In this document: positions 1 to 64,000 of the stretch, piece by piece
Position numbering within the stretch: the first letter of the stretch is position 1
Layout: every line of letters starts with the position of its first letter
Notes under the pieces: model-generated
What the model was told of the DNA's origin: nothing
What the model saw: the letters and a program-made list of their open reading frames with translations, nothing else
Databases searched by the model: none
Translations under genes and position numbers: made by a program
DNA from: an uncultured Candidatus Rokubacteria bacterium
Lineage (GTDB): Bacteria > Methylomirabilota > Methylomirabilia > Rokubacteriales > CSP1-6
Length of the DNA stretch: 64,000 nucleotides
NCBI GenBank assembly: GCA_963771355.1
Contig: CAVYTA010000007.1
Coordinates: 640,001 to 704,000, forward strand
Reading direction: 5' to 3'

Positions 1-180
1 ACCCGGCTCGTGGAGTCGGCGCTGCGCCGGCTTGGCCCCGCCACCCACGACGCGGCGGTGGCGCTGGCGGAGCTCCCCGACATGATCCGCGGCTACGAGC
101 ACATCAAGCTCGACAACGTGAAGCGGTTCCGCGAGGCGGCCCAACCGCTCGTCGCGAAGGTCACACAACAACCTGCATGA
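1..180 (+). CDS. C-terminal end of an indolepyruvate ferredoxin oxidoreductase family protein (partial, starts before the window)
   Basis: Frame 1 reads ...LAELPDMIRGYEHIKLDNVKRFREAA...* (TGA 178-180), the typical C-terminus of fused IOR-family proteins. Confidence 0.7.
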   Translation, partial: TRLVESALRRLGPATHDAAVALAELPDMIRGYEHIKLDNVKRFREAAQPLVAKVTQQPA

Positions 181-199
181 CCGGGGAGGGCTCTCAACG

Positions 200-730
200 G
201 TGAGACGGCTGCTGGTGGTCGGCTTGGCGGTGACGCTGGCGGGGTGCGCGGCGATGAGGGCGGAGAAGGAACCGCCCGCGTCGTTGTCGGCGGAGGCGAC
301 GCTCAAGGACAAGGACGGCAAGCAGGTGGGGGTGGCGACCCTGATCCAGCAGCCGGACGGCGTGCGGATCGCGTTGACGGGCTATCGCCTCCCGCCCGGG
401 GACAAGGGCCTGCACATCCACGCGGTGGGCGTGTGCCAGCCGCCCGAGTTCACGTCCTCGATGGCGCACTTCAACCCGGGCGGGAAGAAGCACGGCATGG
501 AGAGCCCGGAGGGTCCGCACGCGGGTGACCTGCCGAATCTCAAAGTTGCGGCCAATGGCGAGGGCGGGATCGACTACGTCAACAAGCTGGTCACGCTCGG
601 ACCCGGGCCCAACTCGCTCCTGGGCGAGAACGGCACCGCCATCATCGTGCACGCGGCGGCCGACGACATGAAGACCGACCCCACCGGCAATAGCGGCGGG
701 CGCATCGCCTGCGGCGTCATCGTCAAGTAG
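200..730 (+). CDS. sodC: Cu/Zn superoxide dismutase, lipoprotein
   Basis: Lipobox LAGC; metal ligands LHIH, HFNP, KKHG, PHAGDL, IVHA; C-terminal GNSGGRIACG; RBS GGAGG. Confidence 0.93.
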   Translation: MRRLLVVGLAVTLAGCAAMRAEKEPPASLSAEATLKDKDGKQVGVATLIQQPDGVRIALTGYRLPPGDKGLHIHAVGVCQPPEFTSSMAHFNPGGKKHGMESPEGPHAGDLPNLKVAANGEGGIDYVNKLVTLGPGPNSLLGENGTAIIVHAAADDMKTDPTGNSGGRIACGVIVK

Positions 731-742
731 ACGCGCGCCGAT

Positions 743-789
743 CGCCGGCGACCTCGTCCCGACGCCGATCCAGGACGGGGTCGCCGGCG
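743..789 (+). terminator. GC-rich 17-bp stem-loop after sodC (possible terminator or mRNA stabiliser; no U-tract)
   Basis: CGCCGGCGACCTCGTCC (743-759) pairs with GGACGGGGTCGCCGGCG (773-789), one G-U pair. Confidence 0.45.
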
Positions 790-935
790 CCCGCGTAGGC
801 CCCCGCCGGCGGCAAGGCTAAGAGCGGTCGCCCGCGCAGATGGCCATCCCGCCCTCAGGCTGAGCGTGAGTCCTTCGAGCTACGCGCAGGGCTCGCGGTT
901 GAGTGCGGGTCAGGCCACAGAATAGGGAGCGCACC

Positions 936-1349
936 TTGGCCGCAACCATTCTCATGGTTCTCAGTGCGAGCATCATGTGTACGCTCGGAGTCCTTCACCT
1001 CGTCTATACGTTCTGGGGGCCAAAGCTCACACCGCGTGACCACGCGCTGCAAGTCAGCATGAGCCGGATTTCACCTGTCATCACGAAGGAAACAACCATG
1101 TGGCGGGCCTGGGTGGGCTTCAATGTCAGCCACAGCATGGGGGCGATCTTGTTCGGCTTGGTGTTCGGCTTTCTGGCGTTGGCTCACGGCCCCCTCCTCT
1201 TCCAGTCACCGTTCCTGCTCATTGTCGGGCTGGCAATGCTTGGCGGCTTTGTCGTGCTCGGCAAGGTGTATTGGTTCAGTGCGCCGTTCCGGGGCATCAG
1301 CATGTCGCTGGCCTGCTATGTCGCCAGCATCGCGCTATCGCGGGCCTGA
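936..1349 (+). CDS. Small integral membrane protein (LIC_13387-like family)
   Basis: Hydrophobic segments; motifs LHLVYTF and TMWRAWVGFNVSHSMG; TTG start after GGGAG. Confidence 0.7.
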   Translation: MAATILMVLSASIMCTLGVLHLVYTFWGPKLTPRDHALQVSMSRISPVITKETTMWRAWVGFNVSHSMGAILFGLVFGFLALAHGPLLFQSPFLLIVGLAMLGGFVVLGKVYWFSAPFRGISMSLACYVASIALSRA

Positions 1350-1353
1350 CACA

Positions 1354-2286
1354 GTGTCGAGCGAGCGAAAGGCGGGGAAGGTCCTGAAGGGCAAAGTGGC
1401 GCTGGTGGCCGGGGCAACGCGCGGCGCGGGCCGCGGCATCGCGGTGGAGCTGGGCGCGGCGGGGGCCACGGTGTACGTCACCGGACGCACCACGCGCACG
1501 CGACCGTCCGAGCTGAACCGTCCCGAAACGATCGAAGAGACGGCCGAGCTGGTGCAGCAGGCGGGCGGCCAGGGTATTGCCGTGCCCGTCGATCATCTGG
1601 AGCCGGCCCAGGTGCAAGCGCTGGTGGCGCGGATCGAGCGGGAGCAGGGTCGCCTGGATATCCTGGTCAACGATGCGTGGGGAGCGGACTTCTTGATCGA
1701 GTGGAACGTGCCCGTGTGGAAGCACTCCCTGGACGGGGGGCTGCGCATGCTGCGCCTCGCCATCGACACGCATCTCATCACCAGCCACTTCGCACTCCCG
1801 CTCTTGATCAAGAATCCGGGCGGACTGGTCGTCGAGATGACGGACGGCACCGCCGAATACAACAATGCCAACTACCGGCTGTCGCTGTTCTATGACCTCG
1901 CCAAGACCTCGGTCATTCGCATGGCGTGGGCGCAGGCGCACGAGCTTCGGCCCCATCAGTGCACCGCCGTTGCCCTGAGTCCGGGCTGGCTGCGCTCGGA
2001 GCAAATGCTGGAGAACTACGGGGTCAGTGAAGCGAACTGGCGTGATGCCACCGCGAAGCAACCGCACTTCGTCATCACCGAGACGCCACGGTACGTCGGG
2101 CGTGCCGTGGCCGCCCTCGCCGCCGATCCCGAGGTGGCGCGCTGGAGTGGTCAGTCGCTTTCCAGTGGGCAGCTGGCCAAGGTCTATGGCTTCACCGATC
2201 TGGATGGGTCTCAGCCCGATGCGTGGCGCTACGTTCGTGAGGTCCAGGATGCCGGTAAACCCGCCGATGCGACCGGGTACCGGTAG
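1354..2286 (+). CDS. SDR family oxidoreductase (DHRS1-like)
   Basis: VAGATRGAGRG nucleotide-binding loop, LDILVND, catalytic YDLAK. Confidence 0.9.
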   Translation: MSSERKAGKVLKGKVALVAGATRGAGRGIAVELGAAGATVYVTGRTTRTRPSELNRPETIEETAELVQQAGGQGIAVPVDHLEPAQVQALVARIEREQGRLDILVNDAWGADFLIEWNVPVWKHSLDGGLRMLRLAIDTHLITSHFALPLLIKNPGGLVVEMTDGTAEYNNANYRLSLFYDLAKTSVIRMAWAQAHELRPHQCTAVALSPGWLRSEQMLENYGVSEANWRDATAKQPHFVITETPRYVGRAVAALAADPEVARWSGQSLSSGQLAKVYGFTDLDGSQPDAWRYVREVQDAGKPADATGYR

Positions 2287-2303
2287 TCGCGCCGCGTGAG
2301 CTG

Positions 2304-2636
2304 ATGGCACCATGGACGTCTGCTCGACGACTGTTCGGGGTGGCCGTGATCGCGTATGGCCTGGGATTCCTCGGTTGGTTGTTTTGGCCCACGTTTCACA
2401 AGTCCTTCCTCGGGAGTGTGGTGGGGATTCCGCCGTTCTCGATTTACGTCTTCGAGCACTTCGGAGTGCCGGGGCTTACCGATCGCAGCCGTTGCGACTG
2501 GATGTGGTGCAAGCCAACGATATTCGGCATTGTCTTCACCACGGTAGTCTGGCTCGGCGTGGTGTGGCTCGTCTCACTCGGCATTGCGCACCTCAGCCGT
2601 TCGACGCGTTCACAGGGGCGTGGCGCCGATCGATGA
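2304..2636 (+). CDS. Hypothetical membrane protein
   Basis: 110-aa ORF with 2-3 hydrophobic helices between co-oriented genes. Confidence 0.6.
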   Translation: MAPWTSARRLFGVAVIAYGLGFLGWLFWPTFHKSFLGSVVGIPPFSIYVFEHFGVPGLTDRSRCDWMWCKPTIFGIVFTTVVWLGVVWLVSLGIAHLSRSTRSQGRGADR

Positions 2637-2665
2637 ACTCGCCGGATTGAGAGAGGAGCGCCAGG

Positions 2666-3004
2666 ATGCGGGAGCCGGTGGTGGCACGGATGTGGCAAGG
2701 GCGGACGCGAGAAGCGATCGCCGAGACCTACGCCGGATACCTCTATGAAGAAGGCGTGAAGAAGCTCAGGAGCACGCCCGGCAACTTGGGCGTCCAGGTG
2801 TTTCGAGAAGTACGCGACGGCATCGCGAGCTTCATCACGATCTCCTACTGGGGCTCGCGCGACGAGATCAGGGCCTATGCCGGCGCGGACATCGAGAGGA
2901 CGCACCACCTTCCGAAGGACGCCGAGTACCTTCTCGAGCTTCCCCCGACGGTCCGCCACTTCGATATCCTCGTCAACGAGTGGAGCGCAGAAGGGCCCGC
3001 GTGA
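2666..3004 (+). CDS. Antibiotic biosynthesis monooxygenase (ABM)-like protein
   Basis: VARMWQGRT...STPGNLG...FITISYWGSRDEIRAYAGADI pattern; RBS GAGGAG. Confidence 0.8.
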   Translation: MREPVVARMWQGRTREAIAETYAGYLYEEGVKKLRSTPGNLGVQVFREVRDGIASFITISYWGSRDEIRAYAGADIERTHHLPKDAEYLLELPPTVRHFDILVNEWSAEGPA

Positions 3005-3483
3005 CCGGAGCGGCCAAGCGGCGCGTCGGCCTCATCTCGGACACGCATGGTCTGCTCCGGCCGGAGGCGGTCGCGTTCCTGCGCGGCAGCGATCGGATCG
3101 TTCACGGAGGCGACATCGGGAGCGAGGGCGTTCTCCACGAGCTCGCCGCCCTCGCTCCGGTCACCGCCGTCCGCGGGAACAACGATACGGGCCCCTGGGC
3201 CGGAGCGGTGCCGCCGACCGGGGTGCTCCAGGTCGGCGAGGTATTCATCTATGTCGTGCACGATCTCGGCGATCTGGACCTGGATCCCGTGGCCGCCGGG
3301 TTCCAGGTGGTGGTCTCAGGGCATTCGCATCGGCCGTCCGTGATGGAGCGCGATGGGGTGCTCTACGTCAATCCCGGCAGCTCGGGCCCGCGGCGCTTCA
3401 AGCTCCCGATCACGGTGGGCGAGCTCACGGTGGTCGACAACGCGGTCAGCGCGCGAGTGGTGGAGCTCGACGTGGGGAGGTGA
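3001..3483 (+). CDS. Metallophosphoesterase (YfcE family)
   Basis: ISDTHG, HGGD, VRGNND, SGHSH, NPGS motifs; GTGA overlap with upstream stop. Confidence 0.9.
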   Translation: MTGAAKRRVGLISDTHGLLRPEAVAFLRGSDRIVHGGDIGSEGVLHELAALAPVTAVRGNNDTGPWAGAVPPTGVLQVGEVFIYVVHDLGDLDLDPVAAGFQVVVSGHSHRPSVMERDGVLYVNPGSSGPRRFKLPITVGELTVVDNAVSARVVELDVGR

Positions 3484-4260
3484 TGGCGCGCATGAGGTCG
3501 GAGCCTCCCGCGTCTGTCGTCGAGTTCTACGACGCCCTCGCCCCCTGGTATCACCTGGTCTATCGGGATTGGGAGGCCGGCATCGCGCGGCAGGGGGACG
3601 CGCTGGCCGCGCTCCTGGCCGCCGAGTGGGGAGACGGCGTCCGCCGGCTCCTCGACGTGACCATGGGGGTGGGGACCCAGGCGCTGGGTCTCGCCGCCCG
3701 GGGCTATCAGGTGATCGGGTCCGACCTTTCGTCCTCGTCGGTTCGGCGTGCCGGTGCGGAGGCCACCCGGCGTGGGCTCACGCTGCGGGGCTACGTGGCC
3801 GACGTCCGCGCCCTGGCCGCACGGCACGGGCTCGGCCGATGCGGTGCTCGCATGCGACAACGCGCTGCCGCACCTCCTGTCCGAGGACGAGATCCGGGTC
3901 GCGCTCGGCGAGTGCCTCCGGTGCCTGCGCCCCGGCGGCGGGTGCGTGATCTCGCTGCGCGACTACGGGCCGGCCCCGGCGCCCGGCACCGAGGAGATCA
4001 AGGACTATGGGAACCGCGTCTGGGAGGGCCGCGCCTGCCGCTTCCGCCAGATCTGGCGCTGGCGCGGCCCGATCTACGACCTGGTTTTCGAGCTCGTGGC
4101 GACGGGCGACTCGCCCGAGGTGATCATGCGCACGCCGCCCACGACCTACTTCGCGGTGCCGGTCGCTCGCGTGGCGGCCCTCATGGAGGCGGTGGGGTTC
4201 TTGCGCGTTCGCCGGGTGGACGGCTGCCTCTTCCAGCCCGTCCTGGTCGGCACCCGATGA
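3483..4260 (+). CDS. Class I SAM-dependent methyltransferase, with one frameshift near 3828-3830
   Basis: FYDALAPWYHL and LLDVTMGVGTQ in one frame; SADAVLACDNALPHL...LRPGG in another; extra G in GGG run. Confidence 0.8.
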
Positions 4261-4281
4261 CTCGCGGCAAGGCGACGTGAG

Positions 4282-4640
4282 TCAGCGCCGCGCGGGGTCG
4301 CCGCCCGTGCTCGGAATCTGGATCATGGGCACCGCGCCGCCGCCGAAGGTGTACTGGGGCAGGCGGCCGGGATGAACGAGCAGCGCGAGCGCCCGGATGG
4401 AAGGGGTGAAGAAGTACCGCCCGCGGTGACGGTGACGAAGCGATCCAGTCCGATCACCACGTGGCCGTGCTCCGTGGGCAGCTTCACCTCGTGCCGCCCC
4501 GCGGGTTGGCCCACCAAGGGATCCGCGCCGGGCTCGGGCCGCACCCCGGGGGAAGTCGGGTCGATTGCCGGCGAAGACGAGAAAGCTTCGGTGCCGCGTC
4601 CCGCCCTCCTCGTCCGGATATCCAGGACGAACGCGCCGAC
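4282..4640 (-). pseudogene. Mosaic of gene remnants: DyP-type peroxidase C-terminus joined to an SPFH/prohibitin-like C-terminus
   Basis: Minus strand gives DPLVGQ...LDRFVTVT(fs)GRYFFTPSIRAL, then LPQYTFGGGAVPMIQIP. Confidence 0.55.
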
Positions 4641-4853
4641 GCGCGCGTCCGCGCCGGGGGCCCCCGCTCGCCACGCTCGACGGCGCCGCGAATCCTGCCT
4701 GACGCGATGCAGCATCCGCCGGCCCGCGGCCCGGCCGCGTTCGGCATGGTGAACAGTTGTCGCCCCCGCGGCCATCGCGTATATTTGCCGCCACCATAGG
4801 GAAATGCGCGCGTCCGGTCGCTGCCGCCCGACGCGTCTCCAGGAGGAGACCGC

Positions 4854-6467
4854 ATGCGTCACACCACACTCGTCACCGCCATCGCGGGGCTGGCGCTCGC
4901 CGCCGTCACCGCGCTCCCACCCACTCCCGCCATCGGCCAGACGCCGAAGTCCGGCGGCACCCTCAACATCATGGCGCGCGAGGACCTCGCGCAGGGCTTC
5001 GCCACCCACGAGACGTCCACGGTGGCGACGAGCACGCCGTCGCTTCCCTGCTTCAGCAACCTCGTCTTCTTCGACCCCAGCAAGAAGACCGACAGCATGG
5101 ACACCATCGTCGGCGAGCTGGCCGAGAAGTGGTCCTGGCAGGACAACTACAAAAATCTCGTGTTCTTCCTGCGAAAAGACGTCAAGTGGCACGACGGCAA
5201 GCCCTTCACCTCGAAGGACGTGAAGCACACCTTCGACATGGTCCGGGAGGCGCCCGACGCCGCCGCGAAGCTACGGATCAGTCCCAGAAAAGACTGGTAT
5301 GCCAACGTCGAGCACATCGAGGCCCCTGATCCCCACACGGTGGTCTTCCGCCTGAAGCGCCCGCAGCCCTCGCTGCTCCTCATGCTCGCTTCCGGCTATT
5401 CGCCGATCTACGCCGCCCACGTGCCGCCCGCCGCGTACCGGACCGGTTGCGTGGGGACGGGCCCCTTCAAGGTGAAGGAGTGGCGGAAAGGCGAGTTCAT
5501 CGAGTACGTGAAGAACCCCGACTTCTACGTCAAGGGCCGGCCCTACCTCGACGGGATCAAGTACCTGGTCATCGTGGAGCGCGGGACCCGCACCGCCGCG
5601 CTCCAGTCCGGGCAGCTCGACGTCGCCTTCCCCGGCGAAACCGGACGCATCACCATGGAGCAGCTCAAGAAGGCCGTGCCCAGCATGGTGTTTCAGCCGG
5701 TGGCGCAGAACGTCAGCGACAACATCATCATGAACACCAAGAAGCCGCCCTTCGACAATCCCAAGGTGCGGCTGGCGGTGAGCTACGCCATCGACCGCCG
5801 CGGGCTGATCCAGGCCGCGCATCAGGGCGGCGCCGTGCTCGGGACCGCCATGGCGCCCAAGCCCTACGGTGTGTGGGGTCTGCTCGAGAAAGACCTCCTC
5901 GCCCTGCCCGGCTACGGCAAGGCCGAGGACATGAAGGCTCAGGCGAAGAAGCTCCTCGGCGAGGCCGGCATCACCGCGCAGAACCCGCTGAAGGTCGAGA
6001 TGAGCGTCCGCGCCATCGCGATCTATCTCGACATGGCCTCGTACGTGATCAACGAGCTGAAGCAGGTGGGCATCGAGGCGACGCTGAAGCAGATCGAGAC
6101 GGCGCAGTGGCATGCGACGGCGACGCGGGGCGAGTACCAGATCGGCGCCAATCTCACCGGGCTGGGCACCGACGATCCCGACGCCAACTTCTACGAGAAC
6201 TACGGCTGCGGCTCGCCGCGCAACTACAGCCAGTACTGCAGCGAGGAGATGATGAAGGCCTTCGAGCGCCAGAGCCAGGAGCTGGACCCCAAGAAGCGCG
6301 CGGCCATGGTGGTCGAGATCCAGAAGCGCCTCGAGCAGGACGCGCCGCGGCCCATCCTCGCCCAGCGGCTCGACTACTACGCGCACTGGGCGCACGTGAA
6401 GGGGCTGGTGGCGCACAACAACGTGTACAACTTCAGCCGATTCCAGGACGTGTGGCGGGACAAGTAA
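4854..6467 (+). CDS. ABC transporter substrate-binding protein, family 5 (peptide/nickel type)
   Basis: Signal peptide; GELAEKW, LRKDVKWHDGKPFTSKDV, GTGPFKV, PFDNPKVRLA; RBS AGGAGG. Confidence 0.93.
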   Translation: MRHTTLVTAIAGLALAAVTALPPTPAIGQTPKSGGTLNIMAREDLAQGFATHETSTVATSTPSLPCFSNLVFFDPSKKTDSMDTIVGELAEKWSWQDNYKNLVFFLRKDVKWHDGKPFTSKDVKHTFDMVREAPDAAAKLRISPRKDWYANVEHIEAPDPHTVVFRLKRPQPSLLLMLASGYSPIYAAHVPPAAYRTGCVGTGPFKVKEWRKGEFIEYVKNPDFYVKGRPYLDGIKYLVIVERGTRTAALQSGQLDVAFPGETGRITMEQLKKAVPSMVFQPVAQNVSDNIIMNTKKPPFDNPKVRLAVSYAIDRRGLIQAAHQGGAVLGTAMAPKPYGVWGLLEKDLLALPGYGKAEDMKAQAKKLLGEAGITAQNPLKVEMSVRAIAIYLDMASYVINELKQVGIEATLKQIETAQWHATATRGEYQIGANLTGLGTDDPDANFYENYGCGSPRNYSQYCSEEMMKAFERQSQELDPKKRAAMVVEIQKRLEQDAPRPILAQRLDYYAHWAHVKGLVAHNNVYNFSRFQDVWRDK

Positions 6468-6486
6468 GGGAGCCGGGCCCGATCGC

Positions 6487-7440
6487 GTGAAGAACTACGT
6501 CGCGCAGCGCCTGGGCATCGCCGTCCTCACCCTGCTGGGGATGTCGATGGTCATCTTTGTCCTGCTTCGTCTCGCCCCCGGCGACATCGTGGACATCCTC
6601 TTCTCCACCGGGGGCTACGTGAACGCCGACGAGCGCAAGGCGATCATGAAGGAGCTGGGGATCGACAAGCCGCTCGTCACCCAGTACCTCGAGTGGCTGC
6701 GCAACTTCATGGTCGGCGACCTCGGCAAGTCCTATCGGTACGACCAGCCGGCCTGGGACATCATCCGGCCGCTCATTCCCGTGACCCTGGAGCTGGCGGC
6801 CTTATCCATCCTGGTGGCGGTCTGTCTGGGCGTGCCCACCGGGGTCATCAGCGCGGTGCGCCAGGATACCGGGCTCGACTACGCGCTCCGCGTATTCTCG
6901 CTGGCGGGGCTCAGCATGCCCGCCTTCTGGCTGGGCATGGTCATCATCCTGGCGCTCGTCTCCTGGTTGCAGTGGATCCCACCCGTCACCTACGTCGGCC
7001 CCCGGGAGAACTTCTGGCTCCACGCGGTGCAGTTCGGGCTGCCCGCCCTCGCGGTCGGCTACCGCTCGTCCGCCCTCATCATGCGCATCACCCGCTCCGC
7101 CCTCCTCGAGGTGATGCGCGAGGACTACATCCGCACCGCGTGGGCCAAGGGGCAGAGCGAATCCGTGGTGATCTGGCGCCACGCGCTGAAGAACGCGATC
7201 CTCCCCGTGGTCACCGTCATCGGCATCGAGTTCGCCTTCCTCATCGGCGGCCTGGTGGTGACCGAGAACGTGTTCAACCTGCCCGGGGTGGCGCGGTTCC
7301 TCGTGCAGGCCATCCTCTGGCGCGACTACCCGATCGTGCAGAACCTGGTCATGCTCATCGCGGTGGTGGTGATCCTCTCCAACCTCTTCGTGGACATGCT
7401 CTACGGCTTCCTCGACCCGCGGGTGCGCTATGGCAGCTAG
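6487..7440 (+). CDS. ABC transporter permease (DppB/OppB type)
   Basis: RLAPGD, GDLGKS, EDYIRTAWAKG EAA loop, RDYPIVQ. Confidence 0.93.
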   Translation: MKNYVAQRLGIAVLTLLGMSMVIFVLLRLAPGDIVDILFSTGGYVNADERKAIMKELGIDKPLVTQYLEWLRNFMVGDLGKSYRYDQPAWDIIRPLIPVTLELAALSILVAVCLGVPTGVISAVRQDTGLDYALRVFSLAGLSMPAFWLGMVIILALVSWLQWIPPVTYVGPRENFWLHAVQFGLPALAVGYRSSALIMRITRSALLEVMREDYIRTAWAKGQSESVVIWRHALKNAILPVVTVIGIEFAFLIGGLVVTENVFNLPGVARFLVQAILWRDYPIVQNLVMLIAVVVILSNLFVDMLYGFLDPRVRYGS

Positions 7441-8335
7441 CCCAGCCACCGTCGAGCTGCCCGCGACCGCCCGGGTGGCGCCCGCGCGGCCGGGCGCACT
7501 TACCGTGCTCGGACGCTTCGTCCGGAAGAAGCCCCTGGGCGCGGCGGGCGGATTCATCATGCTCGTGATCACGGTGATCGCGATCTTCGCAAACCTGGCG
7601 GAGACCCACGATCCCATCGCCACCGACGCGGCCGGCACCCTCGGGCGTCCCTCCGCGGAGCACTGGCTCGGTGCCGACCATCTCGGCCGTGACGTCTACT
7701 CCCGGATCGTCCACGGCGCGCGGGTCTCTCTCATCGTGGGTCTCGCCTCGTCCGTGCTGGGTTCCTTCTTCGGCGGCATCATCGGGCTCTGGTCCGGCTA
7801 CATCGGCGGCAAGACGGATCTCATCACCCAGCGCGTGCTGGACATCCTCCAGGGGCTCCCCCTGCTCGTCTTGGCCATGGTGATGTCGGCGGCGCTGGGC
7901 GCGTCCCTCCACAACGTGGTCATCGCCATCTCCGTCCCGATCATCCCGCGCGCCGCGCGCGTGATCCGCTCGAGCGTGCTGTCGATCCGCGAGATGCAGT
8001 ACGTGGAGGCGGCCCGCGCGGTGGGCGTGCGCCACCTCCGCATCGCCTTCCGCCACATCCTGCCCAATACCATGGGCCCCTTCATCGTGCTCATGACCGC
8101 CCAGCTCGGCAGCGCCATCCTGGTGGAGGCCACGCTCTCGTTCCTCGGCCTGGGCGTGCCGGAGCCGTATCCCTCCTGGGGACGCATGCTCTCGGTGTCG
8201 GCGGCGGAGTACGCGCAGAAGGCCCCGCACCTCGTGATCTTCCCCGGCCTCGCCATCAGCCTCGCGGTGTTCGGCTCGAACCTGCTGGGCGACGCGCTGC
8301 GGGACACGCTCGATCCGCGCCTCCGCGGCGCGTGA
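7430..8335 (+). CDS. ABC transporter permease (DppC/OppC type)
   Basis: HWLGADHLGRDVYSR, YVEAARAVG, LSFLGLG, GDALRDTLDPR. Confidence 0.93.
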   Translation: MAASPATVELPATARVAPARPGALTVLGRFVRKKPLGAAGGFIMLVITVIAIFANLAETHDPIATDAAGTLGRPSAEHWLGADHLGRDVYSRIVHGARVSLIVGLASSVLGSFFGGIIGLWSGYIGGKTDLITQRVLDILQGLPLLVLAMVMSAALGASLHNVVIAISVPIIPRAARVIRSSVLSIREMQYVEAARAVGVRHLRIAFRHILPNTMGPFIVLMTAQLGSAILVEATLSFLGLGVPEPYPSWGRMLSVSAAEYAQKAPHLVIFPGLAISLAVFGSNLLGDALRDTLDPRLRGA

Positions 8336-8358
8336 GCGACAACACAGAAAGGACGCCC

Positions 8359-9774
8359 ATGCCCCTCGACGAGCTGTGCTGGATGTCCGCCGCCCGCCTG
8401 GTGGCGGCGATCAAGCGAAAGAAGGTGTCCCCGGTCGAGGTGATGCGCGCGGTGCTCGACCGCATCGAGCGCGTCAACCCGCGTCTCAACGCGTTCGTGA
8501 CCCTCACCGCGGACCAGGCGCTGCGGGACGCGCGCGCGGCGGAGCGGGCGGTGGGGAAGCGGGGCGCGAAGCTCGGGACGCTCCACGGGGTGCCGTTCTC
8601 CACCAAGGACCTCGTGATCACCAAGGGAATCCGCACCACCTTCGGGACCCGACTCTACGCCGACAACGTGCCTACCGAGGACGCGCCCATGGTGGCGCGG
8701 ATGAAGGCGGCGGGCGCCATCCAGCTCGGCAAGACGAACACGCCGACCTTCGGCTGGATCGGGGCCACCCACAACCTCGTCTTCGGGATCACGCGGAACC
8801 CGTGGCATCCGGACCGCACGCCGGGCGGGTCCAGCGGGGGCGCCAGCGCGGCGGTGGCGGCGGGGCTCGGGCCCGTCGCCATCGGGACCGACGGCGGCGG
8901 CTCCATCCGCATCCCCGCCGCCTTCACCGGCATCTTCGGCCACAAGCCGTCCTACGGGCGCATCCCGCTCTATCCGCAGAGCGGGGCGTGGAGCCTCTCG
9001 CACATCGGGCCCATGACGCGCACGGTGGAGGACGCCGCCCTCATGCTGAACGCGTGCGCGGGCCCCGACGAGCGCGACCAGTTCTCGCTGCCCGCCACCG
9101 GCACCGACTACGTCAAGGCCTTGCGCGGGACCCTCAAGGGCCTGCGGGTGGCGTGGACCGCCGATCTCGGCAACGCGCGGGTGGTGGACCCGGAGGTGGA
9201 AGTGGCCTGTGCGAAGGCGGCCAAGCGCTTCCGCGAGCTCGGCGCGCGCGTGGACGAGGTGCGCCCCGGCTGGCCCTCGCCCAAGGAGGCGTGGGAGGCC
9301 ATCTTCTGCGGCGGCATCGCCACGCGGATGGCGCCCTACCTGGCCGAGCGGCGCGCCGACATCGATCCGGGCCTCCTGCCCATCATCGAGCGCACGCTCA
9401 AGTGGCCGCCCACCCGCTACGTGCAGGCGTGGTTCGACCGGCTCGCGTGGTACGACCACGTGCGGAAGCTCTTCGAGACCTACGACCTCCTGCTCACCCC
9501 CACCACCGCCACGCCGCCGTTCAAGGTGGGGCTGGACAATCCCCCCGACATCGCGGGACGGCCGGTGGAGCCCTACGACTGGATCCCGTACACCTATCCC
9601 TTCAACCTGACCGGCCACCCCGCCGCCTCGGTGCCGTGCGGCTTCACCAAGGACGGGCTGCCCGTCGGCTTGCAGATCGTGGGCCGGCGTTACGACGACG
9701 TCAGCGTGCTCCGCGCCGCCGCCGGCTACGAGAGGATCGCCCCCTGGGCCGACCAGAAGCCGCCGCTGGACTGA
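8359..9774 (+). CDS. Amidase signature family enzyme
   Basis: STKD, PGGSSGG, GTDGGGSIRIPA; ATG 8359 after GAAAGGA (alternative GTG at 8332). Confidence 0.92.
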   Translation: MPLDELCWMSAARLVAAIKRKKVSPVEVMRAVLDRIERVNPRLNAFVTLTADQALRDARAAERAVGKRGAKLGTLHGVPFSTKDLVITKGIRTTFGTRLYADNVPTEDAPMVARMKAAGAIQLGKTNTPTFGWIGATHNLVFGITRNPWHPDRTPGGSSGGASAAVAAGLGPVAIGTDGGGSIRIPAAFTGIFGHKPSYGRIPLYPQSGAWSLSHIGPMTRTVEDAALMLNACAGPDERDQFSLPATGTDYVKALRGTLKGLRVAWTADLGNARVVDPEVEVACAKAAKRFRELGARVDEVRPGWPSPKEAWEAIFCGGIATRMAPYLAERRADIDPGLLPIIERTLKWPPTRYVQAWFDRLAWYDHVRKLFETYDLLLTPTTATPPFKVGLDNPPDIAGRPVEPYDWIPYTYPFNLTGHPAASVPCGFTKDGLPVGLQIVGRRYDDVSVLRAAAGYERIAPWADQKPPLD

Positions 9775-9790
9775 GGCGGAGGGAGACGGC

Positions 9791-10684
9791 ATGAAGATCG
9801 ACGACGTGAAGCGAATCCTCGTGGTGGGTGCGGGGCAGATGGGCGCGCAGATCGCCATGCAGTCCGCGCTGCACGGCTACGCCATCACGCTGAACGACTT
9901 GACCATGGACGTGCTCCAGAAGGGCATGGGGGGCAACCGGAAGCAGCTCGAGCGGCGCGTGCAGAAAGGCCAGATGACGAAGGACCAGATGGAAGAGGCC
10001 CTCGCCCGGGTGCGGCTGGAGGCGGACCTCGAGAAGGCCGCCCGCGACGCCGACTTCGTCATCGAGGCCATCGTGGAGCGGCTCGAGCCGAAGAAGGAAT
10101 GCTTCGCCAAGCTGGACCGCTTCTGTCCCCCGCACGCCATCCTGGCCACGAACTCGTCCACGCTGATGAACTCGCAGATCGCGCCCTCCACCAAGCGCCC
10201 CGACAAGTGCGTCAACATGCACTACTTCTTCCCGCCGCTGGTGATGAAGCTGGTGGAGGTGGTGAAGGGGCAGGCCACCAGCGAGGAGACGGTGGAGATC
10301 ACCGCGGAGGTGGCCCGCCGCAGCGGTCGGGAGCCCGTGATTCTCCGCAAAGAGCTGCCGGGCTTTCTCGTGAACCGCATCCTGCGCGCGCTGGTGCGCG
10401 AAGCCTATTACTGCCTCGAGCAGGGCGTGGCCAGTCACGCCGACATCGACAAGGCGGTGGAGCTGGGGCTCAACCACCCCCTGGGTCCATTCCGTCTGGG
10501 CGATCTTTCCGGGCTCGACATCGGCTACAACGCGCGCCTCGAGACCTTCGAGGTCACCAAGGATCCCAACGATCGCCCGCCCCGCGAGCTGGAGAAGCGC
10601 GTGAAGCGCGGCGATCTCGGCCGCAAGACCGGGCGCGGCTTCTACGACTACTCGACGGATCCGCCCAAGCCGATCCTGGACTGA
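9791..10684 (+). CDS. 3-hydroxyacyl-CoA (3-hydroxybutyryl-CoA) dehydrogenase family protein
   Basis: VVGAGQMG, IEAIVE, ATNSS, PGFLVNR, LGRKTGRGFY. Confidence 0.92.
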   Translation: MKIDDVKRILVVGAGQMGAQIAMQSALHGYAITLNDLTMDVLQKGMGGNRKQLERRVQKGQMTKDQMEEALARVRLEADLEKAARDADFVIEAIVERLEPKKECFAKLDRFCPPHAILATNSSTLMNSQIAPSTKRPDKCVNMHYFFPPLVMKLVEVVKGQATSEETVEITAEVARRSGREPVILRKELPGFLVNRILRALVREAYYCLEQGVASHADIDKAVELGLNHPLGPFRLGDLSGLDIGYNARLETFEVTKDPNDRPPRELEKRVKRGDLGRKTGRGFYDYSTDPPKPILD

Positions 10685-10759
10685 TACGCGTATCGGTTCC
10701 GGCGCGTCTCCCGCGCGGGACATTGACGCACCCGTCCCCGGCCGCCGACGCTCGGGGCC

Positions 10760-11335
10760 ATGGTGGGCCCGGTTTCCGGCGAGGGCGGCACTTCCCTGAT
10801 CGAGCTGCTGGTAGCCATGGCCATGGCCGGCCTCGTCATGGCCGCTACGGTGACGCTTCTCCTCGCCGGCCAGGCCGCCTACACCGTGGGCACCGCGCGC
10901 GCCGAGGCCACGCAGTCCGCCCGGGTGGCGCTGGAGCGCATGGGCAGCGAGCTGCGCCAGGCGGGCTACGATCCCCAGGGCACGCGCTTCGAGCCCATCC
11001 TGGTGGCCGAGCCCGCGCGCATCACGCTGCAGCGTGACCTCAACGAGAACGGCGTCATCGACCTCACCCGGGAGCGGATCACCTATCTCCTGCGCGGGAC
11101 CGTGCTCCGGCGGGAGGCGGGCGGGGGAGCCCAGCCCCTCGCCGAGGGCGTGTCGGGACTCTGGCTGACCTACTACGATCGCGCCGACGTGCCCACGACG
11201 GACCCCGCCCGCGTGGCCTCGGTGGGCATTCGCGTCGAGGTGTCACGCGGGATCGCGTTTCCCCTGGCCCCGACCGTGATGGAGACGCGGGTGCGCTTCC
11301 GTAACGAAAAGCGCCCGGCGCCGCCGCCCTCCTGA
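10760..11335 (+). CDS. Type IV pilin-like protein (PilW/pseudopilin type)
   Basis: Class III signal G|TSLIELLVAM, then ARVALERMGSELRQAGY. Confidence 0.8.
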   Translation: MVGPVSGEGGTSLIELLVAMAMAGLVMAATVTLLLAGQAAYTVGTARAEATQSARVALERMGSELRQAGYDPQGTRFEPILVAEPARITLQRDLNENGVIDLTRERITYLLRGTVLRREAGGGAQPLAEGVSGLWLTYYDRADVPTTDPARVASVGIRVEVSRGIAFPLAPTVMETRVRFRNEKRPAPPPS

Positions 11336-11347
11336 GCGGCCGTCGTA

Positions 11348-11376
11348 TTGACTGCCGCCGGTGGCTTGGCTACGGT
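11348..11376 (+). promoter_or_regulatory. Sigma70-type promoter for the CsgG/SH3 lipoprotein
   Basis: TTGACT-N17-TACGGT. Confidence 0.5.
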
Positions 11377-11385
11377 TGAGGTGTC

Positions 11386-12351
11386 TTGGGTCCCACCGTC
11401 CGAACCTGTTTGTCGTGGCTCGTCTTCCTGCTGCTCGTCGCGGGCTGCGCCGGCCCCACCACCACCGCCAAGGAGCCCGTGCCCCCCGCGGCCCCGCCCG
11501 CCGCCCCGCCGACGGCGCCGAAAGAGGGCGCGAAGGCACGGCTCTCGGTCCTCCGCATGGACGTGACGGCCACCACGGCACCCGCCGCCATGGGCACCGG
11601 GCTCGCCGACATGCTGGCGGCCGCGCTGGCCCAGTCCAATCGCTTCGCGATCACGTCGCGCGACGCGGACCTGATCGTCGTCGGCGTCGTCACCGAGTTC
11701 GCTCCGGCCGGTCGGGCGCCGGGCCAGCCGGCCCAGGTCACCATCGAGATGGGCTTGCTCGACGCGAAGACCTCCCAGGTCTTCGCCTCGGGCACGGTAC
11801 GCGGGAGCGCCGGTGACACCGCGGGCCTCGACCCTGGACGCCAGCCCCCCCTCGGCGCCGCGCTTGCCCCACATGCGGGGACCCCGCTGGAGAAGGCCAT
11901 CCGTGCCGCCATCCAGAATGCCGCGCAGCTCGTCATGACCGGCACTCCGGTCGCGTACTACCGTCACGCGGAGACGGCCGCCCGGCCTGCGTCGCCGGCG
12001 GAGCCCGCCGGGCCGCGGCCACCCACCGCCGCTCCGCCGGCCGAGCCCGCGCGCCCGTCGCCGGCCCCGCGCCCCGCGCCGGCGCCTGCACCCGGCTCGG
12101 CGGCCACGCCGCCACCCGCGTCGGCGGCTACGCCGCCAGTGGTTGCCCGCGTACTGGGAACCCGGTATGCGAAGGCGCCAACGGCCAACCTGCGTGACGC
12201 CGCCGGCACCATGGGCAGGGTGCTGGTGGTCATTCGTCAGGGCACCAAGCTCGAAGTGCTCGAGACCAAGGCCGGCTGGCATCGCGTGCGGCTGCCCGAC
12301 GGCAAGGAAGGCTGGATCGCCGACTCGGTGACCTCCGCGACGCCACCCTGA
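11386..12351 (+). CDS. Lipoprotein with CsgG-like domain, Pro-rich linker and C-terminal SH3b domain
   Basis: Lipobox VAGC; GTGLADMLAAALAQSNRF and ADLIVVGVVTEF; ANLRD...GWHRVRLPDGKEGWI. Confidence 0.75.
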   Translation: MGPTVRTCLSWLVFLLLVAGCAGPTTTAKEPVPPAAPPAAPPTAPKEGAKARLSVLRMDVTATTAPAAMGTGLADMLAAALAQSNRFAITSRDADLIVVGVVTEFAPAGRAPGQPAQVTIEMGLLDAKTSQVFASGTVRGSAGDTAGLDPGRQPPLGAALAPHAGTPLEKAIRAAIQNAAQLVMTGTPVAYYRHAETAARPASPAEPAGPRPPTAAPPAEPARPSPAPRPAPAPAPGSAATPPPASAATPPVVARVLGTRYAKAPTANLRDAAGTMGRVLVVIRQGTKLEVLETKAGWHRVRLPDGKEGWIADSVTSATPP

Positions 12352-12379
12352 CGCACATCCGGTCTGCTAGAATCCGCCC

Positions 12380-13159
12380 ATGCGCGCCCGAGGTGCCCTT
12401 CATTCTCGGTGGCTGACGGTGTTTCTCCTCGTGGGCCTCGTGGCCGCCTGCGAGACGGTGCCCATCACGGGGCGCTCCCAGCTGAATCTCCTGTCCGAGC
12501 CGGACGAGGTGCAGCTAGGGGTCCAGGCCTTCAAGGAGGTCACGGACAAGGCCAAGATCTCCTCGAATCCCGTCCAGAACGCCCAGGTGACCCGGGTCGC
12601 CCAGCGCATCATCGCCGCCGTGGAAAAGCCGAGCCTGCCCTGGGAAGTGAAGGTGATCGAGGACAACCAGGCCAACGCCTTCGCGCTGCCGGGGGGAAAG
12701 ATCGCCGTCTACACCGGCATTCTCCCCATCACCCGGGACGACGCCGGGCTCGCGGCGGTGATCGGCCACGAGGTGGGGCACGTGATCGCGCGGCACAGCG
12801 CGGAGCGGGTGAGCCAGCAGATGGTGGCGCAGGGTCTCGGGGGCGCCCTCGTGAGCGGCGTGCTCGGGACGGATCCGCAGACCAGCGCGCAGGTGGCCGG
12901 CCTCTTCGCGCAGGGCATCCTCCTTCCCTGGGGCCGCAAGCAGGAGTCCGAGGCGGATCACATCGGCCTCATCCTGATGGCCAAGGCGGGCTATGACCCG
13001 CGGGCCGCGCGCGACCTCTGGGTGCGCATGGGCGAGGCCTCGAAAGGACGATCCCGCCCTCCGGAATTCCTCTCCACTCACCCCTCCGAGGAGACCCGGA
13101 TCACGCAGATCGAGGGGTGGCTGCCCGAAGCCCTCAAGTACTACCGGCCCACCAATTAA
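12380..13159 (+). CDS. M48 family zinc metallopeptidase lipoprotein
   Basis: Lipobox VAAC; NAFALPGG, HEVGH, QESEAD, FLSTHP. Confidence 0.93.
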   Translation: MRARGALHSRWLTVFLLVGLVAACETVPITGRSQLNLLSEPDEVQLGVQAFKEVTDKAKISSNPVQNAQVTRVAQRIIAAVEKPSLPWEVKVIEDNQANAFALPGGKIAVYTGILPITRDDAGLAAVIGHEVGHVIARHSAERVSQQMVAQGLGGALVSGVLGTDPQTSAQVAGLFAQGILLPWGRKQESEADHIGLILMAKAGYDPRAARDLWVRMGEASKGRSRPPEFLSTHPSEETRITQIEGWLPEALKYYRPTN

Positions 13160-13449
13160 ACGCGGGCGGTGCGAGCCGAGCGGCTTACCGACGGCCGATG
13201 AGGCCATCCGAAGCCCGGCGCTGACGCGCTCCGCCCAGGCTATCGTATCGACCGCGCATCCTCCAAAGTTTATCGGGGGCGGCGGGCGCGCCCCGGCTCC
13301 GCCGGTGGTGGGTCGAGCTCCGGCCACCCCCGCTCGGGAGCCGCCTTCGGTGCCTAATTACCCTATCGGCGGGGTTACCCAAATTCGTGGAACCCAACCT
13401 GTCGCCCTGATGACACAGACAATTTCTCTTTTAAATCCTTAGTTTTTCC

Positions 13450-13520
13450 TTGACACCCTCCCGGCCAAACCGTAGGATGCCCCCTCAAGTGGGGCAAATT
13501 CCCATGAAGTGGAGTCAGTG
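13450..13520 (+). promoter_or_regulatory. dcw (Pmra) promoter with probable MraZ operator repeats
   Basis: TTGACA (13450-55)-N17-TAGGAT (13473-78) with AT-rich upstream tract; AAGTGGGG (13487) and AAGTGGAG (13507) direct repeats. Confidence 0.75.
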
Positions 13521-13559
13521 CCCAATTGGAAGGCGTTGGGGCCTTGGCCGGGAGAACGA

Positions 13560-13997
13560 GTGTTTCGCGGACATTTCAGGCACACGATCGACCCGAAAGG
13601 GCGTCTCAGCATCCCCGCGAAGTTTCGCGAGGCGCTGGACGGCGATCTCGGGGACAAGCTCGTGATCGTGCCCATCGAACATTCCCTCGAGGTGCATCCC
13701 CTTTCCGCGTGGCGCGAGATCGAGGAGAAGGTCGCCGCGCTCCCGAAGTTCGACGAGGACGCGCGCAAGCTGAAGTACGCCTATACCTCGCGCGCCCACG
13801 ACGTGATGCTCGACGCGCAGGGTCGCATCCAGCTCTCGCCCGACTACCGCGAGCGCGCGGGCCTCGACAAGGACGTGCTCGTGATCGGAATGCTCGAGCA
13901 CTTCGAGGTGTGGAACCCCGAGCGCTGGAAGCTTTTCGGCGAGCAGCGCGAGGCGCTCGGCGACCTCTTCACGCGCGTGGCGCAGAAGGGCGTGTGA
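13560..13997 (+). CDS. mraZ: Division/cell wall cluster transcriptional repressor MraZ
   Basis: FRGHFRHTIDPKGRLSIPAKFR, LDAQGRI, HFEVW. Confidence 0.96.
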   Translation: MFRGHFRHTIDPKGRLSIPAKFREALDGDLGDKLVIVPIEHSLEVHPLSAWREIEEKVAALPKFDEDARKLKYAYTSRAHDVMLDAQGRIQLSPDYRERAGLDKDVLVIGMLEHFEVWNPERWKLFGEQREALGDLFTRVAQKGV

Positions 13998-14002
13998 GCG
14001 CG

Positions 14003-14905
14003 ATGGAGCCCACCACTGTCCACGTGCCGGTTCTCGTCGACGAGGTGACCCATCTCCTGCGCGCGCGCCGAGCGGGCTGGATGGTGGACGGCACCGTGGG
14101 GCTGGGCGGGCACGCGGAGCGGCTGCTGGACGCGAGCGCGCCGGGCGCGCGCCTCCTCGGCCTCGACGGCGACGCGGACGCGGTCGCCCAGGCGGGCACA
14201 CGGCTCGCGCGCTTCGGCGAGCGCGCAGTGCTGCGCCATGGCAGCTTCCGCCGTCTCGCCTCGCACGCCGCCGGCGCCGGGATAACGGAGGCGGAGTCCG
14301 TGCTGCTCGATCTCGGGTTGTCCTCGTATCAGCTGGAGGCGTCGCGGCGCGGCTTCACCTTCCAGGGTGACGAGCCGCTCGACATGCGCTTCGACGCCAC
14401 CCAGGGCCCGACGGCAGCGGAGCTGGTGAATACGCTGCCGGAGGCGGAGCTGGCGCGCATCCTGTTCGAGCACGGCGAGGAGCCGCACGCGCGGCGCATC
14501 GCCCGGCGCATCGTGGAGGCGCGGGCCTCCGCCCCGCTCCGCACCACCGGCGAGCTCGTGGCCGCGGTGAAGCGCGGGGTGCCGCGCGCGGCGTGGTCGC
14601 GTCGCACCCATGTCGCCACCCGCACCTTTCAGGCCCTGCGCATGGCCGTCAACGACGAGGTCGAGGCCCTGCGGGATGCGCTCCCGCAGGCCGCCGCTCT
14701 GCTCGGCCGGGGAGGCCGTCTGGGCGTGATCTCATTCCACTCGGGGGAAGACCGCATCGTGAAGCGAACGTTCCGCACGCTCGAGACGGACGGCTTCGGC
14801 GAGTTGCAGCCGTCGCCGGTAGTGCCGCTGCGCGAGGAGACGGTGATGAACCCGCGGGCCCGCAGCGCGAAGCTGCGCGTGCTCCAGCGGCTGGAGGCGG
14901 CATGA
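14003..14905 (+). CDS. rsmH: 16S rRNA m4C1402 methyltransferase
   Basis: HVPVL, DGTVGLGGH, DLGLSS, PLDMR, ATRTFQALR, SFHSGEDR, NPRARSAKLR. Confidence 0.96.
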   Translation: MEPTTVHVPVLVDEVTHLLRARRAGWMVDGTVGLGGHAERLLDASAPGARLLGLDGDADAVAQAGTRLARFGERAVLRHGSFRRLASHAAGAGITEAESVLLDLGLSSYQLEASRRGFTFQGDEPLDMRFDATQGPTAAELVNTLPEAELARILFEHGEEPHARRIARRIVEARASAPLRTTGELVAAVKRGVPRAAWSRRTHVATRTFQALRMAVNDEVEALRDALPQAAALLGRGGRLGVISFHSGEDRIVKRTFRTLETDGFGELQPSPVVPLREETVMNPRARSAKLRVLQRLEAA

Positions 14906-15381
14906 GCACGGTGGCGGCGCGCGCGGCGACGACGCGGCCGGGCCGGCTCCTGGCTACCTCGCTCGGCCGCGCGGGCCAGGAGGGGGCGGCGCGGTTCCAT
15001 CGCGAGCGCGACCGCGGGCGCCTGCGCGCGATGGGCGTGGCGGTGGCGCTGGGGGCGGTGCTGATGACGGGGTTTCTCGGCGTGGTGGGGCTCCGGGCGC
15101 AACAGGTGCGCCTGTCTTACAAGATGGATGGTCTACGCACGGCGCGCGCGGAGGCGGAGGAGCTGAACCGGCGGATGAAGGTGGAGCTGGCCACCCTCCG
15201 CTCGCTCGCCCGCATCGAGGACAAGGCGCGGCACGAGCTCGGCATGGTGGCGCCGGGGCGGGACCAGGTGCAGCTCGCGCGCGAGTTCGTGGCCGGCGGC
15301 GGCAGCGTGAGCCGCGCGGTGCCTCCGCGCACCGCGGCGGCCGACCGTGGAAGCACGGGAGAGCGGACGCTGCGGCGATGA
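14902..15381 (+). CDS. ftsL: Cell division protein FtsL
   Basis: Position between rsmH and ftsI; single TM helix, coiled coil, RIEDKARHELGM. Confidence 0.85.
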   Translation: MSTVAARAATTRPGRLLATSLGRAGQEGAARFHRERDRGRLRAMGVAVALGAVLMTGFLGVVGLRAQQVRLSYKMDGLRTARAEAEELNRRMKVELATLRSLARIEDKARHELGMVAPGRDQVQLAREFVAGGGSVSRAVPPRTAAADRGSTGERTLRR

Positions 15382-15415
15382 TCCCCTCGCATCCCGACCG
15401 ACCCCTCCCGCGGCC

Positions 15416-17433
15416 ATGAGATCGGCCCGGACGGGCAGCCTGAGGACCCGGACTCTCATCGTCGCCGGCATCTTCGCCGTCGGCTTCCTCGGGCTGCTCG
15501 GTCGGCTCGGCTACCTTCAGGTGCTCAAGCACGACGAGTACCTCCGTCTCGCGGAGAGCCAGCACGGCAAGGCGGTCGCCCTCCGCCCCAAGCGCGGTCC
15601 CATCCTCGACCGTCACGGGCAGGTGCTGGCGGTGTCGTCCGGCGCGGAGACTCTCTACGCCCTGCCCCATCGGATCGACGACGCGGGGCGGCTGGCCCGC
15701 CGCCTGGCGCCGCTCCTCGGCGAGCCCAGCGCGGAGGTTGCCCGGCGCTTGGACTCCGCCAAGCGCGTCGTGTTCGTGAAGCGCCGCCTGCCGCCCCCGA
15801 CGGCGCAGGCGGTGCGCGATCTCAAGGAGCCCGCGCTCGGTTTCCTGGAAGAGAGCCTGCGGCTCTACCCGAATCGCGAGCTCGCCGCCCACGTGGTGGG
15901 CTTCGAGGGCGCGGAGGGCAAGGGGCTGGGCGGCATCGAGCAGGCGTGGGACGCCCACCTGGCGGGGCAGGAGGGCCGCGCCCTCGTGGAGCGCGACGCG
16001 CTGGGCCGCGAGGTCACCGGCGCCCCGGTGGTGCTCAAGGTGCCCCATCCCGGGCAGGGCGTCATGCTCACGCTGGACGCCACCCTCCAGTACATCGCGG
16101 AGAAAGAGATCGACGCCGCGTGGCGCCGCACGCGCGCCCGCGCCGCCATGGCGGTGGCACTGGATCCGCGCACCGGCGACGTGCTCGCGATCGCCATCCG
16201 GCCCACCTTCAATCCCAACGCCTTCAGCCTGGCCAGCGACGACGAGCGGCGCAACCGCGCGGTGACCGATCCGTTCGAGCCGGGCTCGACGTTCAAGGTG
16301 ATCCTCGCCGCCGCCGCCCTCGAGGAGGGCGTGGTGCGTCCCGGCGATCGCCTCTACGGCGAGAACGGCGCCATCACCATCGCCCGCACCACCATCCACG
16401 ACTGGAAGAAGTATGGCTGGCTCACCTTCTCCGAGGTACTCCAGAACTCCTCCAACGTGGGGTCCATCAAGGTGGGCCTCTTGCTGGGCAAGGAGCGCTA
16501 CTACAAGCACATGACCGGCTTCGGCTTCGGCACCCCCACCGGGCTGGGGCTGCCCGGCGAGAGCCGCGGCCAGCTCCGCGCGCCGGACCGCTGGTCCGGC
16601 CTCTCGCTCGCCACCATGTCCATCGGGCAGGAGATCTCGGTGACCGCGCTGCAGATCGTGTCCGCCTTCGGGGCGGTGGCCCATGGCGGGCGGCTCATGC
16701 AGCCGCGGATCGTTCGCGCGCTGCTGGACGGAAACGGGCGCGAGGTGCAGCGCTTCGAGCCCAAGGTGGTCCGTCAGGTGATCTCGCCCGAGACCGCGCG
16801 CACGCTCACCGGCATGATGACCCGCGTGGTGTCGGACGGTACCGGCCACAACGCCGCCATCGCGGGCTTCGAGGTGGCGGGCAAGACGGGCACCGCGCAG
16901 AAGCTCGACCCCGTCACGCGGCGCTACTCGCGCGCGCCCGGCGTGCTGTCCTTCGTGGGCTTCGCGCCCGCCGACGATCCGCGCATCGCAATGCTGGTCA
17001 TGCTCGACGAGCCGAAGAACGAGCAGTGGGGCAGCGAGGCCGCCGCGCCCATTTTCGCCGCCATCGGCCGCGAGGCGCTCCGGTACCTGCACGCGCCGCC
17101 GAAGGACACCGCGCCCGTCCAGATCGTGCGCCCCGAGCCCGGTCCCGCGCCCGCCGAGGCGACCGCGGGGGTGCGCGAGCGCGTGCGCACGGTCATCGCG
17201 ACGGTGACGCCCGGCGTGGCGGAGGCGGGGGAGCGCGAACCGGGCCCGGCCGTGATGCCCGCCATGGTGGGGCTCTCGCTACGCGAGGCGATGGAGACGC
17301 TCGCGCCGCTCGAGGTGCGCCTGGAAGTGGCCGGGCGCGGCGTGGTGACCGGCCAGGCCCCCGCCGCGGGCGCGCCGCTCCCCCCGGCGCGCTCGCGCGC
17401 CTCACCCTCCATCCGCCCAGCGCGAGGCGATGA
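15416..17433 (+). CDS. ftsI: Penicillin-binding protein 3 (FtsI) with C-terminal PASTA domain; frameshift at C-run 17380-17385
   Basis: RGPILDR, EPGSTFK (SxxK), SSN, KTGTAQ; adding one C gives ...LPPGALARLTLHPPSARR* overlapping the murE ATG. Confidence 0.93.
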
Positions 17434-18941
17434 GTACTCCCGTGGCCACTGCGACCCTTCTCGACGCGCTGCCGGACAAGACGGTGCTGGGCATTCCGCC
17501 GGCCACCGTGACCGGCGTGGCCTACGACTCCCGGAAAGTCGTCCCCGGCGAGTGCTTCGTGGCGGTGGCGGGCTTCAAGCAGGACGGCCGCCGCTTCATC
17601 ACCGACGCTCTCGCGCGCGGCGCGGCCCTGGTGGTGGCAGAGGGCGCCGACCCGCTGGCGGGCCAGCCCACCCCGCGCGTGCTCGTGCCCGTCGCGCGCG
17701 AGGCCCTGGCGCGACTGGCCGACGCCTACTGGGGACACCCCTCGCGTGCGCTGACCCTGGTCGGGGTCACGGGCACCAACGGCAAGACCACCACCTCCTT
17801 CCTGGTGGAGGCCCTCCTGCGCGCGGCCGGGCACCGCACCGGTCTCATCGGCACCATCCAGTACCGCGTGGGCGATCAGGCGGTGGAGGCGAGCCAGACG
17901 ACGCCGGAGGCGGTGGAGCTCCAGTCGCTGCTGGCGCGCATGCGCGACGGCGGCATCACCGGCGCGGCCATGGAAGTGTCCTCGCACGCGCTGGCTCTGT
18001 CTCGCGTGGCCGGCACCGAGTTCGACGTGGCGGTGTTCACCAACCTCACCCAGGACCACCTGGACTTCCACGGTACGCTGGAGGAGTACGCACGCGCCAA
18101 GCGGAGCCTGTTCGAGGCGCTGGCGGCGGGGACCAAGCCCCGGCGCGCGGCGGTGGTGAACGCCGACGATCCCGCGGGCGCGGGCATGGTGAGGGACCTG
18201 CGGCTGTCCACCTTGCGCTTTGGCCTGCGCTTCGGCCGCAGCGGCGCCTCGGAGATCTGGCCGCGCGCGTACACGTCCGGCATCGACGGGACGCACATGG
18301 AGGTGGAGACGCCGCGTGGCCCGCTCACCATCACGTCGCCACTGGTGGGTGACCACAACGTGATGAACCTGCTGGCCGCGGTGGGGGTGGGGATAGCCCT
18401 CGAGATCCCCCTGTCCACCATCGGGGCCGCGCTGGCCGCAGTGACCGCCGTCCCCGGGCGCTTCGAGCGGGTGGAGGCGGGGCAGCCCTTCCTGGTGGTG
18501 GTGGACTATGCGCATACCCCCGACGCCCTCGAGCGCGTGCTGACCACGGCGCGTAAGCTCGTTCCCAGCGGCGGGCGGCTGGGCGCGCTGTTCGGCTGCG
18601 GAGGGGACCGGGACCGGGGCAAGCGCCCCATCATGGGCGAGATCGCGGCGCGGCTCGCAGACCGCGTGTGGGTGACCTCGGACAATCCGCGCACCGAATC
18701 GCCGGAGGCCATCGTCGAGGAGGTGCTGGTCGGCGTGGTGCGGGTGAGCGGGGGCGCCGGCCGCCACGTGGCGATGCCCGATCGGCAGGAAGCCATCCAC
18801 GACGCGCTGGGCTGGGCGCGCGGGGGCGACGTGGTGGTGATCGCGGGGAAGGGACACGAGACGTATCAGGTCGTCGGCTCCACGGTGCTGCCGTTCGACG
18901 ATCGGGCGGTGGCGCGCGCGTTCCTGGAGCGGGCGCCATAG
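17430..18941 (+). CDS. murE: UDP-MurNAc-tripeptide synthetase (meso-DAP type)
   Basis: GVTGTNGKTT, MEVSSH, QDHLDFH, DYAHTPD, FGCGGDRD, SDNPR, AGKGHE. Confidence 0.96.
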   Translation: MSTPVATATLLDALPDKTVLGIPPATVTGVAYDSRKVVPGECFVAVAGFKQDGRRFITDALARGAALVVAEGADPLAGQPTPRVLVPVAREALARLADAYWGHPSRALTLVGVTGTNGKTTTSFLVEALLRAAGHRTGLIGTIQYRVGDQAVEASQTTPEAVELQSLLARMRDGGITGAAMEVSSHALALSRVAGTEFDVAVFTNLTQDHLDFHGTLEEYARAKRSLFEALAAGTKPRRAAVVNADDPAGAGMVRDLRLSTLRFGLRFGRSGASEIWPRAYTSGIDGTHMEVETPRGPLTITSPLVGDHNVMNLLAAVGVGIALEIPLSTIGAALAAVTAVPGRFERVEAGQPFLVVVDYAHTPDALERVLTTARKLVPSGGRLGALFGCGGDRDRGKRPIMGEIAARLADRVWVTSDNPRTESPEAIVEEVLVGVVRVSGGAGRHVAMPDRQEAIHDALGWARGGDVVVIAGKGHETYQVVGSTVLPFDDRAVARAFLERAP

Positions 18942-18955
18942 GGAGACGCGGACGG

Positions 18956-20338
18956 ATGTTCACGGTGGAGGATGTGGTCCGGGGTACAAAGGGCGCCCTC
19001 GTCGGGGGTGATCTCGGCGTGCCCGTGAGCGAGGTGTCCATCGACACCCGTACCCTGCCCGTGGGTGCCGCCTTCTTCGCCATCCAGGGACAGACCGACG
19101 GCCACCGCCATCTGAAGGACGCGATGGCGCGCGGCGCCGCCTGCCTGGTGGTGCACGCCCTGCCCGACGATCTCCCCGCCACCGTGGCGGTGGTGCTGGT
19201 GGACGAGACGACCAAGGCGCTGGGCCGGCTGGCGGCCTATCACCGGGCGCGTTTCACGCTGCCCGTCGCCGCGGTGACCGGGTCCAACGGCAAGACCACG
19301 ACCAAGGAGATGATGGCGGGGGTGCTGGGCGGGCTGGGTCCGGTGCTCAAGCCGGAGGCGTCGTTCAACAACCAGTGGGGCCTGCCGCTCACCGTGCTCC
19401 AGCTCACCGCCGCCCACCGCGCGGTGGCGCTCGAGATCGGCACCAACCGGCCCGGCGAGATCGCGGCGCTGGCGGACATCGCGCGACCCACGGTCGCGGC
19501 GGTGACGGTGGTGTCCACCGCGCACACCGAGTTCCTGGGCTCGCTCGACGAGGTGGCCACGGAGAAGGGCGCGTTGGTGGCGGCGGTGCCGCCGGAGGGG
19601 GCGGTGGTGCTGAACGCGGACGACGCCCGCGTGCTCGGCATGCGCGCCCGCAGCCGCGCCCGCGTGCTCACGGTGAGCGCGCGTGAGCCCGCGGACGTGC
19701 GGGCGGTGGACGCGGTCGAGGAGGCCGGCGGCGGCCTCGCGGTCGCCCTGGAGATCGCGGGCGCCCGCGCCACCGCGCGGCTCGCCTTCGCGGGACGGCA
19801 CAACGTGGTCAACGCGCTCTGCGCGGCGGGCGTGGGACACGCGCTGGGTCTGCCGCTGGCCGCCATCGTGGCGGGGCTGGAGACGGCGCGCCCGGTGAAG
19901 GGGCGCTGCGTGTGGCGGCAGGCGGGCGGCGTCCGCATTCTCGACGACACCTACAACGCCAACCCGGCGTCGGTGCGCGCGGCGCTGGAGACCCTGCGGG
20001 GCGCGCGCGATGCGCGGCGGCTGGTGGTGGTGCTGGGCGACATGCTCGAGCTGGGCGACCTCTCGCCCGCCGCGCACCGGGAGGCCGGCCTCGCGGTGGC
20101 GGCGACGGGCGTCGCCGAGTTCGTGGGCGTGGGCCGCCAGGCTCGCCTCGCGGTGGAGGCGGCGCGCGGCCTCGGCCTCGCCGAGGCCCAGCACGCCTTG
20201 ACGTTCGAGGACACGGTGGCGGTGCTCCTCAAGCGGCTGGCGCCCGGCGACGCGGTGCTGGTGAAGGGCTCACGCGGGATGCGGATGGAGCGAGTGGTGG
20301 ACGCGCTCATGGCACGGCTCGGAGGGGAGGATGGCTGA
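18956..20338 (+). CDS. murF: UDP-MurNAc-pentapeptide synthetase
   Basis: VTGSNGKTTTK, SFNNQWG, DDTYNANP, LGDMLELG, VKGSRG. Confidence 0.96.
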   Translation: MFTVEDVVRGTKGALVGGDLGVPVSEVSIDTRTLPVGAAFFAIQGQTDGHRHLKDAMARGAACLVVHALPDDLPATVAVVLVDETTKALGRLAAYHRARFTLPVAAVTGSNGKTTTKEMMAGVLGGLGPVLKPEASFNNQWGLPLTVLQLTAAHRAVALEIGTNRPGEIAALADIARPTVAAVTVVSTAHTEFLGSLDEVATEKGALVAAVPPEGAVVLNADDARVLGMRARSRARVLTVSAREPADVRAVDAVEEAGGGLAVALEIAGARATARLAFAGRHNVVNALCAAGVGHALGLPLAAIVAGLETARPVKGRCVWRQAGGVRILDDTYNANPASVRAALETLRGARDARRLVVVLGDMLELGDLSPAAHREAGLAVAATGVAEFVGVGRQARLAVEAARGLGLAEAQHALTFEDTVAVLLKRLAPGDAVLVKGSRGMRMERVVDALMARLGGEDG

Positions 20339-21417
20339 TGCTGTACCTACTCCTCGTGCCGCTCGCCAAGGATCACATCGCCTTCAACGTCTTCCGGTAC
20401 ATCACGTTCCGGGCGGCGATGGCGACGGTGTCCGCGCTGGTGATCTGCTTCGTGGTGGGCCCCTGGCTGATTCAACGGCTGCGCGAGCTGCAGCACGGCG
20501 GGGACACCATCCGGGAGGACACCCCGGCGCGGCATCGCGCGAAGGCGGGGACGCCCACCATGGGGGGGCTCGTGATCCTGGCCGCCGTCCTCGTCTCGAC
20601 CCTCCTGTGGGCGAACCTCGCCAACCGCTACGTGTGGACGGTGATCCTCGCCACCGCCGGCCTGGGTGCCATCGGGTTCCTCGACGACTGGAAAAAGCTC
20701 CGGACGCGCAAGGGCATCTCGGCCAAGCAGAAGTTCGGCGCGCAGATCCTCTGGGTGGGCCTCCTCACCACCTCGCTCTACGTCTGGCCGCCGGACGGCT
20801 TCACCACCGGGCTCGCCATCCCTTTCTTCAAGGGCTGGCTGCTGACCCTGGGCACCCTCTGGGTGCCCTTCGCCCTGCTGGTGATCGTGGGCGCGTCGAA
20901 CGCGGTGAACCTCACCGACGGGCTGGACGGGCTGGCCATCGGGCCCATCGTGATGGCGGGGGGCGCCTTCGCGCTCATCGCCTATCTCACCGGCAACTTC
21001 CGCGCCGCCGAGTACCTCCGCATCCTGAACGTCAAGGGAACCGGCGAGCTGACGGTGTTCTGCGGGGCCCTGGTGGGAGCGGCCCTGGGCTTCCTCTGGT
21101 TCAACACCTATCCCGCCCAGGTCTTCATGGGCGACGTGGGCTCGCTCGCGCTGGGGGGCGCCATCGGCACGCTGGCGGTGCTCACCAAGTCCGAGCTGCT
21201 GCTGCCGCTCATCGGCGGCATCTACGTGGTGGAGGCGGGCTCGGTGATCATCCAGGTCGCGTCCTTCAAGCTCACCGGCCGGCGCGTGTTCAAGATGGCA
21301 CCGCTCCACCATCACTACGAGCTGCAGGGTTGGGCCGAGCCCAAGATCATCGTCCGTTTCTGGATCGTCTCATTCATGCTGGCGCTCCTCGCGCTCACTA
21401 CGCTGAAGCTCAGGTGA
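20338..21417 (+). CDS. mraY: Phospho-N-acetylmuramoyl-pentapeptide transferase
   Basis: KAGTPTMGG, NAVNLTDGLDG, VFMGDVG, MAPLHHHYE. Confidence 0.97.
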   Translation: MLYLLLVPLAKDHIAFNVFRYITFRAAMATVSALVICFVVGPWLIQRLRELQHGGDTIREDTPARHRAKAGTPTMGGLVILAAVLVSTLLWANLANRYVWTVILATAGLGAIGFLDDWKKLRTRKGISAKQKFGAQILWVGLLTTSLYVWPPDGFTTGLAIPFFKGWLLTLGTLWVPFALLVIVGASNAVNLTDGLDGLAIGPIVMAGGAFALIAYLTGNFRAAEYLRILNVKGTGELTVFCGALVGAALGFLWFNTYPAQVFMGDVGSLALGGAIGTLAVLTKSELLLPLIGGIYVVEAGSVIIQVASFKLTGRRVFKMAPLHHHYELQGWAEPKIIVRFWIVSFMLALLALTTLKLR

Positions 21418-21426
21418 GGGGCGGCA

Positions 21427-22839
21427 ATGCTGGAGACTGAGATCGCGGCCATGGACAGAGGGGCGGCATACCGGCGCTGGCTCGATGGGAAGACGGTCGC
21501 CGTGGTCGGCCTCGCCAAGAGCGGGGTGGCGGCGGCGCGGCTGGTCGCACGACTGGGCGGCCACGTGCTCGCCTCGGACGCGGCGCCCCGCGAGGCCTGG
21601 TCGCCGGTGGCGCGGGGGCTCGAGTCGCCCCAGATCAAGACGTGGTCCGGCCATCCCGACGAGGCCTTCCGGGGCGCCGAGCTCGTGGTGGTGAGCCCCG
21701 GCGTGCCGCTGGAGACCCCATCACTGGTGGCGCTCCAGGCGCGCGGCGTGCCGGTGATCAGCGAGCTGGAGCTGGCCTTCCGCGTGCTGGAGGCGGAGGT
21801 CATCGCCATCACCGGGACCAATGGCAAGACCACCACCACCGCGCTGACCGGCGAGATCCTCCGGGGCCAGGTGCGCCCGGTGCTGGTGGGCGGCAATATC
21901 GGCACCCCGCTGTCCGAGGGGGCGCTGGATTTCCCCGCCGCCGGCCTCGTGGTGGCGGAGACCTCCTCCTTCCAGCTGGAAGCGACGGAGACCTTCCGCC
22001 CGCGGGTGGCCATCGTGCTCAACCTTGCCCCCGACCATCTCGACCGCCACCGCACCTACGCGCGCTACGTGGACGCCAAGGCGCGCATCTTCGCCAACCA
22101 GACGGAGGCGGACTGCGCGGTGCTCAACGCCGACGATCCCGACACGGTGGCCCTGGCCGGCCGCACCCGGGCGCGCGTGCTGTGGTTCAGCCGCCAGCGG
22201 TCGCTGGATCACGGTGTCTTCGTGCGCGACGGCTGGATCGTGGCCAAGCTCAACGGCCACGTGGAGCCGGTGGCCCCGGTGGCCGAGGTCTCGCTCCGCG
22301 GGGCCCACAACGTGGAGAACGTGCTCGCCGCCACCGCGGGGGCGCTGTGGACCGGCATGGAGCCGGCCACCATCCGGAAAGGGATCGCGATGTTTCGGGG
22401 GGTGGCGCACCGCATCGAGCGCGTGCACGACGCGCGCGGAGTCACCTTCTACAACGACTCGAAGGGGACCAACGTCGCCTCCACCATCAAGGCGCTCGAG
22501 AGCTTCCCGGAGCCGGTGGTCCTCATCGCGGGCGGCAAGGGCAAGGGCCAGGATTTCGCCCCCCTCGCCGCCGCCGCCCGGGGCCGGGTGCGCAACGCGG
22601 TGCTGATCGGGGTCGACCGCGACCAGATCCGCCGGGAGCTCGCCGCCGCCGGCATTCCCACCGAGGACGCCGAGACCATGGAGGCGGCGGTGCGGCAGGC
22701 CTCGCGGCGCGCCCGCATCGGCGACGTGGTGCTGCTGTCGCCCGCCTGCGCGTCCTTCGACATGTTCCAGAACTACGAGCATCGCGGCGAAGTGTTCAAG
22801 GACGCCGTCCGCCGCCTGGTGCCGGGGGGAGCGTCCTGA
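21427..22839 (+). CDS. murD: UDP-MurNAc-L-Ala:D-Glu ligase
   Basis: GLAKSG, SPG, ITGTNGKTT, SSFQL, DHLDRH, NDSKGTN, LSPACASFD. Confidence 0.96.
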   Translation: MLETEIAAMDRGAAYRRWLDGKTVAVVGLAKSGVAAARLVARLGGHVLASDAAPREAWSPVARGLESPQIKTWSGHPDEAFRGAELVVVSPGVPLETPSLVALQARGVPVISELELAFRVLEAEVIAITGTNGKTTTTALTGEILRGQVRPVLVGGNIGTPLSEGALDFPAAGLVVAETSSFQLEATETFRPRVAIVLNLAPDHLDRHRTYARYVDAKARIFANQTEADCAVLNADDPDTVALAGRTRARVLWFSRQRSLDHGVFVRDGWIVAKLNGHVEPVAPVAEVSLRGAHNVENVLAATAGALWTGMEPATIRKGIAMFRGVAHRIERVHDARGVTFYNDSKGTNVASTIKALESFPEPVVLIAGGKGKGQDFAPLAAAARGRVRNAVLIGVDRDQIRRELAAAGIPTEDAETMEAAVRQASRRARIGDVVLLSPACASFDMFQNYEHRGEVFKDAVRRLVPGGAS

Positions 22840-23962
22840 TGCCGCGCAAGCTCTCACCCGACATCTGGCTGTTCGGCGTGGTGCTGGCTCTGGTCTTGTT
22901 CGGGGTGGTGATGGTGTACTCGGCGAGCGCCATCATTGCCGCCGACCGCTTCGGGGACCCCTTCTTCTTCCTGAAGAAGCAGCTGTTCTGGGCGCTCCTG
23001 GGCGGCGGTCTCCTGTGGGCCGCGCTCCGGCTGGACTACCGCCGGCTCGAGCGCCTGGTGGTGCCTCTTGCTGGTGGTGTCCATTGCGCTGCTGGTGCTG
23101 GTCCTGGTGCCGCCCTTCGGACAGGCCATCAACGGTACCCGCCGGTGGTTCCGGATCGGGCCGCTCTCGTTCCAGCCGGTGGAGCTGGCGAAGTTCGCGC
23201 TGGTGCTCTACCTCGCCTCCTTCCTCACGCGCCGCGTGGAGGCGATCCGGAGCTTCTGGCAGGGGCTCTTCCCCATTCTCCTGGTGGCGGGGACCATGGC
23301 GCTGCTCACCCTCGTCCAGCCGGACCTGGGCAATAGCCTCGCGCTGGTGGTGCTGACCCTCGTCCTCGCCTATCTCGCGGGCGCCCGCGTGAAGCACATG
23401 GCGTGGGTGGCGGCGGCGGCGCTGCCGCTGGTGGCGCTCGCGGTCGCGCTGAAGCCGTATCGGTGGCGGCGCATGGTGGCCTTCGTCAACCCCTGGGACG
23501 ATCCGCAGGGGAGCGGATTCCAGATCATCCAGTCCTTCCTCGCGCTCGGCTCGGGTGGCCTCACCGGCCGCGGCCTGGGGGGCTCGAAGCAGAAGCTCTT
23601 CTACCTGCCGGAGCCCTACACCGATTTCATCTTCGCCATCGTGGGCGAGGAGCTGGGGCTGATCGGCGCCGTCGGCGTCATCGCGCTCTTCGCGGTGCTC
23701 ATCTGGCGGGGGCTGCGCGTCGGCCTGCGCGCTCCGGATCCCTTCGGCAGCTATCTCGCGCTCGGGCTCACCGTGATGCTGGCCACCCAGACGCTCGTGA
23801 ACCTCGGCGTGGTGCTGGGCGCGCTGCCTACCAAGGGGCTGCCGCTGCCCTTCGTCTCCTTCGGCGGCTCCGCGCTCCTCATGACCATGTTCTCGGCGGG
23901 CGTGCTGCTGAACATCTCGCAGCACGCCACCGGCGGCGCGGCGTGGGAGGAGTCCCCCGCCC

Positions 23963-23970
<8 letters not shown>
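22839..23970 (+). CDS. ftsW: Peptidoglycan glycosyltransferase FtsW (SEDS); frameshift near 23066
   Basis: GVVMVYSAS in first frame; [38 protein letters not shown] in second frame. Confidence 0.93.
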
Positions 23971-25360
<1,390 letters not shown>

Positions 25361-25363
25361 CGC

Positions 25364-26245
25364 ATGCTCGGAGAGATCCGCGGCGAGGTGCGTTTCAAGG
25401 AGCCCCTGAGCTTCCACACGTCCTTGCGCATCGGCGGGCCGGCCGACTTCTTCATCGTGCCGCAGGACGTGGAAGACATCCGCCTGGCGCTGGCCTTCGC
25501 GGACAAGGAGGGCCTGCCCGTGGAAGTGGTGGGCGGCGGCAACAACCTCCTCGTCCGCGATCGCGGCATCCGCGGCGTGGTGCTGAAGCTCGAGGGCTGC
25601 CTGGGACGCGCCGAGTTCCACGGCGAGGAGGCGGTGGCGGGCGCGGGGGTGAGCCTGTCCGCCCTCATCCGCGAGGCGGCCGCGCTGAACCTGGGAGGGC
25701 TCGAGTGCCTGGTCGGCATCCCCGCCACCATCGGCGGCGCGGTGGCGATGAACGCGGGCACGCTGGACGGCGGCATCGGCGACTTCGTCTCGGCCGTCTA
25801 CTTCCTCCACCCCGACGGCGCCCTCGGCGAGTACAAGCCCGGGGCGGGAGCCTACGGGTACCGTTCCTTCGCCGCGCCGCCCGGCGCGGTGCTCATCGGC
25901 GCGCGGCTGCGCCTGCAGCGGCGGCCCTACGCCGAGATCCAGCGCGACATCAAGCTGCGGCTCAAGCAGAAGAAGTCCACCCAGCCGCTGGCGCTGGCCT
26001 CGGTGGGCTGTGTATGGAAGAACCCGTCCGGCGAGACCGCCTCGAGGATGATCGAGAAGGTCGGGCTCAAGGGCAAGCGGCTCAACGGGGCCGAGATCTC
26101 GGCCAAGCACGCCAACTTCATCGTCAACCGAGGGGGCGCCATGGGCGCGGACATCATGGCCCTCATGGAGCTCACCCGCGAACGGGTGCGGAACCACTTC
26201 GGGATCCGGCTCGAGCCCGAGATCCGCGTGCTCGGCGAGGGGTAG
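25364..26245 (+). CDS. murB: UDP-N-acetylenolpyruvoylglucosamine reductase
   Basis: HTSLRIGGPA, GGGNN, GIPATIGGAVAMNAG, GCVWKNP, KHANFIVN. Confidence 0.95.
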   Translation: MLGEIRGEVRFKEPLSFHTSLRIGGPADFFIVPQDVEDIRLALAFADKEGLPVEVVGGGNNLLVRDRGIRGVVLKLEGCLGRAEFHGEEAVAGAGVSLSALIREAAALNLGGLECLVGIPATIGGAVAMNAGTLDGGIGDFVSAVYFLHPDGALGEYKPGAGAYGYRSFAAPPGAVLIGARLRLQRRPYAEIQRDIKLRLKQKKSTQPLALASVGCVWKNPSGETASRMIEKVGLKGKRLNGAEISAKHANFIVNRGGAMGADIMALMELTRERVRNHFGIRLEPEIRVLGEG

Positions 26246-26256
26246 GAGCGCACGCC

Positions 26257-27111
26257 ATGGGCCGTCTCTCCGTGCTGTCGCCGCGCCGTCTCGACCGCGA
26301 GCTCGAGGACTGGGGCGAGCGCCGCGCGCTGGTCGGGCATCAGCGCGTCGACCGCCGCCGGCGCGTGGCCCGGCGCGCGCGCCGCCTGGCCCCGGTGGCG
26401 CTGGCCGCCCTGGTCGTGCTCGCGCTGTCCGGGGCGGGCGCCCTGGGCGCGCGCTGGCTCCTCACCTCGCCGCGCTTCGCGGTGGCCGAGGTGGAGGTGC
26501 GCGGCGCGAGCCGGCTCGCCGCCGAGGAGATCATCGCCGCCTCCGGCATCCGGCGCGGGGTGAACCTCTGGCGGCTCGATCCTGCGGAGGTGGTGGCGGG
26601 GGTGGAGGCGCTGAGCGCGGTGCGGCGCGCGGAAGTGATCCGCGCCTTCCCGAACCGGGTCACCGTGGTGGTGGAAGAGCGCCGGCCCTTCACGCTCGTC
26701 CACGCGGGCCGCCTGCACTGGATCGACGAGAACGGGATGCCGATCGCGCGCGAGTCCAATGCGGTCGCTCCGTCCCTGCCCGTGATCAGCGGGCTCAGCT
26801 CGGAGGAGATCGCCTCCGCCACCCGGGCGCCCTCCGACCGCCTGCTCACCGGCGTCCAGCTCATCCGCACGCTCCTGCGCGCGGGGAGCCCGCTGGTCGG
26901 ACAGATCTCCGAGGTGGACGTGAGCCGGAGCGACGGCCCGGTGCTCTACACGGTGGAGGGGATCGAGGTACGCCTGGGCTCGGAGGAGTGGGACTCCCGC
27001 ATCCCGCGCCTCGCCGGCGTGCTCGCTCAGGTCGCCTCCTCGGGTCAGCCGGTAAGCACCATCGATCTACGGTTTCGCGATCAGGTCGTACTCAAACCCT
27101 TGGTCCGCTGA
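26257..27111 (+). CDS. ftsQ: Cell division protein FtsQ/DivIB
   Basis: TM helix, POTRA domain, C-terminal IDLRF; directly upstream of ftsA. Confidence 0.9.
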   Translation: MGRLSVLSPRRLDRELEDWGERRALVGHQRVDRRRRVARRARRLAPVALAALVVLALSGAGALGARWLLTSPRFAVAEVEVRGASRLAAEEIIAASGIRRGVNLWRLDPAEVVAGVEALSAVRRAEVIRAFPNRVTVVVEERRPFTLVHAGRLHWIDENGMPIARESNAVAPSLPVISGLSSEEIASATRAPSDRLLTGVQLIRTLLRAGSPLVGQISEVDVSRSDGPVLYTVEGIEVRLGSEEWDSRIPRLAGVLAQVASSGQPVSTIDLRFRDQVVLKPLVR

Positions 27112-27119
27112 GGAGGCGC

Positions 27120-28352
27120 ATGGGCAGAGCGAAGGGGCGCGCGGTCATCGCGGGGCTCGACGTCGGCACCACCAAGATCTGCTGCGTGATCGCGGAGCCG
27201 ACGCCCTCGGGCGGACTGGACATCGTGGGGGTGGGCGTCAGCCCCTCGCGGGGCTTGCGCAAGGGTGTGGTGGTCAACATCGACTCCACGGTGGAGTCGA
27301 TCAAGCAGGCGGTGGCCGAGGCGGAGCAGGTGGCGGGCGTGGAGATCGCCTCGGTGGTGGCGGGGATCGCGGGCGGACACATCCGCGGCATCAACAGCCG
27401 CGGGGTGGTGGCGGTGTCCGGCAAGCTCCGCGAGGTGAGCCAGGCCGACGTGGATCGGGCCCTGGAAGCGGCCAAGGCCGTCAACCTGCCTCCGGACCGC
27501 GAGATCATCCACGTGCTTCCGCAGACCTTCGTGGTGGACGACCAGGACGGGATCAAGGAGCCGGTCGGCATGTCGGGCGTGCGGCTCGAGGTGGAGGTGC
27601 ACCTGGTCACCGGCGCCGTCACCTCGGTGCAGAACGTGATCCGCAGCGTGAATCGCGCCGGGCTGGCGGTGCAGGACATCGTGCTGGAGCCCCTGGCCTC
27701 CTCGGAAGCGGTGGTCTCTCCGGAGGAGAAGGAGCTGGGCATTCTCCTGGTGGACCTGGGCGGGGGCACCACCGACGCCGCCCTCTTCCGCGACGGCGCC
27801 CTCTGGTATACGGGCATTCTCCCGCTGGGCGGCGACCACATCTCCAATGACATCGCGGTCGGCCTGCGCACGCCCACGTCCGACGCGGAAGAGCTGAAGA
27901 AGCGCTATGGGTGTGCGCTGACCGCGCTGGTGCGCGAGGACGAGACCATCGACGTGCCGAGCGTGGGCGGGCGCAAGCCGCGCCAGCTCTCGCGCCAGAT
28001 CCTGTCCGAGATCGTCCAGCCGCGGGTGGAGGAGATCTTCACCCTGGTTGCCCGGGATCTGACCCGGGCCGGCCTGCAGGACGTGGCGGCGGGGGGCGTG
28101 GTGGTGACGGGCGGGACGTCCATCATGCACGGGGTCCCGGAGCTCGCCGAGCAGATCTTCGATCTTCCCGTGCGCCGGGGCGTCCCCGGCGACATCGGAG
28201 GACTGGCGGACGTGGTGCGGAGTCCGATATATTCGACGGCGGTGGGCCTGGCGCGGTACGGCGCCCGGGGGCAGCGGTCCGGTGCGCCCATCGATGGCGC
28301 CGACGGCTCACTCGGGAATCGTCTCCGCGAATGGCTCGCGAAGCTTTTCTAA
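27120..28352 (+). CDS. ftsA: Cell division protein FtsA
   Basis: [22 protein letters not shown]-terminal amphipathic helix WLAKLF. Confidence 0.97.
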
Positions 28353-28380
28353 CCGCGTGGCCAAGGCAAAGGAGGCGAGG

Positions 28381-29544
28381 ATGGAGCAGGGACGGGGACG
28401 GCGCCCGATGTTCGAGATCGACGAGGAGCGTGAAGTCGCCAAGATCAAGGTGATCGGCCTCGGCGGCGGCGGCTCGAATGCCGTGAACCGGATGATGGCG
28501 GCCCGCTTCACCGGCGTGGAGTTCATCGTCGCCAACACCGATCTGCAGGCGCTCCGCTCCTCGCCCGCGCCCTACAAGATCCAGCTCGGAGCCAAGCTCA
28601 CCAGCGGGCTCGGCGCCGGCTCCAATCCCGAGGTCGGGAGGAGCGCCGCCCAGGAAGACCGCGACGAGATCCGCCAGGTGCTGGAAGGCGCCGACATGGT
28701 CTTCGTCACCGCGGGGCTCGGGGGCGGGACCGGCACCGGCGCGGCGCCGGTGGTGGCGGCGGTGGCGAAGGATCTGGGCATCCTCACCGTGGCGGTGGTC
28801 ACCAAGCCCTTCCACTTCGAGGGGCGCCGGCGGCAGCAGCAGGCCGAGACGGGTCTGGCCGAGCTGCGCGCGGTGGTGGATACCCTCATCTCCATCCCCA
28901 ATCAGCGTCTCCTCGCGGTGGTGGACCGCGGCACCCCGCTGGTGGAGGCGTTCAAGGTCGCCGACACCGTGCTGCTCCAGGCGGTGCAGGGCATCTCGGA
29001 TCTCATCCTCGTGCCCGGCCTCATCAACCTCGACTTCGCCGACGTGCGCACCATCATGTCCGGCATGGGCATGGCGCTGATGGGCGCAGGGACGGGCAAG
29101 GGCCAGAACCGCGCGCTCGACGCCGCGCAGAAGGCGGTCGCCAGCCCGCTGCTCGACGAGACCTCCATCGAGGGCGCCCGGGGCATCCTCATCAACTTCA
29201 CCGGCGGCAGCGATCTCTCCATCCACGAGGTGGAGGAGGCGGCCAAGATCGTCCAGGAGGCGGCGCACGAGGAGGCCAACATCATCTTCGGCGCGGTGAT
29301 CGACGAGACGCTCCAGGACGAGGTGCGCATCACCGTCATCGCCACCGGCTTCACCGAGCGCAAGGTGGAGATGGGCCCGTCTCCCACCAAGGTGGTGGAT
29401 CTGCCCTCGCGTCCCTCGCGGGCGCCCGCTCCGGGTGGGTCCTGGCGCCGCCGCGTGATGCCCGACGCGCGCGGGGAGGGCGGCGAGCAGGGCGTCGAGG
29501 AGGACCTGGACGTGCCGGCTTTCCTCCGCCGGCAGGCCGACTAG
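28381..29544 (+). CDS. ftsZ: Cell division protein FtsZ
   Basis: [18 protein letters not shown] tubulin motif, NLDFADV, C-terminal DVPAFLR (alternative start 28408). Confidence 0.98.
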
Positions 29545-29668
29545 GCCCGCTCCGGACGGCGGCGTCGCTCGCGGAGGACTGTCCCCGCTCCGCGACCACT
29601 CGATCACTCTCTTGCCCGACCGCAGGCGGAGATAGTGCCCGCAGGACGCGTGAGAGAATGGACGCGCG

Positions 29669-30115
29669 ATGATCGCCTTCCTGACCCGGCCCAGCACGCC
29701 GCCCGCGCAAGCGCTCCCGCGGCTGCGCGGCGCGCCCGCCGACCTTCGCCCGCGCGTGGTGGTGGCGCGGGTGGGGCAGGCGGGTGACGATGCGGCGCTG
29801 GCCGACCGTCTCGCGACCATGAAGATCGCGGCGCGCCCCACCGAGCGTGACGCCGCCGATCCCCTCGTCGCGGGCTGGCTCGGCGCGCCGTCGGATGATC
29901 CGGTCCGCGGCGCGGCGCTGCTCGATCTCTTTCTCCTGGGCGGCGGATGGCCGCTGCTCGACTCCGTGCTCGCGCGCCTGGAAGCGATGCCGGCCGGTGC
30001 CTCGCGGGCGTTCCGGCTGGAGGCGCTGGGAGGTCTCGCCGGCGTGCGCCCTGCGGCAGACGTGCTCCCGTCGCCGGCGGACTTTCTCCCCGGCGGCGCC
30101 CCCTTCGCGGCATGA
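29669..30115 (+). CDS. Hypothetical protein, coupled to pgeF
   Basis: 148-aa ORF filling the ftsZ-pgeF gap; ATGA overlap with pgeF. Confidence 0.65.
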   Translation: MIAFLTRPSTPPAQALPRLRGAPADLRPRVVVARVGQAGDDAALADRLATMKIAARPTERDAADPLVAGWLGAPSDDPVRGAALLDLFLLGGGWPLLDSVLARLEAMPAGASRAFRLEALGGLAGVRPAADVLPSPADFLPGGAPFAA

Positions 30116-30873
30116 GCGTGCCGATCGATCCGGTTGGGCCGCCGTATCTCACCTCCGCCCTGCTCGAGCGCGCGGGACTGCCGCATCTCTTCACCACGCG
30201 CCATTTCCCCGGCGTCGCGAGCACCGCCGATGGCGGCGAGCCCTTCACCCCGGAAGCCCGCCCGCTCCTGTCCGGGCGCGGCCTCGCGGGCGCCCCCGCC
30301 TATGCGCGCCAGATCCACGGGGCCGAGGTGCTCGTGGCGGAGCGCGAGGGCCGGCTGGGCGAGGCCGACGCCCTCCTCACCGAGCGCGTGGCCCTGCCCC
30401 TGGCCATCTTCACCGCCGATTGCCTCCCGCTGATCCTCTACGACCCCGCGGGACGACGCCTCGCCGCCGTCCACGCGGGCTGGCGCGGCACCGTGCAGTC
30501 GGTGGCCCGCGCCGCGGTGGACCGTCTCGTGGAGGCCGGCTCTCCCGCCGATGGGCTCGTGGTGGCCATCGGCCCCTCCATCGGCCCCTGCTGCTACGAG
30601 GTAGACGGCCCCGTGATCGAGCGGCTGAGCGCGGCCTTCCCCGGCGGCTGGGAGCGATGGACCATTCCCGCGGGGCCGGGGAAATGGATGCTCGACCTCT
30701 GGCAGGCCAACGAGGATCAGCTAGCGGCCGCCGACGTGGACCGCGCCATGATCGAGAACCTGCGCCTGTGCACCGCCTGCAATCCGGATCGCTTCTTCTC
30801 CTACCGTCGTGAGGGTTCGGTGCGCCTCGGCCGTACCGGCCGCCTGGTAGCCATGGCCGCCATCCCGGGCTGA
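30112..30873 (+). CDS. pgeF: Peptidoglycan editing factor / purine nucleoside enzyme (YfiH/PgeF)
   Basis: QIHG, TADCLP, HAGWRG, GPSIGPCCYEV, FFSYRR. Confidence 0.93.
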   Translation: MSVPIDPVGPPYLTSALLERAGLPHLFTTRHFPGVASTADGGEPFTPEARPLLSGRGLAGAPAYARQIHGAEVLVAEREGRLGEADALLTERVALPLAIFTADCLPLILYDPAGRRLAAVHAGWRGTVQSVARAAVDRLVEAGSPADGLVVAIGPSIGPCCYEVDGPVIERLSAAFPGGWERWTIPAGPGKWMLDLWQANEDQLAAADVDRAMIENLRLCTACNPDRFFSYRREGSVRLGRTGRLVAMAAIPG

Positions 30874-30941
30874 GCCCACACTCCGGCTCCGTGCTAGAAT
30901 TGCCCAGCCGGACAGGGGTTTAGCCCCCTCCGGACTTCACG

Positions 30942-31646
30942 ATGAACATCGACGTCGACATCAAGGCCAATCTCGAAGCCGTCCAGGAGAGTATCGCGCG
31001 AGCATGCCGGAGCGCGGGCCGTGCTCCGGGCGAGGTGCTGCTCATCGCCGTGTCGAAGACGGTGGACGTCGAGCGCATCCGGGCCGCCGTCGCGGCCGGC
31101 GCGGCGGCGCTGGGCGAGAACCGAGTGCAGGAGGCCAAGGACAAGGTGGCCGCGCTGGGCCGGCCGGTGCCGTGGCATCTCATCGGGTCGCTCCAGACCA
31201 ACAAGGCGCGGGACGCGGCCATGCTCTTCGACTGGATCCACTCGGTGGATCGGCTCGAGCTGGCGCGGGAGCTGGACCGGCGCGCCCACGCGGTGGGGCG
31301 CAAAGTGCGGGGGCTCCTCCAGGTGAACCTCGGCGACGAGCCGCAGAAGGGCGGGGCGGCGCCGGGCGAGGTGAAGGCGCTGCTGGACGAGATGCGCGGT
31401 CTCACGCATCTCGAGATCCGCGGTCTCATGGCCATTCCGCCGCAGGTGGCGGACGCCGAGGCGGCGCGGCCCTACTTTCGACGGCTGCGCGAGCTGCGCG
31501 ACGCCGCCGGCCTCGAGCATCTCTCGATGGGCATGAGCGCGGACTTTGCGCAGGCCATCGAGGAGGGCGCGACCATGGTGCGGGTAGGGACCTCGATATT
31601 CGGTCCTCGGCAGGGGCCTGGGGTCGCACGGGAGAAGCGCGCGTGA
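30942..31646 (+). CDS. yggS: PLP homeostasis protein YggS
   Basis: AVSKT, GENRVQE, WHLIGSLQTNK, LSMGMS, VRVGTSIFG. Confidence 0.96.
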   Translation: MNIDVDIKANLEAVQESIARACRSAGRAPGEVLLIAVSKTVDVERIRAAVAAGAAALGENRVQEAKDKVAALGRPVPWHLIGSLQTNKARDAAMLFDWIHSVDRLELARELDRRAHAVGRKVRGLLQVNLGDEPQKGGAAPGEVKALLDEMRGLTHLEIRGLMAIPPQVADAEAARPYFRRLRELRDAAGLEHLSMGMSADFAQAIEEGATMVRVGTSIFGPRQGPGVAREKRA

Positions 31647-32464
31647 GCATCAAGGGCAAGCGGGTGGGATTCCTCGGCTCCGGGAACATGGGCGAAGCCT
31701 TGATCCGCGGCATGCTCCAGGCCGGGCTCGTGCCCAAGGAGGACATCCTCGCCTCGGATGCCCAGCCGCAGCGTCTGGCCCACGTCACCGGGCAGTACGG
31801 CATTCGCGGCGTGGCCGGCAATCGCGAGCTCGTGCGCGAGGCCGACGTGATCGTGCTTGCGGTGAAGCCGCAGGTCATGGGCGCGGTGCTGGGGGAGGTC
31901 GCCTCAATCATCGAGGGCGGAAAGCTCTTCATCTCGCTGGCGGCGGGGGTGCCCACCGGCACCCTCCGTGCGCATCTGGGTCGGCCCGCGCGCCTCATTC
32001 GCGTCATGCCCAATACGCCGGCCCTGGTGCTGGAGGGCGTCACCGCCATCGCGCGCGCGGAGGGGCTGGAGCCGGGCGACCTGGAGACGGCGCAGGAGCT
32101 GTTCGGGGCGGTGGGCCGGGTGGTGCTCCTCGACGAGGACGCGCTCGACGCGGTGACCGGTCTCTCCGGCTCCGGGCCCGCCTACGTGGCCATCGTGATC
32201 GAATCCCTCGCCGACGGCGGCGTGAAGATGGGCCTCGACCGTGCCACCGCGATGACCCTTGCCGCGCAGACCGTGCTCGGGTCGGCCAAGCTCATCCTGG
32301 AGACGGGCGTCCATCCCGGCCAGCTCAAGGACATGGTCTCCTCGCCCGGCGGCACCACCATCGCCGGGATCGCGGCCCTCGAGGAGGGCGGCGTGCGGCG
32401 CACCTTCATCATGGCGGTCGAGCGCGCGACCCTGCGTTCCCGCGAGCTGGGGAAACCACGCTGA
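31643..32464 (+). CDS. proC: Pyrroline-5-carboxylate reductase
   Basis: GFLGSGNMG, LAVKPQ, RVMPNT, SGSGPAY, SSPGGTT. Confidence 0.96.
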   Translation: MSIKGKRVGFLGSGNMGEALIRGMLQAGLVPKEDILASDAQPQRLAHVTGQYGIRGVAGNRELVREADVIVLAVKPQVMGAVLGEVASIIEGGKLFISLAAGVPTGTLRAHLGRPARLIRVMPNTPALVLEGVTAIARAEGLEPGDLETAQELFGAVGRVVLLDEDALDAVTGLSGSGPAYVAIVIESLADGGVKMGLDRATAMTLAAQTVLGSAKLILETGVHPGQLKDMVSSPGGTTIAGIAALEEGGVRRTFIMAVERATLRSRELGKPR

Positions 32465-32465
32465 C

Positions 32466-32732
32466 ATGTTCCCCTACCAACTCGTCAACTTCATCGGCTG
32501 GCTGCTGAACCTTTACTCCTGGGTGATCATCGCCGCCGCCCTCATCACGTGGGTGAGCCCGGATCCCCGCAACCCGATCGTGCAGTTCCTCCACCGCATC
32601 ACCGAGCCCGTGCTCGCGCCGGTGCGCCGGCTGCTGCCGCCGTGGAAGACGGGCGGGCTCGACCTCTCGCCCCTCATCGTGCTCATCGCCATCCAGTTCG
32701 TCGAGCGGGTGATCCTGCCGTCGCTGTACTGA
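32466..32732 (+). CDS. yggT: YggT family membrane protein
   Basis: NPIVQFLHRITEPVLAPVRR, LDLSPLI. Confidence 0.92.
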   Translation: MFPYQLVNFIGWLLNLYSWVIIAAALITWVSPDPRNPIVQFLHRITEPVLAPVRRLLPPWKTGGLDLSPLIVLIAIQFVERVILPSLY

Positions 32733-32742
32733 GGAGGGAACC

Positions 32743-33219
32743 GTGCGCATCACACCCATGGACATTCGGCAGCAGCAGTTCACCGTGCGAGTGTTCCGCG
32801 GCTTCGACGTCCAGGAAGTGGACACCTTCCTCGAGGACGTCGCCCAGGACTACGAGGCGCTGATCAAGGAGAACGCGCTCCTGAAGGAGCAGCTCCAGGT
32901 GCTGGAGGACCGCACGCGCGGCCTCGAGGACCGGGAGAAGGTGCTCCAGCAGACGCTTGTCTCCAGCCAGCAGTTCGCCGAGGAGATCAAGGAAAGCGCG
33001 CGGCGCGAGGCGGCCCTGTTGCTGCGGGAGGCCGAGCTGGAGGGGGAGAAGCTCCTCGAATCCAACCGCACCGAGGAGGCCATGCTCCGCAACGAGATCC
33101 TCCAGCTCAAGCGGCAGCGGCGCCAGGTGGCGGAGGGGCTCCGCGCCACCCTCGACATGTACCAGCGCATGCTCGACCAGGACATCAGAGACGAGCCCGC
33201 CTCCGGCTCGGAGGGCTGA
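32743..33219 (+). CDS. divIVA: DivIVA domain protein
   Basis: ITPMDIRQQQF...FRGFDVQEVDTFL followed by coiled coil; RBS GAGGAGG. Confidence 0.93.
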   Translation: MRITPMDIRQQQFTVRVFRGFDVQEVDTFLEDVAQDYEALIKENALLKEQLQVLEDRTRGLEDREKVLQQTLVSSQQFAEEIKESARREAALLLREAELEGEKLLESNRTEEAMLRNEILQLKRQRRQVAEGLRATLDMYQRMLDQDIRDEPASGSEG

Positions 33220-33227
33220 CGGGGCGG

Positions 33228-33524
33228 ATGATGGAGCTGCTCCGCGTCCGGGTGCAGCCGGGCGCCGCGCGCGACGAGGTGCTGGGTTGGCGGGAGGACG
33301 CACTCCGCGTCCGGGTCGCGGCGCCGCCCCACGATGGCCGCGCCAACCAGGCGGTGACGCGGCTCCTCGCCGCCGCGCTCGGGGTAGCGCCCTCGGCGGT
33401 GGAGCTGGTACGCGGCGCCGCCGCGCGCGACAAGCTCTTCCGCGTCCGGTCACTCGACGCTGCCGCGGTGCGCGCGCGGCTGGGCGCCGCCCCCCTGCCG
33501 GTGCCGGCGCGGCCCCGCCGGTGA
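33228..33524 (+). CDS. yggU: DUF167 (YggU) family protein
   Basis: VRVQPGA, APPHDGRAN, GAAARDK. Confidence 0.88.
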   Translation: MMELLRVRVQPGAARDEVLGWREDALRVRVAAPPHDGRANQAVTRLLAAALGVAPSAVELVRGAAARDKLFRVRSLDAAAVRARLGAAPLPVPARPRR

Positions 33525-34534
33525 TCTCGCCCCTTCGCTGGGCCGGCGACCGGCTGGTCCTCATGGACCAGACCCGGCTCCCCGTCGAGGAGGTGGAACG
33601 GAGCTGCGCCACCTGGCCCGAGGTGGCCGACGCCATCCGCACCCTCGTCGTTCGCGGCGCGCCCGCGATCGGGGTGGCGGCCGCCTTCGGGGTGGCGCTG
33701 GCCGCGCGGCGGAGCGGCGCGCGCGACTTCGAGGGGCTCCTCGCCGACCTCGAGGAGGCCATCAAGGGGCTGGGCGCCACGCGCCCCACCGCGGTCAATC
33801 TCTTCTGGGCGCTGGAGCGCATGCGGCGGCTCGTCCTCGCCGGCCGAGGGCGGCCCCTGGACGAGATCCGCGCGGGTCTCCTCACGGAGGCGCAGGCCAT
33901 CCTCGACGAGGATCTCGCCGCCAACCGGGCCATGGGCGCGCACGGCGCGGCGCTGGTCCCCGCCGGCGCGCGCATCCTCACCCACTGCAATGCGGGCGCG
34001 CTGGCCACCGCGGGCTATGGCACCGCGGTGGGGGTGATCCGCGCCGCGCATGCCCAGGGCAAGGTGGCGCTGGTGTGGGTGGACGAGACGCGCCCCGTGC
34101 TCCAGGGCTCACGCCTCACCGCCTGGGAGATGGTGAAGGAGGGCATCCCGCACCGCCTCATCTCGGACGTGGCCGCGGCCTCGGTGATGCAGCGCGGTGA
34201 GGTGGACCTGGTGGTCACCGGCGCCGACCGTATCGCCGCCAACGGCGACACCGCGAACAAGATCGGCACCTATGGCGTGGCGGTGCTGGCCCGCCACCAC
34301 GGCATCCCGTTCTACGTGGCGGCGCCGTTCTCCACCATTGACCCCGCCATCGCGTCCGGCGCCGCCATCGTGATCGAGGAGCGGGATCCCGCCGAGGTGC
34401 GGCAGCTCGGCGGACGCCAGATCGCGCCCTCCGAGTCCCCCGTCTACAACCCCGCCTTCGACGTGACGCCGGCCGAGCTGATCGGCGCCATCATCACCGA
34501 GCGCGGGGTCTACCGGCCGCCCTACGCCTTCTAG
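33521..34534 (+). CDS. mtnA: S-methyl-5-thioribose-1-phosphate isomerase
   Basis: DQTRLP, VRGAPAIG, RPTAVNL, THCNAGALAT, ETRP, GADRI, NKIGT, NPAFDVTP. Confidence 0.96.
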   Translation: MISPLRWAGDRLVLMDQTRLPVEEVERSCATWPEVADAIRTLVVRGAPAIGVAAAFGVALAARRSGARDFEGLLADLEEAIKGLGATRPTAVNLFWALERMRRLVLAGRGRPLDEIRAGLLTEAQAILDEDLAANRAMGAHGAALVPAGARILTHCNAGALATAGYGTAVGVIRAAHAQGKVALVWVDETRPVLQGSRLTAWEMVKEGIPHRLISDVAAASVMQRGEVDLVVTGADRIAANGDTANKIGTYGVAVLARHHGIPFYVAAPFSTIDPAIASGAAIVIEERDPAEVRQLGGRQIAPSESPVYNPAFDVTPAELIGAIITERGVYRPPYAF

Positions 34535-34675
34535 CCGGCCGCCGATGAGGGCCCATCGGCTTCGTTGCCGCCCTCGACCGGGCGCTCAACGTACAGGGAG
34601 TACGCCTCGCGCCCGATCTTCGGGCGGCGCCTCGCCGCTGGACCCTCCTCGTCGCCCGGCGTGCTGGCTGCCGCG

Positions 34676-36232
34676 GTGAATCGAGCGATCGAGTCGGCGC
34701 GCGCCTATCACGACGGGACCGCGCACTCGCCTGCGTCCGTGAGCGCGAGCACCCACCGGCTCGAGTGGGACATCCAGCCCTCGCCGTTCAAGATCTATCC
34801 CGACCTGCCGCCCATCCCCCTGTCGCGCGACTTGCCCACGCTGGAGCTGGACGCGCTGGCGGCGCTGGCGGGCCCGGGGGAGGGGCACGCGCGGCTCGAC
34901 CTCGACGGGCTCGCCGCCCTCCTGTTCTTCTCCGCCGGCATCACCAAGACCCGGACCTATCCCGGCGGAGGCCGCCAGTTCTTCCGCGCCGCCCCCTCCA
35001 CGGGCGCGCTCTATCAGACCGAGGTCTATGTGGTCGCCGGCGACGTGGCGGGCCTGCCCGCCGGGATCTATCACTTCTCGCCGGGTGACTTCGCCCTTCG
35101 CCGGCTGCGCGAGGGCGACTTCCGGGCCGCGCTCGCGGTGGCGGCCGCGGATGACGGGATCGCCGGCCGCCAGGCCACCGTGGTCCTCACCGCCATCTAC
35201 TGGCGGAACACCTGGAAGTACCAGGCCCGCGGCTACCGCCACCTGTTCTGGGACTCGGGGAGCCTCCTGGCCAACCTCCTCGCCTGCGCCACCGCACTCG
35301 ACACGCCCGCGCGGCTCGTCACCGGCTTTGTCGAGCGCGACGTCAACGGCCTTCTGGGCATCGACGCCGAGAAGGAAGGCGCCCTCGTCCTGGCCCCCGT
35401 GGGCCTCGAGGGCCCGGCCGCCGGCATCGCCCCCTTGGTCGGCCTCCTCGACCACGCGGTGGTTCCACTCTCCTCCAGCGAGGTGGACTACCCCGTGCTG
35501 CGCGACGCGTACTACAACTCCAGCTTCGACTCCGAAGCCGAAGTCCTGGACTGGCGCGAATCACCAGCCGGCCAACCCCCAACCACTCCCGCGGCCGAGC
35601 TAACCCGTCGCCCCCTCCCGCCGCCGAAACTCGCGGCCGGGCGCTCGCTGGCGGCCACCATCATGCGCCGCGGGTCCACGCGCCAGTTCTCGGGCGAGCC
35701 GATCAGCGCGGTGGAGCTCGCCACCGCGCTCTTCCACGCCTCGCGCGGCTGGCCGGCCGACGTGCCCGCCGGCTTCGTGGAGCTTTTCGTCAATGTTCAT
35801 GCGGTCGAGGGGGTCGAGCCGGGGGCCTATCACTACGATCGGACGGGGCACGCGCTCGAGCTGATCCGCCGCGGGGACTTCCGGCGCGAGTCGGGCTTTC
35901 TCTCCCTCGGCCAGATGCTGGGTGGGGCCTCGAGCGCCACCGTGTTCTTCCTGGCGGACCTCGGCGAGATCCTCCCGCGCTGGGGCAATCGCGGGTACCG
36001 GGTCGCCAACCTGGAGGCCGGGTTCATCGGCGGCCGGCTCTATCTCGCGGCCTATGCCCAGGGCTTCGGCGCCACCGGCCTCACCTTCTATGACCGCGCG
36101 GTGGTGGAGTTCTTCTCCCCCGCCTCCGCGGGGCTCGACGCGCTCTTCGTCACCGCGCTGGGCCGCTCCGCGTCCAGCAAGGGCGCGGCCCCCGCCCCGG
36201 CAGGTTTGCTCCGCCCCCGCGTCATCTGCTAA
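34676..36232 (+). CDS. SagB/ThcOx-like FMN-dependent dehydrogenase (tandem nitroreductase domains)
   Basis: FRAAPSTGALY, WKYQARGYR, second domain RRGSTRQF...RGYRVANLEAG; start uncertain. Confidence 0.85.
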   Translation: MNRAIESARAYHDGTAHSPASVSASTHRLEWDIQPSPFKIYPDLPPIPLSRDLPTLELDALAALAGPGEGHARLDLDGLAALLFFSAGITKTRTYPGGGRQFFRAAPSTGALYQTEVYVVAGDVAGLPAGIYHFSPGDFALRRLREGDFRAALAVAAADDGIAGRQATVVLTAIYWRNTWKYQARGYRHLFWDSGSLLANLLACATALDTPARLVTGFVERDVNGLLGIDAEKEGALVLAPVGLEGPAAGIAPLVGLLDHAVVPLSSSEVDYPVLRDAYYNSSFDSEAEVLDWRESPAGQPPTTPAAELTRRPLPPPKLAAGRSLAATIMRRGSTRQFSGEPISAVELATALFHASRGWPADVPAGFVELFVNVHAVEGVEPGAYHYDRTGHALELIRRGDFRRESGFLSLGQMLGGASSATVFFLADLGEILPRWGNRGYRVANLEAGFIGGRLYLAAYAQGFGATGLTFYDRAVVEFFSPASAGLDALFVTALGRSASSKGAAPAPAGLLRPRVIC

Positions 36233-36273
36233 CGTGGGTAGGTCATGCCACCCTTCGGGATAGGGAGCCCTCG

Positions 36274-37417
36274 ATGAAGAAGTATCAGCTCATGGCGCCC
36301 GGGCCCTACTCCGGTGCCGCCGAACGTGCTGCTGGCCATGGCCCAGCCCATGATCCACCACCGCACGCCCGAGTACGACGCCCTCTTCGCCGCGGTGCGC
36401 GCCGGGCTCAAGCGGCTGTTCCAGACCAAGGAGGAGGTGCTGCCGTTCGCCTCCTCCGGCACCGGCTCCATGGAGGCCGCGGTGGCCAATACCCTGTCCG
36501 CAGGGGACACCGTGCTCCTCCTGCGGGCGGGCAAGTTCGCCGAGCGCTGGGAGGAGATCTGTCAGGCCTACGGCGTGACCGTGGTGCCGCTGTCCGCGCC
36601 CTTCGGCGACACCGTACCCGCTGCCGCGTTCGCCGAGGCGCTGCGCCGCCGCCCCGAGGTCAAGGCCGTGCTCATGCAGCACAGCGAGTCCTCCACCGGC
36701 GTGCTCCACGACGTCAAGGGCATCGCCGCCGTCACCCGCGACACGCCGGCCATCCTCATCGTGGATGCGGTATCGAGCCTCGGGATCGCGGACCTCCAGA
36801 CGGACGCCTGGGGTGTGGACGTGGTGGTGTCCGGCTCCCAGAAGGGGCTCATGCTGCCGCCCGGCGTGTCCTTCTGCGCGGTGTCCCAGAAGGGGTGGGG
36901 GCATGTCCGGACGTCCCGGCTCCCGAGGTACTACTTCGACTTCACCGCCGAGGCCAAGTCGGTGGCGAAGGGCGAGGCGCACTTCACGCCCGCCGTCTCC
37001 ATCATGCTCGGTCTCCGTGAAGTCCTGCGCATGCTCGAAGCCGAAGGGCTCGCCAACGTCTTCCGGCGGCACGACCGTCTCGCCCGCGCCACGCGCGCCG
37101 GCGTGGAGGCACTGGGGCTCGAGATCTTCGCCAAGGCCACGCCGAGCCCGGCGCTGACGCCGGTGGTGGCGCCGGCGGGCCTCGATAGCGAGAAGATCCT
37201 CGCGGCCTTTTCCTCCTCCCACAACATCACCATCGCGGGCGGGCAGGGGGAGATGAAGGGCAAGGTGTTCCGGCTCGGCCACATGGGCTATGTGGCGGAG
37301 TTCGACGTCATCACCGCGCTGGCCGCGCTGGAGCAAGTGCTCCAGGAGCTGGGGCACCCGGTGGACTTCGGCGCCTCCGTGCGCGCGGCCCAGAAGGTCT
37401 TCGCCGAGCGGGGCTAG
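36274..37417 (+). CDS. Class V aminotransferase (serine-pyruvate/phosphoserine aminotransferase-like); frameshift near 36301-36306
   Basis: MAPGP(fs)TPVPP, ESSTG, VDAVSS, SQKGLMLPPG (PLP lysine), FRLGHMG. Confidence 0.9.
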
Positions 37418-37423
37418 CCTCCG

Positions 37424-38044
37424 GTGCGTCTCTTCCTCCTCCGTCACGCGCAGACCGTCTGGAACCAGGAGCGCCGGTACCAGGGCTGGACGGACTCCGC
37501 CCTCACGGATCTCGGCCGGAGCCAGGCCGAGGCCGCCGCCAAGGCGCTCGGCGCCGAGCCGCTGGTGGCGGTCTACGCGAGCACGCTCATCCGCGCGCGC
37601 GACACCGCGGCGGCCATCGCCGCCCCGCATGGGCTTCCCGTGCACGAGGACGCGGACTTCCGCGAGATGGCCCTCGGCGCCTGGGAGGGCCTCACGCTGG
37701 ACGAGGCGCGGGCCAAGGATCCCGACGGCTATCGGATCTGGGCGGAGACGCCCGAGCTCTTCACCGCGCCGGGCGGCGAGACCCTCGCCGACGTGCGGAG
37801 CCGGGTGCTGGCGGCGCTGGGCCGGCTGCGCGCCGCGCACGAGGGCAAGAGCGTGTGCCTGGTGGCGCACGGCCTCTCCGCGCGCGTCATCATCCTGGAA
37901 GCGCTGGACATGCCGCTGTCGCGCGTGTGGTCCATTCACCTCGGCTCGACCGGCATCTCGGAGCTCGAGTTTCGCCCGGACTGGACGGCGTTGCACCGGA
38001 TGAACACCCTGGTGCATCTCGACGCCGTTCCCGCCGCCCGCTGA
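37424..38044 (+). CDS. Histidine phosphatase family protein (phosphoserine phosphatase/PhoE-like)
   Basis: LLRHAQTVWN, QGWTD, RARDTA, EMALGAWEG, PGGE, VAHG. Confidence 0.88.
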   Translation: MRLFLLRHAQTVWNQERRYQGWTDSALTDLGRSQAEAAAKALGAEPLVAVYASTLIRARDTAAAIAAPHGLPVHEDADFREMALGAWEGLTLDEARAKDPDGYRIWAETPELFTAPGGETLADVRSRVLAALGRLRAAHEGKSVCLVAHGLSARVIILEALDMPLSRVWSIHLGSTGISELEFRPDWTALHRMNTLVHLDAVPAAR

Positions 38045-38059
38045 GGGCCGGCCCGGACC

Positions 38060-39380
38060 ATGGAGCGCCGTCCGTCGACGTCTCAGCTGCCCAAGGGCGT
38101 GAAGATCTACCTGCCCGACGAGGCCGCCACCAAGCGCGTGGTGGAGGAGCGCCTGCTCGGCGTCTTCCGCCGCTGGGGCTATCGCGAGGTGGTGACGCCC
38201 ACCTACGAGTACTTCGACGTGCTGTCCAAGGGGACGGACCACGAGCTGCAGGAAGGCATGTTCAAGATGGTGGACCGGGAGAGCGGGCGCCTGCTCGCCC
38301 TCCGCGCGGACATCACCCCCCAGATCGCGCGCATCGTGGCCACGCGGATGCGGGACGAGCCCAAGCCCCTGCGGCTCGGCTACGTCACCAATGTCTTCCG
38401 CTTCGACGAGCCGCAGGTGGGCCGCTATCGCGAGTTCTACCAGGCGGGCGTGGAGCTGGTGGGGCTGCCCAACCCCGAGGGTGACGCGGAGATGATCGCC
38501 ATGTCGGTGGAAGGCCTGCGGGCCCTCGGCCTGTCGGAGTTCCAGATCGACGTGGGCCAGACCGGCTTCTTCCGCGGCATCCTCGAGGATCTCGGCGCGG
38601 ATGGGGAGACCGCGCGCGGGCTGCGCTCCGCGCTGGCGCGCAAGGACGTCTCCGCGCTGGAGCGCCGGGTGGCGGACCTGGGCGCCCCGGCCACGGTGAC
38701 GGAGCTGCTCCTCGCGCTCCCCACGCTGTACGGCCGCGGCGACGTGCTGGACCGCGCGGAGGCGCTGGTGAAGAACGCGCGCTCGGAGGCGGCGCTGGCC
38801 AACCTCGCCGAGGTGTACCGGCTCCTCCGCCTCTACGGCCTCGCCGACAGCGTGCTGCTCGACCTGGGCGAGGTGCGCGGGTTCGACTATTACTCGGGCG
38901 TGCACTTCGAGGCTTACGTGTCCGGGCTGGGCGCTCCCCTGGTGGGCGGCGGCCGCTACGATCAGATGCTCGCCCATTTCGGTTACGACTGCCCCGCCAC
39001 CGGCTTCGCGTTCGAGGTGGGCCGGGCGCTGCTCGCCCTGGAGTCGCAGGGGGCGGCTCCGGCGCTGGCGGGTCCGGACTTCTTCATCATCGACTTCACC
39101 CCCGACAAGACGCGAGCCCTCGCGCTCGCCCGGCGCTACCGCGACCTCGGCGCGGCGGTGGCCCGTGACATCATCATCCGCGGGCTCGAGGACTCCGTCG
39201 CCTACGCGCGCCAGCAGCGGGCCCGCTGGGTGCTGGCGATCGGCGGCCCGGAGCCGTCAGCCCGACGAGGTGCGGGTGCTGGATCTCCAGGGAGGCGCCG
39301 AGCGGATCATCGCGGTGGCCGAGCTCCTCGCCGATCCGGAGCGCCATTTCCCGGGACTCAGGAGCAGAGGTCATGCCTAA
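38060..39380 (+). CDS. hisZ: ATP phosphoribosyltransferase regulatory subunit; frameshift near 39261-39263
   Basis: LRADITPQIAR, REFYQAGVEL, FDYYSG, GGGRYD; removing one C restores ...DEVRVLDL...RGHA* overlapping the purA start. Confidence 0.9.
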
Positions 39381-40704
39381 CATCGTGATCGTGGGCGCGC
39401 AGTGGGGCGACGAGGCCAAGGGCAAGCTGGTGGACGTCCTGGCCCCGCACGTGGACGCGGTGGTGCGCTATCAGGGCGGCAACAACGCCGGGCACACCGT
39501 CATCGTGGGGCGCGAGAAGTTCGTCTTCCAGTCGCTGCCCTCGGGCATCCTCCGCCCGGGCTGCCGGTCCGTGATCGGCTGCGGGGTGGTGGTGGATCCC
39601 GCGTCCATGATCGAGGAGATGGAGGCGCTGGTGCAGCGCGGGGTGGCCCTGGACGGGAACCTCTACATCTCCAAGAACGCGCACCTGATCATGCCGTATC
39701 ACCCCGCGCTGGACCGCGCGTCGGAGTCGAAGGCGGGCAAGCGGCGCATCGGCACCACCGGCAAGGGCGTGGGACCCGCCTACGCGGACAAGGCCGCCCG
39801 CATCGGCATCCGCATGGCCGACCTCCTCGATCCCCAGCTCTTCCGCGAGAAGCTCGAGTACAACGTCGCCCAGAAGAACCGCATCCTGCGCGAGATCTAC
39901 GACGCGGAGACCTTCTCGGTGGAGGGGATCCTCGGGCCGTACCTGCGCTTCGCGGGCTGGCTGGCGCCCTACATCACCGACACCGCGCTCTTGCTCTCGC
40001 AGTGGATCGACGCCGGGCGCTCCGTCCTCTTCGAGGGTGCGCAGGGCACCATGCTCGACCTCGACCACGGGACCTATCCCTTCATCACCTCGTCGAGCAC
40101 CACCGCGGGCGGCGCCTGCACCGGCAGCGGCATCCCCCCCACCAAGATCCACGGCTGCATGGGCATCTCCAAGGCCTATTGCACGCGCGTGGGCGGCGGG
40201 CCGTTTCCGACCGAGCTGCACGGCGAGACCGCGGATCTCCTCCGCTCGCGCGGCAACGAGTACGGCGCGGTCACCGGCCGCCCCCGCCGCTGCGGCTGGG
40301 CGGACGCGGTGGGACTCCGCTACGCCGTGCGCATCAACGGCATGGACACGCTGGCCGTCACCAAGCTCGATGTCCTCGATGCCTGCGAGACGGTGAAGAT
40401 CTGCACCGGCTACCGCTACCAGGGTGACATCCTCACCGAGTTCCCGGAGGAGGAGCGCATCTGGCACGAGGCGGAGCCCGTGTACGAGGAGCTGTCGGGA
40501 TGGCAGACCTCCACCCAGGGGCTTCGCGAGTATCACGAGCTGCCCACCAAGGCCCGCCAGTATCTCGAGCGGCTCTCCGAGCTGATCGGGGTGGCGTTCG
40601 GCGTGGTCTCCACCGGGCCCGAGCGCGACGAGACCATCCTGATGTCGGACTCGCCGCTCATGCGCTGGTACCCGGGGCTGCGAGGCTCGATCCCGCCCCG
40701 CTGA
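39373..40704 (+). CDS. purA: Adenylosuccinate synthetase
   Basis: GAQWGDEAKGK, GGNNAGHT, GTTGKGVGPAY, EGAQG, TGRPRRCGW, TKLDVL. Confidence 0.98.
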   Translation: MPNIVIVGAQWGDEAKGKLVDVLAPHVDAVVRYQGGNNAGHTVIVGREKFVFQSLPSGILRPGCRSVIGCGVVVDPASMIEEMEALVQRGVALDGNLYISKNAHLIMPYHPALDRASESKAGKRRIGTTGKGVGPAYADKAARIGIRMADLLDPQLFREKLEYNVAQKNRILREIYDAETFSVEGILGPYLRFAGWLAPYITDTALLLSQWIDAGRSVLFEGAQGTMLDLDHGTYPFITSSSTTAGGACTGSGIPPTKIHGCMGISKAYCTRVGGGPFPTELHGETADLLRSRGNEYGAVTGRPRRCGWADAVGLRYAVRINGMDTLAVTKLDVLDACETVKICTGYRYQGDILTEFPEEERIWHEAEPVYEELSGWQTSTQGLREYHELPTKARQYLERLSELIGVAFGVVSTGPERDETILMSDSPLMRWYPGLRGSIPPR

Positions 40705-40705
40705 C

Positions 40706-41971
40706 GTGGCCCGCCCCGCGGACGTGGCCCGCCGCGCGCAGGGGAGCGCGCGCGCGCCGAGTGCGGTGTGGGGCACCGCCGCCGGCCTGTGCGCCCTCCT
40801 GGTCGGGATCGGCCTTGCGCGCTTCGCCTACACTCCCCTCATTCCCGCGCTGATCGCCGCCGGGTGGTTCAGCCCCGCCCACGCCGCGTACCTCGGCGCG
40901 GCCAATCTGGCCGGCTATCTCGTGGGTGCCCTGGCCGCGCGGTGGCTGGCCGCGCGGGTGCCCGCCGCCCACGTGCTGCGCGGCATGATGCTGGTCGCCA
41001 CCGCGGCCTTCTTCGCCTGCGCGACGCCCCTGTCCTTTCTCTGGTTCTTTCTCTGGCGCTTCCTGGCCGGTCTGGCCGGCGGCTCGCTCATGGTGCTCGC
41101 GCCGCCCACCGTGCTGCCGCATGTGCCGGCCGCGCGGCGCGGCCTGGCCGGCGGGCTGATCTTCACCGGGGTCGGCCTCGGCATCGCCGCCTCGGGCACT
41201 CTGGTGCCGCTGCTCCTGCGCGGCGGACTGGTGGCCACCTGGTGCGGTCTGGGCGTCCTGGCTCTCGCGCTCACGGCGCTGTCGTGGCGCGGCTGGCCCG
41301 CGGGCTCACCGGTGGCGTCGGCGGCGCCGTCTCACGTGGACCCCGCGGGCGGGCGCGGCGGCATGGTCGGCCTGGCCCTGGCCGCGCTGTTCGTCGAGTA
41401 CGGCCTCAACGCGACGGGCCTGGTGCCGCACATGGTGTTCCTGGTGGATTTCGTCGCGCGCGACCTCGGCCGAGGTCTCGCCACGGGCGCCGCGTACTGG
41501 GTGGTGTTCGGCGTGGGGGCGCTGCTCGGACCCGTCGCCTCGGGCGCGGCAGGGGACCGCATCGGCTTCGGCCCCGCGCTCCGACTCTCGCTGCTCGTCC
41601 AGGCGGCGGCGGTCGCGGTGCTCGCGTTCACCGCCGCGCCCGCCGTGCTCGCCATCTCGAGCTTCGTCATCGGCGCCTTCGTGCCCGGCTGCTCCACCCT
41701 GGTGCTGGGCCGCGTGCGCGAGCTGCTGCCGGACGACCCCGCCGCCCAGACCGCGGCATGGAGCCGCGCCACCATGGCGTTCGCGCTGGGCCTGGCGGTC
41801 TCCGCCTACGGCTTCTCCTTCGTCTTCGAGCGCGCGGGCGGCTACGCGCTCCTCTTCGCGCTGGGGGGCGCCGTGCTCCTCGTCGCCTTCATCCTCGATC
41901 TCGCGGTAACCCTGCGGTCGCCCACACCGCCGCGGCCGGGAGCAGCGCCAGCAGCGCGAACGGCAGGCTGA
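40706..41971 (+). CDS. MFS transporter (YbfB/YjiJ family)
   Basis: GIGLARFAYTPLIP, ANLAGYLVG, HMVFLVDFVAR; start uncertain. Confidence 0.88.
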   Translation: MARPADVARRAQGSARAPSAVWGTAAGLCALLVGIGLARFAYTPLIPALIAAGWFSPAHAAYLGAANLAGYLVGALAARWLAARVPAAHVLRGMMLVATAAFFACATPLSFLWFFLWRFLAGLAGGSLMVLAPPTVLPHVPAARRGLAGGLIFTGVGLGIAASGTLVPLLLRGGLVATWCGLGVLALALTALSWRGWPAGSPVASAAPSHVDPAGGRGGMVGLALAALFVEYGLNATGLVPHMVFLVDFVARDLGRGLATGAAYWVVFGVGALLGPVASGAAGDRIGFGPALRLSLLVQAAAVAVLAFTAAPAVLAISSFVIGAFVPGCSTLVLGRVRELLPDDPAAQTAAWSRATMAFALGLAVSAYGFSFVFERAGGYALLFALGGAVLLVAFILDLAVTLRSPTPPRPGAAPAARTAG

Positions 41972-43061
41972 AGCCGCCGGAGGCCGAGAACAGCGCGCCG
42001 ATCGCGGGCGCGCCGAGGATCACCACCAGCGACCCCACCGTGCTGACCACGCCCAGCACCGCGCCGGTGGCGTCGGGCCGGACGCGGCTGGCCAGCACGA
42101 GCATGCCGGGGTAGGACAGCGACGCGGTGATCCCCACGAGGACGACGGCGCCCAGCGCCGCGCCCAGCGGCCGCCCGGGCCAGGCCAGGAGCAGGAGCGC
42201 CAGCGCGCTGCCGGCGAGCATCCAGCGAATGAGGGCGCGGGCGCCCACGACCCCGCGCGCGACCAGGAGGCCGCCCATGGGGCGGCCCACCATGCCCAGC
42301 AGCGCGGTCTGGGCGCCGAACATGCCGGCCAGGGTCAGCGCCAGGCCGAACTCCTCGACGAAATACACCGCGACCCAGGTCCCGAGCACCACGGTGAGCC
42401 CGAAGGTGGCGCCGTTCACGAGGCCGAGGCGCCACGCCGCCGGGTCGGCGAAGACCGACCGCATCGCGACCGTTCCCCGCCGCGGCGACGTCGCGCGCGC
42501 CCAGCGCAGCCAGAGGCCCAGGGCCACGACGAGGGGCGCCGCGCAGAGGGCGAGCGCCCCGCGCCAGCCCAGGCGGGTGGCGAGGAACGGCAGGACGAAG
42601 ATCGCGATGCCGATGCCGAGCTGCATGGAGCCGCCCAGCAGCCCCTGGGCGAGCGCGCTCCGGGGTCCGCGCCAGTGCGCGTTGGCGTAGTGACCGGCGG
42701 CGATGAAGGAGGCGCAGACGCCCACGCCGGACAGAAGCCGGAGGGCGAGGAGGCTGCCATAGCCCGGCGCGGCCGCCATGCCCAGCGTCGAGAGCAGCAG
42801 GATGGCGAGCGAGCCCGCCATCATCCACTTGGCGCCCAGCCAGTCGGTGAGCTGGCCGACCGGGATGGCGAGGAGCCCGCCGCCGAGGAAGGTCACCGTG
42901 GACAGCAGTCCCGCCTGCGCCGGCGTGATGCCGAGCTCGGGCATGATGAGGGGCAGGAGCGGCGCGTGGTTGATGAGGATGAGGGTCTGCGCGCTGGTGA
43001 CCACGCACGGCAGGAGCAGCGAGGGCTCGTCCCGGCGCTCGGATCCCCTCGGCCCGCTCAC
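41889..43061 (-). CDS. MFS transporter
   Basis: About 12 hydrophobic segments; GQLTDWLGAK (motif A), GWR. Confidence 0.85.
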   Translation of the reverse strand: MSGPRGSERRDEPSLLLPCVVTSAQTLILINHAPLLPLIMPELGITPAQAGLLSTVTFLGGGLLAIPVGQLTDWLGAKWMMAGSLAILLLSTLGMAAAPGYGSLLALRLLSGVGVCASFIAAGHYANAHWRGPRSALAQGLLGGSMQLGIGIAIFVLPFLATRLGWRGALALCAAPLVVALGLWLRWARATSPRRGTVAMRSVFADPAAWRLGLVNGATFGLTVVLGTWVAVYFVEEFGLALTLAGMFGAQTALLGMVGRPMGGLLVARGVVGARALIRWMLAGSALALLLLAWPGRPLGAALGAVVLVGITASLSYPGMLVLASRVRPDATGAVLGVVSTVGSLVVILGAPAIGALFSASGGFSLPFALLALLPAAAVWATAGLPRDRG

Positions 43062-43091
43062 GTCCGGCGACTATAGCGCAGATTCGCTGTC

Positions 43092-43120
43092 TTGACGCAC
43101 TGCCGCATGGCGGCTACTCT
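43092..43120 (+). promoter_or_regulatory. Sigma70-type promoter for the cyclase gene
   Basis: TTGACG-N17-TACTCT, followed by RBS GGAGGG and GTG at 43144. Confidence 0.6.
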
Positions 43121-43143
43121 TGGGCGCACTGGAGGGGGCCCCC

Positions 43144-46100
43144 GTGAAGTGTCCGCGCTGCCAGATGGACAACCGGGCGGACGCGCGCTTCTGCGAGGAG
43201 TGCGGCGCCCGGATGGAGCAGTCGTGTCCCGCCTGCGGCAACCCGGTCGGCGCGGGCAAGAAATTCTGCGGACACTGCGGTGTCGCCCTCACCCAGAAGA
43301 GCGCCGACCGCGCCGCCGCGCCCGAGAGCTACACGCCGAAGCACCTCGCCGAGAAGATCCTCACCTCGCGGGCCGACCTCGCCGGTGAGCGCAAGCAGGT
43401 CACGGTGCTCTTCGCCGATCTCAAGGGGTCGATGGAGCTCCTCGCCGACCGCGACCCCGAGGAGGCGCGCCGGCTCCTCGATCCCGTGCTCGAGCGGATG
43501 ATGGAGGCGGTGCACCGCTACGAGGGCACCGTGAACCAGGTGATGGGCGACGGGATCATGGCGCTGTTCGGCGCGCCGCTCGCCCACGAGGACCATGCGG
43601 TGCGCGCCTGCTACAGCGCCATCCGCATGCAGGAGACGGTGGGCGCCTACGCGGCCGAGCTCCTTCACAACCAGGGCATCGACGTGCAGATCCGCGTGGG
43701 GCTCAACTCGGGCGAGGTGGTGGTGCGCTCGATCGGCAGCGATCTCCACATGGACTACACCGCGGTCGGCCAGACCACTCACCTGGCCGCCCGCATGGAG
43801 CAGCTCGCGCGCCCGGGCACGAGCCTCATCACCGCGCATACCCTGCGGCTGGCCGAAGGCTTCATCGAGGTGAAGCCGCACGGCCCCGTGCCGGTGAAGG
43901 GGCTGGCCGAGCCGGTGGAGATCTTCGAGGTGGTGGGGGCGGGGCAGGTGCGCTCGCGCATGCAGGCGTCGGCCGCGCGCGGGCTCTCGCCCTTCGTGGG
44001 CCGCGACGCCGAGATCGATCGCCTGCGCCACGCCCTGGAACGCGCACGCACCGGGCACGGGCAGGTGGTGGCGCTGGTGGGCGAGCCCGGGGTGGGGAAG
44101 TCGCGGCTCTTCTGGGAGTTCACGCACTCGCACCGGATCCAGGGCTGGCTCATGGGCGAGGCGGCGGCGCTGTCCTACGGCAAGCTCACGCCCTACCTGC
44201 CGGTGGTGGGCTTCCTCAAGTCGTATTTCCAGATCGACGACCGCGACGATGCCCGCCGCATCCGCGAGAAGGTGACGGGCAAGCTCCTCACCCTGGACGA
44301 GACGCTGCGGCCCGCGCTGCCCGCCTTCCTCACGCTGCTCGACGTGCCCGCCGACGATCCGGAGTGGCCGGGCCCGGACTCGCCGCAGCGGCGCCAGCGC
44401 ATCCTCGACGCGCTCAAGCGCCTGCTCCTGCGCGAGAGCCAGGTGCAGCCCCTGCTGCTCGTGTTCGAGGACCTCCACTGGATCGACTCCGAGACCCAGG
44501 CCTTCCTCGACAGCCTCGTGGAGAGCCTGCCCACCGCCCAGATCATGCTCCTGGTCGGCTACCGGCCCGAGTACCAGCACGGCTGGTCGAGCCGCAGTCA
44601 CTACACCCAGCTCCGCCTCGACCCCCTGCCGCCGGCGACGGCGGATGAGCTGCTGCGCGGTATCGTGGGCGAGCACGAGAGCCTGGGGCCGGTGAAGAGT
44701 CTCCTCGTCCAGCGCACCGAGGGCAATCCGTTCTTCCTCGAGGAGTGCGTGCGGACGCTCGTCGAGACCCAGGTGCTGGTGGGCGAGCGCGGCGTGTTCC
44801 GGCTCGTCAAGCCGCTCACCACCATCCAGGTTCCCGCCACCGTGCAGGCGGTCATCGCCTCCCGCATCGATCGCCTCGGGCCGGAGGAGAAGCGGCTCTT
44901 GCAGGCCGCCGCCGTCATCGGCAAGGACGTGCCCTTCACCCTGCTGGCCGTCACCATGGAGATGCCGGAGGAGACGCTACGCGCGCGGCTCACGCGGCTG
45001 CAGCAGGCGGAGTTCCTGTTCGAGACGGGCCTCTTTCCCGACCTCGAGTTCAGCTTCACGCACGCCCTCACCCACGGGGTGGCCTACGGGAGCCTGCTGC
45101 AGGAGCGGCGGCGCACGCTGCACGCGCGCATCCTGAGCACCGTCGAGGCGCTCTACCCGGAGCGGCGCACCGAGCAGCCCGAGGTGCTGGCCGATCACGC
45201 CTTCCGCGGCGAGGTGTGGGGGAAGGCGGTGACCTATCTCCGCCAGGCCGGCGCCAAGGCCGCCGCGCGCTCCGCCAACCGCGAGGCGGTGGCGCTGCTC
45301 GAGCAGGCGATGACGGCGCTGCAGAATCTGCCCGAGGGGCGCGAGACCTCCGAGCTGGCCATCGACGTGCGGCTCGAGCTGCGCCCGCCGCTCTTGCAGC
45401 TGGGCGAGCTGCAGAAGGCGCTCGCGCTCTCGCAGCAGGCCGAGAACATGGCCACCCTGATCGGCGACGAGGGGCGGCTGGCGCGCGTGTACACCTATCT
45501 CATCAACTACCACTATCTCAAGGGCGAGCCGGACGCCGCCATCGACTACGGCGAGCGGTGCCTGGCCATCGGCGAGGCAGGGCAGGACGTGGCGCTGCAG
45601 TCCCTCGCGCGCGGCTACATGGGCTACTCCTACCACGCGCAGGGCCGCTATCGGGAGGCGGAGGCGGTGCTGCTGCAGAACGTGGAGCGGCTCGAGGAGG
45701 TGCGCGCCACGGACGGCGGCGCGGCCACCACGGTGTCCTATGCGTCCTCCACCGGCTGGCTCGCCTTCTCCCTCGCGGAGCTGGGCGAGTTCGATCTCGC
45801 CGCCTCCTACGCGGCCATGGGCCAGCGCGCCGCCGAGACCGAGCGCCATGCCTACGCGCAGGCGATCGCCTGGACGCTGGCCGGGCTGGTGGCGCTGCGC
45901 CGCGGCCACATGGAGAAGGCGCTCTATCTGCTCGAGCGAAGCCTGGAGGCCTGCCGGGACAAGCAGCTCACGGTGTGGCGGCCCATTCCATCCTCGCTCC
46001 TCGGCCTCACCCGCGCGCGCCTGGGCCGACCCGAGGACGCACTGCCCTTGCTGGAAGACGGCGTGCGGCTCAGCGAGGAGCTGGGCGTGAAGGCTTATCT

Positions 46101-46734
46101 GGCCTCCTGGACCGTGAACCTGGCCGGCGGACTCCTCGCCGCGGGGAACATCACGCGGGCGCGCGAGACCGCGCAGCGGGCGCTGGACCTGGCCCTGGCC
46201 CACAAGGAGCGGGGGCACCAGGCCTATGCGCTGCGCCTCCTCGGCGAGATCGCCGCCCGGTCGGAGCCCGCCGACCTGGCGCTCGCCGAGAAGGACCTCA
46301 CCCAGGCGCTGGCCATCGCCGAGGAGCTCGGCATGCGCCCGCTCCTGGGCCGCATCCATCTCTCGCTGGGCGAGATGTCCCGCCTGGGCGGCGACCACGG
46401 CAAGGCCGAGGGACACATCTTCCACGCCATCAGCCTCTTCCGCGCGATGGACATGCGCCACTGGCTGGAAGAAGCGGCCGGCCAGCTCAAGGCGCTCGGC
46501 CACCTTCTGGTGGTCGCCCACTACAACCTCGGCCTCTACGATTTCCTCAAGGAGCGCTTCGCCGAGGACGCGGACGTGACCGTGGTCCTCGACCGCCGCA
46601 AGGGCGAGCGCCGGCGGCCCGGCCCGGCCTCCGGCTCCCAGCGCCGCGGCCCCGACCGTCGCACGCCCGAATTGACCGATGGCGCGCTCCGGCTGCACGG
46701 TTTCGTGGCGATTCCGACCGAGCCGCCCCGCTGA
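43144..46734 (+). CDS. Double zinc ribbon - class III nucleotide cyclase - AAA/STAND ATPase - TPR protein with Arg-rich C-terminal domain
   Basis: Four CxxC pairs; LFADLKGS and MGDGIMA; Walker A GEPGVGKS; Walker B FEDLHW; GNPFF; TPR-like helices. Confidence 0.92.
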   Translation: MKCPRCQMDNRADARFCEECGARMEQSCPACGNPVGAGKKFCGHCGVALTQKSADRAAAPESYTPKHLAEKILTSRADLAGERKQVTVLFADLKGSMELLADRDPEEARRLLDPVLERMMEAVHRYEGTVNQVMGDGIMALFGAPLAHEDHAVRACYSAIRMQETVGAYAAELLHNQGIDVQIRVGLNSGEVVVRSIGSDLHMDYTAVGQTTHLAARMEQLARPGTSLITAHTLRLAEGFIEVKPHGPVPVKGLAEPVEIFEVVGAGQVRSRMQASAARGLSPFVGRDAEIDRLRHALERARTGHGQVVALVGEPGVGKSRLFWEFTHSHRIQGWLMGEAAALSYGKLTPYLPVVGFLKSYFQIDDRDDARRIREKVTGKLLTLDETLRPALPAFLTLLDVPADDPEWPGPDSPQRRQRILDALKRLLLRESQVQPLLLVFEDLHWIDSETQAFLDSLVESLPTAQIMLLVGYRPEYQHGWSSRSHYTQLRLDPLPPATADELLRGIVGEHESLGPVKSLLVQRTEGNPFFLEECVRTLVETQVLVGERGVFRLVKPLTTIQVPATVQAVIASRIDRLGPEEKRLLQAAAVIGKDVPFTLLAVTMEMPEETLRARLTRLQQAEFLFETGLFPDLEFSFTHALTHGVAYGSLLQERRRTLHARILSTVEALYPERRTEQPEVLADHAFRGEVWGKAVTYLRQAGAKAAARSANREAVALLEQAMTALQNLPEGRETSELAIDVRLELRPPLLQLGELQKALALSQQAENMATLIGDEGRLARVYTYLINYHYLKGEPDAAIDYGERCLAIGEAGQDVALQSLARGYMGYSYHAQGRYREAEAVLLQNVERLEEVRATDGGAATTVSYASSTGWLAFSLAELGEFDLAASYAAMGQRAAETERHAYAQAIAWTLAGLVALRRGHMEKALYLLERSLEACRDKQLTVWRPIPSSLLGLTRARLGRPEDALPLLEDGVRLSEELGVKAYLASWTVNLAGGLLAAGNITRARETAQRALDLALAHKERGHQAYALRLLGEIAARSEPADLALAEKDLTQALAIAEELGMRPLLGRIHLSLGEMSRLGGDHGKAEGHIFHAISLFRAMDMRHWLEEAAGQLKALGHLLVVAHYNLGLYDFLKERFAEDADVTVVLDRRKGERRRPGPASGSQRRGPDRRTPELTDGALRLHGFVAIPTEPPR

Positions 46735-46747
46735 GGGCTCCGCGCGC

Positions 46748-47020
46748 ATGCAATCCCTCCATTACGTGTGCGCGATGCTGTTCGGCGCCTGGCTCGGCGC
46801 GGGGCGGCCCGACTACGCGCGCGGCGCCATCTGGACCTTCGGGGTGGCGCTCGTGCTCACGCTCCTCACCATGGTGATCGAAGGGATGCGCTCGCCCCCC
46901 GAGGTTCGCAACGCCCTCGGGCTGCCGAACGGACTCTTCACCTCCCTCTACCTCGGCACCGTCTTCGCGATCTCGGTGGCGGCCATTCTCTCCGCCGCCT
47001 TCTTTACCTGGCGGGCATGA
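46748..47020 (+). CDS. Small hypothetical membrane protein
   Basis: 90-aa hydrophobic ORF with high-GC codon pattern. Confidence 0.55.
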   Translation: MQSLHYVCAMLFGAWLGAGRPDYARGAIWTFGVALVLTLLTMVIEGMRSPPEVRNALGLPNGLFTSLYLGTVFAISVAAILSAAFFTWRA

Positions 47021-47396
47021 GGTGCTGAAGCCGCTCGACACAGTCAGGCTGTTGACTTCCGCTTGCTCGCGGGCCGCCCGGCGCCCAAGGGCCGGCGCTA
47101 TCGCGTCTGGCTAAGGCGGGTTGAGCGGATTGACCGCCAAGCTAGAGCATGGATGGTCCGCTGGGACCAGCGATGGGGCCCGAGCCTGCGCGGGGAGCGC
47201 GACACGTTCAGACGACTTCAAAGACTGACCCGACACACGGCAGGGCGGTTCTAGTGTTGACGTTCTCACTCCCGTGGGAGTTAGACAGCCGCGTGCCACT
47301 TCCCGAGGTGCGGGCACTCTGACCTCGCCCCGCTTGGCTACCAGGACAGTTCTCGGGCGCTCCCAGCCCTCCGAACCCCACTAGGCGGGTCTGACC

Positions 47397-47651
47397 ATGA
47401 CTTTCGAAGAATCTCCGCCTATAGCAAGCCCGGACGGCGTACGTGCGCCCGCTGGGACCCCGTGCTAGCCTCCCGGACGTGCCCGGTGTGCCTCAAGGCC
47501 CCGCTGACCAACCGTCAGGAGGTCTGCTCCGGCGGGTGCCGGGCGGCCCGGAGCCGGCAGCGGAAAGCCGAAACCCGGCGGGAACGCGACGCGGAGATCC
47601 GGGCGGCTGCTCGCAGCGGCGCTGAAGAAGCTGCAGGAGGGCGTGCCATGA
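47397..47651 (+). CDS. Small CxxC...CSxxCR zinc-finger protein, with two homopolymer frameshifts
   Basis: RTCPVCLKAPLTNRQEVCSGGCRAARSRQR; corrected tail EIRRLLAAALKKLQEGVP* overlaps the next ATG. Confidence 0.55.
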
Positions 47652-50600
47652 ATCGGCGAGTGACTCCTGTGAAAGGCAAGCAGAGCCCGAAGCGTCGGGG
47701 TGCAAAGCCTGCGAAAGCGAAGGTCGAAGCCAAGCGTCCGGTCGCCGCACAAGTCGCGGAAACACGAAGGCGCGAGGGTGGGCGACCTGGAGAGGCGCCT
47801 GGCGGAGGCGTTGAAGCGCGAGGATGCGGCGCTGGAGAATCAGACCGCCACCAGCGAGATCCTGCGGACCATCGCGCACGCGCAGAGCGACGTGCAACCG
47901 GTGTTCGACACCATCGTCCGCAGCGCTGCTCGGCTTTGCCACGCCGTCAATGCGGCGGTCTTCCTGACCGACGGCACGATGCTCTACCACCCGGCAAACT
48001 ACGGCCGCTCGCCCGAGGCGCTCGCTGCTGTCCGCGCTCAGTATCCAAAACCCTTGGATGCGGACACGACGCCCGGCAGGGCGATCCTCACGCGGTCGGT
48101 CGTCCAGGTGCCAGACATCGAAGCGCCCTCGGCACACGAGCACGTGCGGCAAGTCGGGCGCCTGCTCGGGTTCCGGAGCGTCGTCGCGGTGCCGATGCTG
48201 CGCGCCGGCGAGGCCGTCGGCGCTATCAACGTGTCCCGCCGGGAGCCCGGAGGTTTGTCGGGCGCTGAAGTGGAGCTCCTGAAGACCTTCGCCGACCAGG
48301 CGGTTATTGCCATCGAGAACGTGCGGCTGTTCAAGGAGCTTCAGGACAAGAACCAGGCCTAAGCAGCGCACGCGAAGTTACGAGGCGCTGCAGCAGCAGA
48401 CGGCGACGAGCGAGATCCTTCGTGTTATCTCGAGCTCGCCGACCGACGTCCAGCCGGTGTTCGACACGATCGTTCGAAGCGCGAGCCGGTTGTGCGGCGG
48501 CGAGTACGCCATCGTCACGCGCTTCGACGGCGAGCTCCTTCATCTCGCCGCTCAGCACAATCCCCGGCCTGGCACCGCTAACGAAACGGCAGGATTCTTC
48601 CCACAGGTCCCGCGCCGTGAGGCATCGATCGCGGCACGCGCACTCATCGATGCTGTAGTCGTCCACGTAGCGGACGTCGAGACCGAGGAACTGGACTCGT
48701 CGGCGCGTGAGACATATCGGCGGGTTATGTTGCGAGCAGCGGTCGCTGTGCCGATGATCCACGAGGGTCGCCCCATTGGCGTCATCGGCGTCTCCCGCGG
48801 GACACCCGGTCCTTTCTCGCGCCACCAGATCGAGTTTCTCCAGACCTTCGCCGACCAGGCCGTCATCGCCATCGAGAACGTCCGGCTGTTCAAGGAGCTG
48901 GAGGCGCGCAACCGCGATCTCACCGAGGCGCTCGACCAGCAGACGGCAACGAGCGAAATCCTGCGCGTCATCAGCAGCTCGCACACCGATCTCCAGCCGG
49001 TGTTCGACGCCATCCTGCACAGCGCCGGTCGGCTATGTGACGCCACGTTCGGCGCCCTTCAGCTCTTCGACGGCGAAGAGCTCACGCTCGATGGACACTA
49101 CGGTATATCGCCCGAAGACGTTGCGATGTTGCAGGCGGAGGTCTTTCCGATGCGCCCGGACGTGGGGAGCAGCATTGGTCGTGCGATCATCCGCCGCGCC
49201 ACCGTGCACATCGAAGATATCCGGAGCGATCCGCAGTTCAAGGTGTCTGCGCTGCAGACCCGCGAGGAGTATCGAACGGCGCTTTCCGTTCCCATGCTAC
49301 GTGGAGGCGGGGCGGTCGGTGTGATCAACCTGTGGCGGCGCGAGGTGCGCCCTTTCTCGCAGACGCACATCGACATGGTGCAGACCTTCGCCGACCAGGC
49401 CGTCATCGCGATCGAGAACGTACGGCTGTTCAAGGAGCTCAAGGCGCGGACGGGGGAACTCACGCGTTCGGTCAACGAACTCACGGCACTGGGCGAGGTG
49501 AGTCGGACGCTCAGCTCATCGCTCGACCTCGAGACCGTGTTGCGGACGATCGTCATCCGGGCGAACCAGCTCGGCGGCACGGCGGGCTGCGTGATCTGGG
49601 AGTACGACGAATCTGGGGAGGCGTTCCGCCTTCGCGCGAGCCACTACGCCGACGAGCGCGACGCCGCGATCCTTTCTGGATCCGGGGGCGTGACTACGAT
49701 TCCGAGGGGACAGGGTCTCACGACCCAGGTGGTTGCTCTGCGACAGCCGGTCCAGATCTCTGATATCGCGGCCGAGGGCGCCTATGACAGTCCCGTCCGG
49801 CAGCCGCTGATCGACGCGGGTCATCGTGCGCTGCTCGGGGTGCCCCTGCTCAGCGAGGACGAAGTCATTGGGGTCCTGGCCGTCACTCGCAAGACGCCGG
49901 GCGAGTTCGAGCCGGATGTCGTCCGGCTGCTCAGCACCTTCGCCACCCAATCCGCCCTCGCCATCCAGAACGCGCGGCTATTTAGGGAGATCGAGGTGAA
50001 GGGCCGGGAGCTGGAGGCCGCCAGCCGCCACAAGAGCGAGTTCCTCGCCAACATGTCACACGAGTTGCGGACGCCGCTGAACGCCATCATCGGATTCTCG
50101 GAGGTACTGAGCGAACGGATGTTCGGGGAGCTGAACGAGAAGCAGGAGGAGTACCTGAAGGACATTTACGCGTCTGGCCAGCACCTGCTATCCCTCATCA
50201 ATGACATTCTCGATCTCTCGAAGATCGAGGCCGGCCGCATGGAGCTGGAGCTGGCCGACTTCCACCTGCCCCAAGCCATCGAGAATGCCCTGGTCCTCGT
50301 GCGGGAACGGGCGCTGCGCCGGCGGATCACGCTGGAGCAGTCGATCGATCCGCGCCTCGGCGAGATGAGGGGCGACGAGCGAAAGATCAAGCAGGTACTC
50401 CTGAACCTGCTCTCGAATGCGATCAAGTTTACGCCCGAGGGCGGCAGGATCGAGGTACGCGCGAAACCCGTGAACGGAGCCGTCGAGGTTTCCGTGAGCG
50501 ATACCGGGGTCGGCATAGCGCCCGAAGATCAGCAGGCGATATTCGAGGAGTTTCGGCAGGTGGGGACGGCAGCGAAGAAGGTGGAAGGCACCGGGCTCGG

Positions 50601-50715
50601 CCTGGCCCTGTCGCGGAAGTTCATCGAGTTGCATGGCGGGAGGATCTGGGTCCAGAGCCAGGTGGACATCGGCTCGACGTTCACGTTCACGATCCCGGTG
50701 CGCCGTCGCGAATGA
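47648..50715 (+). CDS. Soluble four-GAF sensor histidine kinase; frameshifts near 47745 and 48358-48380
   Basis: Three repeated QTATSEILR...TFADQAVIAIENVRLF GAF units plus a fourth GAF; H-box ANMSHELRTPLN; NLLSNAIKF, DTGVG, GTGLGL. Confidence 0.88.
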
Positions 50716-50720
50716 GGACG

Positions 50721-50795
50721 TCAAGGCCGCCAAGGCTCTCGGCCTCGCGATCCCGCCGTCTCTCCTGGCAGCGGGCGGATCAGGTGATCGAGTGA
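50721..50795 (+). pseudogene. Isolated 3' end of an ABC substrate-binding protein gene (direct repeat of 51708-51781)
   Basis: Encodes KAAKALGLAIPPSLL(fs)RADQVIE*; the last 24 nt are identical to the end of the next gene. Confidence 0.8.
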
Positions 50796-51781
50796 TGGAG
50801 CGGCGGTCATTCCTTGCTGGTGCTGCCGCGCTCCTCGCCGCGCCGCGCGCCGCCGAGGCGCAGCCGGCGGGGAAGGTGTGGCGGATCGGCTTCCTGGGCT
50901 CAGGAACTCCCACAGGCTGGGGAGGACCCGGCATCGAGGCCATCCGGCTCGGGCTTCGAGATCACGGCTACGTAGAAGGTCGGAACATCAGGATCGAGTA
51001 TCGCTGGGCGGAGGACCGATACGACCGCATACCAGAGCTTGCGGCGGAGCTTGTCCGCCTCAACCCCGACGTCATCATCACCTACGGCACACCGAGCACC
51101 CTTGCCCTCAAGCGCGCGACCTCGGCGATCCCCATCGTCATGGCCATCATCGGCAATCCGGTCGAGAACGGGGCTGTCGCCTCCCTCGCGCGCCCGGGTG
51201 GCAACATCACGGGCTCGTCGTTCTTCTCGGATGAAATCACCGCCAAGCGTTTGGATATCCTGAAGACCGCGCATCCGGCCCTGGTGCGCGCGGGCCTTCT
51301 GACAAGCTCCCGGAATATCGGGACGCCCGGTACCCAGCGAGCCGCGGGCTCCATGGCGCAATCGCTCAAGGTCGAGCTTCAGTTCCTTGACGTGCGCAGC
51401 TCCGACGAGCTGGACGTTTTTCTCACGGGTGTGGCCAAGGGGCAAAGTGATGGCGTGGTGATGAGTGATGAGCAGTTGTTTTCCACCGGTGATGCGCCGA
51501 GGCGAATTGCCGAGTTCACGCTCAAGAATCGGTTGCCGAGCATCGGTCCCGTGGACTACGCTCGCGCGGGCGGCCTGATCGGGTACGGGGTGGTCTGGCC
51601 CGACGTCATACGGGGGTCGATGGCCTTCGTGGACAAGATTCTCAAAGGCGCCAAACCGGCCGACCTGCCGATCCAGCAGGCCACCAAGTTTGAGTTGGTC
51701 CTCAACCTCAAGACCGCCAAGACGCTCGGCCTGACGATCCCGCCGTCGGTGCTGCTCCGGGCGGATCAGGTGATCGAGTGA
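50795..51781 (+). CDS. ABC transporter substrate-binding protein (PF04392-like), Tat-type leader
   Basis: MERRSFL leader; GYVEGRNI.IEYRWAE, SLARPGGNITG, ILKGAKPADLPIQQATKFELVLNLKTAK. Confidence 0.9.
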   Translation: MERRSFLAGAAALLAAPRAAEAQPAGKVWRIGFLGSGTPTGWGGPGIEAIRLGLRDHGYVEGRNIRIEYRWAEDRYDRIPELAAELVRLNPDVIITYGTPSTLALKRATSAIPIVMAIIGNPVENGAVASLARPGGNITGSSFFSDEITAKRLDILKTAHPALVRAGLLTSSRNIGTPGTQRAAGSMAQSLKVELQFLDVRSSDELDVFLTGVAKGQSDGVVMSDEQLFSTGDAPRRIAEFTLKNRLPSIGPVDYARAGGLIGYGVVWPDVIRGSMAFVDKILKGAKPADLPIQQATKFELVLNLKTAKTLGLTIPPSVLLRADQVIE

Positions 51782-51970
51782 CTGGGCCAAATCTGAGAGC
51801 GTTCGAGCGGTTGCTCGAGGCCGAGCCCCTAGGTTCACGGGCTCAAATGATATCCAGTCCCTACGCTCACACACGCACGGGCCCTTCGGCGTCGGCTTCA
51901 TCACGACGCAGATTCCTCGGTTCGAGCCCAATTCATATACGAGGTACGTGCCGGTGACGGAGCTGGTGGG

Positions 51971-52417
51971 ATGACACCGCTGCGGACAATTGCGCTTGCC
52001 ACTGCCGTCGCGCTGCCGCTGGGTGTGCTGATCTCCCAGGTTGTCCCACGCTGGGGAGTCGGAACGGGCCCAGAGGTGGAGTGCAACTCATTCGTCGTGG
52101 ATGACCTCATGCGCACCAGCGACCTCCTGCGCCACAGTGGCGACCGGATTCCGCCAAATCAGCTCCACGAAGAGCTTGTCAAGCGCGGGGTCACGTTGCC
52201 GTCGCCTCCTAGCCTCACATTCGCGCCGCGATACTACGGCCGGGGGGCGGAGGCCCTGCTGCGTGAATACGAGTCGGCGAAGAAGGCATACGAGGCCAAG
52301 TGGGAGGACATCAAGGGCTCTCCAGAGTACCAACGAGCCCGGGAAGCGATACTCAGCAGGAAGCGGGACGAGACATTGAGAGCCTGCCTCCGCATTTTCG
52401 GGGGGAAGAGGGTATAG
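51971..52417 (+). CDS. Hypothetical protein with N-terminal hydrophobic segment
   Basis: 148-aa ORF, GGAG upstream; no recognisable family. Confidence 0.55.
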   Translation: MTPLRTIALATAVALPLGVLISQVVPRWGVGTGPEVECNSFVVDDLMRTSDLLRHSGDRIPPNQLHEELVKRGVTLPSPPSLTFAPRYYGRGAEALLREYESAKKAYEAKWEDIKGSPEYQRAREAILSRKRDETLRACLRIFGGKRV

Positions 52418-52489
52418 AAACGGCCGGGTTCAGCACAAAATCAGCACAAGATGCTAAAATCAGCGCGGAACGCCCCGTAAGTCCTTGAC

Positions 52490-52562
52490 GAGCCGTTAGC
52501 TCAGTTGGCAGAGCACCTGACTTTTAATCAGGGGGTCGGTGGTTCGATCCCACCACGGCTCA
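52490..52562 (+). tRNA. tRNA-Lys (TTT); CCA not encoded
   Basis: Acceptor GAGCCGT/ACGGCTC, D arm GCTC/GAGC, anticodon arm CCTGA-CTTTTAA-TCAGG, T arm GGTGG-TTCGATC-CCACC. Confidence 0.96.
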
Positions 52563-52848
52563 CCTATCTTCTCGCCCAATTGCAACGCATACCTCGGCGT
52601 GGCGAGTGTTCATCACGGTGCTACTCCTGGCGGCGCGCGGGCTCCCGGCTCAGCCGGCGAGGAAGTAGGCGGCGACGGCCATGGTCGCGATCGCGATCGC
52701 GCGAATGATTGTCTGTGCGATGGGGATCATCAGTCGTCCTACTGATGACCATACTCACGCTTCGCGGAGAGCGCTAGAGTCATTCGAGAAAATCTCGCAG
52801 TGTCTCTGCAAAGACAGAATTGCTGAGTGGAAGGAGTCCGCGACGCCG

Positions 52849-53022
52849 CTACTTCTCCACGTCGGGCGGGTAGTCGAAGGCGTGGTTACACGCGGGGCAA
52901 CGCGCTTTATTGGGCATGGCTTCCGTTGCCGCCGTCGTACAAATGCGCGTCCGGCCCCCGCACACGCACTCCACGGTGGCGATGTTGGTCCGTTTGTCCA
53001 GGCTGATCAGTTTCACTTTCAT
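52849..53022 (-). CDS. Small zinc-ribbon protein (57 aa)
   Basis: MKVKLISLDK...ECVCG...CPACNH; RBS GAGGTG. Confidence 0.55.
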   Translation of the reverse strand: MKVKLISLDKRTNIATVECVCGGRTRICTTAATEAMPNKARCPACNHAFDYPPDVEK

Positions 53023-53029
53023 GCGCACC

Positions 53030-53239
53030 TCAGCCTGACTTCCGCCGGGCCCCGCCGGGGCTGTATGGCAATGGCTTGGCCCAACATTCTCGGTGCACCC
53101 GCTGGTCGCCGACGAATGGGCACGTGAAGGCATCCGCGATAAGGCGTTCACAGACCGGGCAGATCGGCTTCCCCTGGGCGTCGAGCCGGTTCTTCAAGGG
53201 CGGGCCTCCGAGTCCGAAAGAGTGTTCCGAAGTGAACAC
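53030..53239 (-). CDS. Small Cys/His zinc-finger-like protein
   Basis: CPVCER...C...HRECW pattern. Confidence 0.45.
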   Translation of the reverse strand: MFTSEHSFGLGGPPLKNRLDAQGKPICPVCERLIADAFTCPFVGDQRVHRECWAKPLPYSPGGARRKSG

Positions 53240-53464
53240 TTTGGGGATTCCGAAAGCAAGGGCGCCTTTGCGGCTGGGACTCAGGGGCTACAGGGAGGGG
53301 CAAGGCTGATCGCGGCTACCAGTGATAGAGGTCAGTTCGTGGGACTGAACACCAACGGGTGCGAGTGTCTGCAAATACAGCGTTACAGAAGAATCTGCGG
53401 GATCGAGGCCGCGGCGAGCGGACCCGAGCTGACCCGGCGGCTGGTCGAGCGACGGCCCGTCGGC

Positions 53465-54142
53465 TCAGGCCGGCACGGGCTCGATGAGCGCCGGGCCGTC
53501 GTTGGCGGGCGACGAGACGAGGGGCGAAACCGGGTAGGCCTCCAGTCGATCGGCAGGATACGGGCGCAAGAGAGGCAGGAGATCCCGCGGGTCGACCAGC
53601 TGGCGGTCCAGCCAGCGCGCCTCCACTTCGGGGTCGAGGATCACGGGCATGCGGTCGTGGATGCGCGCGGCCAGCTCGTTGGCCGTGGTGGTCACGATGG
53701 TGCAGGTGGCGGAAACCCCGGCGTCGGGATGCGGCGCGGTATAGAGGCCCGCGAACGCGAAGAGGCCGCCGCCGCGGAGGCGCAGATACCAGGGCCGCTT
53801 GCGCTTCTGACCGGGAACCGCCTGCCACTCGTAGAAGCCGTCCGCCGGCACGAGGCAGCGCGCATGCCTGAGTCCGTCGCTGAACATGGGGCTGGTGGCC
53901 ACCGTCTCGGCGCGGGCATTGATGGGCGCCAGCTTGCCGTCCCGCGCCCAGTGCGGCCGCAGCCCCCACCGCGCCCGCAGGAGCCGGCGCCGCCCTGCCG
54001 TCGCCACGATGACGGGCACGGTGTGGGAGGGTGAGACGTTGTAGCGGGAGATCAGCTCCTCGTTGTCGGCTTCCTCCACCTCGATGCCGAACCGCCGGGC
54101 CAGCTCCTCGAAGGCCGCCGTCTCCGTGTAGCGCCCGCACAT
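53465..54142 (-). CDS. SOS response-associated peptidase (SRAP/YedK, abasic-site protection)
   Basis: MCGRY N-terminus, RYNVSP, INARAET, DGFYEW, IHDRMPVIL. Confidence 0.95.
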   Translation of the reverse strand: MCGRYTETAAFEELARRFGIEVEEADNEELISRYNVSPSHTVPVIVATAGRRRLLRARWGLRPHWARDGKLAPINARAETVATSPMFSDGLRHARCLVPADGFYEWQAVPGQKRKRPWYLRLRGGGLFAFAGLYTAPHPDAGVSATCTIVTTTANELAARIHDRMPVILDPEVEARWLDRQLVDPRDLLPLLRPYPADRLEAYPVSPLVSSPANDGPALIEPVPA

Positions 54143-54146
54143 GGCG

Positions 54147-54903
54147 TCAGGACGGGTGGCAGCGAAGGAGGCGCGTCCGCTTGGCGAGGAGGCGGACGGT
54201 GACATAGAAGGTGAGGCCGACGGCGGCGATCACCGTCCACACCGGGTCGAGGTCGAACGCGCCCGTCTCGTGGAGGTCCTCGGCCACGTCGAGTGCGAAG
54301 GGGAGGACGAGGACGAGAGTGAGCCCGTGGTATTCGCGTCGCAGGGCCTCGCGCCAGCGCCAGGGTCGCGCGGCGGGGACGAAGTGGCCAAAGGCTGGCC
54401 AGAGGCGCGGCACGCGCTCGGCCCACTCACTTCCACGTGCGCCCGAAGCGCACACGGAGAAAGACCTCCTCGCGCCAGGCGATGAGCGCGTAGTACCCGA
54501 GGGTGAGCGCCGCGACGGCGGGCGGGAGAAGCCAGGTGTGCGGGAACAGCGCCAGCCCCATGACGATGATGGCGTTGGCGAGGTAGAGCGGGTGGCGGAC
54601 GAGAGAGTAGGGGCCCGTCGTGTTCAGGGTCTCCGCTTTCTGCTTTCGCGTATTGCGTCCGGACGTGCCCGGCGCGGCCACCCCCACCGTCCAGATCCGG
54701 AGCGCCATGCCGATCAGGGAGAGGCCCACGCAGCACGCCTCCCAGGCGAGGTCGGTGGTCTCGGTGCCGAAGGGATAGGTCGCGCGCAGGATGGCCAGGC
54801 CGACGAGGGGCAGGAGGACGAGCGGGAGGTAGCTTCGCCAGCGGAAGAGCGCGTCACCCGCGCTCAGCATCCACCGGGGCTCGCGCGCACGGACCTGAGC
54901 CAT
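54147..54903 (-). CDS. Membrane methyltransferase (ICMT/PEMT fold, LmtA-like); frameshift near 54430-54445
   Basis: LFRWRSYLP, GTSGRNTRKQKAETLNTTGPYSLVRHPLYLAN, EEVFL; second frame EWAERVP...LRREYHG. Confidence 0.8.
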
Positions 54904-54947
54904 ACCAGGTCAGCATCGCACGGGGAGTACCGCCCCTCAAGGGCGGC

Positions 54948-56912
54948 TCAGCGATTGCGAAGGAGCTCGGCGATGCGCTCTTGAAGGAGCTCGGCGGCCG
55001 ACTTGGCCGGCGTGTCCGCCGGCGCGGGCTCGGCGGGCGCGGCCTTGGTCCTCGGAGCCTCGGTCCTCGGAGGCTCGCTCCGCGGACGCTCGCTCCTCGG
55101 AGGCTCCACCCGCGCGGGCTCCACCCTCACCGCCGGGGCCGACGGCGCCGCGGCGGCCACCGCCACCGGGGGCCGCTCGGCCATCGTCGCGGCCACCGGC
55201 ATGGAGCCGAGCGCCAGGCGCAGCGGCTCGGCGGCCAGGGGCCGCGCGAAGAGATAGCCCTGGCCCCGGTCGCAGCCGAGCTCCTGGAGCTGGGCCAGCT
55301 GGTCGTCGGTCTCGATGCCCTCCGCGGTGACGGAGAGGTTGAGGCTCTTGGCCACGTCGACCACCGCGCGCACGATGGCGGTGTCCTTGGCGTTCAGGGC
55401 CACGCCCTGGACGAAGGAGCGGTCGATCTTGAGCGTGTCCACCGGGAAGCGCTTGAGGTAGCCCAGCGACGAGTAGCCGGTCCCGAAATCGTCGATGGCG
55501 AGCTGGACGCCGAGCGCCTTGAGGGCGTGCAGCGCCTCCAGCGTGGACGGCGCGTCCTGCATCACCACCGTCTCGGTGATCTCGAGCTTGAGACAGGCGG
55601 GATCCAGGTGGCTCGTCGCCAGGGCGTTCTTCACCGCCAGGACGAGCCCGGGGTCCTGGAGCTGGCGCGCGGAGAGGTTGACGCTCATGGTGAGCGGCGG
55701 CTGGTGCGGGAACTGGGCCGTCCACTCCTCGAGCTGGCGGCAGGCCTCGCTGAGCACCCAGGCGCCCACGGGGATGATGAGCCCCGTCTCTTCCATCAAT
55801 GAGATGAACTCGTCGGGCTGGAGCAGCCCGCGCTCACGGTGCTGCCAGCGCACGAGGGCTTCCACCTCGATCATGCGGCCGTCGCCCAGGTGCACGATCG
55901 GCTGGTAGTGGAGGACGAACTCGCCGCGGCTCAGCGCGCCGCGGAGATCCAGCTCGAGGTCGAACCGGTTGATGGCGGGAGCGCTGCTCGCGGCGTCGAA
56001 GACCTCGAAGCGGTTCTTCCCGTTGCCCTTGGCGCGGTACATGGCCAGGTCCGCGTCGCGCAGCAGCTCCTCCGGGGTGATGGGCCGCCGGGTGTTCAGG
56101 GCGATCCCCACGCTCATGGTCACGAACACCTCGCGTCCCTCGAGCCGGAACGGCTTCTCCAGGGACTCCGTCACGCGCTGGGCCACGCTGGTGGCTCCCT
56201 CGATGCCGTCGAGGTCTTCCAGGAGGATGGCGAACTCGTCGCCCCCGAGGCGGGCCACCGTGTCTTCGGGGCGGACGCAGCCGAGCAGCCGGCGGCTCGA
56301 CTCGACCAGCACCTGGTCGCCCATCCCGTGGCCGAGGCTGTCGTTGACCACCTTGAACCGGTCGAGGTCCAGGAACAGCACCGCCACGTGCTGTGCGCGT
56401 CGCTCGGTGCGGGTGAGGGCATGCGCCAGGCGATCCATGAACAGCGCGCGGTTGGGCAGGCCGGTGAGGGCATCCTGGAAGGCTTGGCGGGTGAGCTGGT
56501 CGAGCTGCTTGGGGAAGTTGTTGATCTCCTGCGATTGCTGCTCGATCGTGCTCATCATCTTCGTGAAGGAGGCCATGAGCGTCCCGATCTCGTCGGTCCG
56601 CTCCACCGCGGTGACGTCGCCGGGCTTGGCCTCGACCACCATGTTCGCCGCGCGAGTCAGCGCGCTGCCGATGTCATAGATGATGAAGCCGCCGCCCGCC
56701 ATGAGCAACGCCATGAAGATGAGCATCACGGACACCGCGAAGAGGTCCTGCGTATGCTGGACGCGGTCCAGCAGGGGCATGAAGTACGTGTAGAAGACGT
56801 AGGCCAGGATGAGGAGCGGGATGAGGGAGGACAGGACCAGCGCCAGCCCCATCTTGTGACGGACCTGCTTCCCGCTGAACGCGATTTCCCGCTGGATGCG
56901 ATTGCTGCCCAT
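54948..56912 (-). CDS. Membrane-anchored GGDEF-EAL protein (diguanylate cyclase/phosphodiesterase)
   Basis: Two TM helices, HAMP-like DEIG, DALTGLPNR, RPED I-site plus GGDEF, EALVRW, DDFGTGYSS, Pro-rich tail. Confidence 0.95.
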   Translation of the reverse strand: MGSNRIQREIAFSGKQVRHKMGLALVLSSLIPLLILAYVFYTYFMPLLDRVQHTQDLFAVSVMLIFMALLMAGGGFIIYDIGSALTRAANMVVEAKPGDVTAVERTDEIGTLMASFTKMMSTIEQQSQEINNFPKQLDQLTRQAFQDALTGLPNRALFMDRLAHALTRTERRAQHVAVLFLDLDRFKVVNDSLGHGMGDQVLVESSRRLLGCVRPEDTVARLGGDEFAILLEDLDGIEGATSVAQRVTESLEKPFRLEGREVFVTMSVGIALNTRRPITPEELLRDADLAMYRAKGNGKNRFEVFDAASSAPAINRFDLELDLRGALSRGEFVLHYQPIVHLGDGRMIEVEALVRWQHRERGLLQPDEFISLMEETGLIIPVGAWVLSEACRQLEEWTAQFPHQPPLTMSVNLSARQLQDPGLVLAVKNALATSHLDPACLKLEITETVVMQDAPSTLEALHALKALGVQLAIDDFGTGYSSLGYLKRFPVDTLKIDRSFVQGVALNAKDTAIVRAVVDVAKSLNLSVTAEGIETDDQLAQLQELGCDRGQGYLFARPLAAEPLRLALGSMPVAATMAERPPVAVAAAAPSAPAVRVEPARVEPPRSERPRSEPPRTEAPRTKAAPAEPAPADTPAKSAAELLQERIAELLRNR

Positions 56913-56944
56913 GGGCTCGGCAAAGACCTCCGGGAGATGTGTAG

Positions 56945-56960
56945 AGCAACCAGGGTGCCA
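56945..56960 (-). promoter_or_regulatory. Sigma54 (-24/-12) promoter of the GGDEF-EAL gene
   Basis: Minus strand TGGCAC-CCTGG-TTGCT matches the consensus spacing. Confidence 0.75.
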
Positions 56961-57162
56961 GATCCCCGGCGATGCCCGCGTTTACAGAAAAACTAATAGG
57001 TTAAGCGCCGGTCCGGCCCCCTCCACTCCCAGGGGGACCCCCTTCGGACACGTAAGAACGCTACAAATTTCGGCCCCCCGGGGCGCTCCGTGTCACGGAT
57101 CGCGTATACTCGCGGGCAAGCCACCATAGCCCCTGCATTCTTGCCCAAGAGAGGAGCCATCC

Positions 57163-58350
57163 ATGAGGGAAGCTGTCGTCGTCGCCAGCTCGCGCACCCC
57201 GCTCGCGAAGTCCTTCCGCGGATCGTTCAACCTGACCCGGCCGGACGACCTCGCCGCCCACTGTATCAAGGATGTGCTCGGCAAGGCCCCCCGTCTCGAT
57301 CCCAAGGAGGTCGAGGACGTGATTCTGGGCTGTGGCCAGCCACACGGCTCCCAGGGCCATAACATCGCCCGGGTGTCCGCCCTGCGGGCCGGCCTCGCCT
57401 CGTCGGTGGCGGGTACCACCGTGAATCGGTTCTGCTCCTCGGGGCTCCAGGCCATCGCCATGGCCGCCCATCACATCATGAACGACGGCGCGGAGGCGGC
57501 CATCGGGGGCGGGGTGGAGAGTATCACCATGCTCAAGCGCGACTCCGATCCCAACCCGTGGGTGAAGGAGCACTGGCCCGGCACCTACATGGTGATGGGC
57601 GAGACCGCGGAAGTGGTGGCCAAGCGCTACAAGGTCGGCCGCGAGGCGCAGGACCAGTACTCGCTGGAGAGCCAGAAGCGGACCGCGCGGGCCCAGCAGG
57701 AGGGCTTCTTCAAGGAAGAGCTGGCCCCGATGCAGGTGGTGCGCGGCGTGCTCGACAAGAAGACGGGCGAGATCGCGAGCAAGGAGGACTACTACGTCGA
57801 TAAGGACGAGTGCAACCGGGCCGACACCACGCTGGAAGGCCTGCTCGGGCTGCCGCCGGTCTTCGACAAGACCAGCGGGCAGGGGACGGTGACGGCGGGC
57901 AACTCCTCCCAGCTCTCCGACGGCGCCTCCGCCACGCTCCTGATGTCCCTGGACCGCGCGAAGGCCCTCGGCGTGACTCCCAAGCTCATCTTCCGCGGCT
58001 TCGCGGTGGCGGGCTGCGATCCGGACGAGATGGGAATCGGCCCCGTGTTCGCGGTGCCGAAGCTGCTCCAGCGGCACGGCCTCAAGGTCTCGGACGTCGA
58101 CGTGTGGGAGCTCAACGAGGCCTTCGCGGTCCAGGTGCTCTACTGCCGGGATCGGCTCGGCATCGACCCCGCCAAGCTCAACGTCAACGGGGGCTCGGTG
58201 TCCATCGGCCACCCCTTCGGCATGACGGGCTCGCGCATGGTGGGCACGCTCGCCAACGAGATGCTCCGCCGCAAGGCCAAGTATGGGGTGGTGACGATGT
58301 GCGTGGGCGGTGGGCAGGGGGCGGCGGGGCTGTTCGAGGCCTGCGTCTAG
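57163..58350 (+). CDS. Acetyl-CoA acyltransferase (thiolase)
   Basis: NRFCSSG, NEAFA, GHPFG, CVGGGQG. Confidence 0.96.
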   Translation: MREAVVVASSRTPLAKSFRGSFNLTRPDDLAAHCIKDVLGKAPRLDPKEVEDVILGCGQPHGSQGHNIARVSALRAGLASSVAGTTVNRFCSSGLQAIAMAAHHIMNDGAEAAIGGGVESITMLKRDSDPNPWVKEHWPGTYMVMGETAEVVAKRYKVGREAQDQYSLESQKRTARAQQEGFFKEELAPMQVVRGVLDKKTGEIASKEDYYVDKDECNRADTTLEGLLGLPPVFDKTSGQGTVTAGNSSQLSDGASATLLMSLDRAKALGVTPKLIFRGFAVAGCDPDEMGIGPVFAVPKLLQRHGLKVSDVDVWELNEAFAVQVLYCRDRLGIDPAKLNVNGGSVSIGHPFGMTGSRMVGTLANEMLRRKAKYGVVTMCVGGGQGAAGLFEACV

Positions 58351-58377
58351 ACTCTCCCGCGGCGCCAAGACTGCGAA

Positions 58378-58422
58378 CCGGGGTCCCGGGTTTCACGCCC
58401 GGGGCCCCGGGTTGTTTTTGTT
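58378..58422 (+). terminator. Rho-independent terminator after the thiolase gene
   Basis: 13-bp stem CCGGGGTCCCGGG / CCCGGGGCCCCGG, 7-nt loop, followed by GTTGTTTTTGTT. Confidence 0.8.
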
Positions 58423-58431
58423 GCGGGCGAC

Positions 58432-58767
58432 CTAGCGGAGCTGCCGGGCGAGGTAGGCGTCGAGCGAGGCGGGGTCGTTACCGCGCGTGCGCGACGTCAC
58501 CAGCCACGACTCCCCGTCGAAGTGGGCGTGGCACCAGACCTCGTTGAAAATCTGGATCCGGTCCATCGGCTTGAGCGGGTGCGTATAGAAGCGGATCGGC
58601 GAGTCCACCGGCACGTGTCCCCACGCATGCCGGACGAGCACGCGCTCGTAAGCGTGGACGCTCTCGGACGTGAGAGTGATTTCCTTCGTCCGTCCGAATC
58701 CATCGGTCAGCCGCTTGTTCCCTGACATGATCTTCCCCGGCGTATCGAGATTCAGGTTGAGTTTCAT
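58432..58767 (-). CDS. Hypothetical protein
   Basis: 111-aa ORF with AGAG upstream, converging on the terminator. Confidence 0.6.
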   Translation of the reverse strand: MKLNLNLDTPGKIMSGNKRLTDGFGRTKEITLTSESVHAYERVLVRHAWGHVPVDSPIRFYTHPLKPMDRIQIFNEVWCHAHFDGESWLVTSRTRGNDPASLDAYLARQLR

Positions 58768-58943
58768 CGCTAGATCTCCTTGCCGGGGACAGATAGCAAG
58801 CTCCGCGCCACCCCGCCAGCCAAACGAATTCGCTCAGTTGCGGGACACACGCGCGCTGCCCATCTACAATTCTCAAGGACGGCGGCGCTCCGGCCTCGAA
58901 GCTCGCAAGAGCAGGGGCCGCTCAACGGCGGGCGCCGTTGCGG

Positions 58944-58973
58944 TTGTCACGTTCCGCCAGCGTCTGCTACGAT
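58944..58973 (+). promoter_or_regulatory. Probable tRNA-Glu promoter
   Basis: TTGTCA-N18-TACGAT with extended -10 TG. Confidence 0.5.
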
Positions 58974-59006
58974 GCTCCCGTCCGCACGTCGGTACGCGCG
59001 CCCAGG

Positions 59007-59085
59007 GACCCCGTCGTCTAGCCTGGCCAAGGACGCGACCCTTTCAAGGTCGAGATCGCGGGTTCGAATCCCGCCGGGGTCACCA
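59007..59085 (+). tRNA. tRNA-Glu (TTC) with encoded CCA
   Basis: Acceptor GACCCCG/CGGGGTC, anticodon arm CGACC-CTTTCAA-GGTCG, T loop GGTTCGAATCC, ACCA end. Confidence 0.97.
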
Positions 59086-59737
59086 CCGCAGTTGGTACGA
59101 CCTTCCCGGGCAGGAGCGGCTCCCAAGAGCCCTGCCCGGTGAAGCGATAGCCACGGCGTCCATCCTTCTCGAAGGCCTCGCACGTTAGGCGTCCCACTAT
59201 CAATTTCCGTAGGATCTGGCGCGTTTGCGGCACATGCCGGCCGAGCAGACCCTTAACGTCAGAGGCGCGCGCAACGAGTTCTCGTTCTAGCTGTTTACCG
59301 TCGAGTAAGGCGACCTTCGCGGCCTGCTGAAGTGCCTCCAACTCGCCGATGAGGGTCTTCTTCCTTGTGTCTTCAGTCTTCAGCCTCGAGAAAAGAGATT
59401 CGTTGCGCTCACCCCTGGCGACGGCATCCACCAGGTTGCCAATGTGTGTTTCGAGAAGAGATAGCTCACGCTCGATGGCGGCTCGTCGATCCTGGAAGCG
59501 GTCCTGACCGCCTCTCAGCCGTTGCAGAGCTTTCTCGACCGCCCGAGCCAAGATCCGTTCGTCCAAGGCATCAGCGATCGCCTGGAGTACCACCTGATCA
59601 AGACCCTCCTGATGGATCAGGAGGGAGTTCTGGCAGATTGTCCGCCCACGCTTGTGGTAACGGTCGCAGCCATAGAGCGCCTTGCGCCCGCGCTTGAAGT
59701 CCCTGGTGATCCCGACCAAGGCTCCCAGCAAGTACAA
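59018..59737 (-). pseudogene. 5'-truncated large serine recombinase (zinc ribbon plus coiled-coil C-terminal half) reading into the antisense tRNA-Glu
   Basis: YGCDRYHKRGRTICQN zinc-ribbon half, long coiled coil, YRFTG; final AGFEPAISTLKGSRPWPG is the reverse complement of the tRNA; no catalytic domain. Confidence 0.8.
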
Positions 59738-59888
59738 GCGCTGACCCGCCGCGAAGCGCTACCGGCACTCGCCGGCCGGTGACACGGAACGTCGGGCCCT
59801 CGACGGCCGGCATCCAAGAATCGACACGTTCTCTGTCGATCGACTGAGCGCGCCGCGTTCTTTTCAGCCATTTAGACGCCGCCGCCGG

Positions 59889-59904
59889 TGGCACCAAGGT
59901 TGCT
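59889..59904 (+). promoter_or_regulatory. Sigma54 promoter of the truncated GGDEF-EAL-like paralog
   Basis: TGGCAC-CAAGG-TTGCT. Confidence 0.7.
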
Positions 59905-59953
59905 CCTCTGACGTGAGGGTTTCCGTGCCTGGACCACGGGCAGGAGAGAGGGG

Positions 59954-60169
59954 ATGACGATGGACGGCGAGATCAAGCGAGAGGCGGCGTTCGCGGGGCA
60001 GCGGGTCAAGCAGAAGGTCGTCTTCGCCCGCGCCCTCTGCTCGGTCATCCCGCTCCTCGTCCTGGCCTACGTGTTTTACGGCAACCTCGTGCTGTGCCGT
60101 CGGCTCCTGGGACGGCCGGTCTGGGATTTCTCATCGGGTGACACGCGTGCCACCGTGGCAGCCGCCTAG
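59954..60169 (+). pseudogene. N-terminal fragment of a paralog of the 54948-56912 membrane signalling protein
   Basis: IKREAAFAGQRVKQK...CSVIPLLVLAYVFY vs IQREIAFSGKQVRHK...SSLIPLLILAYVFY; similarity stops after the first TM helix. Confidence 0.75.
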
Positions 60170-60273
60170 CGCGGCGCGTCGAAGTAAACACGGTGATCTT
60201 TATCGCAATGTGCTGTGGCAAGAACTTGTTGCGCTACCGCGATCGATTCGACAGTAGTAGAGGAGGTCCCGAA

Positions 60274-62331
60274 ATGGCCACGCAGTCCTTGTTGCGGTCT
60301 TCCCGAAGTGCCTTCGCCGCATTGGCAGTGCTTCTCGTCGTTACGGTACTGCCGCTGCACGTCCCGGCTGTTGAAGGGGCGGAGCCCGTCGTTCCTGCTC
60401 AAGGTTCTGCTGATGGCACGCCCTCACCGACTTCAAGAGGTCACGGGCGCGGTGTGATCCGCACGGTAGGAGCGGCTCGCACCGCGAGCCGCCACATCCT
60501 CGTGCAGCTGCATCCGCGCACCGACGAGATGCGGTTCATGCAGGACGCCCACGCCCAAGGCTTGCGCCGGCTGAGCCGTGTGTATGGCACGACGTGGCTC
60601 AGGATGGCTGTCCCGGCGGGAGCCAATCCCGCCCAGGCAGCGGCGGCGGCCCGAACGCTGCCGGGCGTGTTGCGAGCCACGCTGGACTCTGTGGTGACGA
60701 TCAACGACCAGATTCCTCCTCGAGATCCGATCTACAAGAATGACGACGATCCCTCCACGAAGCCATGCGACCCGCTCCTCGAGATCTGTGACCCCTGGAC
60801 GTTGGTCGACCAGTGGGGTCTCTTCAAGGTTGAAGCAGAGACTGGATGGGTCGTCCAACGCGGCGGGCCGGGCGTCGTCATCGCCATCCTCGACAGCGGA
60901 ATCGACCTCGACCATGACGATCTGTGGGCGAAGCTCTGGACGAATCCGGGCGAGGTTCCCGGTAACGGGATCGACGATGATGGCAATGGCCTTGTCGATG
61001 ACGTGCACGGGGCCGATTTCGCCGGCAGCAATGTCGGCGGTCTGTTCGATGACCCTGGCTCCCAGGATGGGAATCCGGATGTTCCGATGGGAGGCGCGTG
61101 GGTCGTGGACCCGACGGCGACGTTCGGGATTCGTTTCGTCGGCGATGCGGCCGCAGGCGACGGGGACGACAACAACCTCGACGGGTTGATTGATATCGGC
61201 GTCACTCACGGAACATTCGTGGCGGGGATTGCCGGTGCCATGACCGACAATGTCAATCCCCAAACGCTTCAGGCCGAAGGCATGGCTGGTGCCTGCTGGC
61301 ACTGTAAGCTGATGCCGGTGCGCATGATCAATGCCGAGGGCTGGGCTTTCGGCTCGGATGCAGCCTCGGCAATCTATTACGCGGCGAACATGGGCGCCCA
61401 TGTCATCAACATCAGCTGGGGCATCGACCTCAGCGGGGCCGATCCGTCCGAGGTGGAGGCGATCCAGGTCATAGCTGACGCCATCGATTTCGCCGCAAGC
61501 CGCGGGGTGATCGTGGTGGCGGCAGCGGGAAACAGCGGCACGGCCGGCCTGCACTTTCCCGCCATCATGAAGAATACGATTGCGGTGGGAAGCTCCAACT
61601 GGCTCGATCGACGTTCTGCCTTCTCCAGTCACGCCGTTCCGGCCGAGATTCCCGATAACGGTCTCGATGATGATGGGAACGGCTGGGTGGATGACGTGCT
61701 CGATGTCGTCGCTCCCGGAGAGCTGATCTGGAGCACTGCCGTCTTGAGCGCGTACGACTCGCTGCTTTACGAACTGCTCGGTCTACCGGGGCTGGAGCCG
61801 GGGACGGACACGTATGGAGCGGCGGATGGCACGTCGTTCTCCACCCCGCTCGTGTCGGGTTACGTGGGGCTCCTCCTCTCACAGAATCCGGGAGCGACGC
61901 TGCGCCAAGTGCGGCAGGCCATCCGCGCGAACGCCCGGGACCTCCTCGACCCGCAGGGCGTTGGGGCTTCGCTGGTGGGATACGATGCCTACTCCGGTTT
62001 CGGGCGGCTCCGCATGGTCGTGACCACGCTGACCCCGGAGCCGAACGCGCCTCCTGTTGCGAATGCCGGCCCCGATCAAGCTGTCTTCGTCAAGGGCAAG
62101 GCGGTGGCCTCAACGGTGACGCTCGATGCTTCGGGCTCGCATGACCCGGATGGCACGCTTGTCTCTTACCAGTGGCTTGAGAACGGCGCTCAGATCGCTA
62201 CGGGGAAAACGGCAGCAGTGAGCCTCGGGATCGGCTCTCACACGATCACGTTGCGAGTGACCGACGACGATCAGGCAAGCAGTGAAGATCAGTTGACCGT
62301 TGATGTCAACAAGCGCGGTGGGAGGAAATAA
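60274..62331 (+). CDS. Secreted S8 (subtilisin-like) serine peptidase with Asp-rich Ca-binding inserts and C-terminal PKD-like domain
   Basis: Signal peptide; ILDSG, THGTFVAG, AAGN, GTSFSTP; two NGxDDDGNGxVDD motifs; PVANAGPDQ...LDASGSHDPDG...ITLRVTD; RBS AGGAGG. Confidence 0.93.
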   Translation: MATQSLLRSSRSAFAALAVLLVVTVLPLHVPAVEGAEPVVPAQGSADGTPSPTSRGHGRGVIRTVGAARTASRHILVQLHPRTDEMRFMQDAHAQGLRRLSRVYGTTWLRMAVPAGANPAQAAAAARTLPGVLRATLDSVVTINDQIPPRDPIYKNDDDPSTKPCDPLLEICDPWTLVDQWGLFKVEAETGWVVQRGGPGVVIAILDSGIDLDHDDLWAKLWTNPGEVPGNGIDDDGNGLVDDVHGADFAGSNVGGLFDDPGSQDGNPDVPMGGAWVVDPTATFGIRFVGDAAAGDGDDNNLDGLIDIGVTHGTFVAGIAGAMTDNVNPQTLQAEGMAGACWHCKLMPVRMINAEGWAFGSDAASAIYYAANMGAHVINISWGIDLSGADPSEVEAIQVIADAIDFAASRGVIVVAAAGNSGTAGLHFPAIMKNTIAVGSSNWLDRRSAFSSHAVPAEIPDNGLDDDGNGWVDDVLDVVAPGELIWSTAVLSAYDSLLYELLGLPGLEPGTDTYGAADGTSFSTPLVSGYVGLLLSQNPGATLRQVRQAIRANARDLLDPQGVGASLVGYDAYSGFGRLRMVVTTLTPEPNAPPVANAGPDQAVFVKGKAVASTVTLDASGSHDPDGTLVSYQWLENGAQIATGKTAAVSLGIGSHTITLRVTDDDQASSEDQLTVDVNKRGGRK

Positions 62332-62374
62332 GGATCCAAGGCTCGAGGCCTTGACGGCTCACCGATCACGACCG

Positions 62375-62560
62375 CCTGACGCCGACTTCTGTCCGGAGCG
62401 CGGCGCGAAGCTCGCGGTTGGCTGCGTCGGGTGTGGACCACGACCACGAACGTTGCCCGACACAAGTTCTGCAAGAAGTGCGGCAAACCTTTGGGCAACG
62501 CCGTCGACGCGGGGCGGGCTCCCGGGACGTCGCCATCGCTAGAGGGGTATGTCCCCAAGC
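62375..62560 (+). pseudogene. Degraded double-zinc-ribbon N-terminus of a cyclase/AAA protein
   Basis: PDADFCPERGAKL..CVGCG(fs)..HKFCKKCGKPL...YVPK parallels ADARFCEECGARM..CPACG...KKFCGHCG...YTPK at 43144. Confidence 0.65.
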
Positions 62561-62876
62561 AGGAGCAACAGACGAATGGATCTCCAATGCAGAAGATCTA
62601 CGAGGTGCTCAGGGAACTTCAGCGGGGCATGTTTTAGTGGCGTGCTGTGTTCGAGGTGGCGGTGCGCAGAAAGCTGCTGAGACATTTGGTGAAAACGTGG
62701 CCGTGACTGAAACACGGATTCCATCCGGATCTCGAAGCTGAACTCGAGGGACCTGTTCGCCTGCAAGTGGTTGCGGGCCCCCGCAACCATGCAAACTGAC
62801 CGACTACTGCCGAGACGCCCGCGTAGCTGGTTTGCTGACGATCACATAGCCCATTGGGGAAGGGACCTCGTGGCGC

Positions 62877-63089
62877 TCAGGCCGCGAGCGCGACGCCTTC
62901 GATGCAAAACGTTAGCGATGCGTTCCAACCCTCGGAATAACCCCCCGGGGTCACCACCTTATTAGCAGCGGGTGTCGCCAAGATGAGCCGCTCGATTCCA
63001 GCCTGCCCCGTGAAACGGTAACACCGGCCGGCGTCATCTTCCTCCGGCATGAGGATGATTCGTCCCTTAACAGGCGCATCACGCAGCAT
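62877..63089 (-). pseudogene. Second serine recombinase C-terminal remnant, fused in-frame across the att repeat to an ...ALAA tail
   Basis: KGRIILMPEEDDAGRCYRFTGQ aligns with VGRLTCEAFEKDGRRGYRFTGQ; then VVTP (att core) and GGYSEGWNASLTFCIEGVALAA*. Confidence 0.7.
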
Positions 63090-63243
63090 CGCTGGTGCAG
63101 ATCCGTTACGGAGACGAAGCCGCCATCACCGACGTCACTCGAGCGAAGCCGGTGATGCCGACGCCGCAGCAGACCGATCAGGGCGCGCGGCGGCCGCCGG
63201 AGATTCGCCCGCAGGATAGTCGAGCGGCCTGCTGGGTCGCGCG

Positions 63244-64000
63244 TCAGCGCTCGCCGACGACGAAGTGAAGACCGGCCAGCTTGAGGCGGATCGCGTCCCG
63301 CTGGTGCGGGCGGACGGCATCGGCGTGGGCGGTGGCCAGCTCCAGCGCGCTCTGCAAGTGGCTGATCGCCTCCGGGTTGGCGCCCGATGAGCACGGCGCC
63401 GTCGGCGGCGGTCAACAGGTAGGGCAGCGCCGCGATGGCCCGATCGCTCCGAACCCAGTGGTGGGCGAGCTGGTCGCAGACCTCCTCGGTGCGGCCGCGA
63501 TACAGCGACTCGATCGTCTCCGCAGCCCGCCCGTGACGCGTCTTGCGGTCGGCCTGGAGTAGCGTGCCGTAGGCCACCTCCTGGGTCAGGACGTGGTGGA
63601 AGCTCAGCATGGCAATGCCGCCGCCGGCCTCTTGATCGAGGAGCCCGCGGCGCTCGAGCAGCGCCAGGTCCTCGTCGAACTGCTCGCCCGGCGTCAGCGC
63701 GCGCAGGTGCGCCAGCAGGAAGCGCTTGCCGAGCACCGCCGCGTCGGCGATCAGGTCGCGCGCGGAGGGCGACAGGCGGTCGATGCGCGCCGCGATCAGC
63801 GCGTGCAGGGTAGGCGGTACCACGGCGGCAGCGTCCGCGGTCAGATCGTAGGCGCCGTCGGCGAGGACGAGGCCGCCGCGCTCCCGGAATGCCCGGACGA
63901 GCTCCTCGGCATAGAACGGGTTGCCCTGTGCCCGCTCGGCCACGGCCCGGCGCAGTCTCTCGCGCGCCGGGTAAGGATCGAGCTGGGCATCCACCAGCGC
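63244..64000 (-). CDS. C-terminal part of an AAA/STAND (cyclase-associated) protein, partial; frameshift near 63383-63385
   Basis: RAQGNPFYAEE, VPPTLHALIAARIDRL, FHHVLTQEVAY, LAHHW; corrected end ...RLKLAGLHFVVGER*. Confidence 0.8.

Follow-up and report, generated by a model that had tools for sequence, protein, structure and literature searches.

Predicted integration-dependent exchange of the C-terminal tail in tRNA-targeting large serine integrases with a conserved Ala-Ala-type end in the free state

Serine recombinases whose C-terminus depends on the state of the mobile element have been described before. DsiB, a serine recombinase of about 540 amino acids from the ssrA genomic islands of Dehalococcoides (McMurdie et al., 2011; PMC3146451), resembles the family treated here in that the 3' end of its gene overlaps attL and continues, in antisense, into a gene for a stable RNA or into the neighbouring island, and in that the islands form tandem arrays. 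Its authors considered that the enzyme is perhaps fully functional only on the circle. According to the accessible parts of that paper, the target is tmRNA, whereas it is tRNA-Glu here; the C-termini are called divergent and no conserved AA end or degron is named; and DsiB belongs to a six-gene module with DsiA, whereas 10 intact relatives have no shared module. In the rumA-targeting streptococcal ICEs (Ambroset et al., 2016; PMC4701971) the att site is likewise inside the gene for the serine integrase, and the C-termini of the excised and the integrated form differ, but the target is a protein gene, and the portions of the article at hand mention neither an AA end nor a degron.

Comparable arrangements are known from tyrosine recombinases, as far as the available excerpts go. 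Mx8 IntP/IntX (a myxophage) and the SSV-type integrases likewise have attP within int, a tRNA target, a rewritten C-terminus and a lowered activity (PMC4701971, PMC4383910), but 112 residues give way to 13 there, as against about 20 replaced in our family. In BPs and the mycobacteriophages of clusters G, N and P, attP is located in an ORF and attB in a tRNA 3' end, and integration removes an ssrA-like AA tag from the free form (PMC9262239, PMC9934374, PMC5764923). There the split gene encodes the repressor and the integrase is tagged in both states, whereas here the serine integrase itself is split; BPs nevertheless provides a precedent for an integrase that is tagged and under protease control (PMC9262239). 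The integrases of SPbeta, phiC31 and Bxb1 share the domain set, the fold and the attP dyad with our family, but with att sites located outside the gene and excision driven by a distinct directionality factor (PMC11795197, PMC11722253). A 2015 paper on Islander stated, in the part available, that tRNA-targeting serine integrases were not known. The sequence-only reading had proposed integration-dependent logic acting on the recombinase itself; the tail swap is supported by our data, but such swaps on serine integrases had already been published for DsiB and the rumA ICEs. Our literature search, of incomplete coverage with several relevant works outside it, returned no serine integrase with a conserved AA tag encoded by att.

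The window (the whole 64-kb stretch of DNA that was analysed) contains two exact matches of a 14-bp core, 3,871 bp apart, and the 3,871-bp element delimited by them (element 1) has a GC content of 62.8% compared to 69.7% for the window. The features are listed in Table 1. As had been read from the letters, the core lies inside the reading frame of a large serine recombinase (LSR) and both copies encode VVTP in the minus-strand frame; the frame at the tRNA side continues into antisense tRNA-Glu and ends with SRPWPG (stop at 59018-59020), and the distal frame ends with GVALAA (stop at 62877-62879). The predicted crossover dinucleotide is CC at 59074-59075, the dyad centre, which corresponds to nucleotides 11-12 from the CCA end at the junction of T-stem and acceptor. 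The two attP half-sites pair at 15 of 26 positions. Element 1 is part of a tandem array with four cores in all, two of them past the window end (G000:C7:708626 and 709448), and the three distal tails of the array are all Ala-ended (GVALAA and, at the cores beyond the window, GVAVA and VVRIA). A promoter and terminator scan of the locus returned only likely tRNA promoters.

Table 1. Coordinates of recombinase remnants, att sites and cargo in the window
Feature	Position	Strand	Basis or remark
tRNA-Glu(TTC), target gene, rebuilt by the core of the element	59007..59085	+	ARAGORN
C-terminal 239-aa fragment of LSR 1 (zinc ribbon, coiled coil, final hairpin)	59018..59737	-	
Integrated-state tail, antisense tRNA-Glu, 18 codons past the predicted crossover	59018..59073	-	
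att core, tRNA end	59074..59087	+	Exact 14-bp repeat; 3' end of tRNA-Glu(TTC)
Element-side attP half-site, overlapping LSR codons	59076..59101	+	Inverted repeat with 62919-62944
Cargo of element 1, subtilase (Peptidase_S8) with PKD domain	60193..62331	+	Pfam
Free-state (attP) tail, 21 codons past the predicted crossover, GVALAA-stop	62877..62944	-	
Distal attP half-site, also coding for the first third of the free-state tail	62919..62944	+	
Distal att core	62945..62958	+	Border between element 1 and the following array element
C-terminal remnant of LSR 2 (next element), in frame with the VALAA tail of element 1	62959..63089	-	

The recombinases at this locus are remnants. The LSR 1 fragment reads through the core into the antisense tRNA, and its catalytic half is missing. 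Its assignment as a serine recombinase rests on 87% identity with residues 335-569 of a full LSR carrying Resolvase, Recombinase and Zn-ribbon domains; the Pfam match to Zn_ribbon_recom (E 4.1e-5, 24.3 bits) stays slightly below the cut-off of 25.3. In the present chromosome the VALAA tail is joined to what is left of a second LSR outside element 1 (41% identity over 44 aa, E 1e-7), for which the 70-aa distal ORF was assigned by BLASTP and a family HMM, Pfam giving no match. The decay noted from the letters was confirmed, as N-terminal residues 1-334, the catalytic part, are absent locally and the host genome contains only fragments of the family. Because no intact, active LSR of the family was found in this genome, the local switch is evidently a relic, a dead family member. 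A sequencing artefact as the source of the tail was ruled out, most homologs carrying the same tail.

For the reconstruction of free-state tails, 106 tRNA-anchored LSR junctions from relatives were collected; 27 of them had a distal core of at least 12 nt and 79 had none in the sequence covered. With this cut-off, chosen after inspection of the data, and with kin that are not independent, the nearest in-frame tail ended in Ala in 23 of the 27 paired junctions and in Ala-Ala or Val-Ala (AA/VA) in 19, while the other two frames gave one and none. As background, AA/VA ends occurred at 2.4% of 10,800 randomly drawn positions and in 2.6% of 4,169 host genes from a crude gene call. Other cut-offs yielded 17/34 (10 nt), 19/29 (11 nt) and 14/20 (13 nt). 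The eight exceptions comprised three TA, one AI and one AS end, an 80-residue frame with an AA tail in another frame, a frameshift and a duplicated tRNA piece. The 18 full-length paired integrases formed 16 clusters at 60% identity. Two integrases with 99.6% identity have tails that differ at four of 16 residues, so an element's own end need not be marked by the nearest core. The expectation that reconstructed free-form tails of homologous elements would be in frame and enriched for such ends thus survived the refutation test set beforehand.

The att sites of the relatives have the anatomy of an LSR attP, an imperfect dyad of about 50 bp around a 2-bp crossover with an outer motif at 16-21 bp. 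Dyad symmetry was maximal at nucleotides 11-12 from CCA in 18 of 24 elements, and scores were 0.43 for own arms versus 0.31 for swapped arms. The crossover falls within the integrase ORF and the C-terminus differs by state, as in Mx8, DsiB and the rumA ICEs. The paired tails extend 15-26 codons past the crossover, and thereby past the 26-bp arm. Each of the four Ala codons and each of the three stop codons is found among their ends, and the AA/VA end occurs in all three reading frames. In six pairs chosen on DNA identity, tail differences were distributed 16/13/39 over the codon positions, the bias being weaker (22/15/33) without the last two codons. As the end lies beyond the att arm, in all three frames and with a third-position bias, we take the tail swap and a selected AA end as established from comparative sequence data. 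The antisense-tRNA tails, whose lengths range between about 0 and 77 codons and which may use any of the three frames, vary too freely for a function of this peptide, which was ruled out. The proposed switch between two tails therefore holds for the conserved free-state tail but not for the antisense-tRNA tail, which is no functional module, and the integrated form is best viewed as tail-less.

Natural proteins were consistent with this picture. AA/VA ends were present in none of 97 tRNA-overlapping proteins versus 26 of 74 with other ends, and in 0/50 versus 22/63 among the 113 of 150 representatives (50% identity) that reach the junction. LSRs from closed viral contigs without a tRNA-type tail had such an end in 8 of 11 cases. 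In Microcystis phage Mae-JY30 and Rhizobium phage RR1-A the same dyad occurs naturally within the LSR gene, and the proteins end with GVIAA and GRFVA, respectively. As a control, 9 of 25 listed distant phage LSRs were inspected, and the two with AA/VA ends are both members of the att-spanning family. Only one of 99 junctions was sited in tmRNA. The full-length homologs P0001 and P0003 exceed all three Pfam cut-offs (Resolvase, Recombinase, Zn-ribbon) with an invariant S10, and the fold matches the SPbeta-type complex 9y66 (Foldseek, E 3.5e-21).

We consider it fairly probable that the AA/VA tail of the free state is a ClpXP-type degron which is replaced on integration. At the sequence level, a free form with an ssrA-like AA tag that is lost on integration is what the family displays (19/27 against 0/97). 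The host genome encodes clpX and its tmRNA tag ends with ALAA, as does the local tail; an SspB adaptor was not found in the host. Asp and Glu are absent from the last two residues in all 32 tails. Bulky hydrophobic residues at -5, -8, -10 and -12 are conserved beyond what a degron alone would require.

This excess may point to a structural tail, which is compatible with a degron and which we regard as possible but on the unlikely side. A short beta strand docked on the zinc-ribbon domain near the base of the coiled coil would set the integrating state, without it the enzyme would be weaker or inclined to excision, the tail acting as an internal directionality factor in the manner of Mx8, and the terminal Ala would be small through packing, not through protease recognition. 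The AlphaFold model of P0003, which naturally has the AA-type end, places a strand at residues 564-571, whereas residues 545-569 of P0001, its tRNA-state tail, are predicted to be disordered (pLDDT <50); such a strand would hide the AA end and thus counts against the degron. Hydrophobic residues alternate with frequent Gly, and every short paired tail reaches at least 15 codons past the crossover. Directionality factors bind the junction of DBD2 and coiled coil (PMC11795197, PMC11722253), and the available part of PMC4701971 describes a lower activity for the integrated form of Mx8. Except for one small pair, no gene is common to 10 intact elements, so a conserved directionality gene would be lacking, although this is a weak test: directionality factors are unconserved in general and the absence of a shared one says little. 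Against the docked strand, its pLDDT is only about 50 and the docking partner is putative; the tails are otherwise highly diverse, and the Trp-rich, helical-looking tails of one subgroup (L037, L039 and L154) still end in AA or VA.

A handle for ClpX remodelling, by which the unfoldase would strip the integrase from the product complex and render the reaction one-way without setting its steady-state level, appears improbable. The tag of MuA transposase recruits ClpX for the remodelling of a product complex, and the MuA class of ClpX tags ends basic-Ala-Ala. Many of the free-state tails likewise carry a basic residue before the two Ala, with Arg at position -3 in 12 of 28, and the weakly docked strand of the model might be exposed conditionally; characterised serine integrases, however, need no host factor for directionality, according to the accessible part of PMC3642061. 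A reading in which constraints on the DNA (att arm, GC-rich hairpin) produce the AA end incidentally, and it has no role in the protein, is very improbable. GCN codons are indeed frequent in 70% GC DNA, and att arm makes up the initial third of the tail, but the background is 2.4-2.6% and the end, past the arm at variable distance, shows synonymous codon variety, three frames and a third-position bias.

In this widespread family of tRNA-targeting large serine integrases, attP lies about 50-80 nt upstream of the stop codon and thus inside the integrase gene; the free element encodes an enzyme with an AA/VA tail, in place of which integration puts the residues read from the antisense tRNA. If the degron reading holds, the following course may be envisaged. 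The tagged integrase of the circle or phage would be short-lived and integration limited or timed, compare the proposal for BPs; once the element is integrated, the enzyme without its tag would last and be available for excision. In a tandem array, a newcomer at the tRNA passes its tail to the resident's integrase, an arrangement seen in the DNA, and might thereby destabilise it. More speculatively, and rather doubtful as a whole, the tail in this large clade could be both degron and self-docking strand, so that an integrating enzyme of short life would become, on integration, a stable one ready for excision, with no need of a separate directionality gene, and an array newcomer would disarm the resident's integrase by tagging it.

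Two separately known ideas, the integrase gene split by attP and the ssrA-like tag removed by integration, would be united in one protein, and the question left open for DsiB, the role of its variable C-terminus, receives a concrete and cheaply testable answer. If true, serine-integrase control would have an extra post-translational layer, and elements in tandem arrays would gain a means of acting on one another. For genome engineering, the family supplies many serine integrases targeting tRNA genes; those mined from integrated elements carry the tRNA-state tail and not that of the integrating enzyme, and the choice of the cloned isoform could alter activity and expression. As regards occurrence, the 14 listed of 24 sequencing runs (six soil or rhizosphere studies) contained at least half of the words of the stretch.

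The 14-bp att core occurs in two exact copies within the window, both of which encode VVTP on the minus strand. At the tRNA side the minus-strand frame continues antisense to the tRNA gene and terminates with SRPWPG, at the distal copy it terminates with GVALAA. The sequence-only reading, which had placed the core inside a recombinase frame with VVTP at both copies and a VALAA distal end, was thus reproduced by translation. The ORF 59018-59737, proposed there to be a serine recombinase, gave a Zn_ribbon_recom match slightly under the Pfam cut-off and shares 87% identity with residues 335-569 of P0001, a full large serine recombinase (LSR) above the Pfam cut-offs for Resolvase, Recombinase and Zn-ribbon; the assignment is therefore upheld. 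The local copy is indeed decayed: it lacks the catalytic half, and an intact LSR of the family was not found in the 99.8%-complete source genome, where only fragments are present. Element 1, which spans 3,871 bp between the cores, has a GC content of 62.8% (window: 69.7%). A 71-aa ORF (59954-60169) resembles by eye the N-terminus of a GGDEF/EAL protein encoded at 54948-56912 and looks as if it were a captured host gene fragment. Near the distal end of element 1 lies a stretch of about 185 nt (62605-62789), which is repeated in the source genome at 81-90% identity (C7:766137, C7:799068; partially on C3 and C6) and occurs in three copies in locus L251 of the related genome G006; it is possibly a conserved non-coding element or a small-gene region common to these islands.

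Contig C7, which contains the window, carries four cores within 10.4 kb (699074, 702945, 708626 and 709448). The distal tails terminate with VALAA, GVAVA and VVRIA, and C-terminal LSR remnants directly adjoin the second and third cores on their outer side. The site is a tandem array, in which every distal tail is that of the tRNA-side element and now stands in frame with the LSR remnant of the neighbor. Around CC at 59074-59075 and 62945-62946, the element-side arm of the tRNA end makes an inverted repeat with the arm that lies inward of the distal core (15/26 positions; outer arms as control: 8/26). A gene for a class III cyclase/AAA protein with double zinc ribbon (window 62951-64000 and L001:4952-7522) continues into the LSR 2 remnant of the next element and sits between this remnant and N-terminal LSR fragments 4 kb off. 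Near the start of contig C6 of the source genome (4959-5360 and 11011-11112) a further LSR remnant was detected together with a stretch that resembles the VALAA-tail region at 81%, which suggests a second decayed element of the same family. The same-genus genome G006 harbors a tRNA-Glu array (C9:846000-904400, L162-L164) with nine distal cores of at least 10 nt over 58 kb, four of them followed by closely related tails with RVA/RSA ends.

Features of the locus and of free-state phage genes
Feature	Position or accession	Remark
tRNA-Lys(TTT)	52490-52564	6.5 kb upstream; short ORFs adjoin
att core, tRNA end	59074-59087	3' end of tRNA-Glu(TTC)
att core, distal	62945-62958	exact match to tRNA-end core
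subtilase-PKD gene		cargo of the 3,871-bp element
Mae-JY30 free-state gene with internal attP	L282 (PP438422.1)	
RR1-A free-state gene with internal attP	L289 (JF974314.1)	

For comparison 80 of 273 genome matches, 80 of at least 506 metagenome matches, regions of related genomes and 21 viral loci were used. Hosts named for the genome loci are Nitrospira, Acidobacteriota and Rokubacteria, and the family targets tRNA-Glu, Ala, Arg, Ser, Met, Lys and Gln as well as tmRNA. Most of 69 longer homologs share the antisense tRNA-Glu peptide at their end; in three of them GEAVA, LAVVA and LLKVA stand there instead. A distinct Trp-rich, helical-looking tail (SWNQ..W) was observed in L037, L039, L154 and P0087, with an AA/VA end in 3/4.

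Among 106 tRNA-anchored LSR junctions (99 non-redundant), the tRNA 3' end recurs distally over at least 10 nt at 34 and over at least 12 nt at 27; for the remaining 79 no qualifying distal core was found within the sequence examined. The nearest in-frame tail of the 27 junctions, a set whose 12-nt cut-off was picked after the data had been seen and whose related members are not independent, has an Ala end in 23 and an AA/VA end in 19 cases, whereas the other two frames yielded 1/27 and 0/27. The predicted enrichment of AA ends in homologous attP tails was hence recovered. AA/VA ends amount to 2.4% at random positions and 2.6% of crudely called host genes; with other core cut-offs they were seen in 17/34 (10 nt), 19/29 (11 nt) and 14/20 junctions (13 nt). 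Full-length integrases are present at 18 of the 27; their median identity is 46%, and they form 16 clusters at 60%. Eight junctions deviate: three tails end with TA, one with AI and one with AS, and the others comprise one long frame (AA tail in another frame), one frameshifted end and one duplicated tRNA piece.

Natural proteins show the same partition, with AA/VA ends in 0/97 tRNA-overlapping and 26/74 other ends. For representatives reaching the junction (113/150) the values are 0/50 for tRNA-like and 22/63 for other ends, the classes being assigned by a crude pattern and the search profile itself including AA tails. LSRs of closed viral contigs without a tRNA-type tail have this end in 8/11. 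At seven of the 26 AA/VA-ended natural LSRs, including a full-length LSR of G102:C37 (contig C37 of genome G102), a matching tRNA lies farther downstream in the sequence examined, which indicates that residents carry the tail of a newcomer. In 18/24 elements the dyad symmetry of an integrase's own arm with its distal arm is maximal at nt 11-12 from the CCA end, and it is highest at 2-5 and 16-21 bp; own arm pairs score 0.43 vs. 0.31 for swapped pairs with the same tRNA. An intact dyad inside the LSR gene was found in Microcystis phage Mae-JY30, Rhizobium phage RR1-A and the viral contigs L265 and L268, centred 10-12 nt after the antisense CCA and 52-70 nt before the stop end. With the dyad intact inside these genes and AA/VA at their end, the free isoform occurs in nature; the tRNA targets of both phages are putative and deduced from the core.

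The AA/VA end looks selected at the protein level. The short free-state tails, encoded when the element is circular, extend 15-26 codons past the crossover, so that the AA/VA end lies outside the 26-bp att arm. All four Ala codons and all three stops are in use, AA ends occur in each of the three frames by which the gene crosses the core, and in six pairs chosen on DNA identity substitutions fall mostly on third codon positions (16/13/39). Integrated-state tails occur in three frames, have lengths between about 0 and 77 codons and are disordered in the predicted structure; by length, frame and modelled disorder they look like unselected read-through.

ClpXP recognizes the ssrA tag by C-terminal small non-polar residues without acids. 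The function we infer for the AA tail is that of a degron, which the free-state AA/VA tail probably represents; this reading is favored because the end is ssrA-like and non-acidic, the host tmRNA tag ends with ALAA as does the local tail, and clpX is present in the host (SspB was not found there). A --LAA tag is described in PMC9262239. On the circle the integrase would be unstable, by which integration may be limited or timed, in line with a proposal made for the integrase of mycobacteriophage BPs; after integration a stable enzyme would remain and could serve excision. The main rival, a structural role of the tail, appears less likely. In its favor, the tail retains an alternating hydrophobic pattern, the model of the LSR P0003 contains a strand at residues 564-571 (pLDDT about 50), the DBD2/coiled-coil junction is where directionality factors act, and no candidate gene is common to ten intact elements.

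Parts of this design have been described. The Dehalococcoides serine recombinase gene dsiB always overlaps attL, has a divergent C-terminus and is perhaps functional only on the circle (McMurdie 2011, PMC3146451). A C-terminal swap was reported for the rumA-ICE serine integrases, along with Mx8 (Ambroset 2016, PMC4701971); Islander (PMC4383910) mentions the att-split integrases of Mx8 and SSV and states that no tRNA-targeting serine integrase was known. Integration-dependent immunity is covered in PMC9934374, PMC5764923, PMC9262239 and PMC6109161. Excerpts of PMC12884075 do not mention the tail pattern, the main text of PMC10083194 has no matches for "tRNA" or "C-termin", and the literature searched describes no serine integrase whose att site encodes an AA tag. 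At the sequence level the tail swap and the conserved AA end are real, general and well supported, the local copy being dead. New is the combination of two known designs in one variant, for which the phages Mae-JY30 and RR1-A provide ready test material.
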